Source of the DNA: Sphingorhabdus sp. EL138
Lineage (GTDB): Bacteria > Pseudomonadota > Alphaproteobacteria > Sphingomonadales > Sphingomonadaceae
Direction of reading: 5' to 3'
NCBI RefSeq assembly: GCF_945890115.1
Contig: NZ_CAMDCK010000010.1
Coordinates: forward strand, 33,306 to 97,305
Length of the DNA stretch: 64,000 nucleotides
Below, one piece after another: positions 1-64,000 of this stretch; positions within the stretch are counted from its first letter, which is position 1, and the number at the start of each line of letters is the position of its first letter. The translations under genes were made by a program, and so were the position numbers. A model generated the notes under the pieces. The model did no database searches and was not told the origin of the DNA. It was given only the letters and a program-made list of their open reading frames with translations.

Positions 1-247
1 ATTGCACAATGTCGGGCTTGATGACTTCAATTGCCTTGGTTGTAAGGTCCGGCTCGGGGTTCACGAGTAACAAGACGACCTTTAGCGAAGCTGGCGCACG
101 CATCCGCAGGGCGGCGGCTTGTTCCAAGCCAACATGGCGCGGGCTCTTGTCAAAATGGACAAGGCCAATGTGCGATGCACCCGCTTTGGCGGCGGCATCA
201 ACGCTGGCTTGGGTGCTCAGGCCACAGATTTTGATGTGCGTGTTCAT
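1..247 (-). CDS. trpF: Phosphoribosylanthranilate isomerase, N-terminal part (gene runs off the left edge)
   Basis: Not in the ORF track because it is open-ended. The reverse complement from the ATG at 247 reads MNTHIKICGLSTQASVDAAAKAGASHIGLVHFDKSPRHVG..., a typical TrpF N-terminus (IKICG motif). It supersedes the plus-strand ORFs 9..326 and 119..409. Confidence 0.75.
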   Translation of the reverse strand, partial: MNTHIKICGLSTQASVDAAAKAGASHIGLVHFDKSPRHVGLEQAAALRMRAPASLKVVLLLVNPEPDLTTKAIEVIKPDIVQ

Positions 248-348
248 AACGGGCGCAATAGCCGACCAATTCACTTCCGTCATGCTGAACTTGTGTTGGC
301 TGTGCCAGCCTTCGGCTCCCGCATAACGAACTGCCGCTGTTGCGTGTT

Positions 349-369
349 ATCCCGAAACAAGTTCGGGAT
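349..369. repeat. REP-like palindrome ATCCCGAA-acaag-TTCGGGAT in the pyrF-trpF spacer
   Basis: Perfect 8-bp arms. Same architecture as the palindromes at 21757, 29687, 29749 and 29889. Confidence 0.6.
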
Positions 370-437
370 GACGATATCTGGGATGGTCCTCGCAACTCCC
401 CAAGTTTAGGGGCGCACGAATGAACGAGCCGTAACGG

Positions 438-1112
438 CTAAAGCGTGCCCATAATCGCCCGTGCAGCGTCGTCAGGGCTTTCTGCTTTCGTGATCGGTCT
501 TCCGATAACCAAAATGCTCGCGCCATCGTCACGGGCCTGTCTGGGCGTTACGGTGCGTTTCTGGTCGGCGGCGGTACCGCCAGCGGGGCGAAGGCCGGGG
601 ACGACGAAGAAACCATCCTTCCACGCCTTTTTCGCGGCCTTCACTTCATGCCCTGAACAGACAATACCGTCGAGGCCAGCCTCTTGCGCAAGCGCGGCCA
701 AGCGGGCGACCTGAAGCTCTGGACTGTCGGGTACACCCACACGGTTGAGATCATGATCATCCAAACTGGTTAGCACAGTCACCGCAACCACTTTGGTATG
801 CAAGCCCGCAGCCGCTTTGGCATCCTCCATCATCGCGCGGCCACCGGCGGCATGGATTGTCACAATGGCGGGTTCAAGCACGTTGATCGCCTGCATCGCT
901 TTGGCAACGGTATTCGGAATGTCATGCAATTTGAGGTCGAGGAAAATTGGTAGGCCCAATTTCTGCACCTCATGCACGCCATGATGGCCATTGGCGCAGA
1001 AAAATTCGAGGCCGAGTTTCACTCCGCCAACCTGTCCCTTGATCCGGCGGGTCAATTCCAGCGCGTCGTCCAGATAGGGCGTATCGATGGCGACGAAGAT
1101 TGGGTTGGTCAT
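438..1112 (-). CDS. pyrF: Orotidine 5'-phosphate decarboxylase
   Basis: 224 aa. Contains VAIDTP...GGVKLGLEFF...FLDLKLHDIPNTV...VIGRPIT, the PyrF hallmarks. Confidence 0.95.
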   Translation of the reverse strand: MTNPIFVAIDTPYLDDALELTRRIKGQVGGVKLGLEFFCANGHHGVHEVQKLGLPIFLDLKLHDIPNTVAKAMQAINVLEPAIVTIHAAGGRAMMEDAKAAAGLHTKVVAVTVLTSLDDHDLNRVGVPDSPELQVARLAALAQEAGLDGIVCSGHEVKAAKKAWKDGFFVVPGLRPAGGTAADQKRTVTPRQARDDGASILVIGRPITKAESPDDAARAIMGTL

Positions 1113-1408
1113 ATCGAATCCACAGCCGTGTAAGCAGGGGGAGGAGAGGCAGGCGGCGGCAAAGCCGATGCGCGCTGGTTGCCCTCAAGCGTTAATATGC
1201 GCCGCTTCATGCGCCATATCTGTGTACGGTGCACAAGGTATAACGGCAAAAACCCAAGCAGGAATGCGACAATAACCAAGGCTGACAATTTGGTGTCCAA
1301 GCGCAGGCCGCCCCAAAGGCTGACCGATACAGGGTCCCAATTGTTGGTTGCGAACACAATCAACCCGACAATGATCGTCACCCAAATCAGCGTTTTTAGA
1401 ACTCGCAT
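1109..1408 (-). CDS. Small membrane protein with a LapA-like (DUF1049) domain
   Basis: 99 aa with two predicted TM helices and a Pro/Ala-rich tail. ATGA overlap with the pyrF start. Confidence 0.65.
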   Translation of the reverse strand: MRVLKTLIWVTIIVGLIVFATNNWDPVSVSLWGGLRLDTKLSALVIVAFLLGFLPLYLVHRTQIWRMKRRILTLEGNQRASALPPPASPPPAYTAVDSI

Positions 1409-1509
1409 CGTGCGGCTTCTCCTTTATGCACGTAGCTTAAGCAAACTTTCCCCCTTTGGGTAGGGGATAGTTCTTATTCGTCACCGCGCATTGAATAGGG
1501 GCTGCAAGT

Positions 1510-2820
1510 CTAGCCGAATACCCGTTCAAAAATTGTGTCGATGTGCTTGAAATGATAGTCAAGATTGAAACGATCTTCGATTTCCGACGCAGTCATTTTT
1601 GCGGTGACATCTGGGTCGGCTTTCAACAATTCCATTAACGATTCTGCGCCATCCGACTCCCAAACCTTCATCGCATTGCGTTGCACAATGCGGTAGCTGT
1701 CTTCGCGGCTGATACCCGCTTGCGTCAGTGCCAACAGGACGCGCTGTGAATGCACAAGCCCGCCCATGCGGTCGAGATTCTTTTGCATCCGCTCGGGGTA
1801 GATCAGCAACTTGTCGATGACACCGGTCAGGCGGCCCAACGCAAAGTCGAGCGTGATGGTGGCATCAGGTCCGATATAGCGTTCAACGCTCGAATGGCTG
1901 ATGTCGCGTTCATGCCATAAAGCGACATTTTCGAGCGCGGGTGTGACATAGCCGCGCACCATACGGGCAAGGCCCGTCAGGTTTTCGGTCAAAATCGGGT
2001 TGCGCTTATGCGGCATGGCCGAGCTGCCTTTTTGACCCGGCGAAAAATATTCCTCTGCCTCCAGCACCTCTGTGCGCTGCAAATGACGCACTTCGGTCGC
2101 CAGGCGCTCAATGGACGAGGCGATGACACCCAGTGTCGCAAAATACATGGCGTGACGATCACGCGGGATGACTTGGGTGGAGACAGGCTCAACCGCAAGG
2201 CCAAGCTTGGCGGCAACATGCGCCTCAACCTCTGGGTCAATATTGGCGAAGGTACCGACAGCCCCCGAAATCGCGCAGGTTGCGATTTCGGCGCGTGCCG
2301 CAACCAGCCGTTCGCGGCCGCGTGCAAATTCGGCATAAGCTTGCGCTAGCTTCATACCAAAGGTGACAGGTTCGGCATGAATGCCATGGCTGCGGCCGAT
2401 TGTCGGGGTGAACTTATGTTCCATCGCGCGGGTTTTGATGGCGGCGAGCAGCGCATCCATATCCGCAAGCAAAAGGTCGGTCGCTTGCGTCAATTGGACG
2501 GCTAGGCAGGTGTCGAGCACATCGGACGATGTCATGCCCTGATGCATGAAGCGCGCCTCGTCGCCTACTTGTTCGGCAACCCATGTCAGGAACGCGATAA
2601 CATCATGCTTGGTGACGGCTTCGATTGCGTCAATGGCCGCGACGTCGATAGCGGGGTTTGTATTCCACCATTTCCATAGGGCTACGGCGGCTGATGCCGG
2701 AACAACCCCGCGTTGGGCCAATGCGTCCGTCGCATGCGCCTCAATTTCGAACCAAATGCGGAAACGGTTTTCCGGCTCCCAAATCTTGACCATGTCGGGG
2801 CGGGAATAACGTGGGATCAT
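1510..2820 (-). CDS. purB: Adenylosuccinate lyase
   Basis: 436 aa. Fumarate-lyase signature GSSAMPHKRNP; full-length PurB-like sequence. Confidence 0.97.
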   Translation of the reverse strand: MIPRYSRPDMVKIWEPENRFRIWFEIEAHATDALAQRGVVPASAAVALWKWWNTNPAIDVAAIDAIEAVTKHDVIAFLTWVAEQVGDEARFMHQGMTSSDVLDTCLAVQLTQATDLLLADMDALLAAIKTRAMEHKFTPTIGRSHGIHAEPVTFGMKLAQAYAEFARGRERLVAARAEIATCAISGAVGTFANIDPEVEAHVAAKLGLAVEPVSTQVIPRDRHAMYFATLGVIASSIERLATEVRHLQRTEVLEAEEYFSPGQKGSSAMPHKRNPILTENLTGLARMVRGYVTPALENVALWHERDISHSSVERYIGPDATITLDFALGRLTGVIDKLLIYPERMQKNLDRMGGLVHSQRVLLALTQAGISREDSYRIVQRNAMKVWESDGAESLMELLKADPDVTAKMTASEIEDRFNLDYHFKHIDTIFERVFG

Positions 2821-2895
2821 AAAAAACGCTTTCGGCTGATATCGGGAGTCGTGGTTCCGTTAGCAGGCGTAAGGTTGGGCGTCAAAACGCGTGGC

Positions 2896-2928
2896 AAAAA
2901 AGAAGGGCGCGGGTTTTACGCCGCGCCC
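2896..2928 (-). terminator. Rho-independent terminator downstream of the TonB-dependent receptor
   Basis: 8-bp GC stem, GGGCGCGG (2905-2912) paired with CCGCGCCC (2921-2928). A U-run follows on the minus strand (the A-run at 2896-2904 on plus). Confidence 0.6.
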
Positions 2929-2951
2929 TGCTTATTCAAATTCTTAAACGA

Positions 2952-5564
2952 TTAGAAATCGATTGATACGCGGCCATATAGGAAGCGACCGCTGAAACCG
3001 AATGGCGATTGCGAACTGTACGGCAAGAAGGAGTTGTTAAAGCCATAGCTAACGCCATCCACGGTACCAAAGGGTAGGCGGTCTGGATATGTGTCGAGAA
3101 GGTTGTTTGCACCAAATGCCACAGAGACAGATTCAATTGGTTTAAAGCGGAACTCGAGATCTGTTACCCATTTTGGCGACAAGAAGATGTCCCCTGGAAC
3201 AGAACCGGGCGCAAGCGCGATGTTGTTGTTATTGGCTGCCGTCGAGAAGCCGCTCGGCAAGAACACTTCACCATAACGGTTGGTGCGCAGCGTCAGACCG
3301 AAATTATCATAATCCCAATCAATACCAACGTTCAGCTTGTTCTTGGGCTGCCCTTCGGTGAGACGGAAGCTTTCCTGACGTGCGAACAGGCGTTGCGCGG
3401 TGAAACCGGAAAACACCCGGCGATCCGTGATTTTCGTATCATTCAAGTTATAGCCAACGCTGACACGGAATTGGCCGAGACCGAATTCGGGTACGCGGTA
3501 GCTCGCGACGATATCGAGTCCAGTGGTCTTGGTATCGATACCATTGATGAAGAAGCGTGCCGAGCTAACGCCAGTGACGCCTGCTGCGGTCAGTAACGCC
3601 AGAACGTCTGTACCGGTGAGGTTTTCCGTGAGCGTGATGCGGTCGCTAATCTCAATATTGTAATAATCGGCGGTGATGCTCAGTCCGCTAAATGGCGTAA
3701 GGGTAACGCCTGCGCCCAGATTGATGGATTTTTCGGGCTTGAGGGGCTGTGCGCCCAAAGCGATAGCAACTGGTGATGAGACAGGGAATGTCCCGATTTC
3801 AATCAAGACGCCGCCGACATTGTTCGTGGATGTCGCGGCATAGGATTGTTGCGCAAGGCTTGGGGCGCGGAAGCCGGTCGAAACCGAACCACGCAAAGCA
3901 ACGCCATCAATCACTTCAAAACGCGCGGCGGCTTTACCATTGATGGTGTCGCCAAAGTCGCTGAAATGTTCATAACGGCCAGCTAATTGAACCGTCAACT
4001 GGTCGGTAAGATCCGCATCGAGTTCGGCGTAGCCAGCAAAGCTGTCACGCGATACGTCGGTTTCGTTGGCCGGACGGAAACCGGGGAAAACCTGCGCGCC
4101 GCCAGCCGCGTTGAATGGCGCTGCTGAAAACGGCCCATTGACGTAGCTTTGCAGTTCGCCCGCAACGATCTTGTAGTTTTCGTTGCGATATTCACCACCA
4201 AAAGCGAACGAGACGCTCTTGCCGATGCCGATGTTCAAATCACGGCGCATATCGAGGTTAATCGAGGTCTGGCCGGACCGCAGTCCGCCTGAATCAAAAC
4301 GACGCGCGCTAGCTACGCCGCCGAGCGACGTGTTGACGGTGTTTTCGATCGTGTAATCCAAACGGTTGGATCCATAGACCGCCGAGAGGTCATAGTCCCA
4401 CCCGCTCATTACGCCACGAAGGCCCGCCGCCGCAGAAATGTCGACAATATTGCTGGCGATCAATGGCAAGAAGCCGTCTGCGTACAAAGGAACGAAACTG
4501 GTCGTCGATGCCGCCCAGTCGCGGTTGCGCACGTCGGATGAACGGCGGTAGAAACCCGCGCCATTACCGTCGCGGACGCCATAGCTGCCGAAGGTATAGA
4601 ATTCGGCGGTATCAGAAAACTCGTAACCCGCGTTCACGAAGAAGTTCAGGTCTTTGGATACACCATCGCCATAACGGTGGGCATAACGGTTGAACGTCGC
4701 TTCGCGTGGGTCGCCCGCTGCGAAATAATTGCGGCGGATATCCGGGCCGGAACGGTTGGTGGGTGAACGATCCTTATATTCCGCCGTGAGGTTCACATAA
4801 CCGCTTTCACCCAATGGCAGGCCAAAGTTTGACGCGAATGTATAAGTGTCGCCATCGTTGCGTTTGCGGTCTTCGCCGGTGTACGTAATATTTGGGTTGT
4901 CAGACAGCCCAGTCGTCAACGACACGGTATCGACCTGACCAACATCTTCCATTTTAGTTGTATATTTGCCAAATGTTGCCTGCGCGCGGCCGCCCATGCC
5001 TTTTTTCAATTGGACGTTGATGACGCCAGCAATAGCGTCGGAACCATATTGCGAGGCGGCACCGTCACGCAGCACTTCGATGCGCTCAATGGCCAAGGGC
5101 GGAATGGTGTTGAGATCGACTGCGGTCGACCCACGGCCAACCGAACCGTTCAAGTTCACGAGCGCCGATTGGTGACGACGCTTGCCGTTGATGAGCACCA
5201 GAACTTGATCGGGCGCAAGGCCGCGCAATGTTGCAGGGCGCAGGGAGTCCGTTCCATCCGTCAGCGACGGCTGCGGGAAGTTGAACGATGGTACAAGCTG
5301 GTTCAGCAATTTGTTTGTTTCGGTCTGGCCGCTGTTCAACAACGCATCAGCCGAAATGATGTCAACAGGCACTGTACTGTCGGCAACGGTACGGTCCGTA
5401 CGGCGCGTGCCGGTGACGATAATGGCGTCTTGGCCAGTTGCTTCTTCAACCGCCGCATCTTGCGGGGCGCTGTCTTGCGCAGAGGCTGGATTTGCCGCGG
5501 CTACAAAAAGAGCAGTGGTCGAAACCGTTACTGCCAGTGCTGAAATGAACTTAAGCGTCTTCAT
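2952..5564 (-). CDS. TonB-dependent outer-membrane receptor
   Basis: 870 aa. Signal peptide, plug region (IIVTGTRR, TonB-box-like), long beta-barrel, C-terminal aromatic residue (…RVSIDF). Confidence 0.93.
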   Translation of the reverse strand: MKTLKFISALAVTVSTTALFVAAANPASAQDSAPQDAAVEEATGQDAIIVTGTRRTDRTVADSTVPVDIISADALLNSGQTETNKLLNQLVPSFNFPQPSLTDGTDSLRPATLRGLAPDQVLVLINGKRRHQSALVNLNGSVGRGSTAVDLNTIPPLAIERIEVLRDGAASQYGSDAIAGVINVQLKKGMGGRAQATFGKYTTKMEDVGQVDTVSLTTGLSDNPNITYTGEDRKRNDGDTYTFASNFGLPLGESGYVNLTAEYKDRSPTNRSGPDIRRNYFAAGDPREATFNRYAHRYGDGVSKDLNFFVNAGYEFSDTAEFYTFGSYGVRDGNGAGFYRRSSDVRNRDWAASTTSFVPLYADGFLPLIASNIVDISAAAGLRGVMSGWDYDLSAVYGSNRLDYTIENTVNTSLGGVASARRFDSGGLRSGQTSINLDMRRDLNIGIGKSVSFAFGGEYRNENYKIVAGELQSYVNGPFSAAPFNAAGGAQVFPGFRPANETDVSRDSFAGYAELDADLTDQLTVQLAGRYEHFSDFGDTINGKAAARFEVIDGVALRGSVSTGFRAPSLAQQSYAATSTNNVGGVLIEIGTFPVSSPVAIALGAQPLKPEKSINLGAGVTLTPFSGLSITADYYNIEISDRITLTENLTGTDVLALLTAAGVTGVSSARFFINGIDTKTTGLDIVASYRVPEFGLGQFRVSVGYNLNDTKITDRRVFSGFTAQRLFARQESFRLTEGQPKNKLNVGIDWDYDNFGLTLRTNRYGEVFLPSGFSTAANNNNIALAPGSVPGDIFLSPKWVTDLEFRFKPIESVSVAFGANNLLDTYPDRLPFGTVDGVSYGFNNSFLPYSSQSPFGFSGRFLYGRVSIDF

Positions 5565-5776
5565 ATAAAATCCCCGGATGTATGCGCATATTTTGATTAC
5601 TGCCGTAAATCTGGCACTTTAAGATATAAAGTCCAGTAAAGTCGTAAAATTGAAATATTTTGCCATCGATATGTGGCTTTGTGGCAACGCACTTCATATT
5701 GGCAAAATTACATTTAGCTGTGGATTGCTGAAATCGTTGCTTTGCGACGGCGGGCTGGCCCGCTATCGGCCTAATC

Positions 5777-8101
5777 ATGCCTGATATTGTTGATGCTCCA
5801 GCAGAAGATCCCTTTGACGCGATAGTCGATGCGCCGTTTGATGCGGCTTTGTCGGAACGTTATCTGATCTATGCAATGTCGACTATAACCGCGCGCTCTT
5901 TACCAGATTTGCGCGACGGGCTGAAACCGGTACATCGGCGTCTATTGTGGGCGATGCGCCTGTTGAAGCTTGATCCGGCCAGTGGCTACAAGAAATGCGC
6001 GCGGGTTGTCGGTGATGTGATCGGTAAATATCACCCGCATGGTGACCAGTCGGTATATGATGCGATGGTCCGCCTCGCGCAGACATTTTCCCTGCGCTAT
6101 CCATTGGTCGATGGACAAGGCAATTTTGGCAATATCGACGGCGATAATGCGGCTGCTTACCGGTATACCGAAGCGCGGCTGACCAAGACGGCAATTGAGC
6201 TCATGAACGGGCTTGACGAAAACGCGACCGATTTTCGGCCAACCTATAATGGCGAAGATGAAGAGCCAGAGGTCATGCCCGGCCTGTTCCCGAACTTGCT
6301 GGCCAATGGGGCAAGCGGCATTGCCGTGGGCATGGCGACAAGCATTCCGTCGCATAATGCCGCCGAGATTATTGACGCGGCTATGCTGTTGATTGACAAT
6401 CCACAGGCCAGCCATGAACAATTGATGGAAATCGTACGTGGTCCGGATTTTGCGACCGGTGGCGTATTGGTGGATAGCCATGCCGTCATTAGCGCCGCTT
6501 ATGCAAGCGGCCGTGGCGCCATGCGTGTGCGTGCGCGTTTCTCAAACGGTTGGCAGGATGACAGCGGCTGGGAACCGACAGGCGTTGAAAAACTGCCCGG
6601 CGGCACATGGCAATTGGTTGTCTCTGAAATTCCCTATCAAGTGCAAAAGGGCAAGCTGATTGAACAAATCGCGCAGCTCATTGCCGATAAGAAATTGCCC
6701 ATTCTCGATGATATTCGCGATGAAAGCGATGAGCAGGTCCGCATTGTGCTTGTGCCGAAAAGCCGCAATGTGGATCCTGAAGACCTGAAAAACGCCTTAT
6801 TCCGCCTGACCGATTTGGAAACGCGTTTCTCGTTGAACATGAACGTGTTGGATTCCGACCGCACGCCCAAGGTCATGGGTTTAGGCGAAGTCTTGCTGCA
6901 CTGGTTGCGGCATCAGATAGACGTGATCGTCCGCAAATCCCAGCACCGGCTTGAGAAGATCGACGGGCGGCTGGAGTTGCTGCAAGGCTATATCATCGCC
7001 TTTCTTAATCTTGACCGCATTATCGAGATTATCCGTACGGAGGATGAGCCCAAGCCCGTGATGATGATGGAATTCCAATTGAATGACCGTCAGGCTGAGG
7101 CCATTCTTAATATGCGTTTGCGGTCCTTGCGTAGGCTTGAGGAAATGGAACTGCGCCGCGAGCTTGAGGCGTTAGAGGCGGAGCGTGAAGACCTTGTAAA
7201 ATTGATCGACAGCCCGGCGCTGCAAAAGAAGCGTTTGAAAAAAGACCTGTCGGCACTGCGTAAGAATTACGCCGAAGAAACGGCGCTTGGCCGCCGCCGG
7301 ACAAGCTTGGAAGAAGCAGGGCAGGCGCGCGAGATTTCGCTTGAGGCCTTTGTGGAACGCGAACCGGTGACCGTGATCATGTCAAAACGCGGCTGGATCA
7401 AGGCGATGAAGGGGCATGCGGACCTCTCCGCACGCGCGGACTTTAAGTTCAAGGAAGGGGACGGCCCTGCTTTCGCCTTCCATGCCCAAACGACGGACAA
7501 GATCCTTATCGCCACCGCCAATGGCCGTTTCTATACCTTGGGAGCGGATAAGCTTCCCGGTGCGCGCGGTTTCGGTGACCCTGTGAGCACGATGATCGAC
7601 ATGGAAGCTGGTAACGATATTATTGCCGTTTTCCCGGCTACTGCCGATGGCCGGATGTTGCTGGCAGCGACCACCGGAAAAGGCTTTATTGCGCGCATAA
7701 GCGACGTTATTGCGGAGACACGCAAAGGACGCGGCGTTGTGACAATGAAGCCTGGCACGCAGTTGAAAGTCGTCCGCCTCGCGCCTCCGGAAACTGCGGA
7801 CGAGGCCGCCTTGCGCGACCAATATGTCGCCGTTGTGGGCGATAATCGGAAACTGGTCGTTTTCCCAATGACCGAAATCCCTGAAATGTCCAAAGGGCAG
7901 GGCGTAACCTTGCAGCGATATAAGGATGGCGGGCTTGCAGATGCCATTTGTTTCCGCATGAGCGAGGGCCTTAGCTGGGCCATGGGCGGCGACAGCGGGC
8001 GGATGCGGACAGAGAATGACATGTCATTATGGCGTGTCGCGCGCGGCGCTGCTGGCCGATTGCCGCCGCAGGGATTCCCGCGAAACAATCAATTTGATTG
8101 A
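5777..8101 (+). CDS. parC: DNA topoisomerase IV subunit A
   Basis: 774 aa. Contains [27 protein letters not shown] and [10 protein letters not shown], the GyrA/ParC motifs. Length and C-terminal domain fit ParC. Confidence 0.93.
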
Positions 8102-9321
8102 TTGAGGTCAGCTAAAACCGCGTTGACCGCTTGTTCCGCCATTTCGCGCTGGCGAGCGGCATCGGGAAAGCCCTCCTCTATCCAGGCCGCTTCAATGGCT
8201 TGTAGCGTTTTTGCCACGAGCGGACCGGGCGGTAGGCCCATGTTGATCAATTCGCCGCCCTTGATCGAAAGCGTTGGAATGTCCCATTGCTCCAGCTGCG
8301 CAAGACATTCCGGCACATCTGCATCAACGGCATATAGCAGCACGGCGTCGCGTGCAGTGTCGATATCGGCCCGATAAGCGATCGCGCGGACAGTAAAGGG
8401 TGTCGGGACGCCCGCACGCAACCTTTGGGCAAAGCCCTCACGCATTTTGTTGGACAGCTTCAACCGCGCCGCAACCTTATCGACCGCAACAATGTCATCG
8501 GTTAACAGCGCCAGAAAGCGCGCAGCCAGCGCAACAGGCTGCGCATATTGCACTTCGCGTTCCACAAGGTGCAGCAGGTCATCGGCGGCGCTTTTGGACA
8601 GTTCGGGCAGAAATGGCGTAAAGATACCATTTGCGATCATCAGTTCAATTGATGCAACGGGATTTTTCAATCCCAATATGCGGGTCAGTTCCTGCGCGAT
8701 GCGTTCGCGCGATAAGGCGGTCAGCCCATGCGCGCCAACTGCGCATGCCCGAATGGCGTCGGCGTCAATCTGCCCGCCTCCATATCGGGCAAGGAACCGG
8801 AAATAGCGCAATATCCGCAAGAAATCCTCAGCGATCCGTTGATTGGCATCGCCAATAAACCGCAGTCTGCGGGCCTCCAGATCGCTGAGCCCTTCAAAAT
8901 AGTCGAAGACTTCGCCGCTTTTGGGGGCAGCATATAAAGCGTTGATCGTGAAGTCGCGTCGTGCCGCGTCCTCTTGCCAATCTGTAGCAAAAGCAACCGT
9001 GGCGCGGCGGCCGTCGGTTGCAACATCGCGCCGCAATGTGGTGATTTCGTAATTTTTACCATCCACAGCGGCGGTCACGGTGCCATGTTCAATGCCAGTC
9101 GGAATGGCCTTAATGCCCGCAGTGTCCAAACGGTTGATGACTTCATCTGGCAATAACGCCGTTGCGATATCAACATCGGATACCGGCAAACCAAGCAGCG
9201 TGTCGCGCACCGCGCCGCCCACATAACGCGGACCGCCATAAACATCATCCAGCGCAGCCAAAACCCGTTTCAGGCCATCATTATGCTGCCATTCGGCATC
9301 GGGCAAGCGCACCGACGTCAT
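8089..9321 (-). CDS. cca: CCA-adding tRNA nucleotidyltransferase / poly(A) polymerase family protein
   Basis: GGAVRDTLLG...DVDIAT nucleotidyltransferase motif. The start is set at MTSVRLPD (ATG 9321), which overlaps the upstream gene's stop as ATGA. The track ORF extends to 9387. Confidence 0.85.
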   Translation of the reverse strand: MTSVRLPDAEWQHNDGLKRVLAALDDVYGGPRYVGGAVRDTLLGLPVSDVDIATALLPDEVINRLDTAGIKAIPTGIEHGTVTAAVDGKNYEITTLRRDVATDGRRATVAFATDWQEDAARRDFTINALYAAPKSGEVFDYFEGLSDLEARRLRFIGDANQRIAEDFLRILRYFRFLARYGGGQIDADAIRACAVGAHGLTALSRERIAQELTRILGLKNPVASIELMIANGIFTPFLPELSKSAADDLLHLVEREVQYAQPVALAARFLALLTDDIVAVDKVAARLKLSNKMREGFAQRLRAGVPTPFTVRAIAYRADIDTARDAVLLYAVDADVPECLAQLEQWDIPTLSIKGGELINMGLPPGPLVAKTLQAIEAAWIEEGFPDAARQREMAEQAVNAVLADLNQSN

Positions 9322-9890
9322 GCCAGCCGCCGCACGAGATTGGCGATGATCCCCGCTGTCACGCCCCATATCCGTCTTTCGCCCCATTGCATGTCATAAT
9401 AGCTGCGTTGTTGCCCATTCCAAGCGGCCTCTTTTCGAACCGAATTGGCAGGATCAAGCAAGAAGGCAAGCGGCACTTCGAAATAGTCTTCGACCTCTTG
9501 CGGGTTGGGCCGCATGACAAGGTCAGCGGGAATGAAGCCGATAACGGGCGCGATGCTGTATCCGCTGCCGGAGAAATAGGTGTCAGCCACGCCAATGACC
9601 TCAACCTGTGTAGGCAGGATGTCTAATTCTTCATGCGCCTCACGCAAGGCCGCCGCGATCGCGCTTTCGTCGCTTTCGTCAACCTTGCCTCCCGGAAAGG
9701 CCACCTGGCCTGCATGGCTGCGCAACCACAAGGGGCGCTGGGTCAAGATGACACCCGGTTCCGCCCGATCCGTTATGGGGATCAGGACGGCTGCTGCGCG
9801 GTGGGTGTCGACGGCAAAATGCCGTTCGTCCTCAATTTCTATGCTGAGCGCTGGATCAAGCGCCGCTTGCAACCTGTGCCGCCAATTCAT
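9318..9890 (-). CDS. NUDIX hydrolase, CoA pyrophosphatase-like
   Basis: 190 aa. Nudix box GGKVDESDESAIAAALREAHEELDI. ATGA overlap with the upstream DUF1285 gene. Confidence 0.8.
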   Translation of the reverse strand: MNWRHRLQAALDPALSIEIEDERHFAVDTHRAAAVLIPITDRAEPGVILTQRPLWLRSHAGQVAFPGGKVDESDESAIAAALREAHEELDILPTQVEVIGVADTYFSGSGYSIAPVIGFIPADLVMRPNPQEVEDYFEVPLAFLLDPANSVRKEAAWNGQQRSYYDMQWGERRIWGVTAGIIANLVRRLA

Positions 9891-10438
9891 GCAGGCGCCG
9901 CCAGTTGGAATTGCGCACCTTTACTCCAAATGCATGGGTTTTCGGCATTTTCCGCCAGCGCCAAATTGGCAAGTTCATAATAGACTGGGCGTGCAAGCTT
10001 CGCCAACATCCCGCCGCGCACATGCACATATAACATCCCGCCGCGCATTTCGATGGCGTGATCGGCATCGGCAAAAACGAGATCGTCGCTGTTGAGCCGG
10101 AACGCGAGGCTGCGCTCTGGTCCTGCGCCTTCGCTTTGCAATTCGACCGCGATGAACGGGACGTCGTCGACCATGATCGACAGCTTTTGCTGCGGCGTCA
10201 CAAGCCAATATTGTCCATCGGCATCGCGGCGCAATAGGCTGGAAAAGGCGCGGACCATGGCTGGCCGCTTAATTTCCCCGCCCTGATGAAACCATTTGCC
10301 GTCCGACGCGATCCGCATTTCACTGTCGCCGATATTGGCCGGTTCCCAACTTTCGACAGGTGGCAGTTTTCGCGTCGCAACAAGCGCCGCAATATCGGAC
10401 AGACTAAGCTTTGCGAGATCAGGTGCTTCATAAGGCAT
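9887..10438 (-). CDS. DUF1285 family protein
   Basis: 183 aa. The sequence and its position beside the CoA pyrophosphatase and cca genes resemble the conserved alphaproteobacterial arrangement (from memory, not searched). Confidence 0.7.
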   Translation of the reverse strand: MPYEAPDLAKLSLSDIAALVATRKLPPVESWEPANIGDSEMRIASDGKWFHQGGEIKRPAMVRAFSSLLRRDADGQYWLVTPQQKLSIMVDDVPFIAVELQSEGAGPERSLAFRLNSDDLVFADADHAIEMRGGMLYVHVRGGMLAKLARPVYYELANLALAENAENPCIWSKGAQFQLAAPA

Positions 10439-10476
10439 GAGAACGCGATACGTCCAATCAGGCCAATCGTCAAAGC

Positions 10477-10956
10477 TTAGTCAGTTGGGCCAAGCATGCC
10501 ATGCGTTGGCAAGGCAACCTTTTGGACATTGCGCAGCAGCAAACGCCGTGGTTCCCAAGGTCCGGGCAAGGTCCAGCCAGATGTGCCCTTGGCTTCAAAA
10601 CCAAAACGGCCATAATATTCCGGATCCCCAATCATCACCATTGGCGCATCCTGCGGCGTTGCGGCATTGAGCATCAATTGCATCAATTCTGTGCCAAGCC
10701 TTTCATTCTGGCGGTGGCTGGCGACCGCCACTGGCCCGACCAAGATCAGATCGGCCATTCCAACGCGCACTGGCCAACATTGAATGCTCGCCATCAGTGT
10801 ACCATCGTCCAAAATCCCAAAGGACAGATGGTCAATGGCGGTCATGCCTTTGCGCAGCAAATAGGCCGTGCGCATATGCCGGTCCGTCCCAAACGCATCA
10901 TCGAGTAAAGCGTTCAACGCATCTGCGGCTATGCCTGAAAGGGGGGTATTATGCAT
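10477..10956 (-). CDS. GNAT family N-acetyltransferase
   Basis: 159 aa. The core VGPVAVASHRQNERLGTELM matches the acetyl-CoA binding motif pattern (R/Q-x-x-G-x-G/A). Confidence 0.8.
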   Translation of the reverse strand: MHNTPLSGIAADALNALLDDAFGTDRHMRTAYLLRKGMTAIDHLSFGILDDGTLMASIQCWPVRVGMADLILVGPVAVASHRQNERLGTELMQLMLNAATPQDAPMVMIGDPEYYGRFGFEAKGTSGWTLPGPWEPRRLLLRNVQKVALPTHGMLGPTD

Positions 10957-11099
10957 ATTGAACTGGCCGAGAATGGGACTTATTAGCGGCGTCCCCTGTC
11001 ATTGCGGGCGATGTTTGTCCAATCGAATATCATGTTGCCGACAATAAAGCCGGGGTAAATTGCCTTTCAACGGAACTTCCATTAACAACTGTCGCTTAG

Positions 11100-11972
11100 A
11101 TGGTTTCGTCACGCAGGAGAGAGAATTTGACCGATCAGCAAACGCCCCATGCGGCAACAGACGCCACATCGTCACATGCTTCGGTGCAACCGCGTACCCA
11201 AAAAGATATATTTGGCTATCTGGTTTTGATTGCAGGCGTTGGTGCTTTGGTCTGGGGCGCGGTTGCGGCGGTTGGCACAGCTTGGGATTTTTGGGCATAT
11301 ACATCGGGGCTGAAGGGTGTTGCGGGGGCCTTTCTTTTGGGGATAGCCGCCCTTTTGATTGGTCTTGTGCAAGAGTGGCGCGTGCGTAAATCCACCACCC
11401 CACCCCTGCGCGCACGGCGCTGGGTCGGGATGCTGGTTGCTTTAGTCTATGTAGGCTGGGTCGGAACATTCCTTGTGAAGGCGCTAACTGTGCCTGCTAT
11501 TCATGACATATCGACTGACCTTGCGGATCCTCCGGCCTTTCAGACATTGCAAATGCGCGCCGATAATCTTGATAATGTTCCCGGTGCGGACGATGCGAAA
11601 ATGCGCGGCCTGACGCCGGAGCAACGTTGGGCCATGGTGCATCAAAAAGCCTATGGCGATATCCGTTCGGTGCGCGTGAACGAACCGGTGGCGACAGTGA
11701 TTGCCAAGGCGGAGCGTCTGGCCAAAGCGCGTGGCTGGGATGTCGCTATGTCCTTGCCCGAAGAGGGGCGTTTGGAAGCGACTGAAACCAGCGCGTTTTT
11801 TCAATTTAAGGATGATGTCATATTGCGCGTCCGTCCTTCGGACACGGGCGCGGGGAGCATTGTCGATATGCGCTCCGTCAGCCGCGTCGGACAAAGCGAC
11901 TTGGGCATGAATGCCAAGCGCGTCCGGTCTTTTCTCGCCGATCTAACCGGAACAGTAACGGCGGCGCGTTAA
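11100..11972 (+). CDS. DUF1499 family membrane protein
   Basis: N-terminal TM helices. The C-terminal segment VRPSDTGAGSIVDMRSVSRVGQSDLGMNAKRVRSFL is typical of DUF1499. The start is uncertain: TTG 11127 sits 7 nt after AGGAG (11115-11119) and is a good alternative. Confidence 0.7.
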   Translation: MVSSRRRENLTDQQTPHAATDATSSHASVQPRTQKDIFGYLVLIAGVGALVWGAVAAVGTAWDFWAYTSGLKGVAGAFLLGIAALLIGLVQEWRVRKSTTPPLRARRWVGMLVALVYVGWVGTFLVKALTVPAIHDISTDLADPPAFQTLQMRADNLDNVPGADDAKMRGLTPEQRWAMVHQKAYGDIRSVRVNEPVATVIAKAERLAKARGWDVAMSLPEEGRLEATETSAFFQFKDDVILRVRPSDTGAGSIVDMRSVSRVGQSDLGMNAKRVRSFLADLTGTVTAAR

Positions 11973-11982
11973 AGCGCCGCCG
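11959..11982. terminator. GC hairpin between the convergent DUF1499 and dehydrogenase genes
   Basis: 9-bp stem (11959-11967 paired with 11974-11982) spanning the DUF1499 stop codon. No clear U-run on either side. Confidence 0.45.
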
Positions 11983-11991
11983 CCAGTTGTG

Positions 11992-13125
11992 TTACTTCTT
12001 GGGGGTCAGCTTCAACAAGCGGCCCTTTGAGCCCGCACGTTCGTCTTCAAGCAGCCAGATAGCGCCATCAGGACCCTGTTCGACTTCGCGGATCCGCGCG
12101 CCCATGTCCCATTGGTCTGCCTTAGTAGCCTTTTCGCCGTCCAGCTTCACGCGCACCAAAGCCTTTGCACCAAGGCCGCCAATAAATGCGCTGCCTTTCC
12201 AAGCTTTGAACATGTCGCCAGAATAAATCATCAGGCCGCCCGGAGAAATGGCGGGGTTCCATGAAACCTTCGGCGCTTCAAAACCATCGCCTGCCATATG
12301 GTCAGGAATGTTTCGGCCGTCATAATGATCGCCATTGGATACGGTCGGATAGCCGTAATTGGCGGCCTTTTTGACAAGGTTTAACTCATCACCGCCAGCG
12401 GGGCCCATTTCTTGGTTCCACAAACGGCCCTTTGCATCAAAGGCAATGCCAAGCGGATTACGATGTCCGTAAGACCAGATTTGCGACTGTACACGGCCTT
12501 GGTCATAAAAGGGGTTGTCCGATGGGACCATGCCGCTGTCGGTCAAGCGCACAATTTTACCGAGATTTTGGTTGAGATCCTGTGCAGGGTCGAACTTCTG
12601 CCGCTCGCCGCTGCTGATATACAACATGCCGTCCGGACCGAAGGCGAGGCGATGACCATAATGGCCTTGGCCGGACACTTTAGGCTCCTGACGCCAAATG
12701 ATTTGAACGTCAGTCAGCATCGGCTTTGTGCTTGAGAGGTTCAGCCTGCCTCTGACCACTGCTGCGCCAAAACCACCTTCGCCGGCCTCGGCAAAGCTGA
12801 GATAGACAAATTTGTTATTGGCAAAGTCTGGGTGGAGGATCACATCACCAAGTCCGCCTTGACCACCATAAGCAACTGCGGGAACGCCTTCGACATCGAC
12901 AATGGGGCCTTCATTCTGCCACAGCTTGAGCTTTCCCTTCTTCTCGGTCACGAGCGCATAAGGCGTTCCGGGGACGAATGTCATGGCCCAAGGTTCTTCG
13001 AAATCTGCAACGACAGCGGTGTCAAATGGCACAGCGCTGGTGTCTGTAGGGGCGGCATCACTGACCGAAGGCTGGCAGGCGGCGGCCAGAAAGGATGCGC
13101 CTATCAGGAAAGACAATTTTGACAT
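11992..13125 (-). CDS. PQQ-dependent sugar (glucose/sorbosone) dehydrogenase, lipoprotein
   Basis: Beta-propeller sGDH-like sequence (GLGDVILHPDF, HYGHRLAFGPDGMLYIS, WSYGHRNPLG). The start is placed at MSKLSFLIGASFLAAAC (lipobox). The track ORF extends to 13197. Confidence 0.85.
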   Translation of the reverse strand: MSKLSFLIGASFLAAACQPSVSDAAPTDTSAVPFDTAVVADFEEPWAMTFVPGTPYALVTEKKGKLKLWQNEGPIVDVEGVPAVAYGGQGGLGDVILHPDFANNKFVYLSFAEAGEGGFGAAVVRGRLNLSSTKPMLTDVQIIWRQEPKVSGQGHYGHRLAFGPDGMLYISSGERQKFDPAQDLNQNLGKIVRLTDSGMVPSDNPFYDQGRVQSQIWSYGHRNPLGIAFDAKGRLWNQEMGPAGGDELNLVKKAANYGYPTVSNGDHYDGRNIPDHMAGDGFEAPKVSWNPAISPGGLMIYSGDMFKAWKGSAFIGGLGAKALVRVKLDGEKATKADQWDMGARIREVEQGPDGAIWLLEDERAGSKGRLLKLTPKK

Positions 13126-13312
13126 GATCCAAAGCTCCAATTTATAATTGCCCCAATCAATTGGTGGGTGAGGGCGCGATGTGCAAGACACTTGCATATG
13201 AAAGTTTTCGAAGCTATAGGAGCGACATCCTTACATTGTGAGAATTTGGAAGGGCTGGCGCCACTGGGGCCGGCGCAGAATATCATTGCATGTCGAATAA
13301 GAAAGTCTGATT

Positions 13313-13873
13313 TTGCCTGATCTGGATAAGCTGAGCAATTTGATTGCGCCCGAGGCGGAGGCGCTTGGCTTTGCCTTGGTCCGCGTTGCGTGGTTTTCCA
13401 ACGGCGCGCAGGGTAGTGACGAGCCGACCTTGCAAGTGATGGCCGAACGTCCTGAGACACGGCAGCTCAACATTTATGATTGTGCTGCGCTCTCGCACCG
13501 CATCTCCGATCTGTTTGACGAACTTGACCCCATATTAGAGGCTTATCGCCTTGAAGTCAGTTCGCCCGGGATTGACCGGCCATTGACGCGTCTTGCCGAT
13601 TTTTCCGATTGGATAGGGCATGAGGCCAAGATCGAACTGAGCGAGCCGATGGATGGCCGCAAGAATATGCGCGGTGACCTTGCCGGAGTCGATGGCGAAA
13701 ATATTCATGTCGATGACCGCAAGGCAGGTCGCCTTACCTTCCCATTTTCCGCACTTGGCCATGCCAAGCTGCTCTTGACAGACCGCCTGATTGCGTCGAC
13801 TGCCCCCATCAACAGCGATGGGGCGGACGAAGTCGAGGCTGAACCCATTCACGACGAAGCACAGGAAGACTAG
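13313..13873 (+). CDS. rimP: Ribosome maturation factor RimP
   Basis: 186 aa with a TTG start. Contains LEVSSPGIDRPL and sits immediately upstream of nusA. Confidence 0.9.
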   Translation: MPDLDKLSNLIAPEAEALGFALVRVAWFSNGAQGSDEPTLQVMAERPETRQLNIYDCAALSHRISDLFDELDPILEAYRLEVSSPGIDRPLTRLADFSDWIGHEAKIELSEPMDGRKNMRGDLAGVDGENIHVDDRKAGRLTFPFSALGHAKLLLTDRLIASTAPINSDGADEVEAEPIHDEAQED

Positions 13874-13876
13874 AAC

Positions 13877-15487
13877 ATGGCCAGTAGTATTGCCGCCAAC
13901 AAGGCTGAATTGCTTGCAATCGCCAACGCGGTCGCCACCGAAAAGATGATCGACAAGTCGATTGTTATTGAAGCGCTTGAAGAAGCTATTCAGCGTGCTG
14001 CTCGGGCGCGTTATGGAGCCGAAAATGACATCCGTGCTAAGCTCGATACCCAAACCGGTGACTTGCGCCTGTGGCGCGTTGTGGAAGTTGTCGAAGATGT
14101 CGAGGATTATTTTAAGCAAGTCGACCTGAAGCAGGCGGATAAGCTGCAAAAGGGCGCCGTTGTCGGCGATTTCATCGTTGATCCGCTTCCCGCTGTGGAT
14201 TTGGGTCGTATTGACGCGCAGTCCGCCAAGCAGGTCATCTTTCAAAAGGTGCGCGATGCAGAACGTGAGCGCCAGTTTGAAGAGTTTAAGGACCGCACCG
14301 GTGAAATCATCACAGGCGTCGTAAAGTCGGTTGAATTTGGTCATGTCGTCGTTGATCTTGGTCGCGCAGAAGGCGTTATTCGCCGCGATCAGCAAATCCC
14401 GCGCGAAGTCGTCCGCAGCGGAGACCGCGTCCGCGCGCTTATCATGAAGGTGCAGCGTGAAAATCGCGGGCCACAGATATTGTTGAGCCGTGCGCATCCC
14501 GATTTCATGAAGAAATTATTCGCGCAAGAAGTGCCCGAAATCTATGACGGTGTCATCGAAATCAAGGCTGCTGCCCGTGACCCGGGCAGCCGTGCCAAGA
14601 TTGGCGTCATCAGCTATGACAGCAGCATTGACCCCGTCGGCGCCTGCGTCGGCATGAAGGGTAGCCGCGTTCAGGCCGTCGTGCAGGAAATGCAGGGCGA
14701 AAAGATCGACATCATTCCATGGTCCGAAGATACTGCGACATTCATCGTGAACGCGCTTCAGCCAGCAACGGTCAGCCGCGTTGTCATCGACGAAGAAGAG
14801 GGCCGGATTGAAGTTGTCGTTCCTGACGATCAATTGAGCCTCGCCATTGGCCGCCGCGGACAGAATGTCCGTTTGGCCTCGCAGCTTACGGGTCGTGGCA
14901 TCGACATCATGACTGAAGCGGAATCGAGCGAGAAGCGTCAGAAGGAATTTGTCGAGCGTTCCGAAATGTTCCAGCTAGAGCTGGATGTGGACGAAACGCT
15001 TGCGCAATTGCTGGTCGCCGAAGGCTTTAGCGAATTGGAAGAAGTCGCATATGTCGATTCTGCCGAAATCGCCGCCATCGAAGGCTTTGATGACGGTTTG
15101 GCCGAAGAACTACAGAGCCGCGCACAAGAAGCGCTGGATCGCCGCGAAGAGGCAAACCGGACCGAGCGCCGCGCGCTTGGTGTTGAAGATGCCGTCGCTG
15201 AATTGCCCATTTTGACCGAAGCGATGTTGGTCGTTCTGGGTAAAGCGGGCATCAAGACGCTTGACGATTTGGCGGACCTTGCCACCGATGAATTGATCCA
15301 GAAAGCGCGTGAGCCGCGTCGCAATGAGCGGAGCGATCGCGAAGTGCGGCGCAACCGTACCGAAGATAAGGCCGGCATATTGGCGACCTTTGGCTTGTCC
15401 GAAGAGCAGGGTAACGAAATTATCATGGCTGCTCGCGCGCATTGGTTCGAAGAGGAGGACGCGGTTGCAGCGGACGACTCTCAATGA
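13877..15487 (+). CDS. nusA: Transcription termination/antitermination factor NusA
   Basis: 536 aa with S1, KH and C-terminal acidic repeat regions. Confidence 0.97.
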   Translation: MASSIAANKAELLAIANAVATEKMIDKSIVIEALEEAIQRAARARYGAENDIRAKLDTQTGDLRLWRVVEVVEDVEDYFKQVDLKQADKLQKGAVVGDFIVDPLPAVDLGRIDAQSAKQVIFQKVRDAERERQFEEFKDRTGEIITGVVKSVEFGHVVVDLGRAEGVIRRDQQIPREVVRSGDRVRALIMKVQRENRGPQILLSRAHPDFMKKLFAQEVPEIYDGVIEIKAAARDPGSRAKIGVISYDSSIDPVGACVGMKGSRVQAVVQEMQGEKIDIIPWSEDTATFIVNALQPATVSRVVIDEEEGRIEVVVPDDQLSLAIGRRGQNVRLASQLTGRGIDIMTEAESSEKRQKEFVERSEMFQLELDVDETLAQLLVAEGFSELEEVAYVDSAEIAAIEGFDDGLAEELQSRAQEALDRREEANRTERRALGVEDAVAELPILTEAMLVVLGKAGIKTLDDLADLATDELIQKAREPRRNERSDREVRRNRTEDKAGILATFGLSEEQGNEIIMAARAHWFEEEDAVAADDSQ

Positions 15488-16175
15488 GAACCGACACTCC
15501 CCAATAAGGAAGTGTATATTGTCAGGTGAGCATGGGACACGCGCCCAGCTCATCAGGCTTGCGCTCGGCCCCGATGGTAGTATCGCACCTGACCTATTCG
15601 CAAAAGCGCCCGGTCGCGGCGCGTGGATTGGCGTTTCTAGTGCAGAATTGTCCAAGGCTCTGGCCAAGGGCAAGCTCGCCGGATTGCTGCGTCGGGCGTT
15701 CAAAACGGACAAGATTGATATCATCGATGACCTGACGGGCCGCATTGATCGCGGCTTGGAAAAGGCGTTTCTGGACCGGCTCGGCTTGGAAGCGCGGGCA
15801 GGGCATCTTATCTTGGGTGCCGAGAAGATCGATTCCGCGTCACGCAGTGGACAGGTGAAGCTGTTGCTGCATGCATCGGATGCAAGCGCCGATGGTAGCG
15901 GTAAACGCGACCAAGCATGGCGGGTTGGCGAAGACGCAGAGGGCACTGGAAAAGGTGGCGTGAAGCTGCCTGTGGACCGAGATGCCTTATCGGCAGCGCT
16001 TGGACGGCAAAATGCTGTGCACGTTGCATTGATTAACCAAAAAGCGGCGGAGCGGGTGATGCATCATCTTGGACGCTGGCTAAATTTCAAAGGATGCAGT
16101 ACTGCGCCATTCGATTCCGCTGCTTCGGCTGCGGACTTGCGGGGCAATAACGCTGACATCTCCGCAATTGACTGA
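15465..16175 (+). CDS. YlxR/DUF448-type RNA-binding protein with L7Ae-like C-terminal part
   Basis: RKCILSGEHG...GRGAWI motif, located between nusA and infB. The start is uncertain: TTG 15465 is proposed, while the track ORF begins at 15309 inside nusA. Confidence 0.72.
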   Translation: MQRTTLNENRHSPIRKCILSGEHGTRAQLIRLALGPDGSIAPDLFAKAPGRGAWIGVSSAELSKALAKGKLAGLLRRAFKTDKIDIIDDLTGRIDRGLEKAFLDRLGLEARAGHLILGAEKIDSASRSGQVKLLLHASDASADGSGKRDQAWRVGEDAEGTGKGGVKLPVDRDALSAALGRQNAVHVALINQKAAERVMHHLGRWLNFKGCSTAPFDSAASAADLRGNNADISAID

Positions 16176-16196
16176 GTAAGGACGGGTTCTGTTTCG

Positions 16197-18749
16197 ATGA
16201 GTGATGAAAATGATAATAAGCCGACTTTGACGCGCAAGCCGCTCACTTTGAGCCGCTCGCTTGAGTCAGGCGAAGTGAAACAGACCTTCAGCCATGGCCG
16301 CACCAACAAGGTTGTGGTTGAGGTGAAGCGTAAAAAGCTTGTTGGTAAGCCCGGTTATGTACCTGAGCCCGAAGTGGCTGCACCCCCGCCACCGCCGCCG
16401 CCCGCAGCGGCGCCAGTAACTGCGGCGCCTGCACCTGCGGCCGCGCCAGAACCAAAGCCACGCCCCACGGGCAATGACATGCTCAGCCGTCAGGAGCGTC
16501 AGGCAAAGCTGTTGCGTGAGGCCGAAGAGGCACGCTTGGCTATGCTCGAGGAAAGCAGCCGCCGTGAAGCGGAGCAACGCGCACAGCGCGCCGAAGAAGA
16601 GCGCCACCGCGCCCAATCTAACCGTGAGGAAGCGGCTGCATCGCCGCCGCCACCGCCTGCAGCCCCCGTTGAGGCAGTCGTTCCGGCGGCAACCGATGCG
16701 GACGAACCCGTTGCGGAAGAAAGTAATACAGACGATGCCGCGCCTGCGCCGCGTCGCTTTACACCCGTAGAAGCACCCAAGCGCCCAGAGCGCGAGCGTG
16801 AAGAAATCAAAAAGGCTCCACACCGCCCAACGCGTGGTGCAGCCGATGACCGCCGCCAATCTGGCAAGCTCACCGTTACGCGCGCACTTGAGGGTGATGA
16901 CGGCGCGCGCGCTCGATCACTGGCCGCGCTGAAACGTGCGCGTGAGAAAGAAAAGCGTCTGCATGGTGGCGGTAGTCGTCAGGCACAGGTTAAGCAAACC
17001 CGCGACGTGGTTGTGCCGGAAACCATCACGGTGCAAGAACTTGCCAACCGTATGGCGGAAAAAGGCAGCGATCTGGTAAAGGCATTGTTCAAAATGGGCA
17101 TGCCTATCACGATCAACGAAACCATTGACCAAGACACGGCAGAATTGCTGGTCGAAGAGTTTGGCCACAACATCACCCGTGTGTCGGATGCCGACGTCGA
17201 CATTTTCCATGATGACGATGTAGACGGCGCCGAAACCATGAAGCCGCGTCCACCGGTCGTGACCGTCATGGGCCATGTCGACCATGGTAAGACGTCCTTG
17301 CTGGATGCCTTGCGCGGTGCGAATGTCGTATCGGGCGAAGCTGGTGGCATAACGCAGCATATCGGCGCATATCAGGTAAAGGCAAAGGATGGCTCGGTCA
17401 TCACCTTCCTCGATACACCGGGCCATGAAGCCTTCACGCAAATGCGTCAGCGCGGCGCGTCGGTAACCGACATCGTCATTCTGGTGGTGGCCGCCGATGA
17501 CGGCCTGATGCCGCAGACGATTGAAGCCATTAAGCATGCCAAGGCCGCAAATGTGCCTATGATCGTTGCGATCAACAAGATCGATAAGGAAGGCGCAAAT
17601 CCACAAAAGGTGCGCGAGCGTTTGCTGGAGCATGAGGTCGTAGTCGAAGCTATGGGCGGCGACGTTCAGGACGTTGAGGTTTCAGCGTTGAAGAAGACGG
17701 GTCTTGATACTTTGCTTGAAAAGCTTGCATTGCAGGCCGAAGTCATGGAGCTGAAAGCCAATCCAAACCGCGCCGCAGAAGCCGTTGTGGTCGAAGCGCA
17801 GCTCGATAAGGGGCGCGGTGCTGTCGCAACTGTGCTGGTGAAGCGCGGAACGCTGAAGCGCGGAGATATTTTTGTTGTCGGCGCGCAAAGCGGTAAAGTC
17901 CGTGCCTTGGTCAACGAAAAGGGACAGCAAGTGGCCGAGGCTGGCCCCGCAACCCCCGTCGAAGTGCTTGGCCTGACGGGTGTTCCATCGGCAGGCGACG
18001 TTCTGACCGTCGTTGAAAATGAAGCGCGCGCCCGTGAAGTTGCCTTGTACCGCAAGGAACAATCGACCAAGGTCCGCACGGCCCAAGTCACGCCAAATCT
18101 TGAAAATCTGTTTGATAACCTGTCCGCCACACGCGCGATGGAATATCCAGTGGTCATCAAGGGCGATGTGCAAGGTTCGGTCGAAGCGATCGTTACCGCG
18201 CTCAACAATATCTCGACCGACGACATCAAGGTCCGCGTATTACTGGCGGGCGTTGGCGGCATCACCGAATCCGACATGTTGCTGGCGGCGGCGTCTAATG
18301 CGCCACTTATAGGTTTCAACGTGCGTCCCAATGCCAAGGCTGCGGCTTTGGCGAAGCGTGACCGGGTGCGTTTGAAGTATTTCGACGTGATCTATCACCT
18401 GACCGCCGACATCGCCAAAGAAATGGCGGGCGAATTGGGACCAGAAATCATCGAAACCGTTGTTGGACGCGCCGAGGTCAAGGATGTGTTCAAGTCCGGC
18501 AAACGCGACAAGGCGGCTGGTCTGTTGGTTACCGAAGGGACAATCAAAAAGGGTCTATACGCCCGTCTTACCCGCGAAGATGTCATCGTATCGAAAACCA
18601 CAATCGCATCGCTCCGCCGTTTCAAGGACAATGTCGACGAAGTCCGCGCCGGTATGGAATGTGGCGTCGTCTTGGCAGACACCAACGATGTGAAGGCGGG
18701 CGATATGCTGGAAGTCTTCGAGGTCGAGGAGCGTGAACGGACGTTGTGA
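16197..18749 (+). CDS. infB: Translation initiation factor IF-2
   Basis: 850 aa. Pro/Ala-rich N-terminal region and a GTPase domain ([24 protein letters not shown]). Confidence 0.97.
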
Positions 18750-18793
18750 TTTAGGTGGTCTTGACCCTAAATCGGTCCTGAACGGGGAATATC

Positions 18794-19198
18794 ATGGCTA
18801 AACATAACGACACGGGCCCCGAAGGCCGCTCGGTCCGCCTGCTGCGCGTGGGTGAGCAATTCCGGCATATATTGTCCGAATTGCTCGCGCGCGATGAAGT
18901 GCATGATGATGTCCTCAACAGCCACAGCGTAAGCGTGACCGAAGTGCGTATGTCCCCGGATCTGCGCCATGCAACGGCTTTCATTAAACCGCTATTGGGT
19001 GCAAATGAAGAAAAGGTGCTTAAGGCCCTGCGCACCAACACTGCCTTTTTTCAAAAGGAAGTCGCGTCGCGGGTGAGCATGAAATATGCGGCGAAGTTGA
19101 AGTTCCTCGCAGATGACAGTTTTGATCAGGCAACGCATATTGACGGTCTGTTGGCGCAGCCTAAGGTCCAGCAGGACTTGGCCGACAGCGAGGATTGA
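18794..19198 (+). CDS. rbfA: Ribosome-binding factor A
   Basis: 134 aa, typical RbfA sequence, located after infB. Confidence 0.92.
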
Positions 19199-19230
19199 CA
19201 GTCGGAAAAGTAAGACGTATCTTACCGACT
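19195..19230 (+). promoter_or_regulatory. Candidate vapBC promoter/operator: TTGACA-N17-TATCTT overlapping the palindrome GTAAGA-cgta-TCTTAC
   Basis: TTGACA is at 19195-19200 and contains the rbfA stop codon. TATCTT is at 19218-19223. The palindrome is at 19210-19225, with outer arms AGTCGG (19200-19205) and CCGACT (19225-19230). The ATG at 19231 has no Shine-Dalgarno sequence. Confidence 0.4.
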
Positions 19231-19509
19231 ATGAGCCAGCAAACTACCGTATCGTCAAAAGGCCAAGTCGTCATACCTAAGGATGTGCGCGATAGGCTAA
19301 AGCTAGTGCCTGGGACTGCCTTGGATATCATCGAATCTGGCGGTGGTATGTTCCTAAAAATAGCTTCTGGTTCCCAAAAGCGCAGTTTTGCCGAATGCGA
19401 CGCGGCCGTCCGTCAAGCCATTCAATATAAAGGGCCTCGCTTTACGGATGAACAGGAAAAGCAGGCCATCGCTGACATGTTCAAAAAATCACCCCAGTTT
19501 GACGATTAA
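19231..19509 (+). CDS. vapB: AbrB/MazE/SpoVT-family antitoxin (VapB-like)
   Basis: MSQQTTVSSKGQVVIPKDVRDRLKL is a SpoVT/AbrB swapped-hairpin motif. The stop overlaps the PIN gene start as TAATG. An alternative TTG start at 19195 would overlap the rbfA stop. Confidence 0.8.
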   Translation: MSQQTTVSSKGQVVIPKDVRDRLKLVPGTALDIIESGGGMFLKIASGSQKRSFAECDAAVRQAIQYKGPRFTDEQEKQAIADMFKKSPQFDD

Positions 19510-19901
19510 TGGACGCTGTCGATACGAACATTCTGGCCAGATATTTTCTGGACGACGACGGCGAACAGTCGCCGCGAGCACGTGCAATATTAATGCACGG
19601 GGCATTTGTTAGCAATTCGGTGATATTGGAAACCGCGTGGCTTTTGCAATCCCGATACAATCAATCGCCAAAGGCGATTTCGTCGGCATTGCTTGCGCTT
19701 ATTGCGATGCCAGACGTTGTTGTGTCTGATCTTGCCCGCCTATCGTGGGCCTTGACACGCTATGCAGACGGCGCGGATGTTGGTGACATGCTTCATTTGG
19801 TTGAAGCGGCGGGTCATGATTGTTTCCTGACCTTTGATCGCAAGTTCGCAAAACAGGCTGGCGATGCGGCGCCCATTCAAGTCAAGGACGCTGGCAAATA
19901 A
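19509..19901 (+). CDS. vapC: PIN-domain ribonuclease toxin (VapC)
   Basis: 130 aa. MDAVDTNILARYF carries the first catalytic Asp, and acidic residues follow downstream. Paired with the upstream antitoxin. Confidence 0.85.
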   Translation: MDAVDTNILARYFLDDDGEQSPRARAILMHGAFVSNSVILETAWLLQSRYNQSPKAISSALLALIAMPDVVVSDLARLSWALTRYADGADVGDMLHLVEAAGHDCFLTFDRKFAKQAGDAAPIQVKDAGK

Positions 19902-20482
19902 TGGCCAAGCTCTATTTCTATTATGCCTCGATGAACGCAGGCAAATCGTCGACCTTGTTGCAAGCGGCATTTAATTATGGCGAGCGCGGCATGAAAGTCA
20001 TGCTCTGGACGGCGGCCATTGATGATCGGCCCGGCTTCGGCGCGATCAGCTCGCGTATCGGCCTCGCAGGCGACGCCAGCCGGTTTGAACCGACGACCGA
20101 TATCGAAAAAGCGGTGCTTGCCCAGCACCATGAAACGCCCTTGGCGTGCGTCTTTATCGACGAAGCGCAGTTTTTAAGTAAGGAACAGGTTTGGCAGGCG
20201 GCGCGCCTGGCCGATGACGCTGGCATTCCCATTGTGTGTTACGGCCTGCGTACGGATTTCCAAGGCGAGTTGTTTCCCGGTTCCGCCGCCTTGCTGGGCA
20301 TAGCAGACAGTCTTGTTGAGCTTAAGGGCGTGTGCGATTGCGGACGCAAGGCGACGATGAACTTGCGCGTGGACGAGTTCGGAAAAGCAGTGGTCGACGG
20401 CGCCCAAACCGAAATTGGTGGGGATGACCGCTACATCGCCATGTGCCGCAAGCATTTTAATGCGGCGCGGGCAGGGCCATAG
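19901..20482 (+). CDS. tdk: Thymidine kinase
   Basis: 193 aa. P-loop MNAGKSS, FIDEAQF, and the C-terminal zinc-ribbon motif CxxC...C. Confidence 0.93.
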   Translation: MAKLYFYYASMNAGKSSTLLQAAFNYGERGMKVMLWTAAIDDRPGFGAISSRIGLAGDASRFEPTTDIEKAVLAQHHETPLACVFIDEAQFLSKEQVWQAARLADDAGIPIVCYGLRTDFQGELFPGSAALLGIADSLVELKGVCDCGRKATMNLRVDEFGKAVVDGAQTEIGGDDRYIAMCRKHFNAARAGP

Positions 20483-20488
20483 GTCAGC

Positions 20489-21427
20489 ATGCATGGCTGG
20501 ATAATCCTCGATAAACCGCTTGGGTTGGGTTCAACGCAGGCTGTCGCAGCCGTAAAGCGCAATTTGCGCAGCGCTGGCTTTGGCAAGGTCAAGGTCGGCC
20601 ATGGCGGAACGCTTGACCCTTTGGCCACTGGCGTCCTGCCCATTGCGCTGGGCGAAGCGACCAAATTATGCGGGCGTATGCTGGACGCATCGAAAACCTA
20701 TGATTTTACAATCTGCTTTGGGACAGAGACTAGCGGTTTGGACGCAGAAGGGGAGATCGTCGCGACCTCCGACATCCGCCCGAGCCTGGCGCAAGTCGAA
20801 GCGGTGCTTACCCAGTTTACCGGTCCCATCGAACAAATTCCGCCTGCTTTTTCGGCGATAAAGATAGACGGTAAACGGGCCTATGACTTGGCGCGGGCAG
20901 GTGCGGTCGTGGAGATGAAATCGCGGGCTGTGACCGTTTACGCTCTCTGCGTCTCTGCGCCTCTGCGTGAACACAATGATGTCACACCGGGTTGCGACGC
21001 CACGCCAGAGGTTATTGATGAAATTACGCTAACCGCTGACGTCTCCAAAGGCACTTACATCCGCAGCCTCGCCCGCGACATCGCCTACGCCCTTGGCACT
21101 GTTGGTCATGTCGCGATGCTCCGCCGCACGCGGGCAGGGCCGTTCAACCTGGAAAGCGCGATTTCGCTAGACAAACTGAATGCATTCGGCCAAGAAGCCG
21201 CCCAAGAAGACATTATCTTGCCGATAGAGGCAGGGCTGGTCGACATCCCGGCTCTTAATCTCTCCCCGGAACAGGCAAGGGCGGTCCAACAAGGCCGCGT
21301 CTTGACCGGGATTGCCATGAAAGATGGGCTACATTGGGCGAGGGGCGCAGATTTGCGGCCTATCGCGTTGGTGCAGAACGTCGACGGGATATTGAAAACC
21401 GTCCGTGGCTTTAACCTTACTTTATGA
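20489..21427 (+). CDS. truB: tRNA pseudouridine(55) synthase
   Basis: 312 aa. Contains [16 protein letters not shown] (catalytic Asp) and [12 protein letters not shown]. Confidence 0.93.
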
Positions 21428-21443
21428 TGTTCGAAGGAAAAAT

Positions 21444-21713
21444 ATGTCTATTACTGCAGAACGTAAAGCCCAGGTCATCAAAGAGCACGCACGCGAGCCT
21501 AACGATACCGGGTCACCAGAAGTGCAAGTTGCAATCCTGACGGATCGTATCAATGCCCTGACGTCCCATTTCAAAGACCACCACAAGGACAATCACTCGC
21601 GTCGTGGTCTTCTTCAAATGGTCAACAAGCGTCGTTCGCTTCTCGACTATCTGAAAAAAATTGATGGCGGGCGTTATGCCGCCCTCATCGCGAAGCTTGG
21701 TCTTCGTAAGTAA
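21444..21713 (+). CDS. rpsO: 30S ribosomal protein S15
   Basis: 89 aa from [15 protein letters not shown].... The track ORF starts upstream at 21405. Confidence 0.96.
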
Positions 21714-21722
21714 ATTCACTCT

Positions 21723-21750
21723 CGGCCCGCTTTGGCGGGCCGTTTGCGTA
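21723..21750 (+). terminator. rpsO rho-independent terminator
   Basis: Stem GGCCCGC (21723-21729) paired with GCGGGCC (21734-21740), loop TTTG, followed by GTTTGCGTATT. Confidence 0.7.
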
Positions 21751-21756
21751 TTGGGT

Positions 21757-21777
21757 CATCCTGAACTTGTTTCAGGA
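21757..21777. repeat. REP-like palindrome ATCCTGAA-cttgt-TTCAGGAT
   Basis: Perfect 8-bp arms in the rpsO-pnp spacer. Confidence 0.6.
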
Positions 21778-21961
21778 TCCAAAAATTCCGTCTCATGTCA
21801 TTCTTTAACAATTTTAGGGTGATATGTTCGGTAGAAGGGCATTCCAGCAATGAGGCTGGACTGTCATCGGGGCGCGAAAATGCCCCATCCGCGGCGGATC
21901 GGTATTTCCGCAACTCAAGAGGCCCCGCATCGCATTGGGCATGCGGGTCAAAGGAAAATCT

Positions 21962-24298
21962 ATGTTTAATACGAAAACTGTATCAATCGAGTGGGGCGGA
22001 CAAACCCTAACACTCGAAACGGGCAAAGTTGCCCGTCAAGCTGACGGCGCTGTTATGGCATCGCTTGGCGAAACTGTTGTGCTTTGCGCGGTTACCGCCG
22101 CAAAGTCGGTGAAAGATGGTCAGGATTTCTTCCCGCTCACCGTTCACTATCAAGAAAAATATTCCGCAGCCGGCCGTATTCCGGGTGGCTTTTTCAAACG
22201 TGAACGTGGTGCGACCGAAAAGGAAACGCTGGTTTCGCGTTTGATCGACCGCCCACTTCGCCCGCTGTTCCCAGAAGGTTTCTATAACGAAATCAACGCA
22301 ATTGCGCAGGTTCTTAGCTATGATGGCGAGAATGAGCCTGATGTATTGGCGCTTGTTGCTGCTTCGGCCGCAATGACCATTTCGGGCGTTCCATTCATGG
22401 GCCCCATCGGCGCAGCACGCGTGGGTTACCTGAACGGCGAATATATCCTGAATCCAACAGACGCGCAGGTTGCCGAAGGCGACCTCGATCTGGTTGTGGC
22501 CGCGACCTATGACGCGGTGATGATGGTGGAATCCGAAGCCAATGAGCTTTCGGAAGAAATCATGCTCGGTGCCGTCCTGTTTGCGCATGACGCATGTAAG
22601 GAAGTCGTTAAGGCAATCGTCAAGCTTGCAGAGCAAGCCGCGAAAGAGCCTTGGGCCATGGCTGAGCAGGCTGATTTGTCAGCCGCCAAGGATAAGCTGA
22701 AGAAACTTATCGGTAAGGATATTGCCGCTGCGTACAAGTTGACTGACAAGTCGGCACGTTCGAACGCTCTGAATGTCGCGCGTGCAGCGGCAAAGGAAGC
22801 TTTCACCGACGCAAGCCCGCAGGATCAGATGGCCGCAGGCAAGCTGATGAAGAAGCTGGAAGCGGAAATCGTTCGTGGCGCCATCCTGAAGGACGGCACG
22901 CGTATCGACGGACGTACCACAACGCAAATTCGTCCGATTCTGGCAGAAACGCATTTCTTGCCACGGTCACATGGTTCGGCGTTGTTCACCCGTGGTGAAA
23001 CGCAGACTATCGCAACCTGCACCTTGGGCACCAAGGACGCAGAGCAGATGATCGATGGCCTTGGTGGTTTGCATTATGAAAACTTCATGCTGCATTATAA
23101 CTTCCCACCGTACAGCGTTGGTGAAGTGGGTCGCTTCGGCGCACCAAGCCGCCGTGACATCGGTCATGGTAAGCTTGCATGGCGCGCGCTGCACGCCGTA
23201 CTGCCAACCAAGGACGAGTTTCCATACACCATCCGTATCACCAGCGACATTACCGAATCCAATGGTTCGTCGTCGATGGCATCGGTTTGCGGCGGAAGCC
23301 TTGCGATGATGGACGCTGGCGTTCCCATCAAGCGTCCGGTTTCGGGTATCGCAATGGGCTTGATCCTTGAAGGCAAGGATTTCGCCGTCCTGTCGGATAT
23401 CTTGGGTGACGAAGATCATCTTGGCGATATGGATTTCAAGGTAGCAGGTACATCTGAAGGCATCACCACGATGCAAATGGACATCAAGATTGCCGGTATT
23501 ACCCGCGAAATCTTTGAAGCTGCATTGAACCAAGCCAAGGAAGGCCGCGCGCATATCTTGGGTGAAATGGCCAAGGCATTGGGCGAAGCGCGCGGCGAAC
23601 TGTCCGCGCATGCGCCGCGTATCGAAACGATGCAGATCGACAAAGCGAAGATCCGCGACATCATCGGCACCGGCGGCAAGGTCATTCGTGAAATCGTCGC
23701 CACCACCGGTGCAAAGGTCGACATTGATGACGAAGGTCTCATCAAGATTTCATCGTCCGACATTGCGCAGATCGAAGCCGCGCGTAAGTGGATTTCGGGC
23801 ATTGTTGAAGAAGCAGAAGTTGGCAAGATTTATGACGGCAAGGTCGTCAATCTGGTTGATTTCGGTGCATTCGTAAACTTCATGGGTGGCAAGGACGGTC
23901 TCGTCCACGTCAGCGAAATGCGCAATGAGCGCGTTGAAAAGGTTACGGACGTCGTCAGCGAAGGCATGGACGTTAAGGTCAAGGTTCTCGAAATCGACCC
24001 ACGCGGCAAGGTGCGCCTGTCGATGCGCGTTGTGGATCAGGAAACCGGTGAAGAGCTGGAAGACACACGCCCGCCCCGCGAAAAGAGCGAGCGCAGCGAT
24101 CGTGGCCCCCGTCGTGAAGGCGGCGGTGGTGGACGCGGCGAAGGCCGTGGCGACCGTGGCCCGCGTCGTGACGGCGGTGGACGTGATGGCGGACGGGGCG
24201 AAGGTCGCGGCGACCGTGGCCCACGCCAAGACCGTTCAGAGGGCGAAAACAAAGGCGGGGGCGATCCCGACCATGTGCCAGCTTTCTTGAAGGATTAA
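21962..24298 (+). CDS. pnp: Polyribonucleotide nucleotidyltransferase (PNPase) with an Arg/Gly-rich C-terminal extension
   Basis: Starts at [13 protein letters not shown]. Has two RNase PH domains plus KH and S1, then an extra tail of about 85 aa. The track ORF starts at 21935. Confidence 0.96.
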
Positions 24299-24362
24299 GC
24301 CAAAACAGCCAGCGAGCTGCACGGTGGGCCTGCCCACCGCAGCTTTAGCAAAGGCAAGAGAG

Positions 24363-24394
24363 AAAAGGGGCAGCTTCGGCGGCCCCTTTTTTTA
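24363..24394 (+). terminator. pnp rho-independent terminator
   Basis: Stem GGGGC/GCCCC with an inner GC pair around a TTCG loop, followed by T7 (24387-24393). An additional hairpin lies at 24315-24344. Confidence 0.75.
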
Positions 24395-24515
24395 TACCCT
24401 ACCGCGCTGCAGTTCATCGCCGATACACAATATTTCGGCCACGCTGTTTGCGTGTTTATGCGCCGTGCCAAGCAAAAGGCTTGGCGGGGCGGACAAGATT
24501 ATCTAGGGAACATTC

Positions 24516-25310
24516 ATGAACAAAAAATTCCTCGTGCCCATCGCGGTATTGGCCGCATCTTCCTTGCTTTCTGGGTGCGCTGCGCTCGGTCTAGGTGGTG
24601 GCGGGGCAAAGCCGGGTAGCAACACCCGTTATGTCGCGCGTGACGTTAATACGCTGTATACGGCGGCTAAGAACAAGCTTGATAATAAGCAATATGAAGT
24701 CGCAGCGGCGTTATTTGACGAGGTCGAGCGTCAGCATCCTTATTCACCATGGGCGCGCCGGGCGCAGCTTATGAGCGCATTTAGCTATTATATGGCGCAG
24801 AAATATAATGAGTCGATCCAATCGTCGCGCCGTTTCCTGTCGATCCATCCGGGCAACAAGGATGCGGGCTACGCTTATTATCTGATCGCTTTGTCTTATT
24901 ATGAGCAGATCAGCGATGTGACTCGTGATCAGAAGATTTCGGAGCAAGCATTGGCCGCTTTGGGTGAGGTGCAGCGCCGTTACCCCAATTCGCGTTATGC
25001 GTCGGATGCCACGTTGAAGATTGACCTTGTCCGTGACCATTTGGCCGGCAAGGAAATGGAAATTGGTCGTTTCTACCAACGCCGTGCCTTGTGGCTTGCG
25101 TCATCCGTGCGCTTTCGTGAGGTGATCGACAAATATGACACGACAACGCACACTCCAGAGGCGTTGTATCGTTTGACGGAAAGCTATCTTGCCATGGGCG
25201 TGCCGGAAGAGGCGAAGAAGGCAGCGGCCGTTTTGGGTGCCAATTATCCCGGCAGCGAATGGTATGCGCGTGCCTACAACCTGATACAGAAGAACGCGCC
25301 CGCCGCGTAA
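24516..25310 (+). CDS. bamD: Outer-membrane protein assembly factor BamD
   Basis: 264 aa. Lipoprotein signal (…LLSGCAAL) and TPR-like repeats. Located upstream of recN. Confidence 0.9.
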   Translation: MNKKFLVPIAVLAASSLLSGCAALGLGGGGAKPGSNTRYVARDVNTLYTAAKNKLDNKQYEVAAALFDEVERQHPYSPWARRAQLMSAFSYYMAQKYNESIQSSRRFLSIHPGNKDAGYAYYLIALSYYEQISDVTRDQKISEQALAALGEVQRRYPNSRYASDATLKIDLVRDHLAGKEMEIGRFYQRRALWLASSVRFREVIDKYDTTTHTPEALYRLTESYLAMGVPEEAKKAAAVLGANYPGSEWYARAYNLIQKNAPAA

Positions 25311-25314
25311 TGCC

Positions 25315-26966
25315 ATGTTAACGGGGCTTTCGATCCGCGATGTCGTGCTGATCGAGGCACTGGACTTGGAATTTGCAGGCGGGCTTGGTGTGCTCACGGG
25401 TGAGACTGGGGCTGGTAAATCCATATTGCTGGATGCTCTTGGCCTCGCCCTTGGTGCGCGCGCCGATAGCGGCTTGGTGCGGTCTGGCGCGGACAAGGCG
25501 CAAGTTACCGCGAGCTTTGATGCGCCAGCCCATGTCGCGGCCTTCCTTGCCGACAATGACATTGATATCGATAGCGATGAGCCATTAATCATCCGTCGTT
25601 CGGTGAAGGCGGACGGCGGCAGCAAGGCATTTATCAACGACCAGCCGTGTTCAGCAGCGCTATTGCGGGAACTGGGCGCTGCTTTGGTGGAGATTCATGG
25701 CCAGCATGATGATCGCGGTATGTTGAACCCGCGTGGGCATCGCGGCTTGTTGGACGCCTTTGGCCGAAGTGACACCGCAACCGTGTCGGCCAATTTTGCC
25801 GCATGGCAGGATGCGAAATCGCGTTTGGATATAGCCCGTGAAGCGCTCGAAAACGCAGCGCGCGACCGCGAATGGTTGGAGCATGCCGTGGCCGAGCTTG
25901 CGGCGTTTCAGCCCCAACCCGGCGAAGAAGAACAACTCGCGGGCGAGCGGTCGGACATGCAAAAAGGCGCGCGCATAACCGAGGACTTGAAGGCCGTGCT
26001 GGAGAGTTTTGACGGCCCGAAAAGCGGCCTGTCGTTGATCCGGGGTGCGGCGCGCAAGCTGGACCGTTTGGCCGACGCGCACCCGTTATTGGCCGAGGCG
26101 CTGACCGCACTTGACCGCGCGGTGATTGAGGCGAGCGAGGCCGAGGATAAGTTAAACGCCGCCGCGCGCGCAATTGAATATGAGCCTGCACGGCTTGATG
26201 AGATTGAGGAGCGCTTGTTTGAACTGCGCGCACTGGCCCGCAAGCATAATATTGCGCCCGACGGCATCATCGCGCTGCAGGAAAAGCTGACGGCGCAGTT
26301 GCAGTCGATACAGGCAGGCGGCGAGGGATTGGCTATGCTGGAGGCGGAGGTGGCCGCCAAGCACACAGCTTTTGTCGAATCCGCAAGCACCTTGTCTGCG
26401 GTCCGTAACGCGGCTGCGGTCAAGTTGGACGCCGCTGTGAAAAATGAACTTGCGCCACTAAAGCTCGATGCCGCGCAGTTTCAGACGGCGGTGGAAAGAT
26501 TGCCGGAGGACCGCTGGACGGCTTTTGGCATGGACCGTGTCGAGTTCCTGATTTCGACCAATCCCGGTGCGCCCTTTGCGCCCTTGGTGAAGATTGCATC
26601 GGGCGGGGAATTGTCGCGTTTCATATTGGCGTTGAAAGTCGCATTGGCCGAAGAGGGCGGAGCCGCCACGATTATTTTCGACGAAATCGACCGGGGTGTT
26701 GGCGGCGCCGTTGCCGCGGCGATTGGTGAACGCCTTGCGCGTCTTGCCACGCGCACACAATTGCTTGCCGTCACGCACAGCCCGCAGGTCGCGGCCAAGG
26801 GGAAGGCGCATTATTTCATCGCGAAATCGAGCCAAGGCACGGTGACACGGACAGGTGTCATCTTGCTGGATGCCGAAGCGCGCCGCCAAGAAATCGCCCG
26901 TATGTTGTCCGGCGCAGAGATAACAGATGAGGCAAGGGCGCAGGCTGTGCGGTTGTTGGAGATTGT

Positions 26967-26970
<4 letters not shown>
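25315..26970 (+). CDS. recN: DNA repair protein RecN
   Basis: 551 aa. Walker A GETGAGKS, coiled-coil middle region, and SGGELSRF signature. Confidence 0.95.
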
Positions 26971-29575
<2,605 letters not shown>

Positions 29576-29609
29576 TGTTTTTAGGATGGGGCGGCGGCGT
29601 AATTTTACA

Positions 29610-29984
29610 CCCCGTCACCCCCTGAAAGTCGACCCCGGACAGTCAATCCCCGACCGTCACCCCCGGCCGTTACCCCTCCAACCGTCACCCTGAACTTGGT
29701 TCAGGGTCCATTTCTCGTCTCCACCCTTCGGTCTATGTGGCACGATGGATGCTGAACCGAGTTCAGCATGACGTTTGGGAGAAACTTGCTTTCTTATCAC
29801 CGTCGCCCTGAACTTGTTTGTGCTCTGCACGCCTACGGCTCCAGGGTCCATTTATAAGCCTAAAACTTCGGTCTATGTGGCACGATGGATGCTGAACCGA
29901 GTTCAGCATGATGTTGCGGGGAATGCACTTCTGCGCCTCTGCGTGAACCCTTTTTCGTCGCCCCAGCGCAGGCTGGGGCCTATC
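29610..29984. repeat. Dense REP/repeat cluster in the 504-bp ligA-phhA spacer
   Basis: C-run tract at 29610-29690. Palindromes at 29687-29707, 29749-29769 and 29889-29909. A 46-nt exact direct repeat at 29726-29771 and 29866-29911. A 29-nt REP2 copy at 29956-29984. Confidence 0.85.
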
Positions 29985-30079
29985 ACGTCTATCGGCTTAG
30001 CGCGGACCTATCCGGCCAAGCGCAATAGGTTCCAGCAGTAGCTGTTGCCATAATATGGTTTCAAGTGTAACTAGTTTAG

Positions 30080-30949
30080 ATGAACCGAAACAGCCACGTT
30101 TATGATACGCCGCCCGCAGGCGCGCATGCCGACTGGACAGTGCCCCAAAATTGGGAAAAGTTCAGCGCGGAAGAACATGGCATGTGGGACCGGCTGTTTG
30201 CGCGGCAAACCGCCATGCTACCCGGGCGCGCTGCGGATGCGTTCATGCGCGGTATTGATGTGCTGAAACTCTCCCGCCCCGGCATTCCCGATTATCGCGA
30301 ACTGAACGCGCGGTTGATGGCGGCGACGGGTTGGCAGATTGTCGCTGTGCCCGGCCTTGTGCCTGATGATGTGTTTTTTGACCATCTGGCAAACCGCCGT
30401 TTCCCCGCTGGTAACTTCATCCGGACACCGGAGCAGCTGGATTATTTGCAAGAGCCAGATGTCTTTCATGATGTCTTTGGACATGTGCCGATGCTGGCGG
30501 ACCCTGTGTTTGCCGATTATATGGTGGCTTATGGCAAGGGCGGGTTGCGGTCGCTTGGCTTTGGCGCGTTGGACCATTTGGCACGGCTATATTGGTATAC
30601 GGTCGAGTTTGGCTTGATCCAGCAACCCGATGGTCTGCGCATTTATGGCGCAGGGATAGTCTCAAGCTATGCCGAAAGCCTCTTTGCGTTGGACGACCCC
30701 AGCCCGAACCGGATCGCGTTTGATCTGCTTCGGGTCATGCGCACGCATTATCGGATTGATGATTTTCAGCAGAGTTATTTTGTGATTTCGAGCATCGACC
30801 AATTGCTTAACGTGACCGTCGAGACCGATTTTGCGCCGCTTTATGCCCAACTGGAAACACTTACGGACATAAAGGCCGGTGCGCTGTTGCAAGAGGATGT
30901 TGTGATTACGCGCGGCACGCAAGCATATGCGAAGGGTGCCGGTCGCTGA
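30080..30949 (+). CDS. phhA: Phenylalanine 4-monooxygenase
   Basis: 289 aa. Aromatic amino-acid hydroxylase core (EPDVFHDVFGHVPML, YWYTVEFGL). Confidence 0.92.
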   Translation: MNRNSHVYDTPPAGAHADWTVPQNWEKFSAEEHGMWDRLFARQTAMLPGRAADAFMRGIDVLKLSRPGIPDYRELNARLMAATGWQIVAVPGLVPDDVFFDHLANRRFPAGNFIRTPEQLDYLQEPDVFHDVFGHVPMLADPVFADYMVAYGKGGLRSLGFGALDHLARLYWYTVEFGLIQQPDGLRIYGAGIVSSYAESLFALDDPSPNRIAFDLLRVMRTHYRIDDFQQSYFVISSIDQLLNVTVETDFAPLYAQLETLTDIKAGALLQEDVVITRGTQAYAKGAGR

Positions 30950-31026
30950 ACAAGGGGGGCCGACTGGCAAACCCAATTAAGGATTAAGATAGCAACACGG
31001 CGCGCGGGTGGCGCAATGCTGCTTTT

Positions 31027-32019
31027 CTACCATGTTCCAAAATCTCCGGGGGGTTGGCTCGTGCGACCACTGGCCCGAACGGGACGTTTCCAACCATAAC
31101 TCGGGCGCTTTAATAGCCACAGACAGGGCCAATCGCCGCAGTCTTCGCGCCTTTCAAGACGGAAACCCTGCCGTTTGTAAGCGCGTAACACAGCGTCTGC
31201 CTGCGTATTCAGGAGCCCGGCCAATATCAACGAACCATTGTCGCCCAGTATATTCGCAATCGACGGCGCAAGCTCAATCAAGGGGCTGGCAAGAATATTG
31301 GCCGTTACAAGGTCGTAGGGCACCCGTGAGGCGATAAGTGGGTGCGCGGTGCCTTCGGCCACACAAAGTGCGAGTTGCCCCTGAGAGACGCCACGGGGCA
31401 CATTGTTGTCGTCCGCATTATCTGCGGTGACGTCGACGCTGATCGGATCAATGTCGGAGGCCGTCAGATAGGCCTTTGGCCAAAGCCGATGTGCGGCAAA
31501 AGCGAGCAACCCCGTGCCCGTGCCAATATCGGCGATCACGTCGAACCGTTTGCCAGCCCGCTTCATGCTGTCGAGCATATTCAGGCAGCCGGTGGTGGTT
31601 TCATGACCGCCCGTGCCAAAGGCGCGGCTTGCCTCAATCAGAAACGATGTTGCGCCCTTGGGCACAGTCCCTTTGTTCGAACTGGTATGGACATAAAAAC
31701 GGCCCGCATGGACTGGCTTCAACGCTTGTTGGCTCATCACGACCCAGTCGGCGTTGGGCAGCTTTTCGATGACTGGTTTTGCTTTTGCAGCGCTATCCAA
31801 TCGACCGTGTATAGCATTGATAACCGATTGGCTGGGTTCAACTGAAAAATAGGCATCCAAGCGCCATTTATCGTCATTAAATGCCTCAACCTCGTCTGCC
31901 ACTATGGTGGGCATGGGATCGAGCGACGCCAGCCATTCATCATCCTCATGCATGGCTTCGGCTTCTGCACGGGTGCAGGGAAACCGGACCTTCCAATCAC
32001 CGGACATAGCTTGCGCCAT
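31027..32019 (-). CDS. prmA: Ribosomal protein L11 methyltransferase
   Basis: SAM-binding DIGTGTGLLA and overall PrmA-like length. The start may instead be MSGDWKV at 32007. Confidence 0.87.
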   Translation of the reverse strand: MAQAMSGDWKVRFPCTRAEAEAMHEDDEWLASLDPMPTIVADEVEAFNDDKWRLDAYFSVEPSQSVINAIHGRLDSAAKAKPVIEKLPNADWVVMSQQALKPVHAGRFYVHTSSNKGTVPKGATSFLIEASRAFGTGGHETTTGCLNMLDSMKRAGKRFDVIADIGTGTGLLAFAAHRLWPKAYLTASDIDPISVDVTADNADDNNVPRGVSQGQLALCVAEGTAHPLIASRVPYDLVTANILASPLIELAPSIANILGDNGSLILAGLLNTQADAVLRAYKRQGFRLERREDCGDWPCLWLLKRPSYGWKRPVRASGRTSQPPGDFGTW

Positions 32020-32689
32020 TTACGTCGAGCACCGCGCCGGTCATCGATGGCGGCGCTTCCAAAGCGCAGAACTTCGCCATGATCGCGACCTCTTCGGGGT
32101 CGGCGACTTTGCCCAAGGGGATATCGGCCAGCAATTTGTCGCCGCCGCGGCTTTCCAGATATTCTTCGGCCATGCCTGTCATGGTAAAGCCGGGGCAGAT
32201 GGCGAAGGCATAAATACCCTCTTCGGCATAAGCGCGCGCGATGGTTTTGGTCATGGCGACCATGCCCGCCTTTGATGCGGCATAATGCCAATGGGCGGGG
32301 CTATCGCCGCGATGTGCGGCGCGGCTGGCGATGTTGACGATACGGCCTGACGCGCCGCTGGCTTGCCAATGCAGCACTGCGCGGCGGCACAGATCCGCGC
32401 TAGCGGTCAGGTTAATCTGCATGGTGCGGTTCCAGCTTGCCAGCCATTCGTCGTCTGGCCGGCAAACGGCGTTTTCTTCAAAGACGCCTGCATTGTTGAT
32501 GAGGACGTCAATGCGACCGTCCAAACCCTCAAGCGCCTTTGCCCAAAGCCGCGCGGGAACCGCCGGATCATGCAGGTCACCATCCTGACTGGACAGGGCA
32601 ACCACCTGTATTGTGGCGGGGTCAAAGCTTGCGGCGATTGCGGCGCCAATTCCGCGCGAGGCGCCGGTGATGAGGATATGTGTTTTCAT
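31997..32689 (-). CDS. SDR family oxidoreductase
   Basis: 230 aa. TGASRGIG cofactor motif and YAASKAG catalytic motif. Confidence 0.85.
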   Translation of the reverse strand: MKTHILITGASRGIGAAIAASFDPATIQVVALSSQDGDLHDPAVPARLWAKALEGLDGRIDVLINNAGVFEENAVCRPDDEWLASWNRTMQINLTASADLCRRAVLHWQASGASGRIVNIASRAAHRGDSPAHWHYAASKAGMVAMTKTIARAYAEEGIYAFAICPGFTMTGMAEEYLESRGGDKLLADIPLGKVADPEEVAIMAKFCALEAPPSMTGAVLDVNGASYVR

Positions 32690-32934
32690 CGACGCTGCCT
32701 TTCACAGCGCAGATAAAATTTCAACTAAAGTTATCAGGGTCAGGACCACTTAAATTCACTTTCGAGGTTTGAGGCCATTTTGACGCCGCCACGGCGGATT
32801 TATCTGGTCCTGAGCTTAAACAAATTGGTTCGCCGATTGCGCGTTTCGCAATGCGCAGGTCTTGCAACACAGCATTAATCGGTTAATGAGCGTGGCAACG
32901 TCGAACGCTTGCAGATATGAAGGACGCTAAAATT

Positions 32935-33378
32935 ATGGCGAAAAACCCCAACCGGCCCCTGTCACCGCATTTGCAGGTGTATCGTTGGTCGCCGCAAATG
33001 GCCATTTCGATCTTCCATCGCGCGACAGGCTTTGTTCTCGCGACGGCCGGAATGATGACTTTATTGTGGTGGTTGGCGGCCATTGGGGGCGGAGCAGAAA
33101 GCTATGCCACATTCCAACAATATGTCGTTTCGGCAGGTGCTGACGGCACCGCCTTGCAGATGGTCAGTAACTGGTTCTTCCGTCTTGTGGCTTTGGCCGT
33201 GACTTTCAGCTTCTTTCAGCATTTGGCGTCGGGTCTGCGCCACCTCGTTCTGGATATTGGCGCTGGCTATGAATTGAAGACCAACCGGTTGTGGGCATCG
33301 GTTGCATTTATCGCGGCCATTTTTGCAACTGCATTGGTCGCCCTGTTTGTGGCATCGCGCTTTCTTGGAGTTTTGTGA
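32935..33378 (+). CDS. sdhC: Succinate dehydrogenase cytochrome b556 subunit
   Basis: MAKNPNRPLSPHLQVYRW... is the typical SdhC N-terminus. The track ORF starts at 32917. Confidence 0.9.
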   Translation: MAKNPNRPLSPHLQVYRWSPQMAISIFHRATGFVLATAGMMTLLWWLAAIGGGAESYATFQQYVVSAGADGTALQMVSNWFFRLVALAVTFSFFQHLASGLRHLVLDIGAGYELKTNRLWASVAFIAAIFATALVALFVASRFLGVL

Positions 33379-33767
33379 TGGACAGTAGAACATATATCGG
33401 TCGCGTCCGCGGCCTGGGTTCGGCCAAGCATGGCGGCGAACATTGGCTGAAGCAGCGTTTGACCGCGATTGGCAATGTGTTGCTGACCACTTGGTTTGTG
33501 TTGTCTTTATTGATGATCCCAAGTTTTGACCATGCTGCGCTCGCGCAGTGGTTGGCGCAGCCATTGGTTGCGGTTCCCATGATCTTGATGATTGCCAATA
33601 TCTTTGCGCATGCCCGTTTGGGCCTTCAGGTGTTGATCGAGGATTATGTTCATGATGATGGCCTGAAATTTGCGGCCATGACATTATTGAACTTTTACGT
33701 CATCGCCAGCGCCGTATTCGGCATTTTCGTCGTCGCAAAACTCGCATTTACCGGAGCTCCCGCCTGA
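33378..33767 (+). CDS. sdhD: Succinate dehydrogenase hydrophobic membrane anchor subunit
   Basis: Starts at [23 protein letters not shown], with three TM helices. The ATG overlaps the sdhC stop. Confidence 0.88.
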
Positions 33768-35569
33768 TGTCAGACGCTTATAAGATTATTGACCACACAT
33801 ATGACACCGTCGTCGTTGGCGCTGGCGGGTCGGGTCTGCGCGCCACCATGGGCAGTGCGGAAGCAGGTTTAAAAACGGCTTGCATTACCAAAGTCTTCCC
33901 AACGCGTTCGCACACTGTCGCGGCGCAGGGCGGGATTGCCGCATCGCTGGGCAACAACTCGCCGGACCATTGGACCTGGCACATGTATGACACGGTCAAG
34001 GGCTCCGATTGGCTCGGTGACCAAGATGCCATCGAATATATGGTCCGTGAGGCACCTGCTGCGGTCTATGAATTGGAACATGCCGGCGTGCCATTCTCAC
34101 GCAACGCTGACGGCACTATCTACCAACGGCCATTTGGCGGGCATATGCAGAATATGGGCGAAGGCCCTCCGGTTCAGCGAACTGCCGCTGCCGCCGACCG
34201 TACTGGTCACGCGATGTTGCATGCTTTGTATCAGCAAAGCCTGAAATATGACGCGGATTTCTTCATTGAATATTTCGCCCTCGACCTCATCATGGAAAAT
34301 GGCGAATGCCGTGGCGTGATTGCCATGTGCATGGAAGATGGCAGCATTCACCGGTTTAAGAGCCACGCAGTCGTGTTGGCAACCGGCGGCTATGGCCGCG
34401 CGTATTTCTCCGCAACGTCGGCGCATACCTGCACCGGCGATGGCGGCGGCATGGTCTTGCGCGCTGGCCTGCCATTGCAGGATATGGAATTTGTTCAGTT
34501 TCACCCAACGGGTATTTATGGCGCTGGCGTTCTCATCACCGAAGGCGCACGCGGCGAGGGCGGTTATCTAACCAACAGCGAAGGCGAACGCTTTATGGAG
34601 CGTTATGCGCCATCTGCTAAGGATTTGGCATCACGCGACGTGGTCAGCCGCTCTATGGCGCTTGAAATGCGCGAAGGGCGCGGCGTTGGCGAGCATAAGG
34701 ACCATATTTACCTGCACCTCGATCATATCGACCCTGCGGTATTGGCACAGCGTTTGCCCGGCATCACCGAAAGCGGCAAGATTTTCGCAGGCGTTGACCT
34801 GACTCGGCAGCCGCTGCCCGTGACGCCAACCGTTCACTATAATATGGGCGGTATTCCGTGCAATTATCATGGCCAAGTCGTCAATAAGGTCGGCGACGAT
34901 CCCGAAGTCATCGTACAGGGCCTCTATGCCGTTGGCGAAGCCGCCTGCGTTTCGGTGCATGGCGCAAACCGTCTGGGTTCAAACTCACTGATCGACCTTG
35001 TCGTATTTGGCCGGGCAACGGGCTTGCATTTGAAGGCATCACTGACTCCCGGCGCGCCGCATAAGGCGTTGCCAGCAGACGCGGCAGACCTCGCACTGGC
35101 GCGTGTGGACAAGTTCCGCAATGCAAAGGGCGGATCACCCACCGCCGAGATCCGTTTGCAAATGCAGCGCACGATGCAAAAGCACGCTGCCGTGTTCCGC
35201 GACACTGCCTTGTTGGAAGAAGGCGTGGTTGAAATGCAGAAGGTCAATCAGCGTCTCGCCGACGTGCGCGTGACCGACCGTAGCCTGATCTGGAATACCG
35301 ACCTTATCGAAACGCTTGAGCTCGATAACCTGATGGCACAGGCGGTTTGCACAGTCGAAAGTGCAAACAACCGCAAGGAAAGCCGCGGCGCCCATGCGCA
35401 CGAAGATTTCCCCGAGCGCGACGATGCCAATTGGATGAAGCATACGGCGTCATGGTTTGACGGTTGGGGCGGTTCTGGCGGTAAGGTCACAATCGACTAT
35501 CGCCCAGTGCATGATTATACCTTGACCGATGATGTCGCGTATATTAAGCCGAAGCCACGGGTGTATTGA
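33767..35569 (+). CDS. sdhA: Succinate dehydrogenase flavoprotein subunit
   Basis: 600 aa. Contains [11 protein letters not shown], the covalent-FAD site [10 protein letters not shown], and the C-terminal ...KPKPRVY. Confidence 0.97.
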
Positions 35570-35598
35570 GGGTTCGATAGCGGGAACCGCAGAGGATA

Positions 35599-35704
35599 CG
35601 TCGCCCCAGCGCAGGCTGGGGCCTATCCCGCTTTTCAGTGTAGCGCCTTGGATCGCGGTGTAAACCGATAGGCGCGATAGGCACCAGCCTGCGCTGGGGC
35701 GACG
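35599..35704. repeat. Inverted pair of the 29-nt REP2 element (long hairpin) downstream of sdhA
   Basis: CGTCGCCCCAGCGCAGGCTGGGGCCTATC at 35599-35627 and its reverse complement (1 mismatch) at 35676-35704, separated by 48 nt. Confidence 0.85.
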
Positions 35705-35716
35705 GTGGGTTGATGG

Positions 35717-36009
35717 CTATCTGTTCAGGTCTTCATACAAGTCCCGCCAATCGGGGTTAGCCCTGCTTATCAACTCTGTTTTCCATCGGCGCTTCCAAAC
35801 CTTCATGGCTTTTTCGCGGTTGATGGCGTCTTCGATGTCATCAAAAGCTTCATAATAGACCAAAATCTTACAGCCATTTTCTTTACAGAATTTGGAGCCT
35901 AGGTCGCTCTTATGCGCCCAAATCCGGCGCGGGAGGTTGGCGGTCACGCCGATGTAGAGCGTGCCGTGCGGGCCGCTGGCATGATGTAGACATATCCGCC
36001 CTTCGCCAT
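35717..36009 (-). pseudogene. GIY-YIG nuclease family gene (COG2827-like), disrupted by a 1-nt frameshift near codon 10
   Basis: The ATG at 36009 gives MAKGGYVYIM and then runs out of frame to a stop. The frame shifted by 1 nt continues ASGPHGTLYIGVTANLPRRIWAHKSD...WKRRWKTELI...NPDWRDLY (track ORF 35717..35947). One base appears to be missing between 35980 and 35981. Confidence 0.75.
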
Positions 36010-36023
36010 CAGATAAGCTCCCA

Positions 36024-36052
36024 CGTCGCCCCAGCGCAGGCTGGGGCCTATC
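36024..36052. repeat. REP2 29-nt element, direct-orientation copy flanking the GIY-YIG gene
   Basis: Identical to the 29-mers at 29956 and 35599, and inverted relative to 35676-35704. Confidence 0.85.
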
Positions 36053-36115
36053 ACCTAGTGAAGGCTTGCACGATGATTGTGGGCTTGCGCGGCAAAGCCT
36101 AATTAGCCCACCCCG

Positions 36116-37102
36116 TTATGGCCGCGCAAAAACTTCCGCCGTAATCTCCAAACTTCGCTTGCGCTTTTCATGGTCGAATACGGAGCAAGCGACGATGATT
36201 TCGTCGGCCTGTGTTCGCGCCTGAAACGCTTGCACCGCCGATTTAACCGTGTCCGCTGCACCAATCGCGCTGGCGGACAGAACATCATGCAGCGCCGATG
36301 CAAAATGCGGGGGAAGCGAGGCGACAAAGCCCTCCACCGGTGGCGGCAATTGGCGCGGGTTGCCGGTGCGCAGCGCAACGAAGCTTTGCATCATTGAACT
36401 GGCCAGATATTCGGCCTCCGCATCGGTGTCGGCAGCGATGATGTTGAACGCGGCAATCGCATGCGGCGCGTCCAGCACGGCGCTTGGGCGGAAATGGCTG
36501 CGGTAGATGTGCAACGCCTCATCCAACATTTGTGGCGCAAAGTGGCTGGCGAAGGCGAAGGGCAGGCCCAAGGCTGCCGCAACCTGCGCGCCATATAGGC
36601 TGCTGCCCAAAATGTAGAGTTGGACATGGGCGCCTGCACCGGGCGTAGCGACGATACCCGTTTTACCATCATCGGCGAAATAGCTTTGCAATTCCATTAC
36701 GTCGCGCGGAAATGCATTGGGATCGCTATCGAGCGTTCGCCGGATCGCGGCGGCGACGCGCTGGTCACTGCCCGGAGCGCGGCCAAGCCCCAGATCAATC
36801 CGGCCCGGATAGAGCGCGTCCAACGTGCCAAACTGTTCGGCAATGACTAAGGGGGAATGGTTGGGCAACATGATGCCGCCTGAACCAACGCGCATGGTCT
36901 TGGTCGCCGCCGCAATATGCCCGATGACAACGCTGGTCGCGGCACCGGCAATGCCGCGCATGCCATGATGTTCGGCAACCCAATAACGTGTGAAGCCAAG
37001 GTTTTCGGCATGCGCCGCAAGATCAGCCGCATTGGACAGCGCGCTTGCGACCGTTCCGCCTTCCACAACAGGCACTAGATCAAGAAAAGAGAAGGATGTC
37101 AT
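36116..37102 (-). CDS. LLM-class flavin-dependent oxidoreductase (luciferase-like, group 1)
   Basis: 328 aa. Contains [12 protein letters not shown]...[20 protein letters not shown]. Confidence 0.9.
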
Positions 37103-37182
37103 AGCGCGTAGATGGTGGCTTATCTCAACAAAGCCAATCGCAATCGACTATTTCTGCTTGCCGTGTGATATCTGGTCCTGTG

Positions 37183-37794
37183 ATGACAGAATTTTTTATA
37201 CCTTTCCTCGTGACGACAATGCTGATCGAGCTAACCCTCGGCCCAAATATGGCATGGTTGGCGTTGACCAGCGCGAGCGAGGGAAAAAGGTCTGGATTTG
37301 CAGCGGTAGCAGGGATTGCGCTTGGCCTTGCGATATTGGCTGCGGCATCGGCAGTCGGCCTTGCGGCGTTGGCGACACGTTCCCCAGCGATGTTCAGCCT
37401 GTTACGCTATGCTGGTGTCGCTTATTTGCTTTGGCTGGCGTGGAAGACATGGGTGGGCAAAGATGAGGCCGCGGCCGATAGCATACACAAAAATGGGCTC
37501 AGCGCATGGTTTCGCCATGGGCTGTTATTGAACCTGCTGAACCCCAAGGCAGCGGTGTTCTTCATCACCGTTCTGCCGGCCTATATCACGCAAAGCGCGC
37601 CAGTTGCCTCGCAAACGCTATGGCTGTCCGCAAGCTATGTCGCGATTGCTACTTTTGTGCATCTGGTCATTGTCGCGCTAGCGGCGCAGGCGCATGGGTG
37701 GATATCCACCGGGAACAGGGCGCGCATCGTCCGCCGCGTCTTTGCCGTTTTGTTGGCAATTATCGCTATCTGGTTTCTGATGAGTTCGGCTTAG
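37183..37794 (+). CDS. LysE/RhtB family amino-acid exporter
   Basis: Six-TM protein with PGPN-like LTLGPNM and LLNLLNPKA motifs. The ATG at 37183 is preferred over the track's GTG at 37165. Confidence 0.85.
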   Translation: MTEFFIPFLVTTMLIELTLGPNMAWLALTSASEGKRSGFAAVAGIALGLAILAAASAVGLAALATRSPAMFSLLRYAGVAYLLWLAWKTWVGKDEAAADSIHKNGLSAWFRHGLLLNLLNPKAAVFFITVLPAYITQSAPVASQTLWLSASYVAIATFVHLVIVALAAQAHGWISTGNRARIVRRVFAVLLAIIAIWFLMSSA

Positions 37795-39035
37795 CGCCAG
37801 CGCAGCATGGACCGGTCAAGTTGCGCCGGTGTTGTCACCCCCATCAAACGCATATCGCGTGCAATTTCGTCACGCAATTTGCCGACGATGCGTTCGACGC
37901 CGGGTTGTCCTGCTGCTGCCAAGGCATACAGATAGAGCCGCCCGCCCGAGCAAGCGGTGGCACCCGCAGCAAGTGCCTTCAAAACATGGCTGCCACGCTG
38001 CACGCCGCCATCGCAAATGATATCGATCTTGCCGCCGACGGCGTCGGCAATTTCGGCTATTTGATCGAACGGGGAGCGCGAGCCGTCCAATTGCCGTCCG
38101 CCATGGTTGGACACCATGATCGCGGTCGCGCCAATGTCGACCGCGCGTTTCGCATCGTCGACCGACATGATGCCCTTGAGGCAGAATTCGCCGCCCCAAT
38201 CCGAACGGACCTTTTCCGCCATTTTCCAGTCCATCGATGTATCGAGCATAGTATTGAAATATTCCGCGACCGATACCGCGACATTGGTGCCCGCATCGAC
38301 ATGCGTCTGCAAATTGGGCAGCGCAAATTTTTCGCGGAATAGATAATTTAGCGCCCATTGCGGGTGGATGGCATAGCTTAACACCGACGCGGGTGTGAAG
38401 CGCGGCGGCGAGGTGAAGCCACTACGCAGGCACCGTTCGCGGTTTCCCGAAACGATCGTGTCGACTGTCAGCGCGATTGCATCAAACTTCGCCGCCTTGC
38501 AGCGTTCGATCATCGATGCGTTCAGCCCCTTGTCCTTGTGGATGTAGAGTTGGAACAATTTTGGCGTTTTGATGGTCGCGCCGATTTCTTCAATGCTGAC
38601 GGTGGCCAATGAGGAGATGCCAAACCAGATGTTATGTTGCTGCGCGACCGACGCGACCGCACGTTCGCCCTGCCAGTGGAACAGGCGCTGCAAGGCGGTA
38701 GGGGACAGCATCAGCGGCATATCAATCCGCTGCCCCATCACGGTCACGCCCATGTCTATTTCCGACACACCAGCCAAGACATTGGGCACCAGATCGCAAT
38801 CGTCAAATGCTGACGTGTTGCGCGTCTTTGTCCGTTCATCGTCGGCGGCGCCATCGATGTAATTGAAGATCGGTGCGGGCAGGCGCGATTCTGCTAAACG
38901 GCGGAAATCGGCAACATTATGGCAATCTTTTAAACGCATTTTGGCCTTATACAGACCTTGCAGATAATTGCATGCATTTGGATAATCTGCCCGATCAAGG
39001 GTCGCTTGCGTTGCTGCTTGCGTCAGGAGCGTCAC
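37791..39035 (-). CDS. FMN-dependent alpha-hydroxy-acid dehydrogenase/oxidase (L-lactate dehydrogenase-like)
   Basis: Contains IFNYIDGAADDE, LMLSPT, KGIMSVDDA and VSNHGGRQLD. The start could alternatively be MRLKD at 38939. Confidence 0.88.
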   Translation of the reverse strand: MTLLTQAATQATLDRADYPNACNYLQGLYKAKMRLKDCHNVADFRRLAESRLPAPIFNYIDGAADDERTKTRNTSAFDDCDLVPNVLAGVSEIDMGVTVMGQRIDMPLMLSPTALQRLFHWQGERAVASVAQQHNIWFGISSLATVSIEEIGATIKTPKLFQLYIHKDKGLNASMIERCKAAKFDAIALTVDTIVSGNRERCLRSGFTSPPRFTPASVLSYAIHPQWALNYLFREKFALPNLQTHVDAGTNVAVSVAEYFNTMLDTSMDWKMAEKVRSDWGGEFCLKGIMSVDDAKRAVDIGATAIMVSNHGGRQLDGSRSPFDQIAEIADAVGGKIDIICDGGVQRGSHVLKALAAGATACSGGRLYLYALAAAGQPGVERIVGKLRDEIARDMRLMGVTTPAQLDRSMLRWR

Positions 39036-39118
39036 GCCGCATATTGTCCTGATGGAACATTGCGTTTAGCGGGGCATTGCGCAAGACAGCGTCATCCTAA
39101 ATGCAAAGGCATGCTCAT

Positions 39119-39904
39119 ATGTTCCTCGAAGGCAAAACAGCACTCATCACGGGTTCAACCTCTGGCATCGGATTGGGCTATGCCCGTGCGCTGGCGGCGC
39201 AAGGGGCACATGTGATGATAAACGGGTTCGGCGATGCCGACCTGATCCAAAGCTATGTTGCCGAACTCAGCAAGGTGAGCGGCGGAAAGGCGCAGTATTC
39301 CGCGGCCGACATGACTCAACCCGACAGCATCCGGGCTATGGTCTCCGAATGCACCAACCTATTGGGATCGCCTGATATTTTGATAAATAACGCCGGAATC
39401 CAGCATGTTGCGCCAGTTGACGAATTTCCGGAGGACAAATGGGATGATATCCTGTCCATCATCCTGTCCTCGGCATTCCACACCACAAAGGCCGCCTTGC
39501 CCGCGATGAAGGCCAAGGGCTGGGGCCGTATCATCAACACAGGATCGATGCACAGCCTCGTCGCATCGCCGTTCAAATCGGCCTATAACGCCGCAAAGCA
39601 TGGCCTTGCCGGTTTTACCAAAACGGTCGCGCTTGAAGTGGCGACGCAAGGCATCACGGTGAATAACATCTGCCCGGGCTATGTCTGGACATCGTTGGTC
39701 GAGAACCAAATTCCCGATACCATGAAAGCCCGCGGACTAACGCGGGATCAAGTGATCAACGACGTGTTGCTGGCCAATCAGCCACAGAAGAAATTTGTGC
39801 AGGTGGAGCAATTGGCCGCACTCGCGGTGTTTTTGTGCCGGGATGAGGCAAGCGCGATTACCGGCACAAACCTGTCGGTCGATGGCGGTTGGACCGCGCA
39901 ATAA
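39119..39904 (+). CDS. bdhA: 3-hydroxybutyrate dehydrogenase (SDR)
   Basis: MFLEGKTALITGSTSGIGLG, NNAGIQHVAPV and YNAAKHG, a BDH-type SDR. The track ORF starts at 39101. Confidence 0.85.
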   Translation: MFLEGKTALITGSTSGIGLGYARALAAQGAHVMINGFGDADLIQSYVAELSKVSGGKAQYSAADMTQPDSIRAMVSECTNLLGSPDILINNAGIQHVAPVDEFPEDKWDDILSIILSSAFHTTKAALPAMKAKGWGRIINTGSMHSLVASPFKSAYNAAKHGLAGFTKTVALEVATQGITVNNICPGYVWTSLVENQIPDTMKARGLTRDQVINDVLLANQPQKKFVQVEQLAALAVFLCRDEASAITGTNLSVDGGWTAQ

Positions 39905-39931
39905 TAGGGAATATTGCGCGCGGTAGGACAA

Positions 39932-39970
39932 CAAAAAACCGCCGGCATTGCTGCCGACGGTGAGTTGTTT
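39932..39970. terminator. Bidirectional rho-independent terminator between bdhA and the aceA unit
   Basis: A6, then stem ACCGCCGGCA/TGCCGACGGT (1 mismatch) with loop TTGC, followed by GAGTTGTTTT. Confidence 0.65.
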
Positions 39971-40003
39971 TCCTCCCCAGGAAAACTGAAAGAGATAGGC
40001 TGG

Positions 40004-40162
40004 CTATTTGCCGCCAGCGCTACCAAGCCGGTGATATAGCCGCGCGAATTTGACGGATTCAGGCTTGTCCTGAATAACCTCAAGATAATGCAGCAATGCT
40101 TGGCGAAGCAGCGTCAGGTCCTCGGTCGAAAGGACCGCACGTGCGCGTGGTGGCTCTCCCAT
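40004..40162 (-). CDS. Unannotated 52-aa ORF immediately downstream of isocitrate lyase
   Basis: Below the ORF-track cutoff. The ATG at 40162 is preceded by GGAG 8 nt upstream, in the 12-nt gap after the aceA stop. It reads MGEPPRARAVLSTEDLTLLRQALLHYLEVIQDKPESVKFARLYHRLGSAGGK and ends just before the terminator. Confidence 0.4.
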   Translation of the reverse strand: MGEPPRARAVLSTEDLTLLRQALLHYLEVIQDKPESVKFARLYHRLGSAGGK

Positions 40163-40174
40163 ATCGATCGCTCC

Positions 40175-41776
40175 TTACGCGGCTTGGCCAAATTGGTTCA
40201 TCGTATTGTCTTTGCCGCCCGCCTTCAACGCAGCTTCGCCGGCAAAATATTCCTTATGATCATCACCAATGTCGGAACCCGACATATTCTGGTGCTTAAC
40301 GCAAGCGATGCCTTGACGGATTTCCTTGCGCTGAACCCCAGCGACATAGCCCAGCATGCCCATTTCGCCGAAATAATCTTTGGCCAAATTGTCCGTGCTA
40401 AGTGCCGCTGTATGATAGGTCGGCAGCGTGATGAGGTGGTGGAAAATACCGGCACGCTTCGCGGAATCGCGCTGGAAGTTCTGGATACGAACATCTGCCT
40501 CAATGCCCAAAGGCGTCTCGTCATAGCTTGCGCTCATCAGGTTTGCGCGTTCATAGGCCGAAACGGCCTGACCTTCGGCGGACCAAGCGTCAAACACTTG
40601 CTGCCGGAAATTCAGAGTCCAGTTAAAGCTCGGCGAATTGTTATACGCCAGTTTTGCGTTCGGTACGACTTCCCGGATACGGTCAACCATGCCAGCAATC
40701 TGTTCGATGTGCGGCTTTTCGGTTTCGATCCAGATGAGGTCGGCACCGTTCTGAAGCGACGTGATGCAATCGAGCACGCAGCGGTCCTCGCCCGTGCCGG
40801 GACGGAACTGAAACAGGTTGGATGGCAAGCGCTTTGGCCGCAGCAACTTTCCGTTGCGGTTCAAAATGACGTCGCCATTCTGTGCAGTGGCTGGGTCGAT
40901 TTCTTCACAATCCAGGAAGCTATTGTACAAATCGCCCAAGTCGCCAGCGGCGGTTGAAACGGCAATCTGCTTGGTCAGGCCAGCCCCAAGCGAGTCGGTG
41001 CGCGCAACGATGATGCCATCTGGCACGCCGAGTTCGAGGAATGCATAACGACAGGCGCGGATTTTCTGAAGAAAATCCTCATGCGGCACGGTAACTTTTC
41101 CGTCTTGGTGCCCGCACTGTTTTTCGTCCGACACTTGGTTTTCGATCTGGAGCGCGCAGGCACCGGCCTCAATCATCTTCTTTGCGAGCAAATATGTAGC
41201 TTCCGCATTGCCGAACCCAGCGTCGATATCGGCGATGATTGGCACAACATGTGTCTCATGATTTTCAATTTTGTCCATGATGGCGGATGCGCGCGCCGTG
41301 TCCTGCTGCCCACGGGCATCATCTAGGTCGCGGAACAGGATGTTGAGTTCGCGGCTGTCGGCTTGGCGCAAAAATGTGTAGAGTTCTTCGATGAGCGCAG
41401 GAACGCTCGTCTTTTCATGCATAGACTGGTCGGGCAGGGGGCCAAATTCGCTGCGCAACGCAGCAATCATCCAACCCGATAGATATAGATAGCGCTTTTT
41501 GGTGGTTCCGAAATGCTTTTTGATGGAAATCATCTTTTGCTGCGCGATGAAACCGTGCCAGCAACCCAGCGATTGTGTGTATTGTGCGGGATCAGCGTCA
41601 TAAGCCGCCATGTCGTCGCGCATAATTTGGGCGGTGTAGCGAGCGATATCGAGACCAGTCTGGAAACGGTTTTGCAACTGCATCCGTGCGACGGATTCGG
41701 CGCTGATAGAATCCCACGTTCCGTTGTGCGCGGCAATTTGCGCGCTGCTTGTGGCTATCAGTGTCTGATATGACAT
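40175..41776 (-). CDS. aceA: Isocitrate lyase (long, about 530-aa form)
   Basis: 533 aa. Catalytic loop EKQCGHQDGK (K-x-C-G-H signature) and IIADIDAGFG. Confidence 0.92.
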   Translation of the reverse strand: MSYQTLIATSSAQIAAHNGTWDSISAESVARMQLQNRFQTGLDIARYTAQIMRDDMAAYDADPAQYTQSLGCWHGFIAQQKMISIKKHFGTTKKRYLYLSGWMIAALRSEFGPLPDQSMHEKTSVPALIEELYTFLRQADSRELNILFRDLDDARGQQDTARASAIMDKIENHETHVVPIIADIDAGFGNAEATYLLAKKMIEAGACALQIENQVSDEKQCGHQDGKVTVPHEDFLQKIRACRYAFLELGVPDGIIVARTDSLGAGLTKQIAVSTAAGDLGDLYNSFLDCEEIDPATAQNGDVILNRNGKLLRPKRLPSNLFQFRPGTGEDRCVLDCITSLQNGADLIWIETEKPHIEQIAGMVDRIREVVPNAKLAYNNSPSFNWTLNFRQQVFDAWSAEGQAVSAYERANLMSASYDETPLGIEADVRIQNFQRDSAKRAGIFHHLITLPTYHTAALSTDNLAKDYFGEMGMLGYVAGVQRKEIRQGIACVKHQNMSGSDIGDDHKEYFAGEAALKAGGKDNTMNQFGQAA

Positions 41777-41925
41777 GTTGTATTCCTTCGTTCGTGGGGA
41801 GCTATACCAACGGGTCTCTGCCAGCTGCGTAGAAAAGCCGAGTCAATTTTGTAATATTTCTTGTGTTATCGTCGTAAAACCTTATTGCTTTTTTGTAATG
41901 TTGTAATATTATTGACAAGTGCGCT

Positions 41926-43341
41926 ATGGCCGAAGAAAAACTATTTGCAGGACATGCTGTGCGCAGGATCCGCCGCGCTTATGGTCTGACGCAGGGATCA
42001 ATGGCTGATACGCTTGCGATTTCGCCGTCATATCTCAATCTGATTGAACGTAATCAACGGCCGTTGACCGCGACCTTGTTATTGAAACTGGCGCAGTCTT
42101 ATGACTTCGACCCGCGAACATTAAAGGGTGCAACGCCGGGTGGGGGCGTTGATGCCATCCGGCGTCGGCTCAGTGACCCGATATTTGCAGACCTCGCCGT
42201 TGACCGGGCGCAAGTCGAAGAATGGATTGCCGCAAGCCCGGATGCGGTTGAGGCGTTTGCCCGCGCATTCGACCGCCTTTCCGGTGGCTCGCACGGCGGG
42301 GCCACCGCAGCAGCGGGCGGCGCACAGATTGAACCTGAAGCCATCGCATCGGCGCGGCGCGAAATTGAACGCTGGCGCAACCATTTCGCCGATTTGGATT
42401 CGCAGGCCGAGACCCTTGCCGACGAATTGCGGCTCGCCAATGCGGACCTGTATGGCGCGATTACCGAACGGCTCCGCGTAAAGCATCAGCTTTCCATCCG
42501 CATTTTGCCATTTGACGTAATGCCAGACAGGCTCCGTCGCCTTGACCTGCACGCACGGCAGTTGCAATTGTCAGAGTTGCTTGACCCCGCCAGCCGCACC
42601 TTTGCGGCAGCGTTGCAGCTTGGCATGTTGGAGGCAAAGGCGGAGATTGACGCGCTGGTTGCCGGAGCATCCTTCCCGGAACGGGCCGCTGAACGGCTTT
42701 ATCGTCGTCATTTAAGCAGTTATTTTGCTGCTGCTGTCATGATGCCTTATGCGCGCTTCCTCCGCGCCTGCGAAGCCACGGGCTATGATATCATACTTTT
42801 GCAGCGGCGCTTCGGCGCAGGCTTTGAACAGATTGCCCACCGCCTGACGACGTTGCAGCGTGTTGGGCAGCGCGGCCTACCGTTTTTCATGTTGCGCATT
42901 GATAAGGCGGGGCAAAGCAGCAAACGCTACGCGGGTGCAAGCGCATCGCCATTGGTGGAGACGGACCGGCGTTGTCCTTTATGGCATGTGCATAATGTGT
43001 TTGCGCGGCCCGGCACGTTGATGCCGCATTTGGTGGAGTTAGAGGACAGCAGTCGCTGGTTCACTTTGTCGCGTACTGTGCACCCACAAACCGCGGTGAG
43101 CGGCAGCGTTGAGGCCGAGTTCGCGATTTGCCTTGGCTTGGACGCAAATCTTGCCGCACCATTGGCCGCTGCCCGTGGTTTGGACCTTAGAAATGGCATG
43201 GCGACGGCCATCGGACTTGGCTGTTCAGCGTGTACGCGACCAGAATGCTCCCAAAGAAGTGCGCCGCCCGCTGGACGGGTGCTGGTATTCAATGAACGCG
43301 AACGCGGTATGTCGCCTTTTACCTTTGATCAAAGTGCCTGA
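41926..43341 (+). CDS. XRE-family HTH regulator with ImmA/IrrE-like peptidase and DUF2083-type C-terminal region (ScfR/RamB-like)
   Basis: 471 aa. N-terminal HTH (LTQGSMADTLAISPSYLNLIERNQRP) and a Cys-rich C-terminus. Divergent from aceA. Confidence 0.82.
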   Translation: MAEEKLFAGHAVRRIRRAYGLTQGSMADTLAISPSYLNLIERNQRPLTATLLLKLAQSYDFDPRTLKGATPGGGVDAIRRRLSDPIFADLAVDRAQVEEWIAASPDAVEAFARAFDRLSGGSHGGATAAAGGAQIEPEAIASARREIERWRNHFADLDSQAETLADELRLANADLYGAITERLRVKHQLSIRILPFDVMPDRLRRLDLHARQLQLSELLDPASRTFAAALQLGMLEAKAEIDALVAGASFPERAAERLYRRHLSSYFAAAVMMPYARFLRACEATGYDIILLQRRFGAGFEQIAHRLTTLQRVGQRGLPFFMLRIDKAGQSSKRYAGASASPLVETDRRCPLWHVHNVFARPGTLMPHLVELEDSSRWFTLSRTVHPQTAVSGSVEAEFAICLGLDANLAAPLAAARGLDLRNGMATAIGLGCSACTRPECSQRSAPPAGRVLVFNERERGMSPFTFDQSA

Positions 43342-43355
43342 AGCTGACCCAAAGC

Positions 43356-43697
43356 CTAGTTCAGCGCGAGCAACTCTGCTGGATCAATGCCTGCGCGCTG
43401 CATCTGTGCCTTTATGTCGGGCCAAACATTCTGAACGAAATTGTCGCGTTCAAAATTCCGCAGTTTAGCAGTGGCGCCACGGGCCACAAACAGGCCAACG
43501 CCTCGTTTAACGTCGACCAAGCCGCTGTCTTGAAATAACTGATAGGCCTTGGCCACGGTCAGGGGATTTGCACCCTGCACCGCTGCAAATGCACGCACGG
43601 AGGGCAGCATTTCTCCCTCTTTATATTTGCCGTCGAGGATTGCCGCAGCAATCACGTCACGCAATTTAAGATAGACTGGCTTTACATCATTTTTCAT
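43356..43697 (-). CDS. Short GntR-family transcriptional regulator (winged HTH only)
   Basis: 113 aa. Contains LPSVRAFAAVQGANPLTVAKAYQLFQDSGLVDVKRGVGLFV. Confidence 0.8.
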   Translation of the reverse strand: MKNDVKPVYLKLRDVIAAAILDGKYKEGEMLPSVRAFAAVQGANPLTVAKAYQLFQDSGLVDVKRGVGLFVARGATAKLRNFERDNFVQNVWPDIKAQMQRAGIDPAELLALN

Positions 43698-43754
43698 TAC
43701 ATGCTTACTGCCATAATACAGTATGGCGCGTCAAGCATCGCTAAAACTATGCAG

Positions 43755-44363
43755 TCATGGCCATACACGGATGATGTCACTTGGCACAGGGCGTGGGCGT
43801 TCTTCCAAGCCAAGCGCTGGGGTTCCGATAAAGAACATGCCCGCTATTTGCTCCTCGCCCTGACAGATGGCCGCGTGCACCACAGGGTCGTAATTTGCCC
43901 ATCCTGTGATCCAGCTACCGACAAAGCCATGCGCATGCGCCGCGTGGAGTAAATTCATACCCACTGCGCCAACGCTCATCTGCTGCTCCCATACCGGAAT
44001 TTTCAGGCTTGGTTGCGGGGCGAATATCAACATGATGAGGGTTGGGGCCATATGCGCCGGGGCAATCGCCGCTTCAATTTGCACTGGGCGCGCGTCGGGG
44101 TTCGCATCGCAGAATGCTGTTTTCAACAGGTCCGCAAAGGCCGATCGGTCGGTAATCTCGACAAAACGCCACGGGAATAATTTGCCATGGTCGGGGGTAC
44201 GCATCGCCGTTTGCAGGATCAGGTCAAGCTTCACGGCGTCGGGGCCGGGGGCAACCATATCGCGTGGCTTGCCAGAGCGGCGGGTTTCCAGATAGGCGGT
44301 GACAGAAGAAAGATCGTTGAACATGGCCTGCTGTTCGTCGAAAAGCAGCAACAAGTGCAACAA
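43755..44363 (-). CDS. Nitroreductase family protein
   Basis: Contains RRSGKP..., TPDHGKLFPWRF, and a typical nitroreductase C-terminus. The start is possibly MFNDL at 44324. Confidence 0.8.
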   Translation of the reverse strand: MLHLLLLFDEQQAMFNDLSSVTAYLETRRSGKPRDMVAPGPDAVKLDLILQTAMRTPDHGKLFPWRFVEITDRSAFADLLKTAFCDANPDARPVQIEAAIAPAHMAPTLIMLIFAPQPSLKIPVWEQQMSVGAVGMNLLHAAHAHGFVGSWITGWANYDPVVHAAICQGEEQIAGMFFIGTPALGLEERPRPVPSDIIRVWP

Positions 44364-44450
44364 AATTCTTCACAGGCTCGATTTTTCAGTTAGATGACGC
44401 ATTAGAAAAACAGTCGGCGAAGACCGACTATTTAAAGGTTATCGAGGGGA

Positions 44451-46058
44451 TTGCACATGGGTCTGAAAGACATTGCGCTTTGGCAGGAGCAGGATTGGAT
44501 TACTGCGATTGCAGCTGCAGTTCTGGGTTTCTTCTTGCTTGGCGGGGCCTATATCGCGACCCGCAAGGAGCCTGAATTTGCCGGCCATCCACGCGGTCTC
44601 TACGTTCTCTTTTTCGCAGAGATGTGGGAGCGTTTTTCCTATTATGGAATGCGCGCGCTGCTTATCCTTTACCTTACAAAGCACTGGCTCTTTTCCGACG
44701 GCCAATCGAACCTAATCTATGGCGCCTATACTAGCCTTGTGTACATCACGCCGGTTCTCGGCGGGTGGTTTGCTGACCGGTATCTAGGCCAGCGCAAGGC
44801 GGTGGCATTCGGTGCGGTCCTGCTGACCTTTGGTCATGTCTTGATGGCATTTGAAGGTTTGGCGGGCGTTACCGACCCCTTGGTGAAACAGTCGGATCCC
44901 GCGATCAACATATTCTGGCTGGCGTTGGCCTTCATCATTGTGGGCTCGGGCTTCCTCAAGGCCAATATCTCCGTTATTGTCGGTCAACTCTATCCGCGCA
45001 CCGATGTGCGTCGTGACGGTGCTTACACCATCTTCTATATGGGTATTAACGTGGGTGCTGCGATTGGTACCATTTTTGCTGGTTATCTTGGTGAAACCTA
45101 TGGCTGGTCCTATGGCTTCGGCGCAGCTGGTCTCGGCATGCTGCTCGGTCTGATCGTCTTTGTGCTCGGCAAGCCTTTACTCATGGGCCGCGGCGAAGCG
45201 CCTGCACCCATGACTAAGTTGACCGAATATAGCATTTATGGCGTCGGCCTTGCCGCTGTTGCCGGTATCTGGCTGCTGATCCAGTATCAGGGCTTTTATG
45301 GCTGGTTGCTGCTCGGCCTTGGTGTCCTGTTACTCGGCTATGTGCTGCTGCAGTCTTTCAAGCTAGATATAGAGGCGCGCCATCGCATCTATGCTATCCT
45401 TTTCCTGTTGGCGTTGCAGCCCCTCTTTTGGGCGTTGTTCGAGCAGGCCGGTGGTAGCATGAACCTGTTCACCGACCGATTTGTCGATCGTCAGGGCGTG
45501 CCTGCGTCGATCTTCCAGTCGATTAACCCGATCTACATCATCCTGCTCGGACCTATCTTTGCCGGCCTTTGGGTGTGGCTCGGCCGACGCGGACTGGAGC
45601 CTTCGACCCCTGCCAAATTCGGCATCGCGCTGGCGCAGATTGGCTTTGCCAACCTCGTCCTCGTATGGGGTGCGAACAGCGTTGGTTCCGATACTCTGGT
45701 GCCGGTGTTGTTCATTTTCGCATTTTACCTGTTCGCCACGACTGCAGAGCTCTGCCTCTCGCCAGTCGGGCTGTCGGCTATGAACCGGCTTGCGCCTGCG
45801 ACCATGGCATCGCTGATCATGGGTGCTTGGTTCTTCGCCACTGCGGGCGGCAACTTCCTTGCCGGCGTCATCGGCGCTGCAACGGGCGGCCATGATGGTG
45901 CGATGACCCGTGAGGGCTTGATCAACGTCTATGAACAGATCGGCTACATCACCATTGCTATCGGCGTGGCTGTTCTTCTGGTGTCACCTCTGGTGAAACG
46001 CCTGATGCACCTCGACACGCTTAAGGACGAAGACACTGCAGAAGAAAAGGCAGCTTAA
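44451..46058 (+). CDS. POT/PTR2-family di-/tripeptide:proton symporter (MFS)
   Basis: 535 aa. Signature FFAEMWERFSYYGMRALLILYL and GGWFADRYLGQRK. Confidence 0.92.
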   Translation: MHMGLKDIALWQEQDWITAIAAAVLGFFLLGGAYIATRKEPEFAGHPRGLYVLFFAEMWERFSYYGMRALLILYLTKHWLFSDGQSNLIYGAYTSLVYITPVLGGWFADRYLGQRKAVAFGAVLLTFGHVLMAFEGLAGVTDPLVKQSDPAINIFWLALAFIIVGSGFLKANISVIVGQLYPRTDVRRDGAYTIFYMGINVGAAIGTIFAGYLGETYGWSYGFGAAGLGMLLGLIVFVLGKPLLMGRGEAPAPMTKLTEYSIYGVGLAAVAGIWLLIQYQGFYGWLLLGLGVLLLGYVLLQSFKLDIEARHRIYAILFLLALQPLFWALFEQAGGSMNLFTDRFVDRQGVPASIFQSINPIYIILLGPIFAGLWVWLGRRGLEPSTPAKFGIALAQIGFANLVLVWGANSVGSDTLVPVLFIFAFYLFATTAELCLSPVGLSAMNRLAPATMASLIMGAWFFATAGGNFLAGVIGAATGGHDGAMTREGLINVYEQIGYITIAIGVAVLLVSPLVKRLMHLDTLKDEDTAEEKAA

Positions 46059-46062
46059 GCAT

Positions 46063-47460
46063 ATGAAGAGCAATTTGCGCTGGTCGATCCTGGCCGCTCC
46101 ACTGGCCCTGATGGCGTGTTCCAACGCCGAGGGTCCAAAGACCGTTTCCGCAACCCCTGCGGTGAAGCCAACGGAAAAGGCACCCGCGCCGTTTCCATCA
46201 ACATATAAAGCCTATCCCGGTGTCGCGACGGCCATTCGTAACGTTACCCTGTATGATGGCGAAGGCGGCAAGATCGACAATGGCGTGGTGTTCATGTCCG
46301 GCGGCAAGATTAGCAGCGTTGGCGGCCCAGATACGGCTATTCCGGCTGGCGTGAATGTTGTCGACGGCACAGGCAAGTTTGTGACGCCTGGCATCATCGA
46401 TATTCACTCCCATCTGGGTGACTATCCCACGCCATCAGTTGAGGCGCACAGCGACGGTAATGAGGCGACATCGCCCACGACCCCCGAAGTATGGGCGGAA
46501 CATAGCGTATGGCCGCAAGACCCCGGTTTCAGCCGCGCGCTCGCCAATGGCGGCGTGACGGCGTTGCAGGTATTGCCGGGTTCAGCAAACCTCATGGGTG
46601 GCCGGTCGGTCGTCCTGAAAAACGTCTATGCCCGCACGGTGCAGGGTATGAAGTTCCCCGACGCGCCTTATGGTATGAAAATGGCCTGCGGTGAAAATCC
46701 GAAGCGGGTTTACGGAAGCAAGGGGCGGATGCCCTCAACACGCATGGGCAACATCGCGGTGAACCGGCAGACGTGGATTAAGGCGCAGGAATATAAGAAA
46801 AAGCGCGATAGCGGCAAAGAATATACCCGCGATATCGGCATGGAAACATTGGCTGGCGTATTGGATGGTGACATCTCGATCCAGAACCATTGCTACCGCG
46901 CTGACGAAATGGCGATCGTCCTCGATATGGCCAAGGAATTTGGCTATAAGGTATCGACATTCCACCATGCGGTAGAAAGCTACAAAATAGCGGATCTGCT
47001 GCGCGATAATGACGTATGTTCGGCCGTTTGGGCCGATTGGTGGGGCTTTAAGATGGAGGCGTATGACGCCATTCCGGAAAACGCAGCCATACTGCACAAT
47101 ACAGGCGCTTGTGTCATCATCCACTCCGATGATGAAAATCAGATTCAGCGTTTGAACCAAGAAGCGGCAAAGGCGCAAGCCGATGGCCGTCGGATGGGCT
47201 TCAACATCAGCGATGCGGACGTCATTAAATGGTTGACCTATAACCCTGCCAAGGCGCTGGGCATTGATGCCAAGACGGGCAGCTTAAAGGCTGGTAAAAT
47301 GGCCGATGTCGTGTTGTGGAACGGTAATCCGCTGAGCGTTTATGCCCGTCCTGACAAGGTATGGATCGATGGTGCGCTGATGTTTGATGCAAGCAACCCC
47401 AAGATACGTCCGGTCAGCGATTTTGAACTTGGCCAACCCGGTGAAGGAGATGTGAAATGA
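46063..47460 (+). CDS. Amidohydrolase-superfamily metallo-dipeptidase-like lipoprotein
   Basis: 465 aa. Lipobox LALMAC, HxH metal motif (IDIHSH), and the C-terminal GSLKAGKMADVVLW. Confidence 0.87.
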   Translation: MKSNLRWSILAAPLALMACSNAEGPKTVSATPAVKPTEKAPAPFPSTYKAYPGVATAIRNVTLYDGEGGKIDNGVVFMSGGKISSVGGPDTAIPAGVNVVDGTGKFVTPGIIDIHSHLGDYPTPSVEAHSDGNEATSPTTPEVWAEHSVWPQDPGFSRALANGGVTALQVLPGSANLMGGRSVVLKNVYARTVQGMKFPDAPYGMKMACGENPKRVYGSKGRMPSTRMGNIAVNRQTWIKAQEYKKKRDSGKEYTRDIGMETLAGVLDGDISIQNHCYRADEMAIVLDMAKEFGYKVSTFHHAVESYKIADLLRDNDVCSAVWADWWGFKMEAYDAIPENAAILHNTGACVIIHSDDENQIQRLNQEAAKAQADGRRMGFNISDADVIKWLTYNPAKALGIDAKTGSLKAGKMADVVLWNGNPLSVYARPDKVWIDGALMFDASNPKIRPVSDFELGQPGEGDVK

Positions 47461-48749
47461 GGCATTTCCTCTATGCCGCTGCTGCTGTGGCAGCTTTTGC
47501 AACACCTGTTGCCGCCGAAACTATTGCCATCACGGGTGGCCGCGTCGTGGTCGGGGATGGCAGTGCACCAATTGAAGGTGGCACTGTGGTTATCCGCGAC
47601 GGTAAAGTTGTTGCCGCCGGCGCAACTGTGGCCATACCATCTGGCGCGCGCCAGATTGATGCCACAGGCAAATGGGTGACGCCCGGGGTATTTGCCGGTT
47701 TTACGCGACTTGGCCTAGCCGAAGTGGACGCGGTCAATGGCACCAATGACAAGAGCGGCGGGCGAAGTGGGTTTTCTGCCGCTATCGACGTTGCGCCTGC
47801 CATTGATCCGTTTCGCTCGCCTTTTGCCGTCAACCGTGCGGCAGGTGTAACCCGCGCTGTGGTTGCACCGGAGGCTGCAGGTAATATCTTTGCAGGCCAG
47901 GGCGCAATTGCCGATCTTGGCGCAGATAGTAACCCAGTGACAAAAGCCCGTGCATTCCAATTTGCCGAGTTCGGTGAAGAAGGGGCCGCGTCTGCGGGGG
48001 GAAGCCGTGCGGGAACGCATCTGCACTTCCGCGCCATGCTACGCGAGGCCCAAGATTATGCCGCTGGACGTGGCACGTTTGATGACGATTTGTTGAAGGC
48101 AGAGGATGCCAAGGCGTTGCTGTCCGTCCTGCGCGGTGAAACCCGTTTGCTGATCCATGTTGAAGGGGCAAATGACATGCTTCGCCTTATGGAGTTGAAG
48201 CGAGATTTTCCCGCAATTAAAATGGTGTTTGTAGGCGTTAGCGAAGGTTGGCGGGTCGCCCGCGAACTCGCACAGGCTGGGATTCCTGTCATCGCGTCCG
48301 CACTTAATGATTTGCCCGCAACATTTGAAATGCTGGGTGCGACGCAAAGCAATATTGGTCGGATGAAAGACGCTGGTGTTCAGGTTGCCATTGGCATGAT
48401 CAACGACCGGGATTCCCACCAATTGCGCTACACAACGCAATATGCGGGTAATATTGTGAGCCTTCAATATGTGCCCGGTGCAACGGGTCTGACATGGGAT
48501 GAGGCTTTTGCTGCGATCAGTTCGGTTCCTGCCGAGATTATGGGCGTAGGCGACCGTCTTGGTAGCTTGAAAGCAGGTAGAGCGGCAGATGTCGTTGTCT
48601 GGGACGGCGACCCGCTTGAGCTTTCCAGTGCCGCCATTACGGTCATCATCGACGGTGTGGAGCAACCGCTCAACAATCGTCAGAATCGCCTGCGTGACCG
48701 TTATGCGCGTCCCACGGAAGGGGATTTGCCGAAGGCCTATGACCGTTGA
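47457..48749 (+). CDS. Amidohydrolase-family protein (paralogous partner, secreted)
   Basis: 430 aa with a signal peptide and GSLKAGRAADVVVWDGDPLE. ATGA overlap with the upstream amidohydrolase. It appears to lack the canonical N-terminal HxH. Confidence 0.85.
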   Translation: MRHFLYAAAAVAAFATPVAAETIAITGGRVVVGDGSAPIEGGTVVIRDGKVVAAGATVAIPSGARQIDATGKWVTPGVFAGFTRLGLAEVDAVNGTNDKSGGRSGFSAAIDVAPAIDPFRSPFAVNRAAGVTRAVVAPEAAGNIFAGQGAIADLGADSNPVTKARAFQFAEFGEEGAASAGGSRAGTHLHFRAMLREAQDYAAGRGTFDDDLLKAEDAKALLSVLRGETRLLIHVEGANDMLRLMELKRDFPAIKMVFVGVSEGWRVARELAQAGIPVIASALNDLPATFEMLGATQSNIGRMKDAGVQVAIGMINDRDSHQLRYTTQYAGNIVSLQYVPGATGLTWDEAFAAISSVPAEIMGVGDRLGSLKAGRAADVVVWDGDPLELSSAAITVIIDGVEQPLNNRQNRLRDRYARPTEGDLPKAYDR

Positions 48750-48800
48750 TTTTCTGACAGCATAACGGGTCAATCTATCTTGGTGGCAGGAGGTGGCGTT

Positions 48801-49478
48801 TTGGACGATTATCTAGCATTGGTTGCGGCGAGCATGTTGTTCGTTGGGAGCCATTTTCTGATGTCGCATCCGTTGCGCGCAATACTTGTCAGCCGATTCG
48901 GGGCAAACGGGTTTATGGCCGTCTATTCGGTCGTTTCGCTGATTACATTTGTGTGGATGATTATTGCATTCGGACATGCGCCCAAGGCCGATGGTCTTTG
49001 GCCTGTGGGTGACGTCATCTGGATAGTTGCGAGTATGCTTACGCTGATTGCTGCGGTCCTGTTTGCGGGCTCGTTCATCCGCAATCCCTCGCTCCCCGGC
49101 GTGCCCAGCGCGCTGGCCGCGCAAACGCCCTCGGGGGTTTTTAAGGCAACACGGCATCCGATGATGTGGGGCTTTGCCTTATGGGGGGTGGGGCATATTC
49201 TTGTGGCACCGCGCATCGACAATTTCATCTTCGCGGGCAGCCTTGTCTTCTTGGCCTTGGCTGGTTCCAAGGCGCAAGAAATTAAGAAGCGCAGCCTGAT
49301 GGGTGGTCAGTGGGCACAGTGGCTACGCCGCACGCATTTCTTTGTCCGCCCCGCTGCATTGTTGCGCGTGGGCATCGGCCCTTGGGTCGCAGGCATTTTG
49401 ATCTGGACCATCGCAACATGGGCGCACCCTTATTGGGGCGTGGGCGGCGCTGGCCTGTTCCGCTGGTTCGGCGGTTAA
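48801..49478 (+). CDS. NnrU family membrane protein
   Basis: Multi-TM protein containing ATRHPMMWGFALWGVGHIL. TTG 48801, 7 nt after AGGAGG (48788-48793), is proposed as the start. The track ORF begins at 48780. Confidence 0.75.
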   Translation: MDDYLALVAASMLFVGSHFLMSHPLRAILVSRFGANGFMAVYSVVSLITFVWMIIAFGHAPKADGLWPVGDVIWIVASMLTLIAAVLFAGSFIRNPSLPGVPSALAAQTPSGVFKATRHPMMWGFALWGVGHILVAPRIDNFIFAGSLVFLALAGSKAQEIKKRSLMGGQWAQWLRRTHFFVRPAALLRVGIGPWVAGILIWTIATWAHPYWGVGGAGLFRWFGG

Positions 49479-49486
49479 TCTTTGGC

Positions 49487-50468
<982 letters not shown>

Positions 50469-50482
<14 letters not shown>

Positions 50483-51713
50483 TGGCTTTGTCCTTTTCAG
50501 ATGCCTCAATTGCGGTTGCAAGCGCCACGTCCATTTGCACATTGCCGGTGGTGCGGAAAATATCGGGCAGTGTCTCAACAGCAATCAGCAGGGCCAAAGG
50601 TTCAATCGGAATGCCAAGCGCCAGACAGATTGGCGCGATAGACGTCACGAAGCTAACCGATCCAGGCAGGCTCACTGCGCCCATGGAGGTCAATGCAGCG
50701 ATGAAGATTGCGAAGCCGTAATCGAAGCCGCTGAGTTCCACCCCAAACCAGTTCGCGACATACAGCGCGACCGCCAAGTTCATCGCCGGACCCGTGACGC
50801 GCAACAAAGCGACCGCCATAGGTAGAACCAAGCCAGCGGTCGATTCCCGCACACCAAGCGCTTCGGCCTTTTTCAACATCAGCGGCAAGCTGGCCAGCGA
50901 CGATTGGGTCGATACCGCAAAGGCCTGTACCGGCGCGATCTGCCGTGCATATTCGCGCAAGCGGACCTTGCCGGCAAACACCGCGACCAGATAGGCAAAG
51001 CCGCCAACGATAATGCCGACGATGGAAACCGTGACGATATAATGGGCAACTGCGCCCAGTGCCGCGAACCCGGATCGTGCGCCAACGACAAAGGCCAAGG
51101 CAAACACGCCGATGGGTGCGAGTTTCAGCACCCATCCAATAACAATGACCATGGCATCCGCCAGCGCGCTGAAAAATCCGGCCATTTGCGCCCTTGGGCC
51201 TTGCGCAAGACGCGTGACCGCAAAAGCAAAAACCAAAGTGAATATCAAAAGCGGCAGGATCGAATCATTGGCGGCGGAGGCAATAGGATTGGTCGGCACC
51301 AGCGCCACAAGAAAGTCGCGCAACGGAGGCTGCTCTGCCACCGCCGGAACGCCTGTAAGCGCAGCGCGTAACGCGGCTGCGCTTTCCGATGGCATCGGCC
51401 ATAACGACAGCAATGTCGGTGTCAGCGCGGCGCCCATGGCCGCTGAAAGACCCATCATAACGACAATCCACGTGACCGTCCGCGCCGCCATGGGGCCAGC
51501 GCGCGCCGCCTCGGCGCTTTTGACAATACCGGTAATCAGCAGCGCCACGACCAATGGCACCACGGTCATCCGAAGGCCGTTAAGCCATAAGGAGCCGACA
51601 ATATCGAGCCAATAGGCGATTTGCGTACCAATGATAGGGACTATCGCGGCGGCAAAAATTCCAAGGGCAAGCCCAATGATGAGCGCGAGGAGAATACTGG
51701 TAGCGTTAGACAT
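50469..51713 (-). CDS. Dicarboxylate/amino-acid:cation symporter (DAACS family)
   Basis: 414 aa, multi-TM, GltP/DctA-like sequence (SSLASLP, ...FRTTGNV). Confidence 0.88.
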
Positions 51714-51809
51714 AGCATCGGGTCTTGCCAGCCCGTCGCTCCCTATGCAAGGGAGAGGGATAGCAGTGCGGAAAAATCATTGAACAACCGCAAAAGAGCA
51801 GGAACGCAC

Positions 51810-53150
51810 ATGGCGCGCAAATATTTCGGAACGGACGGTATCAGGGGACGCAGCAACGTCGGTGCCATGACGCCGGAAATGGCTATGAAGGTCGGCCAAG
51901 CGGCAGGCACGCATTTCCTGCGAGGTGGACATAGGCATCGCGTCGTCATTGGCAAGGATACGCGATTGTCCGGCTATATGATTGAGAACGCATTAGTCGC
52001 TGGCTTCACCAGCGTTGGTATGGATGTTGTTCAGTTTGGCCCGATTCCGACGCCTGCTGTCGCTTTGCTAACACGGTCAATGCGCGCGGATTTGGGCGTG
52101 ATGATTTCGGCCAGTCACAACCCATATGAGGATAATGGCATCAAGCTATTCGGTCCTGATGGCTTTAAATTGTCGGACGCGGACGAACTGGCGATTGAGG
52201 CTTTGCTGGATGTGCAGCTCGCACTGGCGGACGCGGCTGATGTCGGTCGTGCGCGGCGTATTGAAGATAGCCGGGGCCGCTATATCCATGCGATCAAGGC
52301 ATCCGTACCAGAACATATCCGTTTTGACGGTCTGCATGTGGTGCTCGATTGCGCCAATGGTGCGGCGTACCAAGTCGCGCCGACTGCGATTTGGGAGCTT
52401 GGGGCAAAAGTCACGTCAATTGGTATCGAACCCAATGGCAAGAATATCAACGACAAGGTCGGCTCAACGCATGTCACGACGTTGCAGGAAACCGTGGTCG
52501 CTGCAGGCGCCGATATTGGTATCGCACTTGATGGCGATGCCGACCGCCTGATCATCGTGGACGAACATGGCCGCATAGTAGACGGCGACCAGATCATGGC
52601 ATTACTTGGCGGCGCCATGAACCGCAGCGGCAAGCTGACAGGTGGAGGCATTGTCGCGACGGTGATGTCCAATCTTGGGCTCGAACGCTATCTCAAAACG
52701 CAGGACTTGCGCCTTATCCGTGCAAAGGTTGGCGATCGCTATGTTCTTGAAGAAATGCGCAAGCACGGCATCAATGTCGGCGGTGAGCAATCGGGCCATA
52801 TGATCATGTTGGACCATGCAACGACGGGCGATGGCACAATGGCGGCATTGCAGGTCCTGACCCAGCTTGTTACCAGCGGGAGGCCGGCGAGTGAGGTGCT
52901 GCACCTGTTCGACCCCGTTCCCCAACTGCTCAAGAATGTTCGCTTTTCCGGTGGCAAGCCACTTGATAACGCAGATGTTCAGGCTGTCATTGCAAAGGCC
53001 GAGGCCGAGTTGGCGGGCAATGGCCGTTTGGTGATCCGCCCGTCGGGAACAGAACCCGTCATCCGCGTAATGGCGGAGGGCGATGACGCAGCGCAGGTTG
53101 AGCGTATTGTTGATGGCATTTGCGACGCAGTCAGGGCTGCGGCATCCTAA
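51810..53150 (+). CDS. glmM: Phosphoglucosamine mutase
   Basis: Starts at [13 protein letters not shown]. Active-site [13 protein letters not shown] and GEQSGH. The track ORF starts upstream at 51621. Confidence 0.95.
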
Positions 53151-54292
53151 TGCTGAACGGCGCACCCGCCCGCATATTGATTATCGCTGGGTCCGACAGC
53201 GGCGGCGGCGCAGGGATTCAGGCAGACATCAAAACGGTGACCATGCTAGGTGGCCATGCCATGACGGCGGTGACCGCGATTACCGCGCAAAACACGCTTG
53301 GTGTCGATGCCGTGCACATGGTCCCGACGCAATTGGTGATTGACCAAATAAGCGCAGTCGTGAGCGATATTGGCGTGGACGCTGTTAAAATTGGGATGAT
53401 TGGCAATGCCGATACCGCGCATGCGGTGGCGGACTGTCTTTCGGACCTATCCTGCCCGATCATATTCGACCCCGTTATGGTGGCCACCAGCGGGGCCGTT
53501 CTGGCCGATGCCGATACCATTTCGGCATTTGAACGGCTCATGCAGTTGGCCACGCTAACTACGCCTAATCTCCCGGAGATGGAGGCTTTGGGCGGCAAGG
53601 ATGCCTTGCTCGCGCGGCGCATCCCCTTTCTTTTAAAGGGCGGCCATGCGGACGGGGACGACATTGTCGACGCGCTGCATCTCGCGCCGGGGCAAAGCGA
53701 AAGCTGGCGCGATGCGCGGATACAGACGCGGAGCACACATGGCACTGGCTGTAGTTTGGCCACCGCTATCGCAACAGGCTTGGGGCAGGGGATGGACCTT
53801 GTCTCCGCCATAGAGCGCGCGCGCCTGTTCGTGCGGCTTGCTTTGCGCGACGCGCCGGGGCTTGGACAAGGTCATGGCCCGATGGGGCATCAATCGGTGC
53901 GGGAGGACGCTATGGTCGCTGGCCCGTCGCTCAACCATGTGACCGTGGGATGCCGCGATTATGCAGCGTCGGTCAATTTTTATAAGGCGCTTGGGCTTTC
54001 GTTAATCGTCGATAGCCCGTCCAAAGGCTATGCGCGATTTGAAGCGCCCAATGGCGTCACCTTTTCCATATATCAACATGACGATATCGCGACATCGACC
54101 ATCATCTATTTTGAAAGCAAGCGCCTCGACGCGTGGGTGACAGAACTCGTGAGCCAAGGCTATGCGTTTGAGCAGTTGCCGCAGGATGAAAGCTGGGGCT
54201 GGCGTGAGGCGCGCTTGCTGGATCCTGCGGGCAATATTGTGTGTCTTTACAAAGCTGGCGAAAACCGGCGCTACCCCGTTTGGCCGATATGA
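53150..54292 (+). CDS. thiD: Hydroxymethylpyrimidine/phosphomethylpyrimidine kinase fused to a C-terminal VOC/glyoxalase-like domain
   Basis: ThiD core (ILIIAGSDSGGGAGIQAD...THGTGCSLA) followed from about 53924 by SLNHVTVGCRDYAASVNFYKALG...WGWREARLLDPAGNIVCLY. TAATG overlap with glmM. Confidence 0.85.
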   Translation: MLNGAPARILIIAGSDSGGGAGIQADIKTVTMLGGHAMTAVTAITAQNTLGVDAVHMVPTQLVIDQISAVVSDIGVDAVKIGMIGNADTAHAVADCLSDLSCPIIFDPVMVATSGAVLADADTISAFERLMQLATLTTPNLPEMEALGGKDALLARRIPFLLKGGHADGDDIVDALHLAPGQSESWRDARIQTRSTHGTGCSLATAIATGLGQGMDLVSAIERARLFVRLALRDAPGLGQGHGPMGHQSVREDAMVAGPSLNHVTVGCRDYAASVNFYKALGLSLIVDSPSKGYARFEAPNGVTFSIYQHDDIATSTIIYFESKRLDAWVTELVSQGYAFEQLPQDESWGWREARLLDPAGNIVCLYKAGENRRYPVWPI

Positions 54293-54870
54293 TTTTTGGC
54301 GTCGACGAAGCCGGGCGTGGGCCGCTTGCGGGACCGGTGGTGGCGGCAGCCGTTTTATTGTCTAAACCGCGTCCGTCTGGACTGGATGATAGCAAGAAAC
54401 TGACCGCTGCGCGCCGTGCTGAGTTGGAGGCCACGATCAAACGCCGCTGCCAATGGGCGGTGGGCGTTGTCGAAGTCGAGGACATTGACCGCTTGAACAT
54501 TTTTGGCGCAACGATGCTGGCCATGACCTTGGCGGTGGATGCCTTATGCGCGAAACTTGGATGCGATCCGCTTGAGGTGTTGGTCGATGGCAATATGACG
54601 CCTTCGGGCCGCCGCCCTGAATGGCGCTGGACTGCACGGGCCATTGTCGGCGGTGACGCCATTGAACCCTGCATTTCAGCAGCCTCAATCATTGCCAAAG
54701 AACATCGCGACCGGATGATGTATGCGGCGGCGCAACGGCACCCGCATTATGGTTGGGAAAAGAATAAGGGCTATGGCACGCCCGACCATATGGCCGCGCT
54801 GCGTGCGCATGGTCCGACGCCGTTGCACCGGAAAAGCTTCGCGCCGGTCGCACAAATGCTTTTGCTGTAA
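54289..54870 (+). CDS. rnhB: Ribonuclease HII
   Basis: Starts at MIFGVDEAGRGPLAGPV (DEAGRG motif). ATGA overlap with thiD. Confidence 0.9.
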   Translation: MIFGVDEAGRGPLAGPVVAAAVLLSKPRPSGLDDSKKLTAARRAELEATIKRRCQWAVGVVEVEDIDRLNIFGATMLAMTLAVDALCAKLGCDPLEVLVDGNMTPSGRRPEWRWTARAIVGGDAIEPCISAASIIAKEHRDRMMYAAAQRHPHYGWEKNKGYGTPDHMAALRAHGPTPLHRKSFAPVAQMLLL

Positions 54871-54885
54871 TTTTTTTTGCCCAGT

Positions 54886-57301
<2,416 letters not shown>

Positions 57302-57374
57302 TCTACAGCCAATTGGCTGCCTTGACCCGATGCCCAATAGCGGGCAACTTCACGCCTTCAAGAGGAGTGAAAAA

Positions 57375-57794
57375 ATGCTAATGAAATATATCATTGGGTA
57401 CATTGCAACTGGCATCGCGTTTGCGGTCATAGACAGTGTCTGGCTGCGGACCATGTACACGCGGCTGTATCAGCCCGAGATTGGCGAAATGATGATGAAG
57501 AATGGTTTCCGTTTGGGGCCGGCCATTATTTTTTACCTGCTGTATATTTTGGGCATGATGATCTTTGCGGTCGGGCCAGCGTTATTGACCGGCAAGTGGC
57601 AGACTGCGCTTATTTGGGGCGCTTTGTTGGGCTTTTTCTGCTATATGACCTATGATTTGACCAATTATGCCACGTTAAAAGTGTGGAGCATGAAAGTTAC
57701 CATCCTCGACATCATTTGGGGCACATTTCTGACAGGCTCTGCCTCGCTGGTAGGTTTTTGGATGACGCAAGCTTTGCTTGGCAAAAGCACTTAG
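57375..57794 (+). CDS. DUF2177 family membrane protein
   Basis: 139 aa from MLMKYIIGYIATG..., with four TM helices. The track ORF starts at 57330. Confidence 0.78.
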   Translation: MLMKYIIGYIATGIAFAVIDSVWLRTMYTRLYQPEIGEMMMKNGFRLGPAIIFYLLYILGMMIFAVGPALLTGKWQTALIWGALLGFFCYMTYDLTNYATLKVWSMKVTILDIIWGTFLTGSASLVGFWMTQALLGKST

Positions 57795-58068
57795 GGGCAG
57801 GAACACTGAAAGCCACGAAGGTGGATTTAAGTGGTCCTGACCCTAAGCGGCGTCGCTAATCCCAAGGTAGAGACGTTTTTAACGTAAACTCTGTCACCCA
57901 TTTGCAGTCATGTCCGGCTGCTATGCGGATCCTCCAACTGGGGGTGGTACCGCAAATAGGTAAAGAGCTAATTAAGCAGTCATGATATTTTCTTTGTTCA
58001 TCGTGCTTGAGCATTGGAAAATCACCAGTTAAGGCGGTGGCGTAACATTGTTTTACTCGGAGGCTGTT

Positions 58069-58203
58069 TTGACAAACGATCATGACCTTGGACCCGCAAA
58101 GGAAACCTATGCGGGTTTCGTCACATTTTTCAAATGGGGCACAATTGTTAGCGCGATTGTAACCGCTATTGTGGTTTTGATCATCGCAAGTCGCGCGGCC
58201 TAA
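58069..58203 (+). CDS. 44-aa single-TM protein resembling aa3-type cytochrome oxidase subunit IV family (COX4_pro_2), leading the pnt operon
   Basis: Below the track cutoff. The TTG start at 58069 is 5 nt after GGAGG (58059-58063). It reads MTNDHDLGPAKETYAGFVTFFKWGTIVSAIVTAIVVLIIASRAA, and its TAA is directly followed by the pntAA ATG. Confidence 0.6.
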   Translation: MTNDHDLGPAKETYAGFVTFFKWGTIVSAIVTAIVVLIIASRAA

Positions 58204-59334
58204 ATGGTGAAAATTGCTGTCCTGAGGGAAACCACCCAAGGCGAAACGCGCGTTTCCGCATCACCTGAAACCGTCAAGAAATTCATCGCGCTTGGCGCGA
58301 CGGTTTCAGTCGAGAATGAAGCAGGCGCAGGGGCGTCCATTGGTGATAGCGATTATGCAAATGCCGGTGCTTCCGTTGGAAATCTGTCATCGGTGCTTAA
58401 AGACGCAGACATTGTTCTGGGTGTTCAAGGACCAGACCCTAAGGCGTTGAAGGGTATGAAGTCCGGCGCTTGGCTTGTGGCGGGGCTTGACCCCTTTGGC
58501 CAGCGGGCACGGGTGGATGCCTATGCTAAGGCTGGCGTAGAGGCGCTGGCGATGGAATTCATGCCGCGCATCACGCGTGCACAGTCGATGGATATATTGT
58601 CGTCGCAGTCGAACCTTTCCGGCTACAAAGCTGTTATTGAGGCGGCGTCGGTCTATGGCCGCGCCTTTCCAATGATGATGACTGCTGCTGGTACGGTCAG
58701 TGCCGCAAAGGCTTTCATCATGGGTGTGGGCGTTGCCGGGCTACAAGCCATTGCTACAGCGCGTCGTTTGGGCGCGCAGGTTTCGGCTACAGACGTGCGT
58801 TCCGCCACGAAGGAACAGATTGAATCCTTGGGTGCAAAAGCGATCTTCGTTGAGAATGTCGCCGGTATCGAAGGCGAGGGCGCTGGCGGTTACGCAACCG
58901 AAATGTCGGACGAATATAAAACAGCGCAAGCCGAATTGGTCTCCGCGCATATCGCCAAGCAGGACATCGTCATTACAACGGCGTTGATTCCGGGCCGTCC
59001 GGCACCGCGTCTGGTGTCCGACGCGCAAATCGCAAGCATGAAGCCAGGCTCCGTCATTTTCGACCTTGCCGTTGCGCAAGGCGGCAATGTCGAAGGGTCG
59101 AAGGCAGATGAGATCGTCATCAAACATGGCGTTAAGATTGTCGGTTACAGCAACACGCCAGCACATTTGGCGGCGGACGCATCGGCGCTCTATGCGCGCA
59201 ACCTGTTCAATTTCCTGTCCGCTTTTTGGGACAAGGAAGCTGGTATGCCGGTTTTGCCTGATGACGACGAAATTACCGCAGCAATTCGCCTGACCAAAGA
59301 TGGCAAGGTCGTGAATGAACGGCTTATGTCGTGA
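58204..59334 (+). CDS. pntAA: NAD(P) transhydrogenase subunit alpha part 1 (dI)
   Basis: 376 aa. Alanine-dehydrogenase/PNT N-terminal domain and Rossmann motif MGVGVAGLQAIATARRLGA. Confidence 0.95.
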   Translation: MVKIAVLRETTQGETRVSASPETVKKFIALGATVSVENEAGAGASIGDSDYANAGASVGNLSSVLKDADIVLGVQGPDPKALKGMKSGAWLVAGLDPFGQRARVDAYAKAGVEALAMEFMPRITRAQSMDILSSQSNLSGYKAVIEAASVYGRAFPMMMTAAGTVSAAKAFIMGVGVAGLQAIATARRLGAQVSATDVRSATKEQIESLGAKAIFVENVAGIEGEGAGGYATEMSDEYKTAQAELVSAHIAKQDIVITTALIPGRPAPRLVSDAQIASMKPGSVIFDLAVAQGGNVEGSKADEIVIKHGVKIVGYSNTPAHLAADASALYARNLFNFLSAFWDKEAGMPVLPDDDEITAAIRLTKDGKVVNERLMS

Positions 59335-59516
59335 TGCAAGGTGACGTCCGGGAAGCTGTATCTCGCCATCGCTGGTGGATAATATTGACTGTGGTTGTGA
59401 TGTTTGGATATTCAGTCAGTAAAGACATGGCGATGCGCGAAAAGGCGGCCGACGCGTTTAACGAGGCTGAGTCCGCCCTGCTCGACGGTAGTGGCCCAGT
59501 TGGGGGAGTTAGCTAG
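59334..59516 (+). CDS. Hypothetical 60-aa single-TM ORF coupled to the pntAA stop
   Basis: TGATG overlap with pntAA and one hydrophobic helix (WWIILTVVVMFGY). I recognise no family. Confidence 0.3.
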   Translation: MQGDVREAVSRHRWWIILTVVVMFGYSVSKDMAMREKAADAFNEAESALLDGSGPVGGVS

Positions 59517-59548
59517 GTGATAGGCATAGGTCTGGCTAGGAACAAAAT

Positions 59549-59999
59549 CCTCCCCTTCTGGGGGCGGTGGCAGCGCGAAGCGCTGACGGAGGGGGCCTGA
59601 AATGGAAGACCACACCCCAGAAGCTCTGATACTCGCTCGCAAATTACGCGGCGAGATGACTCTGCCGGAAGTTTTGCTGTGGCGTTTGCTAAAAGGCAAG
59701 CCGATGGGCTTGAAGTTCCGCAAGCAGCACCCGATCGAAAATTTCGTGTTGGATTTCTACTGCGTCCAAAAGGGCATAGCCATCGAAGTTGATGGCATCG
59801 CCCACGACATGGGCAATCGCCCCGAACGTGATGCCAGTCGGGACGCAAAGCTCCGCGCCTTGGGCATTGAAGTTATTCGTGTCCCTGCCGCCGATGTTTT
59901 GCGCGACGTTGAAAATGCTGCTGATGCCATCGGGCGCCTTTGTACCGATAGACCCCCACCGTCAGCCCTTCGGGCTGCCACCTCCCCCAATGGGGGAGG
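59549..59999. mobile_element. DUF559 endonuclease cassette bounded by 49-nt imperfect inverted repeats, inserted between pntAA and pntAB
   Basis: The left arm (59549-59597) and the reverse complement of the right arm (59951-59999) are identical at 41 of 49 positions. Each arm contains an internal hairpin. Confidence 0.6.
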
Positions 60000-60021
60000 A
60001 TTTACTGGAGCTCACTTATAA
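59602..60021 (+). CDS. DUF559 (Vsr-like fold) endonuclease-domain protein
   Basis: 139 aa. Contains ARKLRGEMTLPEVLLWRLLKG...KFRKQHPIENFVLDFYC...IAIEVDGIAHD...LGIEVIRV. The C-terminal 23 aa are translated from the right inverted repeat. The TAA overlaps the pntAB ATG. Confidence 0.85.
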   Translation: MEDHTPEALILARKLRGEMTLPEVLLWRLLKGKPMGLKFRKQHPIENFVLDFYCVQKGIAIEVDGIAHDMGNRPERDASRDAKLRALGIEVIRVPAADVLRDVENAADAIGRLCTDRPPPSALRAATSPNGGGFTGAHL

Positions 60022-60302
60022 TGGACTTTATTTCAATTTTATCCATCTTCGTGATGGCCTGTTTTGTGGGCTATTATGTCGTCTGGTCAGTAACACCTGC
60101 GCTGCACACGCCGTTGATGGCGGTGACGAACGCGATTTCCTCAGTCATCATCGTCGGTGCGTTGATCGCTGCGGCGGCAGACGGATCAACGACTGCTAAG
60201 TGGCTTGGCCTAATTGCGGTTGCCTTGGCTAGCGTCAATATCTTTGGCGGCTTTGCGGTCACGGCCCGCATGCTGGCGATGTACAAGAAAAAGGAGCGTT
60301 AA
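60021..60302 (+). CDS. pntAB: NAD(P) transhydrogenase subunit alpha part 2 (membrane, dII-a)
   Basis: 93 aa with three TM helices. Contains TPALHTPLMAVTNAISSVIIVGA. Confidence 0.92.
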   Translation: MDFISILSIFVMACFVGYYVVWSVTPALHTPLMAVTNAISSVIIVGALIAAAADGSTTAKWLGLIAVALASVNIFGGFAVTARMLAMYKKKER

Positions 60303-60303
60303 G

Positions 60304-61716
60304 TTGGAACATGTTGCTCCTCCCGCTTGGGTTATGCTCGCTTATTTGATTTCGGGCGTATTCTTCATATCGGCGCTGCGCGGACTATCGTCGCCGGCAA
60401 CATCGCAACGCGGTAACCGCTTCGGCATGGCCGGTATGTTGATTGCCGTGGTTACGACTTTGGTCACGCATGAAGTTGCGTCCTTGCCTGAAATTCTGGG
60501 TGCAATCGCCATTGGCGGCGGCATTGGTTGGGTTACGGCACGCAAGATTGCCATGACGGACATGCCGCAGCTTGTCGCTGCATTCCACTCTTTGGTGGGT
60601 ATGGCCGCAGTGCTCGTTGCTGCCGCCGCCTTCCTCAACCCTGTTGCCTTTGGCATTGTCGACGCAGATGGTCTGATAAACCCCGTCAGCCGCGTTGAAA
60701 TGGGCTTGGGTATCGCCATTGGTGCGATCACCTTTTCAGGGTCAGTCATCGCGTTTCTTAAGCTGGCGGGCAAAATGTCGGGTGCACCTATCCTCTTGCC
60801 GTTGCGCCATGTCATCAACTTGACCACTTTGGCGGCGATCCTTGGCCTTATAGGCTACTTCACTGTTGACCAAAGCCCTTGGATTTTCTGGACCGTTACC
60901 GCGCTGGCTTTCCTCATTGGCTTCTTGCTGATCATTCCCATCGGCGGCGCGGACATGCCCGTCGTGGTATCGATGCTGAACAGCTATTCCGGTTGGGCCG
61001 CCGCTGCCATGGGCTTTACGCTGCATAACACGGCGATGATCATCACCGGCGCATTGGTGGGCTCGTCAGGCGCGATCCTGTCCTACATCATGTGCAAAGC
61101 CATGAACCGCAGCTTCATCAGCGTTATCGCGGGCGGCTTTGGTGCCGAGGCAGCCGCCACGGGCGGCCCAGCCAAAGAGCAGCGCCCATGGAAGCGTGGC
61201 TCAGCCGAAGATGCCGCCTATATGATGCAGCAGGCGGAGAGCGTTATCATCGTTCCTGGCTACGGCATGGCGGTTGCGCAAGCGCAGCATATTTTGCGCG
61301 AAATGGCCGATGTTCTGAAAAAGCAGGGCGTCAGCGTAAAATACGCCATTCACCCTGTCGCGGGGCGGATGCCAGGCCATATGAATGTTTTGCTGGCCGA
61401 AGCGCAGGTGCCTTATGATGAGGTGTTTGAGCTTGAGGACATTAACAGCGAATTTGCGCAAACGGACGTTGCCTTCATCATTGGCGCCAATGACGTGGTC
61501 AATCCAGCCGCAAAAACTGACAAGACATCGCCGATTTACGGGATGCCTGTTTTTGATGTCGACAAAGCAAAGACCGTGTTCTTCATCAAGCGTTCCATGG
61601 GCGGCGTTGGCTATGCGGGCGTCGACAATGACGTGTTCTACATGGATCAAACGATGATGCTTCTCGCCGATGCGAAGAAGATGTGTGAGGACATTGTCAA
61701 AGCATTGCAGCACTAA
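60304..61716 (+). CDS. pntB: NAD(P) transhydrogenase subunit beta
   Basis: The TTG at 60304 is 7 nt after AAGGAG. Membrane domain plus dIII (PGYGMAVAQAQH, GANDVVNPAA). The track ORF starts at 60214 inside pntAB. Confidence 0.92.
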   Translation: MEHVAPPAWVMLAYLISGVFFISALRGLSSPATSQRGNRFGMAGMLIAVVTTLVTHEVASLPEILGAIAIGGGIGWVTARKIAMTDMPQLVAAFHSLVGMAAVLVAAAAFLNPVAFGIVDADGLINPVSRVEMGLGIAIGAITFSGSVIAFLKLAGKMSGAPILLPLRHVINLTTLAAILGLIGYFTVDQSPWIFWTVTALAFLIGFLLIIPIGGADMPVVVSMLNSYSGWAAAAMGFTLHNTAMIITGALVGSSGAILSYIMCKAMNRSFISVIAGGFGAEAAATGGPAKEQRPWKRGSAEDAAYMMQQAESVIIVPGYGMAVAQAQHILREMADVLKKQGVSVKYAIHPVAGRMPGHMNVLLAEAQVPYDEVFELEDINSEFAQTDVAFIIGANDVVNPAAKTDKTSPIYGMPVFDVDKAKTVFFIKRSMGGVGYAGVDNDVFYMDQTMMLLADAKKMCEDIVKALQH

Positions 61717-61837
61717 GCCAGAATGTACCACGCATCGCTCCAGCGGAATCTGGAGGGCAGCATGGCTTGCGGTATAATTGACAGGCATGCGTGTGCCCAG
61801 CCTTTGCTGGGACGACTGCTGTCGGGGGAAGTTGAAC

Positions 61838-62536
61838 ATGCGTAAACTCGGACTGATCGGTGGGTTAAGCTGGTATTCCACCGAAACATATTATGCGCGT
61901 ATCAATACTCAGGTCCTGCGGCGTACAAATGGTACATGCAATGCACCGTTGCTGATCGAGAGCCTCAATTTCTGTGACGTTGGCAAGGCCAGTACACCGG
62001 AAGACTGGGCGCATGTTGCAGATGTGCTAATCGCGTCAGCGCGCCGTCTGGAACAAGCTGGCGCCACCGCCTTGCTCATTTGCGCCAACAGCATGCATAA
62101 AGTGTTTGATGCGGTGGCAGGGTCTGTTTCGATCCCGTTCATCCACATTGCCGATGCGGTTGGTGCAAAAATGAAGGCCGATGCCGTTTCATCTGCTGCT
62201 TTGCTGGGTACCGCAAATGTCATGGCGGAAAGCTGGTATCGTCAGCGCCTAGTTAAGCATGGTGTTTCCTTGTTGCCCGCCGAAATGGATGATGTGAAAG
62301 ATCTAGAACGCATCATTTACGACGAACTGATGCACGGCGTGATCAAACGCGATTCCGAACGGACGTTGAAAACGATCATCACCGAAATTGATCAAGAAGG
62401 CATCAAAGCGGTTGTGCTGGGTTGTACCGAGTTAAGCATGCTGGTCGACACCAAAGCCAATGTCCTACCTATTTATGACAGCACCGAAATTCATGCTGAC
62501 GCAGGCGTCGACTGGATTCTTGGGGACCCAAACTAG
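61838..62536 (+). CDS. Aspartate/glutamate racemase family protein
   Basis: Starts at MRKLGLIGGLSWYSTETYY and has two conserved Cys regions (LLICANSMH, VVLGCTEL). The track ORF starts at 61778. Confidence 0.85.
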   Translation: MRKLGLIGGLSWYSTETYYARINTQVLRRTNGTCNAPLLIESLNFCDVGKASTPEDWAHVADVLIASARRLEQAGATALLICANSMHKVFDAVAGSVSIPFIHIADAVGAKMKADAVSSAALLGTANVMAESWYRQRLVKHGVSLLPAEMDDVKDLERIIYDELMHGVIKRDSERTLKTIITEIDQEGIKAVVLGCTELSMLVDTKANVLPIYDSTEIHADAGVDWILGDPN

Positions 62537-62630
62537 GCCGTGAACGCATAAAAAGCACCTTCGCGGCATCAAAATGGCAAAGAGATCGAAAGCAAAGGGG
62601 CGCCACAGGCGGTCATTCTGCCTGCAAGGT

Positions 62631-62978
62631 CTACTGACGCATGCGCCGCTTCAATTGATACTGGTCGCCATTCCAACCTTCAAAGACCGCATTAATACCG
62701 GGGTGGTTGATTGGACCTTGCTGATGGTCGGCAAGTAAATTCTGCTGGCTCACATAAGCGATATAGCTGCTCTCGGCATTTTCGGCGAACAGATGGTAAA
62801 ATGGCTGGTCTTTTGACGGCCGTACCTGCTCCGGTATCGATTGATACCATTCCTCGCTATTGGCAAAAACAGGGTCAATGTCGAACACCACGCCGCGAAA
62901 ATCAAATATGCGGTGGCGCACGACATCACCGATGGAAAACGCCGTTTCCACAATGTCTGGAGAGAGTGTTTGTTCATT
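62631..62978 (-). CDS. hspQ: Heat-shock protein HspQ / hemimethylated-DNA-binding YccV family
   Basis: 115 aa from MNEQTL.... Contains FSIGDVVRHRIFDFRGVVFDIDP...FYHLFAEN. The track ORF extends to 63032. Confidence 0.85.
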   Translation of the reverse strand, partial: NEQTLSPDIVETAFSIGDVVRHRIFDFRGVVFDIDPVFANSEEWYQSIPEQVRPSKDQPFYHLFAENAESSYIAYVSQQNLLADHQQGPINHPGINAVFEGWNGDQYQLKRRMRQ

Positions 62979-63113
62979 CATGGTTACAATATCATATCTT
63001 CTGGCGTGCAAATCAACCTTGTGGCTTGGCAAAGCGAAAAACTTCAGTTAATGGCCCCGCTCTGTCATGGGGATGCGCTGTTTTTTCGGCAATGACCAGT
63101 CCTTATGAATTGC

Positions 63114-63203
63114 GGAGAGATGGCTGAGTGGTCGAAAGCACCGCACTCGAAATGCGGCGTGCCGGTGACGGTACCTAGGGTTCGAATCCCTATCTCTCCG
63201 CCA
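63114..63203 (+). tRNA. tRNA-Ser (anticodon CGA) with encoded CCA
   Basis: Acceptor stem GGAGAGA/TCTCTCC. Anticodon stem CCGCA/TGCGG with loop CTCGAAA. Long variable arm. T-arm TAGGG-TTCGAAT-CCCTA. Confidence 0.95.
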
Positions 63204-63353
63204 ATTTTCAATCAAAGATCAGCGGCCTCCTTGCCCTTGCGCGAACCAATTCCTTAACCGCAGCGCGGTACGCTGCCTATCACATTTAACGTTCAGATGC
63301 GGTGTTAAACAAGGGTTGCGAATAGCAAGCAACGAAAACAAAACTCGGCCGCA

Positions 63354-63743
63354 TTATAGCGTCAGCAAATATGCAATGACTTGTTCGCGCGATTTAGGAT
63401 CCTGTATTCCATTGAAAGGCATTTTGGTGCCCGGCACGGTCTTTTTGGGCGAAGTGAGCCAGCGGTCGAGGGTCTTTGCATTCCATGTCAAACCAGACGC
63501 CTTCAGGGCAGGGCTATAGGCATAGCCTGCAAGCGAACCGGCCCTTCTGCCGCCGACACCCGCAAGACTTGGCCCGAAGAGGTTTTTGCCAGATTCTGTC
63601 GCGTGGCATCCGGCGCATTGGGCAAAAGCAGCGGGCCGCGCCTTTTGCGCTGAGGCAGGGCCAATGGACGTTACCATCAGCGCCATGGCAACGCAGAAGA
63701 CAGATCCAGACAGGCGCAGCATGAAGGGCACAATATTACTCAA
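63354..63743 (-). CDS. Class I c-type cytochrome (secreted)
   Basis: 129 aa with a signal peptide, the heme motif CAGCH, and a distal Met in GTKMPF. Confidence 0.85.
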   Translation of the reverse strand: MSNIVPFMLRLSGSVFCVAMALMVTSIGPASAQKARPAAFAQCAGCHATESGKNLFGPSLAGVGGRRAGSLAGYAYSPALKASGLTWNAKTLDRWLTSPKKTVPGTKMPFNGIQDPKSREQVIAYLLTL

Positions 63744-63761
63744 ATGGTGGAATGAATGGAC

Positions 63762-63792
63762 GGCGGCGGAATGACCCGCCGCCGCCTTTTTC
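63762..63792. terminator. GC hairpin with T5 between katG and the cytochrome c gene
   Basis: Stem GGCGGCGG (63762-63769) paired with CCGCCGCC (63779-63786), then TTTTT on the plus strand. The U-run orientation is opposite to katG, so the assignment is uncertain. Confidence 0.45.
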
Positions 63793-63797
63793 CGTGT

Positions 63798-64000
<203 letters not shown>

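Follow-up and report, generated by a model that had tools for sequence, protein, structure and literature searches.

What is a small nuclease gene, broken by a single missing base, doing between inverted copies of a repeat just after sdhA? The original prediction, made from the raw letters, raised this question for one locus in the window, the whole stretch of 64,000 nucleotides that we analysed. Comparison with related loci leads us to read the locus as an Ssn-type system, that is, a GIY-YIG gene and the CGTC-tagged hairpin repeat cognate to it, on the chromosome of a Sphingorhabdus-like sphingomonad from fresh water; we give this reading a probability of about 0.85. The copy in the window is evidently a pseudogene of the Ssn family. 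The features concerned are as follows.

35717..36009, minus strand: ssn-like GIY-YIG nuclease pseudogene (Pfam PF01541, translations, identity to P0001)
35980..35981, minus strand: frameshift site, one G lost (alignment with L001 and L002)
36024..36052, plus strand: repeat copy 14 nt upstream of the start codon, CGTC head towards the gene
35676..35704, minus strand: repeat copy 12 nt downstream of the stop codon, CGTC head towards the gene
35599..35627, plus strand: repeat copy, left arm of a doublet, starting 30 nt past the sdhA stop
35599..35704, no strand assigned: heads-outward, REPIN-like doublet of 106 nt with a 48-nt spacer, one long hairpin as ssDNA
29956..29984, plus strand: exact repeat copy in the ligA–phhA intergenic region, no nuclease gene adjoining

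What does the gene encode? It runs on the minus strand from 36009 to 35717 (ATG at 36009, stop at 35717–35719) and has 97 codons once the lost G is restored. Codons 1–10 (MAKGGYVYIM) occupy 36009–35980; the remainder, ASGPHGTLYIGVT...LNR, continues in the +1 frame. Where the window reads ATCATGCCAGC, the closely related contigs L001 and L002 read ATCATGGCCAGC in the alignment. The read-through protein of 97 residues matches PF01541 alone (E = 1.2e-12, residues 5–77), is 97% identical to the intact 97-residue protein P0001, and falls within the size of a single-domain GIY-YIG protein of the Ssn kind (fewer than 150 residues). The frameshifted GIY-YIG gene that had been predicted, with one G missing at 35980/35981, is thus present. 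By sequence, its closest solved structures are the UPF0213 proteins 1zg2 (E = 8.5e-7) and 1ywl (7e-4); the PDB sequence search with the read-through protein returned UPF0213 proteins only, and no Ssn structure. An NCBIfam search of the same protein gave just a sub-threshold model of a group I intron endonuclease (17 bits against a cutoff of 56), which was uninformative. In an alignment of 13 homologues the columns Y8, Y19, R29, H33, E66 and N85 are invariant. All the catalytic residues are encoded in the window DNA, but the deletion divides the reading frame, parting the GIY strand (Y6, Y8) from the YIG tyrosine (Y19), R29, H33, E66 and N85, so that the catalytic core expected in one polypeptide is split over two frames. 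Falling after codon 10, the 1-nt deletion inactivates the gene in the window.

With which enzymes should this gene be compared? Ssn nucleases are single-domain GIY-YIG enzymes with a site-specific activity on ssDNA alone; they cut one strand, immediately 5′ of hairpin repeats with a CGTC tag (NTS/SRM), and these repeats typically flank the nuclease gene in the arrangement NTS-ssnA-NTS (Chenal et al. 2025, Nat Commun 16:2388, PMC11893778). The Neisseria NTS has the consensus CGTC-ATTCCCGC-GMAV-GCGGGAAT-CYRG; SRMs accompany 71% of ssnA homologue loci and lie on both sides at 42%; and four Ssn enzymes have been shown to cut ssDNA 5′ of their own repeat (PMC11893778). The published definition comprises the SRM pattern HGTCWYN(0-2)YYVSBRHN(0-5)WNVSBRGN(0-2)RNCYNB, at least one SRM on each side of the gene within 500 bp and, for the protein, a blastp match to N. 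meningitidis SsnA (CAX49033.1) with E < 1e-10 and a coverage of 75% or more, together with cd10448 as the top CDD match (PMC11893778).

Is the 29-mer a repeat of a comparable kind? The sequence CGTCGCCCCAGCGCAGGCTGGGGCCTATC occurs exactly at 29956, 35599 and 36024 on the plus strand and with one mismatch at 35676–35704 on the minus strand, just where it had been reported; 100 shuffles produced none. It comprises a CGTC head, an 8-bp stem (GCCCCAGC/GCTGGGGC), a loop that is GCAG in the window and GNAG overall, and a CTA tail. As ssDNA, the single hairpin CGTC + GCCCCAGC + GCAG + GCTGGGGC has a folding energy of −10.6 kcal/mol. The stem covaries, the combinations CC/GG, AC/GT and TC/GA being found in 48, 40 and 38 of 140 copies. 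At least 230 copies lie in 851 kb of related loci (Sphingorhabdus and other Sphingomonadales), 194 of the 230 in inverted doublets; 97 pairs are heads-outward, with a 28-nt spacer in 67. A scan of genome contigs for the repeat picked out at least 115 repeat-bearing loci. An Rfam scan at gathering thresholds gave no match at the repeats, its sole match being a tRNA at 63114–63200, and a promoter and terminator scan of 35400–36300 gave no signal exceeding shuffle expectation. Copy number and covarying stem bear out the original naming: the 29-mer is, on this evidence, a genuine REP-type repeat, scattered across the genome, for the most part in heads-outward doublets.

How are the copies in the window arranged? 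Those at 35599 and 35676 are the left and right arms of one doublet and form the hairpin foreseen after sdhA, starting 30 nt past the stop; its arms reach a length of 44 nt and are 86% complementary, and the whole doublet as ssDNA has a folding energy of −50.7 kcal/mol (z = −9.9). One stem pair of the copy at 35676..35704 is broken in the window (CCCC opposite GGTG) and paired in L001 (CACC/GGTG). The copy at 29956..29984 has a decayed partner arm about 44 nt further on. The inverted copies 35676(−) and 36024(+) do bracket the gene as claimed, being 97% complementary and 319 nt apart. Seated between two doublets, the nuclease gene has a CGTC head facing each of its ends. Beyond sdhA the order is repeats, GIY-YIG pseudogene, luciferase-like monooxygenase, LysE transporter and FMN-dependent dehydrogenase; sdhB was not found among the genes annotated downstream in the window, in agreement with its predicted absence.

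Might the gene and the two inverted 29-mers be an autonomous mobile cassette, IS-like or homing-endonuclease-like, with the repeats as its ends? The near-perfect complementarity of the bracketing copies invites this view, as does a presence/absence polymorphism that falls exactly between repeat heads, L072 being without the gene; the Ssn authors themselves remark on the IS-like look of NTS-ssnA-NTS (PMC11893778). We nevertheless consider it improbable. All homologues of at least about 69% identity with enough flank (some 14 related loci) share one syntenic site, with the luciferase-like gene on one side and sdhA on the other. L072 lacks the gene and exactly one doublet, the loss expected of recombination between flanking direct doublets, with which its structure is consistent; moreover, it is nested among gene-bearing lineages (about 90% nucleotide identity in the sdhA region, against about 79–80% for L030 and L088). 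The two bracketing repeats belong to separate doublets, one arm each. The outer ends show no target-site duplication, the protein carries no further domain for DNA binding outside its nuclease domain, and, among the matches listed, a GIY-YIG homologue is present in just three of the 115 repeat-bearing loci. The locus thus shows none of the variable sites, ends at inverted repeats or additional DNA-binding domain that characterize homing endonucleases and IS elements. A TIR-bounded transposon was rejected on the fixed locus and the doublet arrangement, and the mobile unit envisaged by the original prediction goes with it: in relatives, the gene is found at the same site downstream of sdhA.

The DUF559 gene at 59602–60021 (PF04480), proposed as a second example, is not supported as such by the data searched. 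It is bracketed by a 54-nt inverted repeat (59545–59598 / 59950–60003, 85% complementary), the arms of which were found nowhere else in the sequence data searched, except for one 34-nt partial match by another DUF559 gene. Being confined to DUF559 genes in these data, the arms were rejected as a dispersed REP.

If the gene does not move, what has become of it? The intact orthologues, with dN/dS of 0.02–0.25, are evidently under purifying selection. In this clade the gene is, to judge from its synteny and alleles, a fixed, vertically inherited resident that has been lost or broken repeatedly. Besides the lesion in the window, L183 has a frameshift at codon 57, L138 a 3′ truncation and L072 the gene deletion. 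The window haplotype lacks 143 nt of the upstream repeat array relative to L001 and L002, the copy at 36024..36052 being the junction, and the alignment shows that this loss arose by recombination between two identical 31-mers. The flanking repeats reshape the locus through local deletions. The several decayed alleles of an ssn-like gene, and three structural alleles apparently produced by recombination between repeats, are new here.

Is the frameshift itself real? Single-base indels are frequent among assembly artefacts, and the extra G is present in close relatives: contigs from the same kind of lake populations (run X6, L001, L002 and L129) carry the intact allele. A sequencing or assembly error that conceals an intact gene in the organism is nonetheless very unlikely. 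The alleles were compared at the level of assembled contigs, and three other sequencing runs (X1, X4 and X5) yield contigs with the same deletion, as does JGI metagenome assembly with contig L125. Those of X1 (DNA) and of X4 and X5 (RNA) were assembled independently and cross 35980/81 without an indel; X4 and X5 stem from other samples and differ from the window by 2–3 SNPs. L125 combines the frameshift with the 143-nt deletion, as the window does. We conclude that the frameshift is, by the testimony of independent assembled contigs, real and no assembly error.

Does the gene belong with the repeat? REP-type repeats could pile up intergenically between convergent genes, beside a GIY-YIG gene unrelated to them. 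Most repeat copies are indeed remote from any GIY-YIG gene, and the post-sdhA doublet could act as the 3′-end hairpin of the sdh operon. Such a coincidence is hard to credit, because three of the four copies in the 64-kb window fall within about 0.9 kb of the gene (Poisson P ~3e-5). The repeat closest to the gene is 14–21 nt upstream (minus orientation) and 12–39 nt downstream (plus orientation) in the window, L001, L030 and L088, and L109, which contains the 3′ end of the gene only, fits the downstream placement. The published SRM pattern had zero matches over the whole window, and so none within 500 bp on the two sides of the gene; the 29-mer opens its stem with G, where the pattern demands W (A or T), and is missed for that reason. 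Orthologous loci and a generic definition of the CGTC hairpin were tested instead. Both flanks match the pattern itself at L122, an orthologue of 69% identity with the same synteny, and at L120, a homologue of 60% identity; the pattern also occurs at L121, and P0108 and P0033, homologues at 60–69% identity, are the proteins with such flanking matches. Under the generic definition, 62 of 78 metagenomic homologue loci, which include near-duplicates and are not independent, are flanked both upstream and downstream by a CGTC/TGTC hairpin no more than 150 nt away. At these loci hairpin density is 8.25 per kb near the gene against 0.12 per kb farther off, a roughly 67-fold enrichment of CGTC hairpins within 150 nt over the DNA beyond 400 nt, and the stem sequence shifts along with the protein clade. 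More distant homologues have one repeat on each side, heads outward. The published biochemistry likewise argues against coincidence, four such enzymes cutting at their own flanking repeat (PMC11893778).

Since nearly all repeat copies are away from a GIY-YIG gene, the association runs from gene to repeat and not the reverse. We conclude that the association of nuclease and repeat is, on these counts, real, recurrent and distinct from RAYT/REP, as had been proposed. It is not the new class then supposed: it was published in 2025, and we add another instance (PMC11893778). A literature search pairing GIY-YIG with ‘repetitive extragenic palindromic’ returned none, and searches on COG2827 and DUF559 returned nothing relevant. 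Because the SRM pattern misses a whole repeat family over one G–C pair, the published figures of 71% and 42% are probably underestimates.

That the frameshifted locus still yields a useful product, either a catalytically dead, N-terminally truncated repeat-binding protein of 76 residues from a GTG at 35947 or the full-length protein via ribosomal frameshifting, can be set aside almost entirely: the metatranscriptome contigs X4, X5 and X10 span the locus and tyrosine mutants of N. meningitidis SsnA retain ssDNA binding (PMC11893778), but the RNA contigs are without strand information and possibly include DNA, the 76-residue ORF lacks both tyrosines and the first β-strands of the fold, a slippery run is absent at ATC ATG CCA, and the different lesions in L183, L138 and L072 form a pattern of simple decay. 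Programmed frameshifting was rejected for the missing slippery site and the independent lesions in other lineages.

How, then, would an intact Ssn-type protein of this clade act? By analogy with the characterised enzymes of Neisseria, N. elongata, N. wadsworthii and Wolbachia, it would bind the repeat hairpin in ssDNA, on one strand only, and would cleave a few nucleotides to the 5′ side of the CGTC head. Its targets would be repeat-bearing ssDNA, such as incoming transforming DNA and the intermediates of replication and repair.

Where does the locus stand among known systems? The UPF0213/YhbQ-type proteins (1zg2, 1ywl) resemble the encoded protein in being small, single-domain GIY-YIG proteins. 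UPF0213 is a different GIY-YIG subfamily, related to SLX1, and we know of no association of its members with flanking repeats. The repeat itself recalls the CGTC-tagged REPs, which are found mainly in alphaproteobacteria, are extragenic and mostly in inverted pairs, and were noted as having no dedicated transposase; A/T pairs nearly always come first in their stems, and the tail is CCA (Di Nocera, De Gregorio & Rocco 2013, BMC Genomics 14:522, PMC3733652). Like the CGTC-1 family, the 29-mer has an unpaired CGTC tag, an 8-bp stem and a 4-nt loop, within the 8–9 bp and 4–5 nt of such REPs, and its dispersal as inverted doublets agrees as well. Its stem starts G–C, C–G and its tail is CTA; variants with A–T and a CCA tail (CGTCACCCCAGCGAAGGCTGGGGTCCAT) occur in related loci. 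Canonical CGTC REPs are present elsewhere in the window, for example CGTC ACCCTGAAC TTGG TTCAGGGT CCA at 29683.

The RAYT/REPIN system, built on REP-associated tyrosine transposases, offers a parallel of another sort. There too a single-copy nuclease gene sits at a fixed locus, is inherited vertically and has on its flanks the hairpin repeat that is also scattered over the genome in inverted doublets, and there too the repeats persist, at least for a time, in lineages losing the nuclease gene. The difference lies in the enzyme and the tag: a GIY-YIG nuclease and CGTC here, an HUH/Y1 transposase of the IS200/IS605 type and GTAG in RAYT/REPIN. Could the CGTC-tagged REP doublets owe their origin or upkeep to Ssn, which would then be their long-missing enzyme and give RAYT/REPIN a GIY-YIG counterpart? 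We regard this as a speculative idea, rather doubtful at present. To our knowledge Ssn has no strand-transfer (joining) activity, so that mobilisation of the repeats by Ssn is hypothetical. If the idea were true, the co-occurring natural nulls of freshwater Sphingorhabdus (frameshifts at codons 11 and 57, 3′ truncation, whole-gene deletion) would be a ready-made test: relative to their ssn-plus sisters, ssn-minus lineages should have a decaying population of cognate GCCCCAGC doublets, with a lower copy number, more stems broken and an absence of identical copies of recent date. Natural ssn-plus and ssn-minus strains that live together could show whether Ssn maintains CGTC repeats, and could reveal its role outside Neisseria.

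The closest comparison is with Ssn itself. The locus shares with it a single-domain GIY-YIG protein of about 95–100 residues and a directional hairpin on both sides, 14 nt upstream and 12 nt downstream in the window, with a CGTC head, an 8-bp stem, a 4-nt loop of the GMAV type and a CYR tail. It shares, too, a repeat dispersed genome-wide in many copies and the pairing of distinct stems with distinct protein clades. Unlike in the Neisseria system, the stem is GCCCCAGC in place of ATTCCCGC, with G–C as its first pair, and the gene lies between two heads-outward doublets. The copy in the window is a pseudogene, and its host is a free-living freshwater sphingomonad, to which the Ssn association, rediscovered here from raw sequence alone, would now extend.

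The GIY-YIG locus beside sdhA is very probably a new, pseudogenised case of the Ssn/SRM pairing of single-domain GIY-YIG nucleases with cognate hairpin repeats (Chenal et al. 2025, PMC11893778). The locus is laid out as follows.

35717-36009, minus strand: GIY-YIG pseudogene; the ATG at 36009 starts MAKGGYVYIM
From 35980, minus strand: second frame of the pseudogene, ASGPHGTLYIGVTANLPRRIW...EDLNR, then a stop
33767-35569: sdhA, which together with sdhC and sdhD forms one flank of the gene
35599-35704: inverted pair of repeats (doublet) with a 48-nt spacer; a single long ssDNA hairpin, -50.7 kcal/mol, z = -9.9

The opposite flank holds a luciferase-like monooxygenase, a LysE transporter and an FMN-dependent dehydrogenase; the neighbouring genes confirm that no sdhB follows sdhA. 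With the missing G put back, the gene encodes a 97-aa protein whose sole Pfam match is GIY-YIG (PF01541, E = 1.2e-12, residues 5-77).

Is the frameshift real? Over the locus, two metagenome contigs, L001 (ENA) and L002 (JGI), match the window at about 99% identity, and L001 also keeps the window's order of genes between the luciferase-like gene and phhA. Both carry ATCATGGCCAGC at the frameshift site and each encodes the intact 97-aa protein P0001. The allele check at 35980/81 was made on assembled contigs of public runs only. Contigs from runs X1 (DNA), X4 and X5 span the site without an indel, X4 and X5 being metatranscriptomes from other samples with 2-3 SNPs relative to the window; the window allele is found exactly in the JGI contig L125, and the extra base is present in a contig of run X6 (DNA). 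That the frameshift is an assembly error is very unlikely, given that the X1, X4 and X5 contigs and L125 share the window allele. We conclude that the frameshift, as originally predicted, is real, and that it is recent. Since contigs of both kinds were found (X1, X4, X5 and L125 against X6, L001 and L002), frameshifted and intact alleles both occur in lake populations.

The missing base splits the first beta-strand (Y6, Y8) from Y19, R29, H33, E66 and N85. Apart from Y6, each of these positions is invariant across 13 homologues, and they are spaced as in the catalytic core of GIY-YIG enzymes such as I-TevI. Between the window (35717-36009) and the L001/L002 allele (L001 1508-1801) there are three substitutions (window to L001: W31S, K45E, R83S). 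Because all three alter residues, and W31 and R83 are kept in the seven other intact orthologues compared, L129 included, the ‘intact’ L001 allele may also be drifting. Other metagenomes hold two more decayed alleles of the orthologous ssn gene: in L183 598-884 a different single nucleotide is deleted, near codon 57 (GACACATCG against the expected GACGACATCG), and in L138 1501-1704 the gene is cut off after codon 68 and fused to unrelated sequence. The two contigs are short, and error, assembly artefact or chimera is possible in both.

The 29-mer CGTCGCCCCAGCGCAGGCTGGGGCCTATC occurs, as had been noted, exactly at 29956, 35599 and 36024 (plus) and with one mismatch at 35676-35704 (minus); by chance no copies are expected in the window. 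It consists of an unpaired head CGTC, an 8-bp stem GCCCCAGC/GCTGGGGC, a 4-nt loop GCAG and a tail CTATC. A stem pair of the copy at 35676-35704 is broken in the window and intact in L001. A scan of one genome per species, with variable positions left free in the pattern, gave at least 115 repeat loci, and among the matches listed nearly all were in Sphingorhabdus or other Sphingomonadales. The free stem positions covary in 140 copies (CC/GG 48, AC/GT 40, TC/GA 38) and the loop is GNAG. With up to 5 substitutions permitted, the listed loci hold 230 copies in 851 kb, of which 194 form 97 heads-outward doublets (28-nt spacer in 67); heads-inward pairs number ten and there are no tandem pairs. The 29-mer belongs among the true REP-type elements, in the CGTC class.

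Between ligA and phhA, at 29680-29925, a cluster of canonical CGTC-tagged REPs represents another family of CGTC repeats, whose stems are 9 bp long; no cognate nuclease gene for it was found within the window.

29683: canonical REP, CGTC ACCCTGAAC TTGG TTCAGGGT CCA
29745-29773: its inverse partner, CGTC ATGCTGAAC TCGG TTCAGCAT CCA
29702-29783 and 29842-29923: 82-nt direct repeat within the cluster, 84%

Heads related to this cluster occur at 279, 21755 and 29802. The exact Neisseria-type core of NTS, a cognate hairpin repeat (CGTCATTCCCGCGAAGGCGGGAATCCAT), is present in six copies in the Sphingomonadales loci retrieved by the 29-mer (L003-L117). Several CGTC repeat families thus coexist in these genomes, and perhaps several Ssn specificities do as well.

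How closely are gene and repeat associated? In four loci (the window, L001, L030 and L088) the upstream repeat closest to the gene is in minus orientation relative to it and ends 14-21 nt before the start codon, and the nearest downstream repeat is in plus orientation, starting 12-39 nt past the stop, so that a CGTC head faces each gene end. L109, with only the 3' end of the gene, has the same downstream repeats. Relatives of the protein were sought in metagenome contigs, which yielded 80 loci (51-98% identity), 78 with at least 100 nt on both sides. A CGTC- or TGTC-headed hairpin lay within 150 nt of the gene on both sides in 62 of the 78, on one side in 12 and on neither in 4, counts that overstate independence because many of the loci are near-duplicates. 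Hairpin density was 8.25 per kb within 150 nt of the gene and 0.12 per kb beyond 400 nt, a 67-fold difference. Stem sequence tracks protein clade, with GCCCCAGC at 83-98% identity, GCCCCTGC predominating at about 60-64%, and ATTCCGGC, ATGGCCCGC and ATCCCGCGA at 51-58%. We conclude that the association is real and directional. The original prediction was right in substance, but the nuclease/repeat class that it took to be new was described in 2025 (PMC11893778).

Read as a mobile unit, the nuclease cassette of the same prediction did not stand. Every homologue that reaches about 69% identity and has sufficient flank lies at a single syntenic site, between the luciferase-like gene and the sdhA 3' end and convergent with sdhA, whose C-terminal 200 residues there are 73-100% identical to the window's; and only 3 of the 115 29-mer-selected loci listed contain a GIY-YIG homologue. 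With dN/dS of 0.02-0.25 among intact orthologues, denoting purifying selection, the gene behaves as a resident, vertically inherited one.

The site also has three structural alleles, attributed to repeat-mediated rearrangement. In L001, L002 and L129 the gene lies between two doublets, the second of which is followed by a 37-nt spacer and a single repeat; in the window and L125, 143 nt between two identical 31-mers (CACGTCGCCCCAGCGCAGGCTGGGGCCTATC) are absent. In L072, a Sphingorhabdus MAG that matches the window at about 90% identity across the sdhA region, the gene is missing together with one doublet; what remains is a doublet with the spacer and the single repeat, a structure that would be expected of recombination between the two flanking doublets. 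As the gene is present at this site in the more distant L030, L088 and L122, its absence from L072 is a loss. The locus supplies useful natural null alleles.

A DUF559 gene had been put in the same class of REP-associated nuclease cassettes.

59602-60021: DUF559 (Vsr-like) gene, 139 aa, PF04480, between pntAA (58204-59334) and the pntAB/pntB genes
59545-59598 and 59950-60003: 54-nt inverted repeat round this gene, 85% complementary, the right arm within the ORF 3' end

That proposal is not supported: across the loci compared, about 0.9 Mb, the arms do not occur as a dispersed repeat. The single 34-nt partial match (L093 6093-6126) sits beside a further DUF559 gene, 42 nt upstream of it, and the inverted repeat may be a parallel phenomenon. 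Elsewhere in the window a 35-nt inverted pair, AGGGTCAGGACCACTTAAATTCACTTTCGAGGTTT and its complement (32736-32770 and 57810-57844, 89% complementary, 25 kb apart), is a short dispersed repeat with both arms intergenic, upstream of sdhC and after a DUF2177 gene. Within the polynucleotide phosphorylase gene (21935-24298), at its 3' end, a 46-nt tandem-like direct repeat (24127-24232, 83% identity, 60 nt apart) codes for a repeated Arg/Gly-rich C-terminal tail.

By analogy with characterised enzymes, the intact protein would recognise the GCCCCAGC hairpin in ssDNA and nick a few nucleotides 5' of CGTC. Because the heads face the gene, the predicted cuts fall in the 12-14 nt gaps at either gene end, on opposite strands, a geometry that does not match same-strand excision of the IS200/IS605 type. 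Outside Neisseria the role could be restriction of incoming repeat-carrying ssDNA, or creation and maintenance of repeats.

How does this locus compare with known systems? The SsnA protein of N. meningitidis, 94 aa long with GIY-YIG as its single domain (CDD cd10448), binds CGTCATTCCCGCGMAVGCGGGAATCYRG as ssDNA only, on one strand, and cuts directly upstream of the repeat; the four Ssn homologues tested each cut their own repeat, SRMs occur at 71% of ssnA homologue loci (both sides at 42%), and the authors remarked on the IS-like NTS-ssnA-NTS layout (PMC11893778). The 29-mer has the head and stem length of the Neisseria NTS, its GCAG loop agrees with GMAV and its CTA tail with CYR, but its stem sequence differs. 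It escapes the published SRM search pattern, which has no match in the whole window, through a sole mismatch, the first stem base being G where A or T is required. Related loci hold A-T variants of the stem (CGTCACCCCAGCG.AGGCTGGGGTCCAT), and the pattern is matched on both sides at the orthologous L122, which is 69% identical and shares the flanking genes, and at L120, which is 60% identical. The closest solved structures to the product are UPF0213 proteins. On architecture and transitive homology we place the gene in the Ssn family. CGTC-tagged REPs share the head, stem length and loop length of the 29-mer, but its first stem pairs are G-C rather than A-T and its tail differs; in contrast to GTAG REPs, they were reported to lack an associated transposase (Di Nocera et al. 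2013, PMC3733652). Like the RAYTs, the GIY-YIG gene is resident and vertically inherited.

Follow-up and report, generated by a model that had tools for sequence, protein, structure and literature searches.

The window analysed here, a stretch of 64,000 nucleotides from Sphingorhabdus sp. EL138, contains the genes pntAA (58204-59334, transhydrogenase alpha part 1; Pfam AlaDh_PNT_N and AlaDh_PNT_C, NCBIfam PRK09424 over positions 2-367), pntAB (60021-60302, the 4-TM part of the alpha subunit, PNTB_4TM; PF12769, E=6.9e-37) and pntB (60304-61716; PF02233, E=1.3e-193), all intact and on the + strand. The stop codon of pntAA and the start codon of pntAB are separated by 686 nt, close to the gap of about 690 bp given in a first-pass annotation of this DNA. 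A 139-aa open reading frame encoding a DUF559 / Vsr-fold PD-(D/E)XK nuclease (59602-60021, + strand; PF04480, E=4.9e-24) occupies the downstream part of this interval and is bracketed, as that annotation had proposed, by inverted repeats, hereafter called arms. Both arms are of type A, the left one (59545-59598) on the + strand and the right one (59950-60003) inverted, on the - strand. The repeat search gives 54 nt for each and 85% complementarity, and an nhmmer arm profile recovers them with E values of 4.9e-13 and 6.1e-16, respectively; direct reading returns the same 41 matches out of 49 positions that had been counted before. The left arm is kept in orthologous cassettes. With up to three mismatches allowed, the 24-nt core of the arm occurs at just two sites in the 64 kb (0 expected from 100 shuffles), and about 70 kb of the same genome (the window plus L001) contain no arm beyond the cassette's two.

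The arms carry signals for translation as well as coding sequence. The Shine-Dalgarno (SD) motif of the nuclease gene, GGAGG (59588-59592), lies within the G-run of the left arm. At the other end, the right arm, read on the + strand, encodes the C-terminal tail of the DUF559 protein (...RPPPSALRAATSPNGGGF...), in keeping with the earlier reading. Direct reading of 60007-60023 (+ strand) then gives a GGAG motif (60007-60010) as the SD of pntAB and a TAATG (60019-60023) in which the TAA of the nuclease gene overlaps the ATG of pntAB. The stop/start overlap, or a direct adjacency of DUF559 and pntAB, is also found in the related loci L002, L003, and L005; the GGAGC that follows the right arm is kept in the window, L002, and L003, while L005 deviates there. 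An internal promoter or terminator in the insert was considered and rejected, the signal counts being equal to shuffle expectation. Because the cassette contains no terminator, the pnt operon should stay functional, and the view that the operon is unbroken agrees with its three intact genes.

Between pntAA and the left arm, and outside the cassette, lies a variable spacer (59335-59544, + strand) that is probably non-coding. The 61-aa ORF called mechanically at 59331-59516 has no match in Pfam or NCBIfam. The spacer is absent from L002, L003, and L005 and differs, with indels, by 14.8 per 100 nt from the sister strain L207 and by 31.9 from the sister strain L206, where the ORFs called in it have 57 and 108 aa, respectively. 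Its origin from a decayed arm (an arm-like match at 59495-59508, nhmmer E=0.18) or from a decayed DUF559 gene (six-frame hmmsearch, E>=0.2) was examined, and neither match is significant.

Across the family, arms of about 55 nt follow a common plan, in which an outer hairpin (CCTCCCC-loop-GGGGAGG) is accompanied by an inner GC stem closed by a GNA triloop and by a G-run. In the window, the outer hairpin reads CCTCCCC-loop-GGGGG(A/C)GG in both arms (59549-59567 and 59981-59999). The inner hairpins are CAGCGC-GAA-GCGCTG (59571-59585) and CAGCCC-TTC-GGGCTG (59963-59977), with the compensatory G:C to C:G swap that the first-pass annotation had described and taken as a sign of selection on structure. 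A set of 35 inner-hairpin variants bears this out. At the fifth stem pair, 14 of them have G:C, 19 have C:G, one has A:T, and one a mismatch; the mean stem length is 2.0 vs 0.44 in shuffles, and GNA triloops predominate. Judging from these variants, the inner hairpin covaries, which argues that its structure is under selection. Moreover, the proportion of synonymous differences is far lower in the arm-encoded tail of the protein (0.18-0.37) than in its core (0.74-0.84), which shows that the arm is constrained at the nucleotide level. A search for a known RNA family in Rfam at E<=10 gave chance matches alone.

The nuclease itself is recognised by PF04480 over residues 11-112 with 84.7 bits (cut-off 20.6). 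This is the sole match above cut-off; MTES_1575 and DUF2726 match more weakly, under their cut-offs, and the matches reported for the protein do not include the Vsr family proper. Vsr, DUF559, and DUF2726 have been placed in one group (PMC3424549). The catalytic core corresponds to about residues 1-114 and the tail encoded by the right arm starts at residue 118. Residues D51, E62, D64, and H68 do not vary among 29 homologues. Among known structures, sequence matches are found to 3HRL (1.5e-17) and 3R3P (1.8e-3). The AF2 model (pLDDT 71, below 50 in the tail) retrieves the same two with Foldseek, 3HRL with E=4.5e-5 and a target-normalised TM of 0.76, and 3R3P with a target-normalised TM of 0.73-0.74. 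The characterised structure closest to the nuclease is that of the catalytic domain of the homing endonuclease I-Bth0305I (PMC3239194). In the 139-aa protein, no profile match to a DNA-binding domain of the NUMOD or HTH type was obtained, and the gene lies in an intergenic junction, with no intron or intein context. With dN/dS values of 0.08 vs L003 and 0.11 vs L207, the core is, by this measure, under purifying selection; together with the invariant residues, these values predict a functional enzyme.

The pntAA-DUF559-pntAB order was found in all of the first three contexts compared (Sphingorhabdus, Erythrobacter, Novosphingobium). In an unbiased sample of 80 junction loci, gathered via pntAB, junctions that are empty or otherwise occupied also occur, which rules out an ancient conserved synteny as the only explanation. 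The statement that the pnt genes are normally contiguous thus holds for the many relatives where the junction measures 12-50 nt; it does not hold for the frequent cases where other small genes, among them HicAB and MNT-HepT, lie inside. DUF559 cassettes fill the slot at no fewer than 19 loci, in several genera, and in all 19 pnt-junction loci inspected the nuclease gene has the orientation of pnt. Empty junctions are seen in L126, L131, L132, L135, and others. The relative L126, whose pntAA is 92% identical, provides the empty site expected for an insertion, TAA-GGGGGCACC-ATG, and junctions of this type contain ...TAAGGGGGCACCATGGACTTC.... At L092, a 204-nt arm pair retaining remnants of the 5' and 3' ends of DUF559 represents an internally deleted allele. 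The pntAA|pntAB junction acts as a general hotspot, toxin-antitoxin pairs included, and the cassette is no recent private insertion; the phylogeny suggests that cassettes were repeatedly exchanged or replaced at the junction.

Divergence along the locus is uneven. Between the window and L207, differences per 100 nt amount to 3.5 in the cassette, 11.1 in pntAA, 14.8 in the spacer, 9.4 in pntAB, and 12.0 in pntB, so that the divergence of the cassette is about one third of that of the pnt genes on either side (binomial P=1.1e-9). In the sister-strain comparison, pS is 0.10 in the cassette vs 0.39 in the flanks. The low-divergence tract shared with respect to L206 and L207 (59503-60012) covers the cassette with about 40 nt on its left and 10 nt on its right. 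Extra selection on the whole cassette was rejected as its cause, because the DUF559 core is saturated at synonymous sites vs L002 (pS 0.77), just as pntAA is. Moreover, L102 and L149 share 85% identity in pntAA and just 46% in DUF559, and L149 and L171 are 79% identical in DUF559 and 76% in pntAA (pntAA alone was used here, the pntB identity matrix being unusable for the truncated loci L102, L160, and L162). Taken together, the low divergence of the cassette and the discordance between DUF559 and pntAA point to horizontal exchange of the cassette. Part of its history is nevertheless vertical, because DUF559 and pntAA identities are weakly correlated (Mantel r=0.23, p=0.033).

Arm copies are present elsewhere, in many related genomes. 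A scan of a genome collection with an arm pattern of 22 specified bases returned at least 120 stretches, and Sphingomonadales predominate among the matches listed. Among these same matches, several loci can occur per genome, with at least six in S. caeni and at least eight in one MAG. When 132 arm matches were tested for an inverted partner, the whole element measured 113-150 nt in most cases, vs 457-478 nt for the pnt cassettes. The short form is a gene-less doublet of about 130 nt made of an arm, a 20-50-nt spacer, and an inverted arm, located in unrelated intergenic sites. The doublets sampled have folding energies of -78 to -126 kcal/mol, and some doublets are predicted to form four-way-junction-like structures. 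Among the 66 doublets characterised in related genomes, no target-site duplication reaching 3 nt is seen at any offset; AT stands on both sides in 45 of the 66, a feature indistinguishable from repeat extension. One doublet, upstream of fliP, is common to three genomes, so that doublets can be stably retained in genomes. Cassette and doublets occur together in some genomes (L032 with L040 and L123; S. parapaucimobilis). A phage vector was considered and rejected, with just six exact arm matches across 2.9 million viral contigs.

At the arm-bearing loci, mostly picked via the arm pattern itself, the recurrent families among ORFs within 200 nt of an arm are DUF559 (seven loci), the pnt genes, and fliP alone; a transposase or RAYT partner was looked for among them and not found. 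Bracketing arms surround DUF559 paralogues away from pnt in L012, L060, L071, and L109, and in L209 the same arms enclose a DUF559 gene on the opposite strand of a gene cluster. Conversely, 12 DUF559 loci were picked by protein similarity alone. Eight of them have bracketing inverted repeats, three an adjacent palindromic doublet, and one neither; these loci span several phyla, including cyanobacteria and Deinococcus, with lineage-specific arms in each. DUF559 genes are thus found between such arms both at the pnt junction and away from it, and most other arm copies are gene-less. These gene-less doublets look like non-autonomous, MITE- or REPIN-like derivatives of the cassette.

It can be proposed, with somewhat better than even confidence, that 59545-60003 is a member of a family of cassettes, homing-like or REPtron-like, with MITE-like derivatives. 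The earlier description as a selfish, MITE-like, nuclease-encoding element devoid of transposase finds support in the arm copies, the DUF559 genes enclosed by arms, the empty site, the hairpin covariation, and the intact operon genes. The copy in the window lies in a junction that tolerates insertions; the arms provide the ribosome-binding site of the nuclease, and the second GGAG and the TAATG overlap would maintain pntAB translation. As regards the mechanism, we infer that the nuclease recognises either the structured arms or the site in its empty state and nicks or cuts the DNA there; the cassette or doublet may then be copied by host repair or recombination. Highly conserved flanks would favour a homing-like spread into the conserved pnt junction, new sites being reached occasionally. 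We know of no means by which a lone 139-aa Vsr-fold domain inserts DNA at new sites, and this weighs against mobility. A broader proposal, which we put forward only tentatively, is that DUF559 is the enzyme of an unrecognised, nuclease-only class of mobile palindromic elements present in several phyla. A Vsr-fold nickase would act on the folded arms, and a nick in the arms of a cassette or doublet would let host repair or replication copy the element. A literature search found no description of such hairpin-bounded DUF559 cassettes, and the family is apparently undescribed.

Several known systems offer partial parallels. REPIN-RAYT systems, or REPtrons, combine REP doublets with a single-copy gene lying between inverted REPs (PMC3116915; PMC5581495; bioRxiv 10.1101/2021.07.10.451892). 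As in these systems, a gene lies between inverted copies of a short structured palindromic repeat that is also dispersed as inverted long-hairpin doublets (here seen in related genomes), some copies persist across genomes, and no clear target duplication is seen. However, the enzyme is a Vsr-fold PD-(D/E)XK nuclease (PF04480) and not an IS200/IS605-type Y1 HUH transposase, the arms measure about 55 nt with two hairpins instead of 20-25 nt for REPs, and the DUF559 gene is patchy and exchanged or replaced at one site, whereas RAYT genes are strictly vertical and single-copy. A Vsr-like homing endonuclease family has reportedly been described by Dassa and colleagues (2009). Free-standing homing endonuclease genes, such as those of the Vsr-like I-Bth0305I family (PMC3239194), resemble the cassette in their fixed position between conserved host genes, in having empty and filled alleles, in a history discordant with that of host genes, and in a divergence lower than that of the flanks. 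The catalytic fold of I-Bth0305I is shared as well (3R3P, sequence E=1.8e-3, target-normalised TM 0.73). In contrast to these genes, the cassette lacks an intron, an intein, and a NUMOD/HTH DNA-binding domain, and it has structured terminal inverted repeats and dispersed gene-less derivatives. MITEs with an autonomous parent, e.g. the Correia, RPE, and ERIC-type elements, form a third term of comparison. RPEs are translated as peptide tails, a possible likeness to the arm-encoded tails of DUF559. The present elements resemble bacterial MITEs (reviewed in PMC3184786; PMC10969869) in measuring about 110-150 nt and in having terminal inverted repeats that recur in a longer form with a gene. Further similarities are an internally deleted derivative at the locus of the long form (L092) and co-transcription into mRNAs. 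Unlike in MITEs, the long form encodes a DUF559 nuclease alone, without a DDE or other transposase, any target-site duplication would be confined to AT, and the arms have conserved, covarying internal hairpins.

The locus might alternatively serve the host. The DUF559 protein would then be a domesticated repair nuclease like Caulobacter VsrA, the arms would be REP-like regulatory or structural elements that control nuclease expression or stabilise the mRNA, and the doublets would be an independent family spread by something else. VsrA of C. crescentus is a chromosomal protein with a DUF559 domain that damages DNA in vivo and has an SOS-linked role tied to cytosine methylation (PMC12907096), and the present nuclease belongs to the same superfamily as Vsr and VsrA, with the same catalytic architecture. 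The host-gene-like purifying selection on the core, the weak DUF559-pntAA correlation, and the stability of the fliP-upstream doublet can be read in the same sense. However, no cytosine methyltransferase was found among the neighbours, the methyltransferase located about 3.4 kb upstream being of the N6_N4_Mtase family with a RAMA domain, and the gene is repeat-embedded and polymorphic at its site. A host function is also unlikely in that it leaves unexplained why DUF559 paralogues from distinct subfamilies and phyla each lie between their own lineage-specific arms, why the site is empty in a close relative while the cassette is three-fold less diverged than its flanks, and why DUF559 is the sole gene family enriched beside arms.

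The arms could also matter at the RNA level, by pairing over a long distance in the pnt mRNA so that the nuclease ORF is looped out, and would then be conserved for operon expression and not for mobility. Such a helix might mask the ribosome-binding site of the nuclease gene, provide a processing site of the RNase III type, or place the pntAA end beside the pntAB start. In the minimum-free-energy fold of 59530-60025, the arms are indeed paired end to end (-224.5 kcal/mol, z=-7.4), the SD of DUF559 is within the left arm, and promoter and terminator signals inside the insert do not exceed chance. Against selection for inter-arm pairing, the covariation keeps the hairpins within each arm, and in the window, L002, and L003 the left and right arms do not have the same inner hairpin. 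Moreover, the same arms form gene-less intergenic doublets and surround the opposite-strand DUF559 of L209. An RNA-level role as the primary explanation is therefore improbable, and the arm pairing in the mRNA may be a side effect, not a rival explanation. Finally, inverted repeats might be recombination sites for a programmed inversion flipping the nuclease gene, since "DUF559 domain-containing protein" is enriched (odds ratio 14.3) among the predicted programmed-inversion targets of a domain-wide screen (PMC9881135). With a single orientation and zero inverted alleles at the 19 pnt-junction loci and no recombinase among the neighbours, a switch of this kind is very hard to credit; the enrichment is more simply, and probably, explained by the flanking arms.

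The cassette family ties DUF559, a very large family whose biology is almost wholly unassigned and for which the literature search found nothing linking it to repeats, to a genomic behaviour combining structured-end cassettes, gene-less hairpin derivatives, patchy occupancy, and traces of recent exchange. Should the nuclease be what drives the spread, REPIN-like repeat populations would have a second type of maintaining enzyme, after RAYT transposases, and a bare nickase would have a route to act as a mobile element. If a nuclease-only class exists, it would further account for the G/C-run palindromic repeats of Alphaproteobacteria, Deinococcus, and cyanobacteria, and would give a function to a large family of "unknown function." Small selfish genes, be they nuclease cassettes, HicAB, or MNT-HepT, find in the pntAA|pntAB junction a natural landing site that is neutral for the operon. 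The translation of arms also leaves a mark on proteins, with conserved low-complexity tails such as PPPSALRAATSPxGGG and PLHxxxxGPPPxxxGED, which contaminate protein annotations.

The window, from Sphingorhabdus sp. EL138, lies on the metagenome contig ENA ERZ27280302. Strong family matches identify pntAA (58204-59334), a DUF559 ORF (59602-60021), pntAB (60021-60302) and pntB (60304-61716), and 686 nt separate the pntAA stop from the pntAB start. A repeat search placed inverted arms at 59545-59598 and 59950-60003 (54 nt, 85% complementary). A 24-nt pattern of the arm core, allowing up to 3 mismatches, matched twice in the 64 kb, at the two cassette arms, and never in 100 shuffles; no arm beyond these two was found in the window and locus L001 (about 70 kb). 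Each arm consists of an outer hairpin, an inner hairpin and a G-run. The outer hairpins, CCTCCCC-loop-GGGGG(A/C)GG, lie at 59549-59567 (left arm) and 59981-59999 (right arm), and the inner ones are CAGCGC-GAA-GCGCTG (59571-59585) and CAGCCC-TTC-GGGCTG (59963-59977), respectively. A GGAGG motif located 9 nt ahead of the DUF559 ATG is contained in the G-run of the left arm, and pntAB is served by GGAG (60007-60010) together with a TAATG overlap. The layout is thus as the first-pass annotation had described it, from the gene calls, the gap of about 690 bp, the inverted arms and the inner hairpins to the right arm being translated as the DUF559 protein tail (RPPPSALRAATSPNGGGF) and the DUF559 stop overlapping the pntAB ATG, which was read directly.

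For the DUF559 protein, 1849 homologues are detectable. Among the best 120 of these, at 59-97% identity, lengths of 134-140 aa predominate, and most members therefore include the arm-encoded tail. The order pntAA-DUF559-pntAB with conserved inverted arms was found in Sphingorhabdus, Erythrobacter and Novosphingobium (3/3 contexts), suggesting an ancient conserved synteny; this idea was overturned by a survey of 80 metagenome loci chosen by PntAB alone, in which the junction is polymorphic. Many Sphingomonadales-like loci have an empty junction of 12-50 nt. An empty site, which the first-pass annotation had proposed to look for in the pnt operons of close relatives, is present in L126 (PntAA 92%, PntAB 97%) as TAA-GGGGGCACC-ATG, with immediate flanks nearly identical to those of the window. 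Seven of the sampled loci carry DUF559 of other subfamilies (48-59% identical to that of the window). Elsewhere, the junction holds a HicA/HicB pair (L129, L144, L179, L185; together with DUF559 in L149), an MNT/HepT pair (L173), a secreted glyoxalase-fold protein (L128, L130, L133, L163, L172), bacterial PH-domain proteins (L136, L148) or other small ORFs, and in Sphingomonas mali an unrelated 846-nt insert. The pntAA-pntAB junction is an insertion hotspot in Sphingomonadales.

The arms also form a dispersed repeat family. Scanning one genome per species with the pattern CCTCCCC-N(3-5)-GGGGGAGGTGGCAGC matched at least 120 stretches; among the matches listed, almost all are from Sphingomonadales, with a few from Caulobacter and some from oddly labelled MAGs. 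A genome may hold several arm loci (at least 6 in S. caeni LB-2, at least 8 in one Sphingomonas MAG). Copies in relatives, which the first-pass annotation had proposed to count, therefore exist, but among the matches listed most have no DUF559 between the arms, nor any DUF559 or pnt gene nearby. These gene-less loci are inverted doublets (arm, variable spacer of 20-50 nt, inverted arm) spanning 113-150 nt versus 457-478 nt for the pnt cassettes, and sampled doublets have predicted folds of -78 to -126 kcal/mol. Two arm types are distinguished, A (...GGTGGCAGC[stem]GCTGACGGAGGGG) and B (...GGGGGACC[stem]GGTGGAGGGG). Since many doublets join A to inverted B, their inner hairpins are unlike and it is the outer parts that pair; four-way junctions occur in some of the predicted folds. 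Doublets are flanked as (A/G)AT/CCTCCCC...GGGGAGG/AT(T)T, and no flanking direct repeats of 3 nt or more were found at 66 doublets. In Tsuneonella flava (L092, 863-1068), a 204-nt arm pair at the pnt junction has a spacer retaining the first and last few DUF559 codons; this derivative is a natural internal-deletion intermediate from cassette to doublet. Three Sphingomonadales genomes share a doublet directly 5' of fliP (L097 5484-5605, L104 5762-5883, L111 1580-1710), which is either a second hotspot or an old insertion retained by vertical descent. In the mechanical fliP ORF, this doublet forms part of the 5' extension.

Among all ORFs lying no more than 200 nt from an arm at the 120 arm-selected loci listed, the recurring families were only DUF559 (seven loci), pnt genes and FliP; no transposase was among the ORFs. 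DUF559 paralogues outside pnt are embedded in arms at L012 (A(+), gene, A(-), with matching outer loops GCCA/TGGC), at L071, adjoining ligD, and at L060 and L109 (B(+), gene, A(+), spacer, B(-)). On the point raised by the first-pass annotation, whether DUF559 always lies between the arms, the gene is so placed at the pnt junction, L012 and other loci, but not in most of the doublets listed. Twelve loci were also inspected independently of arms, from DUF559 matches in a plasmid collection (tblastn). Structured inverted repeats bracket the gene in 8/12, a palindromic doublet is adjacent in 3/12 (Azospirillum, Sinorhizobium, Photobacterium) and 1/12 lacks any such repeat. The bracketed loci are S. 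parapaucimobilis, at the pnt junction, where B/B arms abut the pntAA stop and provide the pntAB ribosome-binding site; Sphingobium sp. RAC03 (L209), on the opposite strand inside a leucine-catabolism cluster (isovaleryl-CoA / methylcrotonyl-CoA carboxylase); Novosphingobium THN1, Qipengyuania (a different arm family), Picosynechococcus and Pseudanabaena; and Deinococcus sp. NW-56 (L213) and D. proteolyticus (L218), in the hpa (4-hydroxyphenylacetate) cluster, with hpaB on one side and an oxidoreductase on the other. Arm sequence is lineage-specific, and CCCC-loop-GGGG hairpins are common to all.

The sister strains L206 and L207 (DUF559 96% identical) have the same arrangement as the window. 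Relative to L207, the cassette shows 3.5 differences per 100 nt versus 11.1 in pntAA, 14.8 in the spacer, 9.4 in pntAB and 12.0 in pntB (binomial P = 1.1e-9), and the low-divergence tract (59503-60012) coincides with the arm-to-arm unit. Synonymous differences make up a proportion of 0.10 in DUF559 and of 0.39 in pntAA. Extra constraint is excluded as the cause, because synonymous sites of the DUF559 core are saturated, like those of pntAA, in the comparison with the relative L002. Among 13 filled junctions compared pairwise, L102/L149 have PntAA 85% versus DUF559 46% identical and L165/L171 84% versus 60%, whereas L149/L171 have DUF559 79% versus PntAA 76%. These discordant pairs and the weak PntAA-DUF559 identity correlation (Mantel r=0.23, p=0.033) indicate a history mixing vertical descent with replacement or exchange at one site. 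The sequence evidence points to exchange of the cassette.

Both the nuclease and the hairpins are under selection, as substitution patterns show. Values of dN/dS for the DUF559 core, 0.08 in the comparison with L003 and 0.11 with L207, resemble those of pntAA, and residues D51, E62, D64 and H68 are invariant. Profiles matched 3HRL (1.5e-17) and 3R3P, the I-Bth0305I catalytic domain (1.8e-3); an AF2 model (pLDDT 71) matched both at a target-normalised TM of 0.73-0.76 and predicts disorder for the arm-encoded tail. Synonymous sites are conserved in the tail (proportion of differences 0.18-0.37 versus 0.74-0.84 in the core), and the constraint on the tail acts on nucleotides. Within 94 distinct type-A arms, 35 inner-hairpin variants occur, with loops mostly GCA, GAA or GTA. 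At the fifth stem pair, 14 have G:C, 19 C:G, 1 A:T and 1 a mismatch, and at the next pair 19 have C:G, 8 G:C, 1 G:T and 1 a mismatch; the inner stem averages 2.0 bp versus 0.44 in shuffles. The compensatory G:C/C:G swap, taken by the first-pass annotation as a sign of structural selection, is one instance of this general covariation, which preserves the intra-arm hairpins, not arm-to-arm pairing.

The reading with the best support is a selfish cassette that encodes a nuclease and has gene-less derivatives resembling MITEs or REPINs. The repeat family exists, its junction alleles are empty, filled or internally deleted, and, pnt genes aside, DUF559 alone among gene families lies repeatedly beside the arms among the matches listed. 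The cassette sits in an insertion-tolerant operon junction and would spread, or be replaced, there through very conserved flanks; the arms or the empty site might be where the nuclease acts, with copying by host repair. The system works like REPtrons (PMC3116915, PMC5581495), although without their Y1 transposase or any other transposase matched, and like a Vsr-like free-standing homing endonuclease gene (PMC3239194), although without the intron/intein or DNA-binding domain of homing endonuclease genes. No description of it was found in the literature searched; RefSeq annotation, e.g., of S. parapaucimobilis, already shows the gene order as such. We regard the system as a variant on kinds already known that has a real chance of representing a new class.

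Alternatively, DUF559 may be a repair nuclease that has been domesticated and is flanked by REP-like regulatory elements, for which Caulobacter VsrA offers a comparison (PMC12907096), or the long-range arm helix may have an RNA-level role; both may coexist with the selfish cassette. An inversion switch can also be envisaged, as DUF559 domain-containing proteins are enriched among the predicted targets of programmed inversion (odds ratio 14.3), like "Endonuclease domain-containing protein" in the same target table (9.6; PMC9881135). This enrichment is, however, probably caused by the flanking arms, which overlap coding sequence, and no inverted cassette allele was seen among the pnt-junction DUF559 loci inspected.

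Several minor observations can be added. Exact arm matches occur in MAG contigs labelled Acidobacteria, Actinomycetota, Eubacteriales, Oscillospiraceae or Hydrogenophaga (L031, L042, L052, L067, L073, L074, L078, L083, L094, L045), which could reflect either genuine transfer or Sphingomonad contigs that contaminated the bins. At a distant alphaproteobacterial pnt junction (L197), the gap is filled by a palindrome of roughly 250 nt that belongs to a different arm family, CCCCTCCCC...GGGGAGGGGTCAGGGGTGGGGG, and has a very stable predicted fold (-220 kcal/mol for 403 nt). In L206 (3201-4658), the gene caller gives just a minus-strand ORF after pntAB; the DNA still aligns with the window pntB (79-96% identity, up to about 61600), and the missing call is probably a frameshift or assembly error, not a real loss. 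In the window, 210 extra nt (59335-59544), missing in other genera, separate pntAA from the left arm; L032 and L210 have an intact additional inverted arm in this place. This spacer is fast-evolving, with indels among sister strains and a called ORF of 57, 61 or 108 aa. Its mechanical ORF (59331-59516, 61 aa) has one hydrophobic stretch and no family match, and an arm-like motif, CCCAGTTGGGGGAG (59495-59508), is weak and not significant. Finally, a 51-aa ORF immediately 5' of pntAA (58048-58203) weakly matches COX4_pro_2, a bacterial aa3-type cytochrome oxidase subunit IV-like family. ORFs of 40-49 aa occupy the same position with the pnt operon of L002, L003, L005 and S. parapaucimobilis; those of L002 and L005 also match COX4_pro_2, and the S. 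parapaucimobilis copy is so named by RefSeq.
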